From: Wallemia ichthyophaga EXF-994
Lineage: Eukaryota > Fungi > Basidiomycota
DNA length: 32,000 nt
Assembly: GCF_000400465.1 (NCBI RefSeq)
Contig: NW_008806284.1
Coordinates: 1-32,000 of the forward strand
Reading direction: 5' to 3'
Position numbers and translations under genes: made by a program. The notes under the pieces were generated by a model. That model saw only the letters and a list, made by a program, of their open reading frames with translations. It made no database searches and was not told the DNA's origin. Positions 1 through 32,000 of this stretch are shown piece after piece (position 1 is the stretch's first letter; each line of letters begins with the position of its first letter).

Positions 1-1355
1 AGACCTGGCAGTCCGCAGATGTGCGATGATCTGAAAGTTACGTCAAGCGCGATATTCTCAGGCCCAGATGCAGTGAACAAGTTCATCGATAGCTTGGATC
101 GATACGAGGACACCGCCATGGCTATATCCCAACTCGGCCCGTTCTTCGATAGCAACGAGTCTTGGTCTGGCGAGCAACTCAACCAGCGAATTCTCAGTGC
201 GTTTAAAGTAGCTTTGCTTGTCTTTCCTCATCTCTTCATCAGTCTCCATCAACGATATCATCGACAAACGCTCTCAGAGAAGGCTTGACGTCGTTCAGCG
301 CGTTATTTTCAACCACATTAAGCCTTATTTCTCAAATCAGCACAAGAGCGTCAATGCGGACACGGGAAGAGTTAGGATGAGGGATCTCGCTAATGAGCAC
401 ATCGATTCTATCGATGCACCTGCATGGAAGACGCACAAGTTTGGCATTTGGGGTACATTAGCACTCCTCATGAGTATCACGGATGTACGATACCATCTTT
501 ACTGTAGCGCTCCGCTCACACAAACCTAAGGTGTCGCAATGCTGGTTCATGTTCCTGCCTCCAACTATGAGCATGCTTGATGACCCCGAGCCTTTCTTTA
601 AGGTGCGCGGTGTGAGACTTGCAAGGATGCTCATAGATACGTTAGATAGTAAACTTATCAATCAGGCTGGTCTGCGCACACTGTGGGAAAGTGTGAGTTT
701 TGCATTTTCTTCTTCGGTACCTTCTGACACCCTCACCAGTCGTTTTCTACTGCCCTTACATTTTTCGCACAAGATCACGGCGCGGAATTGCTTATCGGCG
801 CTGTAGAAGCCACGCTAGCTCTCTATCGCAAGACGACAGTTGACACAGAATCACTCTACAAACTCACATTGGATAGTGTCATTCAGCCTTGGTTCTATGC
901 AGGGGATAAGCTGGCTGTATTGTTTCCAACTTTCACTGTACTGCCTCAATTGCTAGAAGCGATGGATATAAATTCTGTGCGGTTTCTGAAGGTGGGCGGG
1001 CGTTAATCAAAATAGTGTCAGTCTCATCTAACAACAACAGGCTATCATCCCACAGATCAACAAAACTCTTCTTATTGCCTCTCCAAACGAACACTCCTTG
1101 CCTGTCCAGACGGCTGCTCTCGACGCGCTAAGCACGCTGATCCGGGTGTGCGAGCCACGAATACATCAGCGCAGAGTGCAGATACTTGAAGGATTAGTCA
1201 AAGCTTTTGTGAAAGATGGTCATCATCCGGAACACTGCTCCAGACTCCAGTATTGCTTTGGTGTACTTAAGAAGACTGCGCCGCAAGTTAGTGATGATTT
1301 CAAAGCGCTAACCAACATACACCCGTCTTTGAGCTCTTTAGACATTGACTTTTAG
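1..1355 (+). CDS. TTI2: TEL2-interacting protein Tti2-like HEAT-repeat protein (5' end outside window, multi-exon)
   Basis: Joining exons across GT-AG introns (~196-242, ~485-530, ~692-738, ~992-1040) gives WFMFLPPTMSMLDDPEPFFKVRGVRL...LINQAGL and LDALSTLIRVCEPRI, resembling the Tti2 family; stop at 1353-1355. Confidence 0.7.
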
Positions 1356-2110
1356 TTGTTCAATAACACACTACGCAGGTGTTTATATTTTCTATACCTT
1401 CCTCCAATTCAGACAAGTTCATCACCGCTCTCGCAATGACCTCATTTGAGCGCTTGAATTCACAGACTACATGATTTCAGATAAAGCTGTGCAGCCTCGA
1501 TACAGGTCTCATATACGTCCTTACAAGGTGGAGACGGGATAGCAGTATCTCGTGGATGAACATCGGCACCATTTGTCAATGAGAATAAGGTTGCTATAGT
1601 TGGTGGTTAGGTTGATACATCCTTGGTCAGAGTTTAATTGTAAAATAGCGATTGGTTTGAATTGTGTAAGGACGTCGGCATGACTTTTTCAGGAACATCA
1701 GAAAAAGTAAGAGTGTCCCAAATTTGCTTGAGTAAATGGGTAGAATGTTTCATAAGCTCAAAGCGTCCCGAATAACGCTGACACAGCATATGAAAGTCGA
1801 TGATACTTAGCTTTACTCAAAGGCGGGGTGATGTAAGCAAGGGTGATGAAATGGGACAAATTGCTCGCCAATCACTCAAATAGGTGGTTATTACACGGTT
1901 ATACTTTTGTTATGCTCCAGTGTTCAGTGCTGTGATGAGTACCTGAAATTCGTTTGCCTGGTTCAGCAGAAGCAATGGCTAGAATTGATAGACTGTGCGT
2001 ATGTGTGTATTCAGACTACAAACACATGCCTTTCTTTAGTATATGACATCAATACATTACAATATTCCAATAAGTTATGCTTTCTATAATCTCTAAACCT
2101 CTGCTCCACT

Positions 2111-3676
2111 TCACTCAACCACTGTATTCCATGGCTCTGGAGTGATTTTGGCGCGATTAAAGGTATGCTGCATGGCCTTTTCTTCCTCCCCGTTGATCTT
2201 GTCGTCTGTAACAGTCTCTCTGACAAAGGTGACAACTTGAGGCGAGCCGCTCTGTCCAAACCTACCCACACGACCAGATATGTGCGAGTACTTTGTGACA
2301 TCCTTTGTTGGACCTGCAATCATAACAAGCTCGAGAGAAGGCATGTGCAAGCCCCGTACAGCATGCTCGTGGGTAATGTAAAGTGTTCCTTTATCGTCAT
2401 CACCTACGTTCTCCTGCAACCCTTCATCTTGATCATCGTCCTTTGAAAGGTTGACGAGCTGGCGTGCGTTAAGACCAAGCTCACCAAAGAAATCCTCTAG
2501 CCGCTTTATCGATGCGTTCGATGGTACAATCAGTACTGCAGACCCATTGTTATCATTGTGTGCACTCCATATCGCAAATGCCGCTGCTACACTTTCGAAT
2601 AAATTCTCGTCCTCATTCGCCTCTCCTAAAAACTTGCTCACCTCATTGCGTCTGAGTTGCAACTCCTTACTGCCACCAATTTCACTATCGTTTGTACGAA
2701 TGTTGCGAATTTCACCACGGTTGTTAACCACAACACAACAGTGTCTCACTCTTGTGCCCTTATCGCTGGTGTCAGCATTGATGTATGAGGTAGCTGGACC
2801 AGCCCAACGCTTTTCGACCTTAAGATGACCCCTTAGGGGTGCGTTGAGGGACGCGCTCGTCGCGATGAACTGTATTTTGCGATCGCGACCTCCCATCAAA
2901 GCATCTATGAGCGGGTATAAGACGTCCTTTTTCTTCTTTGGCGATTTCTTGAACGATCTTGTCGATCTTCTTGTTGATGGCGATGGTAGGAGCGCGTCAA
3001 CCTCATCAAGCGCGATGCAGCTGAGGTCTTGGACTATGTTGCGCTTCGCTTGAATGTTAAAGAGGCTTGGGTCGTGAGCTAATGCATCAGCTAGGCCGTT
3101 AGGGGTGCAGACGAGTACCTTGGGGATTGTAGAGCGCAATGTCAACACTTGATCTGAGGTGGATAAATTTGGTGAGCGATAGAGTGCGCCGACGTAGCTG
3201 GAGTAAGTCTGTGGGTATAAAGACTCGCTCCAGAAAGTATATTGCCGTAGTAGCTCATATGTTGGGACCATAATCAATCCAAGGATACTCTGTCTATCGT
3301 CCTCGTTCACGCTGGCGAAGCTTGTGCTCATTGCGAGAGGATCAAATGTCACCCTCCTGCTCCGGCTGCTAGACTTTTCATCTGCTCGCGTGCGTGATGC
3401 CTGTGATAAAAGAGATAGCAGCAACCCAAGTGACCTGAAGAGAGAAGACAGGGTGAGATCGGAGAGAATGCGACCAACTGCAACTCACTTTCCATCACCC
3501 GTATCAGCCTTAAGAAGTACATCGTATCCGTTTGTAACCCTGGTGATCAGCTCGGATTGTGCATGTGTGGGCGTGCGTATGCTGGGGAAGCTGGACTGGA
3601 CGCGATTGAGGAGATCCGGAGAAAGTGGTAAACTACTGAAGCTGCCAATTTTCAATCTAATTCGTGACCATCTCAT
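2111..3676 (-). CDS. DEAD-box RNA helicase with degenerate motifs, possibly mitochondrial
   Basis: Exon 1 ORF (3676-~3488) has an Arg-rich N-terminus, Q motif PTHAQ and motif I DTGDGK. One GTGAGT...CAG intron joins it to the 437-aa ORF with PTYEL, TPNGL, DEVD, SAS, RGLH and HISGRVGR. Confidence 0.85.
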
Positions 3677-3694
3677 CGTTGTGCACTCGCAACC

Positions 3695-4672
<978 letters not shown>

Positions 4673-4744
4673 GTTTTAACGTATAAGAAAAAGAGCTGTC
4701 AACAAAGCTTAAATGAATAGACGATACACTGTTTAGTTTGAGAG

Positions 4745-7225
4745 CTATTTGACTAGCTGATTACCGTCATAGTCTGTTATTTTGCCGTCTCGATTGACTG
4801 TGGGTGTGTTGAACACACTTTCGTCGTAATTCTCCTTATCAATCATGCTGTTGTTCATGGCATCCTCATCTTCCTCACCTAGCACTTCGAATTTCGCCTG
4901 GTCTTTTCTGCGCTGACTTGCAACGTGCAATTGATTGACTAGCTCAATCTTCTTGTTGGTGTTAATCTCACTCTGTTCTGATTCCGTTCTAAGTCTATCC
5001 GCAAACTCTACCTCTTGTAGCGTCAATTGCTCACGCATCAGCTCAAGACACTCCTCTCTGGTTCCCATTTCTATCTCCGCACAACGCATCTCAGCTTCAA
5101 GCCATCTTTCCTTCATGTCTTGGAGTTCAGAAAAGAGGAATTCTGTGAAAGGATCGTTCTCATCGTCGCTGTCTATCTCACTACCCTCTTCATCTGTTGC
5201 ACGGTTATCTGTGTCCGCTTCGTCCTCCATAGCTATGCTTTGATCTCCCACTTGAACATTGACGAATTTATCGCTCAAGCTCTCGTCACTACTTTTGATA
5301 CTTTTATGACTGCTATTGCTTGGCGTATGTCCGATCCTCTCTCTAATTGCACCTAATGTGTCTTTGATGGTAGAGTTAACCTTCTTAGGAAGCAAGGTTG
5401 ATGGCGCTTTTGAGACGTTGACATCGCGAGCTACAGCTGAGAACTTCATTACATGGGACGTTTCCATGAATGATGTGTCGAATGGGTTGCAATGCACCAA
5501 CATTACTGCCTTGCCGTCTCCGACAAAGAAGGATTGGAATATCTCTGTCAACTTGGAATGTCTAAATGGTACCGGTGCTGGCTGTAATGCTTTAATTTTG
5601 GGTGTGATTTAACAAAGGACGAGAATAACGTACCTTCTTATTCTCCTGACGACGCTGATTAGCACGGAGGATCTCCATACATTGACCCAAAACCATCAAA
5701 GACTTGTTAATGTTACCAGCTTCACGCAGACGTTCACCTGTATTGCCAGTGTTTTTGCTTCTCTCAGAACCAGCTAAATCGACCAGTGAGAAACGAGAAA
5801 ACGAAACTGCATTCGGATCCTGAACATCTGTTAGCATTTGCGTGTTTTAAACACAAATAATCACCTTCTGTGCTCCACTATTCACTCTCATCACGCGAAT
5901 GTTGAAGATGGAGTGTGAACGACTACTAGCGCGGTTTGCGAGTGTCGAGAATACTTGTCTGTTGTGTGTGCCAAGCTCTAGTAAGGCTCTTGCTTGCTGT
6001 AGGGACTGTCAGCCATCACCTTTAAATCAAGACAACACTTCAAACCCACCTCAGGGGTGTCACAACGAACTTCTCTCAATCCTTCAATGTACTTGGCGTC
6101 AGCATCTCTATCGCTCCTCAATCCAAGCGCTTTACGCTTAACGACTATGGTTGTTTTCTTTGAAGTAGCAGTACCCATGCTACCAACGCTATTGCTGGGG
6201 TGTAAGTTGGAGGTGGATGGCAGACTCTCAAGCAAATCATAAACCTTCTCATTGTAAATTTCAGCAAAAGAAATCCAGATTGCGTACTTGTAGTTTTTGT
6301 CAAGATTGAAAGACGTGTCCTCGGATTGAGAAACAGGATTAGGTTTTCCAGGGAAAACATCGTGGAAGAATTGAGCATGCTGATTACGATGTCCAGATAA
6401 ACCAGAGAGTAAGCTAGCGTGTGGAGAGTGGCGGGTGCTTTCCACGGCTGAGACCTTTGATGGTCTGAAATCGTGATTGGCTTTCAAATCACCGATACTG
6501 TTAAAAATGACATCCAAAGTGCGCGGAATGATGCCCTCCTGACCTTCACCTTGGCCACCTTGCATTGAGTATGTTTTACCAGAGTTTGTGACACCATAAG
6601 CGAATAAGAGAGCATTCTGAGACTTGAGAAGAACATCTTCAACGAGTGGAAGAGTCGTTTGAGTGAAGAAATCTGATTGTGAAGAAGACAATTGCATCTT
6701 CTCTTTCGAGGCGGTTGAAGGCATATCAGAGAGGTTTGGATGGAATACCTTTGTGAAGGCATATCTCTCTGAGCTGATTCCAGCGCCAAGTGAGAGTCTG
6801 CTGCCGCCTAACAAAGAATCTGAGGGAGCTGTCAACTCAACTTGAGTTGGGCTAATGACTTGTAAATAAGGATCACTAAGGGAGCGGTCTCTAGTTCCAG
6901 CGTCAGGATTTCTAACTCGTAAATAAGTCTAGCAGGTGAGTTAGGAATGTGAGTCACTGGCACTGCAACTGAATCTAACCTTGATAGGCTCCTTCTCTGG
7001 CGAGTATTGGGCGATAGACAGTTTACCTTTGTGATTTGTAGTGGTACGCCTCTTTTGACCTTCAGCGACGACGACTCTACGCGCTGCGTTTGTTGCAGCA
7101 GTTGCTGTTGTAGCTTGAGCCCGTCCAAGTGTAGGAGAAACAAAAGATTGATTAGATTTCAAAGGCAATTTCGAAGGAGATTGATTGGTTGGAGATTTCT
7201 TCGTTTGTGATCGCGTCGTCCTCAT
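4745..7225 (-). CDS. Kinesin-6 family (MKLP/KIF20/Klp9-like) motor protein
   Basis: TYLRVR, LLFAYGVTNSGKTYS (kinesin-6-type P-loop), long L6 insert, NRASSRSH, LVDLAGSER, VPFRHSKLT and a coiled-coil tail; four short introns; ATG at 7225. Confidence 0.92.
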
Positions 7226-7274
7226 CGTTCAACTTGAAAATACAATAAGGCGCGTCACTCAAACTCAAACGACG

Positions 7275-8752
7275 ATGGACGGTGATGTACTGGTTAATGC
7301 GCCGATTGTGATTGATAATGTGGGCAATCGGATTTCATCATTCACAACCATATTTATATTTCAAAGGGCTCCGGTACAATCAAAGCTGGTTTCGCAGGCG
7401 AGGATCATCCAAGTTGCTTCTTTCCCGTAGGTTGGCGCGCTTGCGGGTCTTTTATACTCAAATTACTCCTCATAGTCACAGTCGGTCGATTCTTCTTTCC
7501 TTACTTCCCCACTTAACCAATATTCAGCGTTGGGAGACCAAAACATGCAAGAGTTATGGCAGGAAGCTTAGAAGGCGAGCAATTTATTGGCAGAAAAGCT
7601 CAAGAGCTGCGTGGATTGCTTAAAATTAAGTATCCAATGGTATGTACCGCTGGCGAAAAACCCACACACACCTAACGCATACAGGAACACGGTATCGTCA
7701 CAGACTGGGAAGATATGGAGAGAATTTGGTCTCACATATACGCTGATGAACTCAAAGCACTTTCAGAGGAGCATCCTGTGTTACTCACAGAAGCACCGCT
7801 CAATCCACGCCAAAACAGAGACATTGCTGCTCAAATATTCTTTGAAACTTTCAATGTTCCTGCCCTTTTTACTTCGGTACAAGCGGTTTTATCTCTCTAC
7901 TCCTCTGGTAGAACAACTGGTTTAGTCTTGGATTCTGGTGATGGTGTCACTCACGCCGTTCCTGTCTATGAGGGCTTCTCAATGCCACATGCTATTAGAA
8001 GGGTTGACGTCGCTGGTAGGGATGTCACTTATAACTTACAGATGCTGTTGAGGAGGTCCGGTTTCAACTTGACAACATCCGCAGAATTGGAAGTTGTAAG
8101 GACAATAAAGGAAAAGTGCTGCTACGTGGCTCTCAATCCACAGAAAGAAGAGAAGGAGGCTGCTAGTAGGGGTGACAATGCGCGTAAAGAGGAGTTTAAG
8201 CTGCCTGATGGACACACAATTAGAGTGCGTCTTCTCCTTCCCTTCATACCTCTTCTCACTACCCCCACAGCTAGGTCCCGAGAGGTTTAGAGCACCAGAG
8301 ATACTCTTCAATCCAGAACTCGTTGGTTTGGAAGACGCAGGTGTACATCAAGTTGTCGTAGATTCTATAAACAGGTCTGATCTTGACCTCCGAAAATCCC
8401 TCTTTGGCAATATCATTTTATCTGGTGGATCAACCTTGACTAAAGGTAAGTGTGTGGCCAGTAGCTTCAATAAAGTCCCCTAAGAAAAGAAACCCAGGCT
8501 TCGGTGATAGATTGCTCGCAGACGTCAAGAGGCTGGCACTTAAGGATGTCAAAATTAAGATCTACGCCCCACCTGAACGCAAGTACTCTACATGGATTGG
8601 TGGATCTATCTTAGCTGGTTTGAGTACTTTCAAAAAGGTGTGTCTTTGGGGAGGCTATATTCTCACAACCAACTAACTTTATCTTATAGATGTGGATATC
8701 GGCTGAGGCTTTCGCTGAAGATCCTGATATAGTTCACAAAAGAGCCTTCTGA
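7275..8752 (+). CDS. ARP1: Actin-related protein 1 (centractin, dynactin filament)
   Basis: [47 protein letters not shown] and [20 protein letters not shown]; 8 coding exons including a 5-nt micro-exon (7475-7479); stop 8750-8752. Confidence 0.95.
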
Positions 8753-8814
8753 TAGAATTTCAAGTTAATTTATACCCACATACATATGCGCAATTGATTC
8801 AAATAAATACGATA

Positions 8815-11224
8815 TCAGACTTGTTTAAATACGTCTGTTTGTATACCTTGGACTTCTTCATAGTGGAGTTTTGACAAAGCCGCTCTTTTTACTAGCTCGA
8901 GATAGCTTGCCAGGGTGTTCGAACCGGCGACGCCCTTCTTTATCAGTGATGTTGACCGTCTTACGAACTCGAGGTAGATGCGGTAGCGCTCATCAGCCAC
9001 GGTGTTAGCAAGGTTGAGTGCTTGGTCAATATATCTATATTTTGATTAGATTGAGCGGTTGCTGTGACATCCACACTCACCCAATGTTGATAGACTTGGC
9101 TTCGTAAAGGGATGTATGCAATCTATGTACCAGCTCCGGTATGTATATCTCTCTTATTCTCTCCAACTCCATCACCCGCTTCTCGTGAGCGTCTTCTCCA
9201 AGCCTCATCCACTCAGTAGTGAAAATCTCCATTGACTTCTCCTTGACAATGTGAGTAAGTGTCTAGTGAACATATAATTGAGTCAGAAGCATATCATCAA
9301 AACAATCACCCACCTCCACCTGATCTGACCAAGCTTTGTAATCCAATTTAGCAACTTTGTTAGTATCAGGTTGGGCCGTCCACAGCTCAACGAGTTTGGT
9401 GTGATTATCAAGCAGCTCAAATAGCTGTTTATATCCACTATATTCGACAATTTGATCGTCGATACTAATGACGTCTTCCTCTTCCATGTTGCTGTTTGGT
9501 TGATGCGCCATTAGATCAGCTGGTAGCGAGTCGAGAAGCTTGTAAGCAGCAGAAACATTACCACTTGCCAAAAAGTACCTCATCAGCCCATTACTCTGTA
9601 CCAATGCGAATCTGTAAGTTTCTTTTGCAAAGATGAGCCACTCTATGGATCTAAGCAGAGAGAGATTTTTGTACGACAAATTACTGGTATTTGCGAATGT
9701 TGTAATATCTGGTGCTATTGTGGGTACTTCCGGTAATCTAGTAAATGTGTCGATAAGTGTCAGCTCAACAGTTCTGCATGCAACACCCTCCAAATCCAAT
9801 CCATGCTCACGCGTTTGCATCAGAGCGGCTTTCCTGACATCAATTGGTGTGGTTATGTCAAGTGAATGGAGATAGTGGGCAAACGACTCCCCACCAGCAC
9901 CTTCACCAAGACAGCCTGCATACATTCCTACCAGCTCCTTCGCTTCGTTACGTTGCTCAAGAGTGCGCACGTAGACTTCTAATATAATCTCAGCGGGTCC
10001 GTTGGGTACATCCTCTGTTGGATTTTCGTCGTCGATTGCACGAAGAAAGAGAACAAGGTGGGCAAAGAATCTAATCAAATGTGCGAAAGCATCAGGAGAT
10101 ACCATCTGAGCTGTTTGGGGGATTTGAGAAGCAAAGTTGGTCAGCAAATGATTTGTTCTCTCAAGCATGACATTTGTTTGAGTGATTCTGAAAGGATTAT
10201 GGGCTGAGTTGCCGACGTTACCGCCCAGCTTGAGTATTTCTTCAAAGATTGCTTCCAAGTTTTCGGCGACTGGTTCGCTTTCGGGAGCGTTGGTATTGTC
10301 TATAGATTCATACCAATATCCACCAGTATTTCTAAGTGATTCATCAATTTTTCTCTCCATCAAGGCATTTACGCGTGCCCAAAGGTGATCCTCCCAAGTG
10401 CTGCACACGGGTATGACTGAAGAGAGAGTACCCGACAGACAACCATACAGAGCCCTCTCGTATGGGTCAAAGTCAGGGTTCTCGCTCAGTTGTGAAGCAA
10501 TTTGTTTCCAAAGTTTACGCTGCTTGTTGCCGGATATACCATTATTGAGAGCAATTTCGGGAGAAGCTAGCGAAGGATCATCCCACAACTGACCACCACG
10601 CAAACTAGCAGCACGCCAGGGCTGATCGGATGAGCGACAAGCATCCAACGCCAAGTCCATTCTGCCCAAACGGATGTATTCGAAGAGAGTGCGCGTGAGA
10701 GGTTTATCATACTGAGAATCCTCCACGTCGAGTTGCTTGCGTTGACGAAGGGGAGCGTCAGGATCAATGGAAGTGACAAGAGAAGGGGGAGTACTTCCCT
10801 GTCTCTTTGCCTGCTTGAGCTTGTTTTTAGTGTAAGTGTGGTAGCCTTTGCGGATTTCGACGGGGTATAAAGGAGTGGGGATGCTATGGAGCCATTGTCT
10901 GATAGTATTAAGTTCCAGAAGTTCGTTGGATTGAGAAATGAGTGGTTGAGTGAGGGTGAGTGGTGGAGTGTAAATATTTGATTGTAAGATCTCATTTGCT
11001 GAGAATCCATCATCCAAACCAGCCAAACGATCTTCGTAGATTGCGTGTATAAGCGTCCAAGTATTCCTCTCTAGGCTCCATGCTTCGCGTTCAGCGTCGT
11101 TGAGATTCGAATGAAGAATGTTATCGCATAGTTGAGCGAATAAATCTGGGAGATGAAGAATATTTCCAGATTTGTTATTCGAAATTTCAGATAAAATTCC
11201 CGCGAATTGCTGATACACGGTCAT
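8815..11224 (-). CDS. NUP84: Nucleoporin Nup84/Nup107
   Basis: WSLERNTW, QPWRAASLRGG, YERALYG and WEDHLWA motifs. Two 3' introns link the 657-aa ORF to IYIPELVHRLH and ANTVADERYRIY. First ATG at 11224. Confidence 0.93.
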
Positions 11225-11265
11225 TGTAAGGTTCAAAGGAACGACGACGACGAATATCAGATGAA

Positions 11266-12838
11266 ATGAATAAATTAGGTGGAATCGCAGGAATACTCAT
11301 CTTCATTTCTTCACTCATCTCTTACGCTGCAGAGACTGAATTGGCTCAAGTCGTTGAATCACGCTTAGGCTACTCAAAGCCTTACTTTATGCTCTATCTA
11401 GCACACTCCAGCTTCTGTTTCTGTCTTCCTCTTCACCTTCTCTTCCTCAAGATTACTAGCAGCGTCCCTTCGAAGCTCTACCTCAAAGGTCTCGCTCTAG
11501 CAACACGCAACGTACTCACCCCAAATGCCAGTCAGCCTTCACACAACGCTGGCTTCTGGGATATTCTCCCGGTCAAAGTTAGCTTGATTAGAATGTACTT
11601 CCTCACCGCTATGGCTACACTTGCCGCTGTCTGTTGGTGGGTATCTGTCAAATACACGACGTGTGTCAGATCATTCCTATCTGATTAATCCCTCTAATTA
11701 TTTTCATCCAGTGTTGCTGATCTCACTGCTATTTGGAATAGGTAACTACCCCTCCCCCCACTCCGCAATCGTCTCTGATAAACACCTCCAGCTCAGCTTT
11801 CTGGGCATATATTTTCGCAATATACCTCCTCGGTGAGAAACTACAAAAGTCTAAGCTAGGCGCTGTTGTCCTGGCTTGTTCTGGTGTTGTGTTGATTGCG
11901 TATGGAGGTGAAAGATCTTCACGCGAAACACCCCTCGAGGAAGGCGAAAAGAGAGCTAGATTTTCAACAGCATTGCTTGGCGATCTCTTGGTATTCATTG
12001 GTAGTCTCACTTTCGCACTTTTCGAAGTTTGTCTTAAGAAATACGCAAGTTTACCTGATAAGCATGATAATGACGAACGAGATGAATATGAGTCTGACGC
12101 TTTCGATTTCGGTGAGAGTTCAGATGAGGAGGATGTCGAACATCAAAAAAAACACAGAGACGACGGTGACGAATATGAGCATGAACAATTCAATTATGAA
12201 ACAAACAATCAAGACGAAATTGATGATACCCTAAAAACATCTCAGAGACCTGGCTTTCTGAACCACGCTAACTCTACATCTCCACTCATTGAAGCCAATA
12301 ACGTTAGTAGTGGTAATTTACATAGAATGAGTATGAGTAGGAGAGAGAGCAGCAATTCTATATCCACACTCGCGACAAACCCCCCTTTCGGCTTACATCC
12401 TAATCTCGTCAGTACAAGTATAGGATTAATCACTGTGCTCACTTTATGGATACCTATACCTATACTTCACTGGATTGGTTGGGAAAAGTTTGAACTCCCA
12501 CCTTCTGCGGCCGCTTATGGATATATAGCAGCGATGGTGATGTTTGGTATGGTGTTTAATGGAGCTTTTATAGTGAGTTTAAGGAGTATTGAGCCGTGTT
12601 TAGTACTGATGGATCATGCACAGGCACTTTGTTTTATATGGGGTCCAGTTATGGCATCTGTTGGAGTGAGTTTCAAGTTCTAGACGTATTCAACACTAAC
12701 AGAGATGATCAGTCGCTATTGACGATTGTGTTGGTGCAGATAGTGGATGTGCTAGTAAATCACGTACCACTGACATTATTCAGCGTGCTAGGAGGATCAT
12801 TGATCGTACTTGGCTTTGTTTTACTTGTAATTACCTGA
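11266..12838 (+). CDS. DMT/EamA-superfamily multi-pass membrane transporter with a large acidic loop
   Basis: Spliced product has about 10 hydrophobic segments, e.g. VADLTAIWNSSAFWAYIFAIYLLGEKLQKSKLGAVVLACSGVVLIAY; four short introns; substrate unknown. Confidence 0.8.
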
Positions 12839-12985
12839 TTGATAATGTATTGATTCAAAATAACTTTAATTTCCATTTATAGCCAGTTGCTCCGCCAAGA
12901 AAGATTTTCACGAGCAATGGCGGTGTACTATCTAAAACTAGAGAGAGTGGGGTATATGTGGAGTAATAGAGAATCAAAGTAGCCA

Positions 12986-13033
12986 CCAATTACCATAAAC
13001 ATAATGGATGATAAATTCAACGTTTTTAATTGG
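12986..13033. promoter_or_regulatory. Two inverted CCAAT boxes upstream of cytochrome c, each fitting CCAAT-N12-RWT
   Basis: Plus strand CCAAT 12986-12990 with AAT at 13003-13005; minus strand CCAAT 13033-13029 with ATT at 13016-13014; TGAT at 13009-13012 between them. Confidence 0.5.
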
Positions 13034-13098
13034 AGCACACATGCTTTTCAACGCGCCCGCCTCTCTTCCGCTCTAACCACAAAGACTCCAAAAAAATA

Positions 13099-13525
13099 AT
13101 GGGATACGAACCAGGTAAAGCTGAAAAGGGGTTAGTGGTGGCTGTGATTTGATTAACCTTTCTAACATACCTACCCATACAGTGCAGGTCTTTTCAAGAC
13201 TAGGTAAGCTTGGACTTGTCGTTCGCCACTGAGCACCACTAACGGAGACAGATGCGCTCAATGTCACAACGTCGGCGCAGGTGAAGGCCACAAGGTTGGT
13301 CCAAACCTTCACGGTCTTTTCGGTCGCAAAACAGGCCAAGCGGAAGGATTCAGCTACACGGAAGCCAACGTAAAGAAGGGCATCACATGGGATGAGAACA
13401 CTTTGTTCGATTACCTTGAAAACCCAAAGAAGTACATTCCTGGAACTAAGATGGCCTTCGCTGGTCTTAAGAAGCCAAAGGACCGTAACGACATCATCAC
13501 TTTCCTTAAGGATGCAACCAAGTAA
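13099..13525 (+). CDS. CYC1: Cytochrome c
   Basis: [25 protein letters not shown] (CxxCH), [16 protein letters not shown] and [14 protein letters not shown]; two introns flank a ~21-nt exon. Confidence 0.98.
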
Positions 13526-14164
13526 AACTAAAACACCTTGTATAGAATATAATTTGGCAGATAAAAGATAAAAATATGAACTCACCTCTCTATTCCATTT
13601 TGTCGTAATTAGTGTGGCTCACCCAATGAACCAATCAGAATTGATACTTAGTAAAGTGTTATTTTCTGTCTAGTTGAAAGATTGGAATTAGTTTATAATA
13701 AGACTGGCTAAACAACCTCTTGCAAACCTTCTGTCTTGTTATTCCGTTGCGTTTAACAAAGTGAAAATTCTTCAGATTTGTGGAAATTGTGATATCACGG
13801 AAGAATTTCAGGCTAACGATATATTCAGGTAAGATCAAATTGCTTAAGCGTGTAACGTTGCCAATTTAAAGTTGAGAAAGTTTTTTAAAAGTATCACCGA
13901 ACATAGCCATACTTTTGCACAGAATCGCTGCCATCTCGCTCATAGTGGTTTGTTGAGTTTAGAGCCTTTGCAATATACTATTTTACCAACTCGCGATGCG
14001 AGATAACGCTGTTGTTGACTGGATGTAACACACAACACGCTACTCGTAAATTATCAATAAAGTCATTAATGCGAGTAAATTAAACTTCACTTGCGTCCAA
14101 ATAAGCCTAGCCATCTTTTCGGATAAAAAGGGAACCAAATTACATCGCTTAGTTACGGCAAATG

Positions 14165-14179
14165 TATATATATATATAT
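14165..14179. repeat. (TA)7 microsatellite
   Basis: tatatatatatatat seen directly. Confidence 0.9.
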
Positions 14180-14720
14180 GTCTAGCGATAGCTGCTTAGG
14201 CTATGTTAGATGTATATCGATTACCCGCTGCATACGCTGCTTAAGCTCTGTCGCCTATCTCATCTAAAGATAAATGCCACTCCATTTACATCTTTGACAC
14301 GTGCAGTCAACAAATAGATGCTGACATATAGATTTTTTAGTCACTATGGATCCCTGTATATTAGCCAAGTATCCCCACAATCCTACATCCTCGCAAATTA
14401 CAAGCCAAGAAAATCCAGGAACTGCTCTCGGACAGTCGTGCTACTCCGAATATTCCAACACAAAGCTGCATTCTTACTCCGAGGAGATTTGTATCATTTG
14501 GTATTCCAATTCAGTGAGGGTTGTGATGCGTGTATATTTGATGTACAGCTGATGAGACCCTGAGTAATCCAGTATACGATTTAAACTGAAATTAATTTGT
14601 AAACTTCCCACCTACCAACACGCCGATTCACACAACTTCAAAATTGACTCAAATCACCGGAATATCTCAGCGCAGCACAGAATCGCTTATAAGTCGTACC
14701 TCCATCATCAAAGCGTTATT

Positions 14721-16458
14721 ATGAACAGAAACGCGCGGAGGAAGGCAAGAAGCTTGGATTCTAATTTTGATTACGATGACAACGACTTCAAACTGCGCAG
14801 ATCCTGGCTAGATAGACTGTCTTCCCAGAGGTACTTTCCAAAATCCAGACACAACGTCGCGTATGCTTTGATAGCGCTGTTGTGGGTGATTGCTTTAATA
14901 TAATTGTTTCCTTTCTAACCTTCCTCACAGCCTCTTTGCCTTCAGCTTAACCAAGTTTCTTATGTGGTATCTTAATCCGGACAAAGAACCACTGCCTTGG
15001 CGATCCTACTGCCAGGAATCATCTCCATTCCCTCATCAACTCGCAGACAGTCTCCCTCCCGTTACCATCCTTGTTGGCGTTATGTCCATCGATAGATACG
15101 CTGAACGGAGGAACGTTATTAGACAGACTTACGCCCGGAATGCTTCTCCTAGAGATAGCAGGCATATTCAAGTCGTATTCGTTATTACAAATCCTAGATC
15201 TTCACTTAGACACGCTGTATACCTTGAACAAGAAACCTTCGGCGATCTCGTTATCCTCGACGTGAAAGAGAATATGAATTCGGGGAAATCTTACGAATTC
15301 TTTAATTGGGCTTCTAAATATGCTTGGTTGCCTGATCCTGCTACTCTTCCCACGCACCTCATTAGCTTCCCTTCTGCATACAACAATCCACATGAGAACA
15401 TGCTCAATGACCTTCATCGCATTAATGATAAGGATTTGGAGAAAGAATTGTTTGGTTTTGATCGTACGGTCAAGGATCCTTTCATTACTAATGATGATGC
15501 TGCTGCTCAACACGCCGCTGTGGATTTAACTGTTACCCACCCTAATGCCCCACAAAACTCTAACCTAGAATACAAAAGACCTGACTTTATTGTTAAAGCA
15601 GACGACGACAGTTTTATCATTCTCGGCGAATTAGAAAGACATCTTCGCATTTTACCAAAATCGTTGATTTATTGGGGTTATCTCGTTAAAAATAAATTCA
15701 TGGGAGGTCAAGCATACGCTCTTTCGTTCGATATAGTTAAATGGATGGCAAACTCAGAGTTCGTCAGGAATCATAGAAATGGTAGAGAGGATAAGGTGAC
15801 AGCAAATTGGGTGAGGCATCATCCACAGGCTCATGATATTCAATGGGTCAGTGAAAGCTGTTGGATATACAACCACCCAAAAACCCACACAGTTTACAGT
15901 CATGGCTTTTTGTTCCCAAGTGAAGTGACAAAAATTAGACAAGAAAGCATACCTGGTACTATCGGTGAAGAGGAGCAGATAAGGCGCGGTCAGGGAAATA
16001 AAAATCACTCTGAAGCTTACTCTACAGTGTTTAAATGGGGTCAGAAGTATGCTGAGCCTCTAAATCATCTCAGTGCAGTGGATAGAGTGGCTGCATTGGT
16101 TGAAGGTGCAGATGAGAGTTTGAGTAAAGATGAAAAAAAGTTTGGTATACTTGGATCTCCTCGTCAAACGTTAAGTGAACGGTATGAGGGTAGACCATGG
16201 GGTGGGACGGTGATAGTACACTTTATAAAACGCCACGAATGGTTCTACGAAACAGCACTTGCATTTCTAACAGACTGGTCACTAATACCCAAGACAACAC
16301 CGATCGCATCCAAAAACTACTGGACCAAGACAATAGCGCTCAACAAAGATGACGATTTTGATAGACAGAGAGGTTGGAGACTGGTTGATAGCACAGACGT
16401 TAAGAGCGTGGATATATATCGATTCAAAACAACAGTCGATCCCTTTCCGACGAGTTGA
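14721..16458 (+). CDS. Glycosyltransferase family 31 (beta-1,3-galactosyltransferase-like), type II membrane protein
   Basis: Short N-terminal exon plus a TM segment across one GTGGGT...CAG intron; ILVGVMS, RRNVIR, ENMNSGKSYEFF, FIVKADDDSF, MGGQAYALS and EDKVT motifs. Confidence 0.85.
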
Positions 16459-16639
16459 AAACTTTCATCGTAACATTGTAACAAGGAGAATACCCAAACT
16501 ATACAATCAGCACAAATGTAATAATAAATTAAGTTTTGCGTTAAAAATGAGTAATTTTGAGTAATTTTGTCAAAGTGCTCAGCTTACGCGTCATCGAGTA
16601 AGGGAGCGAAGCGTCAGCTTAAGTTGATTATCAACAATC

Positions 16640-19600
16640 ATGACAACGTTAACGACGGCAGCGGGAATATTATCATTATTAGATGAGGAGGATGTAATTA
16701 TAAGGAGCCAGGCATTAGAATCTTTAATTGGAGTCGTGGACCAATTTTGGGCCGAAATATCTGACTACGTTGGGAAGATGTGAGTTTTGGTGCATGGCGA
16801 GAAGTGTAGGATACTGATACGTGCTATATCAGAGAATCGCTAAGTGAAGATAAAGATTTTGGTGAAGATTCAAAGAAGTTGGCTGCGTTGATTGCATCAA
16901 AAGTTTATTACCACTTGGGCGCTATAGACGACGCACTCAGTTTGGCATTGAGCGCAGGCGATGCGTTTGACGTAACACAGAGCTCAGAATATGTAGAAAC
17001 ACTGATATCCAAGTCGATCGACACGTACATCCACCAACGCCAGCATAATCAAGCTGTTGATAATAGATTGGAATCTATTGTGGATAGAATGTTTTCCAAG
17101 TGTATTTCTGAAAAGGAGTACAAGCAGTCAGCTGGTATCGCTTTGGATAGCTTAAGATATGACGTTGTTGAGAAAGTATTCAATCTATCAAAAGACGTGA
17201 ATATTTTGAGATACGTGATGGAAGCTACATCCGATGTCGTTGTGTCTTTAGAACAACGCCAATTCGTCTTCAAATTACTCGTCAAACTTTTCAATTCAAG
17301 TATACTACCATCACCTGATTATTTCTCCATTACTCAATGTCACTTACTACTCAACGATGGTAAGCTTGCAGGCGAACTGCTCGATCAACTCATCCAAAGT
17401 GGCGTTAATGACAAAGTTCTCATTGCGTATCAGATTGCTTTCGATTTGGTCGATACAGCTTCACAAGATTTCTTGAGCCATGTAACTGCTGTTGTTAGCG
17501 AGAGAGAGGGTGAGACTTACGACAAGTTGAAAGAGATTCTCAGTGGCACTCTTTCAATCAGACTCAACTTGGAATTCCTCCATCGCAATAATAAAGCAGA
17601 CCCACTCGTTCTCAAGAACACAAAGGAAAGCTTGGATGGTAAATTTTCGCTATACCACAACGCAGTATCGTTCGCAAATGCATTCATGCATGCTGGTACG
17701 ACAGATGACACGTGGTTGAGAGATAATTTGGAATGGCTAGGCAAAGCTAACAACTGGTCAAAATTCACAGCTACGGCTTCACTTGGTGTAATTCATAAAG
17801 GCAACCTCAACCAGTCTGTTCAACTACTCGAACCTTACTTACCTGGAGCCACATCGCACGCATCTGAGTACTCAGAGGGTGGCTCTCTCTACGCTCTAGG
17901 ATTGATTCACGCCAACAACGGTGGTCGCGCTCTAGACTTCCTCAAAGACCACTTGAAGCGCGTTGGCGCAACCGAAGTCGTCCAGCACGGTGCTGCTCTT
18001 GGATTAGGTATTGCAGGTATCGGCACCAAAAATGACGAGCTCTACACGGACCTTCGCAACATTCTCTTTAGTGATTCTGCCATAGCCGGTGAGAGCGCTG
18101 GTTACGCAATGGGTTTGATAATGCTTGGTACTGGAAACGAGAGCGCTTATGAAGAGATGCTCCAGTATGCGCATGAAACACAGCATGAGAAAATCATCAG
18201 AGGTTTGGCGCTGGGTATTGCTTTCCTCATGTATGGACGTGAGTCGCAAGCCGACAAGGTGATTGAGACGCTCTTGAATGATAAGGTGGGTGTTTGTGTA
18301 GTAGCTCGAAGTAAGCTGACATACATCCAACTAGGACTGGATACTGAGATATGGTGGTGTATACACGATAGGTCTCGCATACGCAGGTACTGGTAACAAC
18401 AAGGCCATCAAGGATCTTCTCCACGTGGCTGTTTCAGATGTCAATGATGATGTGAGGAGAGTGGCTGTCATAGCACTCGGTTTCATACTTTATCGCAATC
18501 CGAGCCAAGTACCTCGACTTGTTCAGCTGCTGTCTGAATCGTACAATCCACACGTCAGATGTGGAGCTGCGATGGCACTCGGTATAGCCTGTGCAGGAAC
18601 AGCATTGGAGGTGAGTATGATTTGTATTGGATCAGTGTAAAAGCTAACTGATAGAAAAGGATGCCATTGAACTTCTCGAACCACTATCGAAAGACCCAAT
18701 CGACTTTGTGCGCCAGTATGCTTATATTGCATTAGCATTGGTGTTGATCCAATCGAACGAAACCAACGCACCAAAATCGAAATCAGTGCGTGAGCAACTG
18801 AAAAACACTGTCAACGACAGACACGATGAGTCGATGGCCAAATTTGGTGCAGCAATAGCGCAAGGATTGATCGATGCTGGTGGACGCAACGCCACTATCA
18901 GTATGCAAAGTAAGAATGGATCTACTAACATGTCTGCGCTCGTCGGTATGGTGCTCTTTACTCAATTCTGGTTCTGGTTCCCATTGGTACATTGCATTTC
19001 TCTCTCTTTCACTCCAACGTCTCTGATTGGATTGGATGAACATCTTAAGATCCCTAAGCTTGATTTCGTGTCGAATGCCAAACCATCGACGTTCGATTAC
19101 ACACCACTACTCAAACCGCCTACTAAGGAGACAGCCGAGAGAGTGAAGACTGCCGTGCTTTCCACTACGGCGCGCGCACAGGCCCGTCAAACTAAAGCGA
19201 AGAAGGAGAAGGAGGGTGCAGATGTAGAGATGGAGGAGGAGAAGGACGATGAAAAGGAGGAGAAGGAGGAGAACAAAGAAGAAGTGAAGGAACCTGAGCC
19301 TGAGTTTGAGGTTAAGGGTAATCTCACTAGAGTCACTCCAAATCAAGTACCATTCATCGTATTTTCGAAGGACGGCAGATATACGCCAGTGAGGAGCGTA
19401 TCGAGTGTGCCTGCTTCAACCAAGGTGCATAAGGAGGGTGAATTAGGTGAATCAGGATCATCTACGCCTGTTTCTATCAACAGGAGAACCCGCAGACCAA
19501 CAATCGCATCCATCTACTCTTCTACACCGGCATCGGCAGGCGGAGCAGGTATACTAATCCTCAAAGATCACAAAGCAGGTGAGGAGGTTGAGTATATCAC

Positions 19601-19733
19601 TCTCGAAGCAGGTGAGGGTAATGGTGGTGTGCAACAGCAGCAGCACAATCAGCAATCTAATGAGGGAGTTGACGATGGTGAGGAGATTGATAACCCACCA
19701 CCGCCATTCGAGTACAATTTTGAAAGTAGATAG
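16640..19733 (+). CDS. RPN2: 26S proteasome regulatory subunit Rpn2
   Basis: N-terminus [35 protein letters not shown] repeats ([17 protein letters not shown]), ILRYGG and an acidic C-terminus; three introns. Confidence 0.97.
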
Positions 19734-19817
19734 GTGTGCAAGGTGTATGTAAATTGACTGATTTGATTTAAAAAAAATTAATATCCAAGAGATGCATAAT
19801 ATCTTTACATAACATCT

Positions 19818-20927
19818 TTACATCAGATGATGTTTGTTAATCTCCTCATAACTCCATTCTAAAGGCTCTTTCTGTTGGTTTGTTTGGCTTATTTGGTTGA
19901 GGAAATCAGCCACACTATTCCAATAATCGGGACTGATGCAGGTGTCGTTGTGCGTACCATGGGGAAATGATTTCCACGTGCAGATTGACGACAGTTTCTC
20001 ATCTCTATCCTCCTTGACTGTACGATAGAGAGACTCCATATGAGACACTGGTACAATTTCGTCCTGTCTACCTGAAAGGAAGAGTGTATGTACACTTTTT
20101 CCAATTTTCTTTATAGATTCGCCGCTATTCCATTTTTCAGTGCATAAGAAAGTGAAAGGGGTGAGGAGGGGAATGATAGAGGGAATGAGTTGGGGTATAC
20201 TAGTAAAAGTGTTTTCTAAAATCAGCGCGTGAATAGAATCTGGATAATCTTTAGCCAAATCTATGCACACAGCTCCACCAATTGACTGTCCATAGAGAAT
20301 TACGTTGGTTGATGACGTTAATGGATGTTGCTGGATGAATTTGAGAGCAGCTCTGGCATCAATACGTATACCAGCTTCAGAAGGCACACCTTCACTCTTT
20401 CCATAACCTCTGTAGCTAACCATCAAAACATTTGTGTTTAAATTTTTGTAGAAGACTTGGGCGAGTGGAAGGCGATGGCCCTGGTGAGTTTGAGTGTGAG
20501 TGTGTGATTGTTTTAACTTAAAACTCACCATATTACCCGCGTTGGCATGGAAGATTATCACAGTTGGTCGTGAACGTGATGTTTGTGATGAGGGGTGTGT
20601 TATCAGATAGGCTTTTATCTTATAAGCACCTGATTGCAGTGTTATGTCTTGGTAAGGCATATCGAACCTAGCGAAAGCGGAGGGCGTTGAGCAGTGAACA
20701 TTTCTACGCATGCGACACTTACTCATTTGGAGTCATAACGACACTGCGAGAATCAGCAGGCATGTTGGCTGGATAGATTAAGCTTGTTTGATAGATATAG
20801 AGGAGAATGGCAGTGCCGCTAATGAGGACTGCTGATACTCCAATAAGGCCCTTGAGGGGAGTGAGATGGTGTGTGTGTCATGTAGCCAAGCAACCTTAGT
20901 GCACTGCGCTATAACCGATAGAGCCAT
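19818..20927 (-). CDS. BEM46: Bem46/ABHD13-family alpha/beta hydrolase with N-terminal membrane anchor
   Basis: LLYIYQTSLIYP, FHANAGNMGHRL, SYRGYGKSEGVPSEAGI, YGQSIGG nucleophile elbow, LILENTF, DEIVP and HNDT; exon 1 20927-20895, three introns. Confidence 0.88.
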
Positions 20928-20939
20928 GACGGTAGCTGA

Positions 20940-21619
20940 TCAAGGGGCGTATATGAATATCTCGGCTATTTGAAGAGTGGGGGAATTTGCGGGTGGAGTT
21001 GGAGGTGCTTCCGCGTACAAATGACTCGAAATAGTTGAATTGCTCTCGACTACGTCACAGAAGAGATGATCCAAGTCGTCATCGTCGTCATCGTCCTTGT
21101 GGATGTTATCGAGGATAGAATGAAGTGCTTGTTGATTGGTGTGCTGCTCCTCCACCGATAGCGGCTCACTCGGAGAAATTCCATCGTTAATCGATTTCTT
21201 TGTTCGTTTGTGTGGTTTCCGGTGGATTACTTGGAGAGGCGTTACGTTAAGAATACGCTGTATACACATTGAGAGCCCCAATTCCTTTGTCATGTACTTG
21301 AGGCACTCAAAGCTATCCTCTAGCGCTGCGTCATCCAATCCAATCAAATGACCATCGTCCAGAACGCCAATCTGGTACAAACAGCGACCGCGACCCTGCA
21401 ACAGTCTGAACTTCATCTGAGTCATGTACCTGTCCAAACGATCCTTTGTCGTGTTTAGTGTGAGTTTCAGCTGTGGCGGGTGGGTGAGTTGATTGTTCGC
21501 AGTGCAATTCAACACACTTTATACTCAACAAAGCCAACGTCACTCTCTTCAACTATCTTTCTAGTTGGTACTGTATCACTTTGAAGCCACTCCCAAATCG
21601 TTATCCCCGTCGACGTCAT
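20940..21619 (-). CDS. Stand-alone GTPBP1/GTPBP2 N-terminal-domain protein (~210 aa, no GTPase domain)
   Basis: Exon 21619-21518, intron 21517-21471 and exon 21470-20940 give EESDVGFVEYKLKL...DRLDRYMTQMKFRLLQGRGRCLYQIGVLDDGHLIGL, matching the GTPBP1/2 N-terminus from memory; no P-loop follows. Confidence 0.75.
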
Positions 21620-21675
21620 TATGCAACCAATTTTCACCAACAAATTTTATCAATTTATTGTTACAATGAATCAAT

Positions 21676-22048
21676 CTAATCGAAGAGACCGAGACCCATG
21701 TCGTCGTCAGACTCTTCCTTAGGCTCTTCCTGTACATATAGGTGGTTAGCGAAAATCTTCCAAGGAATCGTATCAACGAACCTTCTTTGGTGCTTCCTCA
21801 GCGGCGGCTGGAGCGGCACCTGCAGCAGGAGCAGCAGCAGCAGAAGCAGATGGAACAGAAGCGAGCTTCTCGGTACCTTGAGCGATCAACTCCTCGATGT
21901 TCTTGCCGTTAACCTCCTCGATGAGCTTGTTGAGGCGGCTGTCATCAGCTTCGATACCGACAGTTGAGAGGAGCTTCTTGACGTCCTCAGCTGATGGGGA
22001 GGTGTTTCCACCGACGGTGAGCAAAAGGTAGGCAGCGACGAGCTTCAT
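21676..22048 (-). CDS. RPP2: 60S acidic ribosomal protein P2
   Basis: [24 protein letters not shown], Ala-rich hinge, and C-terminus [13 protein letters not shown] after one intron. Confidence 0.97.
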
Positions 22049-22344
22049 CTGGGAATGTGTGAGTGGTGTACATCATTACTTAAATCTCGCTCACTGTAAC
22101 GACTTAAACTGTTTAAAGGGTGAACCTGGTCCAAGTCTTGAAAGGAGAAGACGCTCAGAGTTTGCCTATTTGCAGTCTGAAGATTTTAAAAAATAACGAA
22201 AATCTAAAAATATTGTAAAATATATTATTATTATATACTCGTTAATTCTAACACACACTCCCCCACGCCCTCACCAAATTTTGTAATTTTCTCTGCTCAT
22301 TCACTCAACTCATAATTTTTCGAATCCCTTGTTGAGAAACAGTG
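22049..22344. promoter_or_regulatory. Bidirectional promoter region shared by RPP2 and RPS15
   Basis: Lies between divergent ATGs; very AT-rich core at ~22185-22250; probable 5'UTR intron GTGAGC...CCCAG ending immediately before the RPP2 ATG. Confidence 0.65.
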
Positions 22345-22866
22345 ATGGCTCCTGAGTTTGACGGTACAACAAGCGCCGCTGAGGCTGCTGAGCTCAAGAA
22401 GCGCCGTACGTTCCGCAAGTTTCAATACCGCGGTGTTGAACTTGAACAACTTCTCGACTTGAAGAATGAGGAGGTTAGTTGAATGGTGTGTTTATAGGGC
22501 ATTTGCTAACATGTCATTCAAAAGTTCATGGACCTCGTTCACGCCCGCGCTCGTAGACGTTTCCAACGTGGTCTTAAGCGTGGTCCTCTCGGTCTCATCA
22601 AGAAGCTTCGTAAGGCTAAGAAGGAGACTCCTCCAAATGAGAAGCCTGCCGTCGTTAAGACCCACCTCCGTGATATGCTCGTCGTCCCTGAAATGATTGG
22701 CTCCCAAGTCGCCATTTACAACGGTAAAGTTTTCAACACTGTCGAAATCAAGCCTGAAATGGTTGCTCACTACTTGGGTGAATTCTCCATCTCCTACAAG
22801 CCTGTCAGACACGGTCGTCCAGGTATCGGTGCCACTAACTCTTCACGTTTCGTTCCACTCAAGTAG
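22345..22866 (+). CDS. RPS15: 40S ribosomal protein S15 (uS19)
   Basis: [16 protein letters not shown], one intron, then [17 protein letters not shown] and [18 protein letters not shown]. Confidence 0.98.
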
Positions 22867-22937
22867 GTGCGGTATGGGTGTACAAGTGTTTCAAATAGCA
22901 TGCATTTCATTCTAGTACTGGCTTCATAATTTATCGT

Positions 22938-24091
22938 CTAATCAAATGGTATGCGACGTATCGAGTTGTTGGGTTTGCTACTCGCCGCTGCCGCTTCTCC
23001 GAATGCTGATGGCACGGGTATTCCACAACAGTCACTTCCAAATCCTCCATGATGTTGTGTGCGATCGACTGTTCCTGCTTTTTGTGTGTGTGTATGTGTA
23101 TGTCCACATCCGTCTACCTCCTCTGCATGCACCGGAACACCTTCAGGTGCCTGCAAAATACTTCCAAACATAAAATGCTGCACAATTGGCAACTTGCTCA
23201 ACACTTCTGCTCTAAACATTTTGAACATTCCCTCATTTACCTTTTTCCATGTTTTAACTGCGCTGATATCGTCCAACATGGGCGAATGCCATCTCAAAGA
23301 AGCCGTTTTGATAGAGTTGATGAATTTAATACAGCTGAGATACATATACTCATCTGCCATTTCGAACATAACTTCCGGATCGTGTATGCTCTTTGGACGT
23401 AGGTATTTGTGCGCACTGAGCTGACCAGCACCCCAGAGGAAAGGGAGGAAATGGTAATCATCTAACCCCCAAACACCATGACTGCCAGCTGGTTCTAACC
23501 AGAATGTTGATTGCAGTTTGCGCATGATTGTGATATATCTCCAAAACACTCTAAGTACCAAAGCAGCCTCATCGCCAGGACCGAAGACACCTAAACGATC
23601 CAAGCAGATAAGCCAGCATATAAAGTTGAGCTCCATACCACTGCCATAGTCGATGCGCTGTCTATTACCCCAAGATTCATTGAAATAGGTGGAGACTTCT
23701 GGTATAGCCTCGCTGGGTATATCTAAAGCTTTGTGCAGCGATGGACTGGCCTGTAAATGGGTGTCATAAGAGGCATAAACCACGCTAGTAATCCACCCAC
23801 CTCCACTACTCTATCGAGAAAATCACGGAATCCAGGATTACCGAAGCGTGACTGCTTGTTGTCGATAGGCGGGGACTGTTCTGTGATAGCATCCACTCTA
23901 TCCAGCACACTGAGCACTTTGTACACTCCAGCAGATATGTGCACCTCATCAGTCAGCTTCACGTCGACCACAGCCCCGTTGAGTCTGTCAATGTACTCGA
24001 GCAGGGCGTTGAATGTATCGCTTTGCTTGAATAGCTCGAGGTGCTCATCCAATACGATTCTCTTGGTTGGCTCGGTGTATTTGTATGTCAT
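22938..24091 (-). CDS. RRD2: PP2A phosphatase activator (PTPA), Rrd2/Ypa2 type
   Basis: SRFGNPGFR, WGNRQRIDYGSGMELNF, LEPAGSHGVWGLDDYHFLPF and LRWHSPMLDDIS; one intron. Confidence 0.92.
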
Positions 24092-24213
24092 GGATGTTTG
24101 TGATTACGAGTTACAGTTGGGAATGAAAATTATGGTGAAAATTCAATCATCTTCCAAATAACTTAGTTTTCTATTACATGAGTCTTGCTTTTCTAACTAG
24201 CCAGTTTAACCCT

Positions 24214-25562
24214 TTACGCCCTAGCTTCGTGGAGCTGCATTGCACAATCTTCTCCACCACTAGCGAGTAGACCGCCATCCCAATCCACGCCCAGTATCTT
24301 GTTCTGCTTTTCTGTCTTCCCATTTGCTGGATTCCTAACGACGGTGAAGAGTGCCTGTTTTGGTGATCTCACATCCCAAAGCTTGACATTTCCATCGAGG
24401 GCAGCACTAGCCAAGTGGTGAGGCGAGTGAGGATGAGAGGCGACGCTCTCGACGACACTCCCATGGCCCCAGAGTTTCTGGGCTACGTTGCTGGTGCTGC
24501 TGCTACGCGTATCCCATACACACACACTCCTATCGACGTGTCCACTCACCGCCACGCCATGGAGATTAAGTGAGTCAACACAGCGCAAAGCGCTGGCAGC
24601 TACGCGAGAGTCGCTCTCCAGCCCGACGCCGACATCCCACAGTCGGAGAGTATGGTCAGCACCAGCCGAGTATGCGCGCGTCTGGTCCTCCTTGGCGAAA
24701 GACACGCCATTAACAGCTCCCGTGTGACCGCGCAGACGGTGTATCGGGGCTTTACGCACGGCTTCCACGGCTGCCGGCTTGCTCTTCCTCCTCTTCTTGA
24801 CGGGCTCTTCTGGATCGGCGTCCACCTCGTGCGCCGAGGGCGTGCGCGTGTCCCACAGACACACCAACCCATCCCAGTCGCTGCTGAGCAGGGTGTGTGG
24901 CTCGCTGGGGAGGAGCGGTGGAGCGACTGCGAGTGCAGACACCGGCGCAGCGTGCGCGGTGCATTGCAGCGTCTGCGACGGCTTGCCTGCGTCTATATCC
25001 CACATCCGCACCGTGCAGTCACGTCCACCTGTCACCACTGCATTGCCTACCCATTCGCCCGCTAGCACCGGCCCCACGTGGCCGAGAAGCTCCACTGTCT
25101 TCTCGCTGCGGCTGTTCCACACACTCGCAACACCGTCGTAGCTCGTCGTCAGGAACTTGTGCTCGTTGTGCGCTGTGCGGTTTATAGAGACACTCGACAC
25201 CCAGTCGTCGTGCTCGTACGTGCTGAGGTGCTTCGGTGGGAGGATCGACGGTACGTACGAGAGGTGTAGCGTTTCTTCCTGTGTTGTGTTGTTAGTAAAT
25301 TTGTACACGGCATATCCACCGATCCACCCACGCCATTGCTGTGGTTGCTAAGGACACTCGTTAGCTTTCCCCCAGCGCTGTCCTCGCCTATAAAGAAATC
25401 AAATGGCACGGCAGATACATTCTCGAGGAGGTTGTTGATCAGCTGCGATAGCTGGAAACGCTTCCAGGTGCTCGGTATCATGTACATCTCCTCTGGGATC
25501 TTGTGCTCATTGGAGATTGAATGCAGTATTACTGGTATGTTTCTACCATCCGCTGTGCTCAT
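24214..25562 (-). CDS. YTM1: Ribosome biogenesis protein Ytm1 (WDR12): NLE/UBL domain plus WD40 repeats
   Basis: IPSTWKRFQLSQLINNLL..VPFDF, intron 25331-25279, EETLHLSY, HDDWVSSV, basic insert KKRRK, WD repeats ending GGEDC. Confidence 0.92.
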
Positions 25563-25669
25563 TTGGTGGGTTTCGTCGATAGCAGCGAATCAAGAGGGAA
25601 GACGGCGTAAATTGCAATTTTAATACATTTTATACATATATAGCTTGGCAAAGATTGTATTTCCCAATA

Positions 25670-27113
25670 TCAATCCTCCTCCGCGAACATTTCTGCCTTC
25701 CCCGTAGCCGCCTGGTAGATACGCATCGCTTCCTCCACCGCACACTCGGAAGGCTGGATAAATGGCGCTGTGACTGTGATTGGCGTGCTGACGGTGTGTA
25801 TATTGTCCTTGTCTGCATCCACATCCTCATACTCCACCTCCTCCTCGGTGTATATTGACATAAACGCAATATCGTCTTCTGTCTCGATGAGGCTGGTGAT
25901 ATATGGTCGAAAGAGATCCTCAAGTCTTCCACGCTCGTTGCCCACCAGATTTACCACTAGATAAACCATATAATACCCCACAGGACACACTCCCGCGCTA
26001 GCACCCTCATAATGCGCCTGAACAGCATTAGCGAAGGCAATACCTGGCTCGTAGACGATGATGGGTGATTCAGGGAGCGGGTTGAGGGTTGGCGGGTTAC
26101 TCAGCACCATCACTACCCTCCCCAGCTCATTCCGACGCTTCTCGTTTGTTGATATACCGAATGGGGTGAGTGTGGGCGTGTGGCCTATCACACAGCCCGC
26201 ATTGAACACCCCATCTATACCACTCATTCGTATGTTGTATCGCCCATCACATTCTACCACATCCTCGATGTCGTGGTTGAGAATGAATGTAGTGCCGCGT
26301 ACAGCGCTCGATCTGCATTTGGTGGTGAGTTGTGCTGGGTAAATCAACAATAACACTCCCCGCTCACCTGCAGTATCCCTGTATTATGTCGCCAACACCC
26401 CCATACTGCGCGTAGAGGAAGCTCGACGGTCCGTAAGCGCCATGAGCATGCAGATACGAAGCAATGCGATCGAGTACCTGGTGAGATGGCTCAAACAGCG
26501 AGATAGCCATCCCGAATGAGAACACAAGCGAGTGAAATAGCTTGGTTGGTATTCCTGCATCAAACTCACTCAGTTTCACATTCGCCCCGCTTTTGTAGTC
26601 CCCATTAGACACCGACTGGAGGAATTTCATCAACATACGCTTCTCTCGCACGTTAATATCACTTCGAAAGACTTCCTGCTTCGATTTAGGTATCTGGGTA
26701 AACTGCCCGCTGGCGTTGTACACCAATCCATCAACAAGTTTGAATTCGAGGTAATTGAATATCGACGATTTGAGAATGTTCTGCAGCTGCGTTGGTGCGT
26801 TTCTCTGCGTAAGAAGCACACTGGGGTGCAGACTGATCAGGAACTTGTGTGGATTGTCGACTTTGTTGATTTGTGAAGGTGCTGTGAAGGAGGATAGAGG
26901 AAGCGTGGCCCAGCTACCCCCATAGTAATCGTTCTTATCGACATGCAAGCACTTGTAGCCAGAAGAAGCGAGTGCACTGATGTCGTCATCGTCGTGAGCT
27001 CAGTGCGTCCACCAGCTAACCCCCACACACCTAGAAAGCAAAGACTGCGTATAACCCGTTCCAATTATCAAAAAATCGAACAAGTTTTCATTTATCGGAG
27101 TTGTCGATGACAT
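25670..27113 (-). CDS. MRS6: Rab escort protein (REP/Mrs6, GDI family)
   Basis: FDFLIIGTGYTQSLLSSAL..SGYKCLHVDKNDYYGGSW, REKRMLMKFL, YGPSSFLYAQYGGVGDIIQGYCRSSAV; two introns. Confidence 0.85.
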
Positions 27114-27149
27114 GACGGTAGACATACAAGAAATAAAGACATCAACACA

Positions 27150-28075
27150 TCAGGTCAGTCCAGGCTCTTCATCGATCGATCTCTTTATCTTGAGCATTAT
27201 CGTCGTCTTCCAGTTATCCAATTTAGTCATCTTGTCGTAATCCACAACTAGTCCCGTGTACTGCTCCTGATCGCCCTGCTCGATGGCGTCAATAGCGCCT
27301 GATAAGAATTTATATTCGCGCGACTGCTGGAAGGAGGGATCCATTTGGGTGTATTCCGCAATAGCGCGTCCCGCATCAACAATATCACCCGCAGCGAGCC
27401 AACAAAGCCCAGCCTTGAAGAAGTAATCCTTCACGCTGAATCTGGTGAGGGGTGATTCGAGTGACTGTTTAATCACCTTATCGTAGTTACTAATAGCGCG
27501 TTTGTACTGCTCGAGTTGTGCTGCGATATCTGCGACGTCTTTGTAACACGCGCTTGCTGTTGCCTTTGCATCCTCCTGTTCGTACCACTGCGCGGATTTC
27601 TCGTAGGATTCCAGAGCCAGTGTGAGATCGCCCTGCTCTGTGAGATGTATCGAGGCGATCTCTTTCATTCTGTCAGCAGCTTGTCTGAATCTGCCTGATT
27701 CGAGCAGTCCATTCACTGCTCTCTGGTAGGCGTCTACGGCGACTGATAGGAGGTTAATTAGGACGATTTAAAAGACAAACACTACACACGCTCTGGATTT
27801 GATTGCTTATATGCCTTGCCTGCCTCCCAGAAATGCTGGTTAGCTTCATTCCTCTCGTCTGCTTTTATGGCGCATTCTCCAGCCCTGACAAAGGCTTCAC
27901 CAGCCTCCTTGAACATCTGGTCGATTTTGAACTTATTCGCTGCATCTCTGAACATATCTGCTGCATCCTGCTTGCGCTCCCTGTTAGCACTAGCGCCCCA
28001 GCTAAACAATCCACCTGATTGGTTTGCCTTTTTCTCTGCTTTCTGGTATAATGCTGATCCCTGTGATTTTCCCAT
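27150..28075 (-). CDS. SEC17: Alpha-soluble NSF attachment protein (alpha-SNAP)
   Basis: AEKKA..SGGLFSWG, AADMFRDAANKFK, GRFRQAA, FSVKDYFFKAGLC and DPSFQQSREYK; one intron. Confidence 0.96.
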
Positions 28076-28125
28076 GTCTCGTCAGTGGATGTGCGTTGCG
28101 TGGATGATGACACTTGGACTTGCCA

Positions 28126-29018
28126 ATGAACCTTTATGATGTAAATAAAATTAACTTGACCCACTCGGCTGGCGATTGACGGACGCAATTCCAGGAAGTT
28201 AGACTCTACTCCAACACCGCCGAGCGCGATAGATTTGAGAACCTCGCCACGCTATTCGGCATCATACACTCGCTCGACTATTTGGAGAGAGCGTATGTGA
28301 GGGATTCTATAACGCAATCGCAGTACGCTCCTGCTTGCGTGAAGCTACTTGCGCAGTTCAAAACCATATTGAAGTTGGTAGCTGGGGATATTGCCGGATC
28401 TGTTGATGAATTCATGGCGCAGTATAATGTGAGTGTGGGGTGTTTTTTAAGTTTTATACTCAATTTGACCTTTCAGATGGATTGCCCTGCCGCTGCTCAT
28501 CGCCTGCATGTCGGTGTGCCTGCTACTGTCGAACACTCGGCGGAGGAGGGCGTCGAGACTGGTAAATGGGTAGCTGAAACGACTCAGGTGATTTTAATCT
28601 TTATGTTAGCTATTAAACCCCATCTAACACCCCAAAGTGCTTCATTACGTTTATGGATGCTCTCAGACTCAACCTGCGTGCTAAAGACCAGCTCCATCCC
28701 ATGCTAACAGACCTCATGAGCGTGTATTCCCGCTTCAAAGGCTCGGCAGAGTGGGAAGGTAGGCCGAAACTCGTTGGCTGGTGAGTGTTTCGATTTTTAG
28801 GTCATGTCGTATGTCGAATGTCTCACAATGTAAACAAATTTGCAGGTTGATCAGCCTCAACAAGATGAAAGCAGCTGATGAGATTACAGATGAGCAGTCA
28901 CGGCAGGTGAGTGTCTATTTAAACTCTTAATCCCAACTCAAACCCGCCACAGATGCTGTTCGACGTTGACCACGCTTATAACGAATTTTTTAGATCATTG
29001 GGTAACGACATTAATTAG
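28126..29018 (+). CDS. VPS28: ESCRT-I subunit Vps28
   Basis: MNLYDEVRLY, LDYLERAYVRDSI, ETTQCFITFMDALRL, DQLHPML and RQMLFDVDHAYNEF; five introns; stop TAG 29016-29018. Confidence 0.96.
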
Positions 29019-29515
29019 TACAAGATGTAAAGTGATTGTAAGAGTAGATAGACTGATAATGTTGCTATCGACGTCAGATTCGAGCTTGCAATGTTGTAAG
29101 CAGCTTGTGTTTTGAGGGTGTATGGTATGTGTTGGCTAAATTGTTGAATCTGGTGTATGTTTATACTCAAGTAGTTCAATGCAGGAAGAAGAAGCACTAA
29201 CAAGCTGGCCAATTCCAGCTTGTACCGCCTGTAGATGAAGGTGTTTATCAGCTGAGAAGACAGACCAAGGACAAAGAGCGTGTTCATGAACACCTTGACA
29301 GCCTGTGGGCTGTGGTTGAATGTGGTGTAGAATCCAATGGAGTTGTCTGCGTTGAATTTGTTTTGGGTGTCCACCAGAAGTTTCAGGTCCTGGGTGAGGC
29401 ATATGAAGAGAATGCCGAGGCTAAAAGAGACGGAAGAAAGGGTGATGCTCTTGAGGAATGTCCTAGAGGTATATAAGCAAAGACCTAGTAATCTTGAGTA
29501 TTTTCAGACTTGCAT
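29015..29515 (-). CDS. SHR3: ER membrane chaperone for amino-acid permeases, Shr3 family
   Basis: Four hydrophobic segments; LSSVSFSLGILF..D.KLL, FY..F..SP, LELASL and IASSN...LLLQ align by eye with yeast Shr3. The start model requires a GC-AG intron (29513-29463) inside the ATG. Confidence 0.75.
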
Positions 29516-29591
29516 TTCCAAACACTTGATCGTTGTAAATGAAGCGCCTCTTGGTGAGTAACGACGAGGATACTTGAGATAATTATTTAAT

Positions 29592-30280
29592 ATGGTGAGC
29601 TATTAGGTGATATACTGCGATATATATATCTAAGCTCACCAAACCACAGCCACCTCCAAAGCCAAAGAACTCACGAATGCTGACGCTGATCAACTACAGA
29701 CTGAGAGTGACGCTTAACGACACTCGTCAGATAATTGGACAAATGTTGGCATTCGATAGGCATATGAATTTGGTTCTCGTTGATTCTATCGAGTTTAGAA
29801 GGCTCAAAGGTCCTTCAAACCAGGGCGACATTCCCAAAGAAATGAAGAGAGCGCTTGGACTAATTGTGCTGCGTGGAGAGACTATCATTTCAATATCCGT
29901 CGAAGGTCCACCACCAGTTAAGGATGAGGAACCAATTTCTGCTGGTCCTGGGCTCGGTGCTCCAGCAGGCAGAGGAATGCCACTGGGTGCAGGTATGGGA
30001 GCTGCCCCACCCGCTTTCCAGGCTCGTCCAATGCCATATGCTGGTGGTCCTCCACCTCCTGGGTTCCCGGGACCTGCGCCTGGATTCAGACCACCACCGG
30101 GGTGAGTTTTGCGCGAATTTTGAGTTGATTCAAAGTTAATAACGATGACTTAGATTCCCTGGTGCTCCTTCAATGCCTGGATTTCCAACACCGCCTCCTG
30201 GGTGAGCTATCTAAACCACCAAAACAATCCATACTAACACAGCAAACAGCTTCGGCGGTATGCGTCCACCACCAAGCTAA
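29592..30280 (+). CDS. SMB1: Small nuclear ribonucleoprotein SmB
   Basis: ATG-only first coding exon and intron 29595-29649; INYRLRVTLND, LAFDRHMNLVL, RALGLIVLRGE and a Pro/Gly-rich tail over two further introns; stop 30278-30280. Confidence 0.95.
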
Positions 30281-30371
30281 GCAGGCCCAGAATATTTATT
30301 AAAAATTAATTTGTATCTCCCATAAACCTCCGCCTTCTCTCTTTCTGCTTGACGATCAACTGTATTATGCA

Positions 30372-32000
30372 ATGGCTATGGTGGGTGATATGGATATGGG
30401 CGTTATACACGCGTCTAATCGCAGCAAACAGGACGATATACACAACATAGTCACTGATAGCGTACAAGGCATCCTCACCGATGACGGCATCCCCGCTAGC
30501 CAGCTCCCAGATATCATCTCCAATCTCGCTCGAGACGGCCACCTCTCCAACTTTATCACCAAAGAGACGCTTGAGAATGTGAAGCACTTTGCCAGCACAG
30601 ACAGACTCAACGCGACATATGTCAGCCTCGATGGTTTGCTTTCTCTTATCGACTCTCTTCTCGTGTCCTCGCCAAAACAAGACAGCCTGCTCGATGAGGA
30701 GCCTCTCGACGAAATAAGCTTTATACAGAATATGGGTGATAGTCCTGTCACTAAAGATAAGGCTAAGGACGGCGTTACCCCAAAAATTAGTCGCACCAAC
30801 AAATTCAAAAGACCGAAACCAGCGCGTAAATTCGTCAGATCCAACTCGAGCTATACCGATACCAGTGACTACTACTCGTCTGACAATGATAACGATTTCG
30901 CTCTGCACTCTCCAACCAGCTCGCCGCCCCAGACACCAAATATCGACAACAAGGAAAATCTAAGCGGGTTTGACGGGCTGATGCTGTCGAATGCACCCTC
31001 TAACAACGCCTTATCGAATGTAGGTTGTTTTAGGTCAATATGAGGCAACTGACTCACTTCCTCAGGACGCTCTGATACACACCCAGAACCAGATCAAGGA
31101 TCTCGAGAAACGTAACGCGGATCTCGAGAAAAGGCTCAAGGAAGCTGAACGTTCGTACACGCAGACGACCAGTCAGAACGAAGACTATATATCCATCATG
31201 GAAGACCAGCTCAAGGAGGTAGGTCGTGTGGTGATGTGGGTTTAAAAGTGTCTAACGCACTCCCAGAATGATGCCAAGCTGGAAGCACTCGTGCGCGATG
31301 AGAAAGATTTGCGAGCAAAGGACCGCCAGAACATGTTCACTATCAACAAGCTCGAGCATGATATTGCAACATACCAGCGTCAGGCTGAGTCCGCGCGTAT
31401 CCAGGCTAGTAGTCTGCAGAGCCAATTGGGGGATGTGAATGGTGGGTGAAGCCTGCAGTGTGCATAGTGAGTGTTAATCACGCCATCCAGATGAAATCGA
31501 TTCCCTCCGAGATAGCCTCCGCGATAAGGACAGGGATGTTCGCGAAGCGCGTAGCAGGGCTGACAAATACGAGCATGAAATGGGCAAAGTGGGTGCTTGA
31601 TCATTCGAGTTTTTTCCTTTCTTACACTGACCAGTGGGAGAATGAGCGGAAGGGGTACGATGATGCACTCCAGCGCATCAAAACACATCTCGATGTGGCG
31701 AGGAAATCGGAGCGCGTGCTGGAGGTGCAAAAGACTGAGAATCTCGGATTGAAAGTGGGTGTTCTGTGCACGACATACTCCATACTAACACACCCTTCGC
31801 AGGAAACAATAGACAGACTGCGCGGTGATCTCAGCCATCAACTCGCCTACAACGGGAGTGGAAGTGGAGGGGCAGACGAGACGGGTGGACAGCTCGGCAG
31901 TGTGTCGCGTAATCTTGGCAAAGAGCTAGCGCGGCAGTTAACAGAAGACGGCGAGCATGATAATCAAAACCCCACTAACGCTCGCACTCGGCATGAATTG
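30372..32000 (+). CDS. Long coiled-coil protein with small N-terminal helical domain (3' end outside window)
   Basis: A 223-aa first ORF joins via five short GT-AG introns to heptad-rich exons (QIKDLEKRNADLEKRLKEAE; QKTENLGLKETIDRLRGDL); the exact start Met is uncertain. Confidence 0.75.

Follow-up and report, generated by a model that had tools for sequence, protein, structure and literature searches.

The locus and its gene model

A two-exon gene was found on the minus strand at 21619-20940 of the window (the whole 32-kb stretch of DNA analysed here) from Wallemia ichthyophaga, a salt-loving fungus. Once its 47-nt intron is removed the gene encodes a protein of 210 amino acids, and the intron call follows from the restoration of the reading frame over the EYK/LKL motif (the slash marks the splice junction). 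These limits match exactly the coordinates proposed in an earlier sequence-only reading of this DNA, and all of the motifs quoted there were found in the translation, which contains EESDVGFVEYK/LKL, TQMKFRLLQGRGRCLYQIGVLDDGHLIGL, HRKPHKRTKK and DDDDDDD. The features of the locus are listed in Table 1.

Exon 1 encodes the first strand of the domain (beta1) together with the invariant E-Y-K, and both its start and its end are identical in a second Wallemia species (L001), in which the intron is 42 nt long, has GT..AG ends and occupies the same codon position. The L001 orthologue has the same exon/intron structure, ATG, stop codon and gene neighbourhood. The C-terminus (...QIAEI(F/L)IYAP-stop) is kept in L001 and in P0002, and the open reading frame is also retained in a third lineage (P0119). 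Comparison of the coding sequence with L001 by the NG86 method gave a dN/dS of 0.12 overall, 0.04 for the domain core and 0.165 for the insertion described below, with synonymous sites saturated. Neutral evolution, which the sequence-only reading had named as an outcome that would speak against it, is therefore not what was observed, and the gene is intact and under purifying selection rather than decaying.

The neighbouring genes lie very close, with gaps of 56 nt from RPP2 on the upstream side and 12 nt to a BEM46-like alpha/beta-hydrolase gene on the downstream side. The hydrolase domains of the latter were identified, and its first exon of 11 residues (MALSVIAQCTK) is conserved in L001. 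Gaps as short as these make readthrough transcripts plausible, and such transcripts have been reported for other basidiomycetes (PMC4503453). The sequence-only reading had attached a functional meaning to the position directly downstream of RPP2; the position itself is correct, but the functional meaning found no support as the arrangement is specific to Wallemia. The orthologue in Lactarius has a UQ_con gene on one side and a YIF1 gene on the other and is not beside RPP2.

In the public NCBI annotation, model E3P86_01710 (P0001, 99% identity to the window) fuses RPP2 with the gene studied here. The fusion joins RPP2 in frame to residue 17 of the target through a GT..AG interval (21689-21571) whose AG acceptor is present in L001 too. 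However, it needs an atypical GTCTCT donor and would remove GLFD, the conserved tail of P2, which the DNA encodes in full with the in-frame stop of RPP2 itself behind it. The fusion model is very probably wrong, and the consequence for annotation is that the Wallemia gene has been concealed within a fused 'RPP2' entry. The gene may be co-transcribed with RPP2 or may occasionally be spliced to it.

Table 1. Features annotated at the locus (positions in the window, all on the minus strand).
Feature	Position	Strand	Description and basis
RPP2, upstream neighbour	21676..22048	-	Exons 22048-21782 and 21729-21676, stop 21678-21676; translation; PF00428 on public model
Spacer from RPP2 stop to target ATG	21620..21675	-	56 nt; conserved between Wallemia species, the first 52 positions agreeing with L001 at about 48, while synonymous sites of the target CDS are saturated
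Exon 1	21518..21619	-	Residues 1-34, MTSTGITIWEWLQSDTVPTRKIVEESDVGFVEYK; ATG at 21619; ends ...VEYK; translation
Intron	21471..21517	-	47 nt, GTGTGT...CAG, GT..AG, phase 0, immediately 3' of EYK
Exon 2	20940..21470	-	Residues 35-210 and TGA stop at 20942-20940
N-domain core	21234..21571	-	Residues 17-113, beta1-alpha1-beta2-beta3-alpha2-beta4; interval spans the intron
Insertion in beta4-beta5 hairpin	20988..21233	-	Residues 114-195, mostly disordered; AF2 pLDDT 42-58 outside helix 140-158
Basic patch HRKPHKRTKK	21195..21224	-	Residues 117-126; NLS-like; sequence
Short motif INDGISPSEPL	21159..21191	-	Residues 128-138; conserved
Predicted helix and acidic run	21075..21155	-	Helix 140-158 (...LHSILDNIH), then DDDDDDD 160-166; AF2 pLDDT 73-81 over the helix block
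C-terminal strand beta5, TLQIAEIFIY	20949..20978	-	Residues 199-208; completes the N domain
Spacer and ATG of BEM46-like alpha/beta-hydrolase gene	20925..20939	-	Downstream neighbour; 12-nt spacer (20939-20928) and ATG (20927-20925)

Domain architecture

The protein almost certainly consists of a GTPBP2-type N-terminal alpha/beta domain only. Residues 21-110 were modelled by AF2 with pLDDT values above 90, and an insertion of about 85 residues splits the last beta-hairpin of the domain. When residues 114-194 were left out of the model, the resulting mini-domain was compact (pLDDT 94.4, pTM 0.86).

Several elements within the insertion are conserved. K119-P120-x-K122 in the basic patch is invariant in 4/4 Wallemia-like sequences, and comparable basic patches (…KPRPMK…, …KNKRAKK…) were observed in agaricomycete relatives that likewise have no G domain (referred to below as G-less). 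The HRKPHKRTKK patch looks like a nuclear localisation signal, and we regard it as a putative one. The short motif that follows, I-N-D-x-I-x-P-S-x-P-L, is invariant in the four Wallemia-like sequences, which share 42-72% overall identity. Conservation was also observed for ILDN and for the acidic run.

The C-terminal end of the protein returns to the domain. AF2 places a strand at 200-208, with pLDDT 83-94 over the last 20 residues, and the strand is also formed in the mini-domain model. Its sequence matches GLIAEILVTK and ITEVLVRKVP, which in G-bearing GTPBPs form the strand ahead of the P-loop, and it also matches RLIVEALVVRK, the corresponding strand in the G-less family. The product ends two residues past beta5, at the point where GTPBP1/2 continue with the linker and, after it, the G domain. 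The basic and acidic stretch that the sequence-only reading took for a tail replacing the G domain is indeed present, but it is an insertion inside the N domain, and the last twelve or so residues belong to the domain.

A different choice of last strand, 'LQVIHRKP', which MAFFT aligned with ITEVLVRKVP and which would turn all that follows it into a tail, was rejected, as this segment is a low-confidence coil in the AF2 model and the strand lies at 200-208. It is also countered by the agaricomycete relatives, which have ...VYKPRP... plus a separate C-terminal RLIVEALVVRK-FLDF that matches the GTPBP2 strand and linker.

Homology to GTPBP1 and GTPBP2

The resemblance of the first 105 or so residues to the N-terminal module of GTPBP1/2, suggested from the sequence alone, was upheld by both sequence and structure searches. 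A phmmer search of 5.8e9 proteins matched a GTPBP-type fragment with a G1 motif (P0003; E 8.9e-13, 51% identity), and a profile of the domain matched residues 97-171 of the solved human GTPBP1 when run against the PDB (E 6.5e-15). Weak phmmer matches to unrelated PDB chains (E 0.36-1) were taken as chance level. The exhaustive phmmer search of 1.84e9 cluster representatives returned 1242 matches at E<=1e-3, with 199 of them at E<=1e-10. GTPBP1 (9ypo) was also the top Foldseek match, at E 6.6e-3 for the full model; with the mini-domain the values were E 5.2e-5, TM 0.66 and rmsd 2.0 over 92 columns.

The target agrees with the N-domain alignment (A2) in all 16 invariant columns. From ciliates to animals, N domains of the GTPBP2 type do not vary at a set of residues (E-Y-K, R, T-Q, R, G, Y, G, D-x-G, G, S) that is common to G-less and G-bearing N domains. 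Judged by its sequence, the nearest counterpart of the target is the N domain of the GTPBP2 type (EYKLKL).

Absence of a GTPase

No P-loop was found in the product. In the 32-kb window just one Walker-A motif has a plausible coding context, and it belongs to a kinesin. A tblastn search with seven full-length G-bearing GTPBPs matched the window at 21177-21473 (E about 1e-13), that is, in the N domain only, with no match to the G domain or to the beta-barrel domains II/III. A hidden GTPase exon in the window is ruled out by these two scans, which bear out the claim of a free-standing domain. A GTPase exon further downstream, the link that would have overturned that claim, is very unlikely because the next gene starts 12 nt past the stop; the stop and exon structure are kept in the second Wallemia species as well. 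No GTPase gene was found near the target or its orthologues in the intervals searched in W. ichthyophaga (32 kb), L001 (12 kb) and Lactarius (20 kb). With neither the G domain nor domains II/III, the target cannot bind GTP or carry tRNA.

A GTPase-less family in Basidiomycota

A GTPase-less N-domain protein is not a Wallemia oddity. The best 150 database representatives, 144 of which went through a motif-script screen, include 88 G-less proteins that carry the C-terminal strand motif. The 88 range from 219 to 1102 aa, and every named G-less member belongs to the Basidiomycota. Thirteen genera are represented, and the family was seen in all four subphyla (Agaricomycotina, Ustilaginomycotina, Pucciniomycotina and Wallemiomycotina). 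Members of the family place the C-terminal strand 166-758 residues beyond EYK, and in the target this distance is 170 residues. The Lactarius locus ends in ...FLDFSSF-stop, with no G domain nearby.

We consider it very probable that the target is a member of this family. The target N domain scores 104.8 bits against the G-less profile and 100.7 bits against the G-bearing profile, whereas typical G-less members differ by +46 bits, so with two nearly equal scores the placement rests on architecture and taxonomy. The F(L/I)D(F/Y)-type remnant of the linker is absent both in the target (...IAEIFIYAP-stop) and in P0119 (...ITEVLVYSQNELSGNTL), and is also missing in some Ustilaginomycotina such as Thecaphora (...VVRRFEQ). 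The GTPase may have been lost independently in Wallemia.

We found no paper on the G-less family in our literature search and nothing relevant on GTPBP1 or GTPBP2 in basidiomycetes. A search for full-length basidiomycete GTPBPs with the N-domain profile against a word-indexed protein database returned mostly short animal exon fragments. As for public annotation, the Lactarius model is truncated and some Schizophyllum models are fused with a neighbouring gene. The automatic UniProt name 'GTP-binding protein 2' is misleading for the G-less proteins because they cannot bind GTP.

Possible function of the free N domain

GTPBP1 and GTPBP2 shield neurons against ribosome stalling, and the molecular role of GTPBP2, a ribosome-rescue GTPase, is unclear. 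To our knowledge, the only published role of the N domain of this family is that of a steric brake in GTPBP1. The finding that an N-domain-only protein is conserved under purifying selection in all four basidiomycete subphyla speaks for a function of the GTPBP2-type N domain that is independent of the GTPase, and the GTPBP N domain thus probably has a job of its own.

Taken as a whole, our preferred explanation, which we hold with modest confidence, is that of a G-less N-domain protein that acts without catalysis, as a module for binding or regulation. A free N domain would have an autonomous, non-catalytic binding function, because its invariant residues are kept under strong constraint without an attached GTPase. 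In translation-linked surveillance the protein would then serve as an adaptor or a regulator whose insertion provides motifs for localisation or docking. An adaptor or regulator mechanism of this non-catalytic kind is put forward tentatively, as we give it somewhat less than an even chance.

A broader reading goes further. In it, the N domain of the GTPBP2 type would be more than a steric appendage to the GTPase and would work as an effector in its own right, with a conserved ligand of its own, and basidiomycetes would have cut GTPBP2 down to that module, with the free domain acting either in trans on the remaining GTPBP1-type GTPase or on ribosomes, RNA or the decay machinery. We regard this effector-module reading as rather unlikely; if it is true, the molecular function of the GTPBP2 N domain becomes testable in simple laboratory fungi.

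An alternative that we consider unlikely is a split gene, in which the G-less protein has become separated from a GTPase encoded elsewhere (a GTPBP1 or GTPBP2 that itself lacks the N domain, for instance) and docks in trans on the G domain as a removable brake on the release of the GTPase from the ribosome. The N domain of human GTPBP1 is reported to be eIF1/IF3-C-like and to sit on the G domain, its only contact, without touching the ribosome or tRNA, and its deletion speeds elongation (bioRxiv 10.1101/2025.09.26.678779). Described as a steric element that contacts only its own G domain, it offers no ready function for a free copy, which counts against the preferred explanation. Most G-less members retain the FLD(F/L) linker motif and a few hydrophobic residues at the position where beta1 of the G domain starts. 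Giant viruses have GTPBP1-like GTPases without an N domain (PMC6582330; bioRxiv 10.1101/2025.09.26.678779), which indicates that the two halves can function apart.

Among the best 150 matches to the Wallemia N domain a P-loop was found in 19, and no G-bearing protein identified as basidiomycete was among them (the seven looked up comprise one trypanosomatid, one labelled 'GTPase' and five without a name). Atkinson 2015 lists both eGTPBP1 and eGTPBP2 for three basidiomycetes, Laccaria, Cryptococcus and Ustilago. Nevertheless, these eGTPBP2 calls may themselves be G-less proteins, because the HMM used there spans the full length. The intervals searched around the Wallemia, L001 and Lactarius genes hold no adjacent GTPase gene, no basidiomycete GTPBP devoid of its N domain was seen among the sequences examined, and the Wallemia proteins are entirely without the FLDF linker motif.

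A further proposal, doubtful in our estimate and more so than the split gene, is that the target is an Alba/Schlafen-like protein that binds tRNA or rRNA directly, or cleaves it in the manner of the Schlafen and SAMD9 tRNases. Foldseek did match the mini-domain to SpoVS, to Alba (1h0x, 1udv, 1nh9 and the Alba-RNA complex 3wbm), to SLFN12/13/11/14/5 and to the SAMD9 tRNase domain, at E 2e-3 to 3e-2 and TM 0.4 to 0.58. An eIF1/IF3-C-like fold is reported for the N domain of GTPBP1, and helix alpha1 of the target is basic (5 K+R vs 2 D+E) and carries the invariant T-Q-x-K-x-R. Yet all of these fold matches lie above E 1e-3, and those to SLFN12/13/11 (E 0.009-0.03, TM 0.47-0.58) are no better than the matches to Alba, SpoVS and some methyltransferases, Rossmann-type enzymes that score equally.

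A link at the level of sequence was not found. Neither AlbA_2 (PF04326) nor any other relevant Pfam family was matched at E<=10 by the target or by 20 N domains of the family, and no Schlafen chain was matched when the family profile was run against the PDB. With 14 K+R vs 15 D+E, the domain core is charge-neutral and so does not resemble a typical binder of nucleic acids. Both of the close Wallemia species have Gln in place of the conserved Glu of the 'EG' motif, and in cryo-EM the N domain of GTPBP1 makes no contact with tRNA or rRNA (bioRxiv 10.1101/2025.09.26.678779). What survives of the Schlafen/AlbA_2 resemblance noted in the sequence-only reading is a generic Alba/IF3-C-like likeness of fold, while the RNase part of that suggestion is without support.

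Finally, despite the in-frame public fusion and the short gaps on both sides, it is very improbable that the target is no independent gene, whether a decaying GTPBP2 relic or a set of exons of a larger product (an RPP2 fusion or a GTPase mRNA), given the low dN/dS with saturated dS, the ATG, intron position and stop kept in the second species, the open reading frame kept in P0119, the lack of any G domain or domain II/III in 32 kb, the conserved gene 12 nt downstream and basidiomycete homologues that stand alone in other genomic contexts too.

With its 210 aa the Wallemia protein offers a natural construct of minimal size for work on structure and binding, and the orthologues in transformable laboratory basidiomycetes make genetic tests possible.

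Comparison with known systems

The closest known relatives of the target are GTPBP1 and GTPBP2, which belong to the GP-1 family of EF1A-like translational GTPases. The N domain shares with them the order beta-alpha-beta-beta-alpha-beta-beta, and the target carries the GTPBP2-type signature GN.EYKLKL...TQMK(W/F)RL.EG.G..Y.IGV.D.G...GL...S. It differs from both in having no G domain, domains II/III, H-loop or C-terminal tail, in the beta4-beta5 insertion and in stopping right after beta5.

Within the same phylum, the target resembles the uncharacterised G-less proteins annotated as 'GTP-binding protein 2' or as hypothetical, such as those of Schizophyllum commune (XP_003029301.1 / D8QBR2), Crepidotus (A0A9P6JTA7), Melampsora (XP_007415039.1), Tilletia, Kwoniella and Exobasidium. 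They have in common the core, a long disordered insertion with basic patches, the C-terminal strand and the stop, as well as variants of 'IGVLDDG.LIGL' and 'RLL.G'. The Wallemia proteins are the shortest of the family (207-210 aa compared to a median of about 460) and do not have the C-terminal FLDF(G)GF and N-terminal MFGESESESPRVPSPWD motifs of the agaricomycete members.

The group formed by Alba, IF3-C, eIF1, SpoVS and the Schlafen core (AlbA_2) has no detectable sequence homology to the target. A precedent for an EF1-family surveillance factor with a GTPase-independent N-terminal adaptor part is provided by HBS1L isoform 3 and Ski7. HBS1L isoform 3 (HBS1Lv3), which is without the GTPase domain, is a bridging factor linked to the exosome, and the N-terminal region of Ski7 bridges the exosome and the Ski complex (PMC6120710). 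These adaptors, which are mostly disordered and arose from alternative splicing or duplication, have no relation in sequence or fold to the GTPBP N domain, and a link of the fungal G-less proteins to the exosome would be pure analogy. The GTPBP1-like GTPases of giant viruses mentioned above are the mirror image of the target, as in these the GTPase was kept and the N domain was lost.

Gene model and neighbourhood

The coordinates proposed for the gene from sequence alone (20940-21619) agree exactly with a two-exon gene model of the halophilic basidiomycete Wallemia ichthyophaga that runs from ATG to TGA and yields a product of 210 aa. Gene order in a 45-kb contig of a second Wallemia species (L001) is as in the window, namely NLE/WD40, PTPA, RPS15, RPP2, the target, a BEM46-like hydrolase and RPN2. 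The orthologue in this contig agrees in its start codon and in the codon at which its intron, here 42 nt long, is placed, and it finishes likewise (...QIAEILIYAP-stop); the 11-aa first exon of the hydrolase is also conserved there.

Coordinates of the target gene and adjoining features
Feature	Position	Strand	Details
Target exon 1	start ATG at 21619	minus	34 codons, end ...SDVGFVEYK
Target intron	21517-21471	minus	47 nt, GT..AG, phase 0
Target exon 2	to TGA at 20942-20940	minus	from translation
RPP2-target spacer	21620-21675	same strand	56 nt, RPP2 upstream
Target to BEM46-like hydrolase	20925-20939	same strand	12-nt spacer plus hydrolase ATG, hydrolase downstream
RPP2	21676-22048		fused with target in public model

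The target product is 72% identical to its L001 orthologue whereas the neighbouring genes are 78-97% identical between the two species, and the target therefore evolves faster than its neighbours. It is clearly constrained, with a dN of 0.18, a saturated dS of 1.55 and a dN/dS of 0.12 (NG86), the ratio being 0.04 in the domain core against 0.165 in the insertion. Neutral evolution, which the sequence-only reading had wanted checked by dN/dS, was not borne out. The open reading frame and several short motifs are also kept in P0119/P0263, a third lineage that is further removed (42-43% identical in a four-way alignment).

The public protein E3P86_01710 (296 aa; ‘60S acidic ribosomal protein P2’ in UniRef), part of which is 99% identical to the target product, joins RPP2 to target residue 17. 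The ‘intron’ required (21571-21689) has an atypical donor (GTCTCT..AG) and removes the conserved P2 C-terminal GLFD. This fusion is probably an annotation artefact arising from the 56-nt spacing; the AG acceptor is also found in the second Wallemia species, and a minor fusion isoform could conceivably exist. The target does lie directly downstream of RPP2, as had been pointed out, but this adjacency is absent at the Lactarius locus and therefore gives no evidence for a stalk-related function.

With spacers this short, the three genes are either co-transcribed or have promoters and UTRs that extend into adjacent coding sequence. Transcripts that overlap or are polycistronic, known from other basidiomycetes (PMC4503453), are suggested by this dense arrangement. 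In the RPP2-target spacer the two Wallemia species agree at about 48 of the first 52 positions, compared with a saturated dS of about 1.5 in the target coding sequence, which suggests a constrained 3'-end or promoter element. AATAAA occurs within the W. ichthyophaga spacer. A (GT/CA)-rich segment of the long BEM46-like ORF (20470-20530), reading ‘SHTHTQTHQ’, falls at the break between two tblastn segments to L001 and, given this break, is probably an intron and not coding.

Homology and domain structure

The signature of the target (GN.EYKLKL, TQMKFRL, IGV.D.G) is that of a GTPBP2-type N domain; EYK is lost in human GTPBP1 in the profile alignment. An exhaustive search of 1.84e9 representatives gave 1242 matches at E<=1e-3. 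By phmmer, P0003, a 135-aa fragment spanning the N domain into the G1 motif, was matched at E 8.9e-13, while solved human GTPBP1 (9ypg) matched a 20-sequence profile of the domain at E 6.5e-15. The best Foldseek match of the AF2 model (pLDDT >90 for residues 21-110) was GTPBP1 from the 80S complex 9ypo. The whole 32-kb window lacks coding sequence for a G domain and for domains II and III. Both the original observation and its core interpretation hold.

Residues 111-199 are mostly disordered in the AF2 model apart from a single helix (140-158), whereas the final strand (200-208) is confident, with pLDDT 83-94 across the last 20 residues. The basic patch and acidic tail thought to replace the G domain are present, but this final strand places the tail as an insertion within the domain. 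Residues 17-113 joined to 195-210 give a compact model (pLDDT 94.4, pTM 0.86) whose only PDB match below 1e-3 is the GTPBP1 N domain (92 columns, TM 0.66, rmsd 2.0, E 5.2e-5). The strand (L)QIAEIFIY (ITEVLVY in P0119) corresponds to GLIAEILVTK / ITEVLVRKVP, which precedes the P-loop in GTPase-bearing relatives. From this model and strand match, the target is a complete N domain with a loop of ~85 aa inside its last hairpin, and it ends where a linker leading into the G domain would be expected to begin. Wallemia-like sequences share three conserved elements in the loop: the K-P-x-K basic patch, the motif I-N-D-x-I-x-P-S-x-P-L, and a helix with ILDN that leads into an acidic run.

The beta4-beta5 hairpin of other relatives, P0251 and P0315 (Blyttiomyces sp., partial), also bears insertions, one of ~55 aa in a GTPase-bearing protein and another, basic-rich, in a chytrid partial sequence. 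It thus seems that this hairpin was prone to insertions before the GTPase was lost.

A basidiomycete family without the GTPase

A motif script was applied to 144 of the best 150 representatives. Eighty-eight of the 144, with lengths of 219-1102 aa, carry the N domain near the N-terminus and no P-loop; their extended central part is of low complexity and contains basic patches, and a strand lies at the C-terminus, usually RLIVEALVVRK, then ...FLDFGGF and a stop. All named members are basidiomycetes, from Agaricomycetes (Schizophyllum, Crepidotus, Cyathus, Steccherinum, Rickenella, Lactarius), Tremellomycetes (Kwoniella), Ustilaginomycotina (Thecaphora, Tilletia, Exobasidium), Pucciniomycotina (Atractiella, Melampsora) and Wallemiomycotina (Wallemia). 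Some bear the automatic UniRef name ‘GTP-binding protein 2’, and we found no paper mentioning these proteins. At the Lactarius indigo locus (JAFKAC010000011.1, 10001-11097), the 159-aa annotation H4582DRAFT_179336 covers a family member incompletely: beyond an intron missing from the annotation, the reading frame goes on as far as ...KRVIVEAMIIRELDQEEGFLDFSSF-stop. A G domain is absent from the 20 kb covered, and the neighbouring genes are unrelated to translation.

In some Schizophyllum commune strains (P0270, P0277) the annotation runs the family member together with a downstream 106-aa gene (MSNYEQTGEPN...), whose product may be CsbD-like; the two are separate in other strains.

No other members are as short as the Wallemia proteins, in which the FLDF end is missing and the N domain has similar scores against GTPase-less and GTPase-bearing profiles. 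They are therefore assigned to the family by architecture and phylum, and the GTPase could conceivably have been lost independently in Wallemia. The target is better described as the probable minimal form of a GTPase-less GTPBP2 derivative that is found across basidiomycetes and has not been described before. According to Atkinson 2015, eGTPBP1 and eGTPBP2 are recorded in Laccaria, Cryptococcus and Ustilago with HMMs covering the whole protein, and the basidiomycete ‘eGTPBP2’ entries could therefore be these proteins.

Many GTPBP2-type proteins start with M..F(M)GFGLFDP or FLSLFDP, as seen on examining the N-termini of GTPase-bearing fragments (P0108, P0101, P0228, P0301, P0292). This start resembles the ribosomal P-stalk C-terminal tail, with the end of RPP2 in the window compared as an example, and may be a stalk-tail mimic; it is absent from the Wallemia protein.

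Possible function

The target protein can be neither a GTPase nor a tRNA carrier, and all residues invariant in GTPBP2-type N domains are kept in it under strong constraint. The N domain would thus function independently of a covalently attached GTPase, most likely as an adaptor or regulator that binds without catalysis, and the insertion would perhaps supply localisation or docking motifs. Alternatively, it would act in trans as a subunit of a GTPBP GTPase encoded by another gene. This is attractive because the G domain is the only known contact of the N domain and most GTPase-less members retain the linker motif; against it, no gene for such a partner turned up at the loci covered, and the motif is missing from the Wallemia proteins. 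The Schlafen/AlbA_2 resemblance raised by the sequence-only reading, which would make the target an Alba/Schlafen-like RNA binder or RNase, extends only to generic fold similarity and has no sequence signal. A non-gene or fusion exon is contradicted by the selection on the target, its conserved gene structure and its conserved stand-alone homologues.

According to the 2025 cryo-EM study of 80S-bound human GTPBP1, the eIF1/IF3-C-like N domain (aa 62-151) rests on the G domain, contacts neither ribosome nor tRNA and sterically slows release following GTP hydrolysis (bioRxiv 10.1101/2025.09.26.678779). The target family points to an autonomous role of this domain in its GTPBP2 form.
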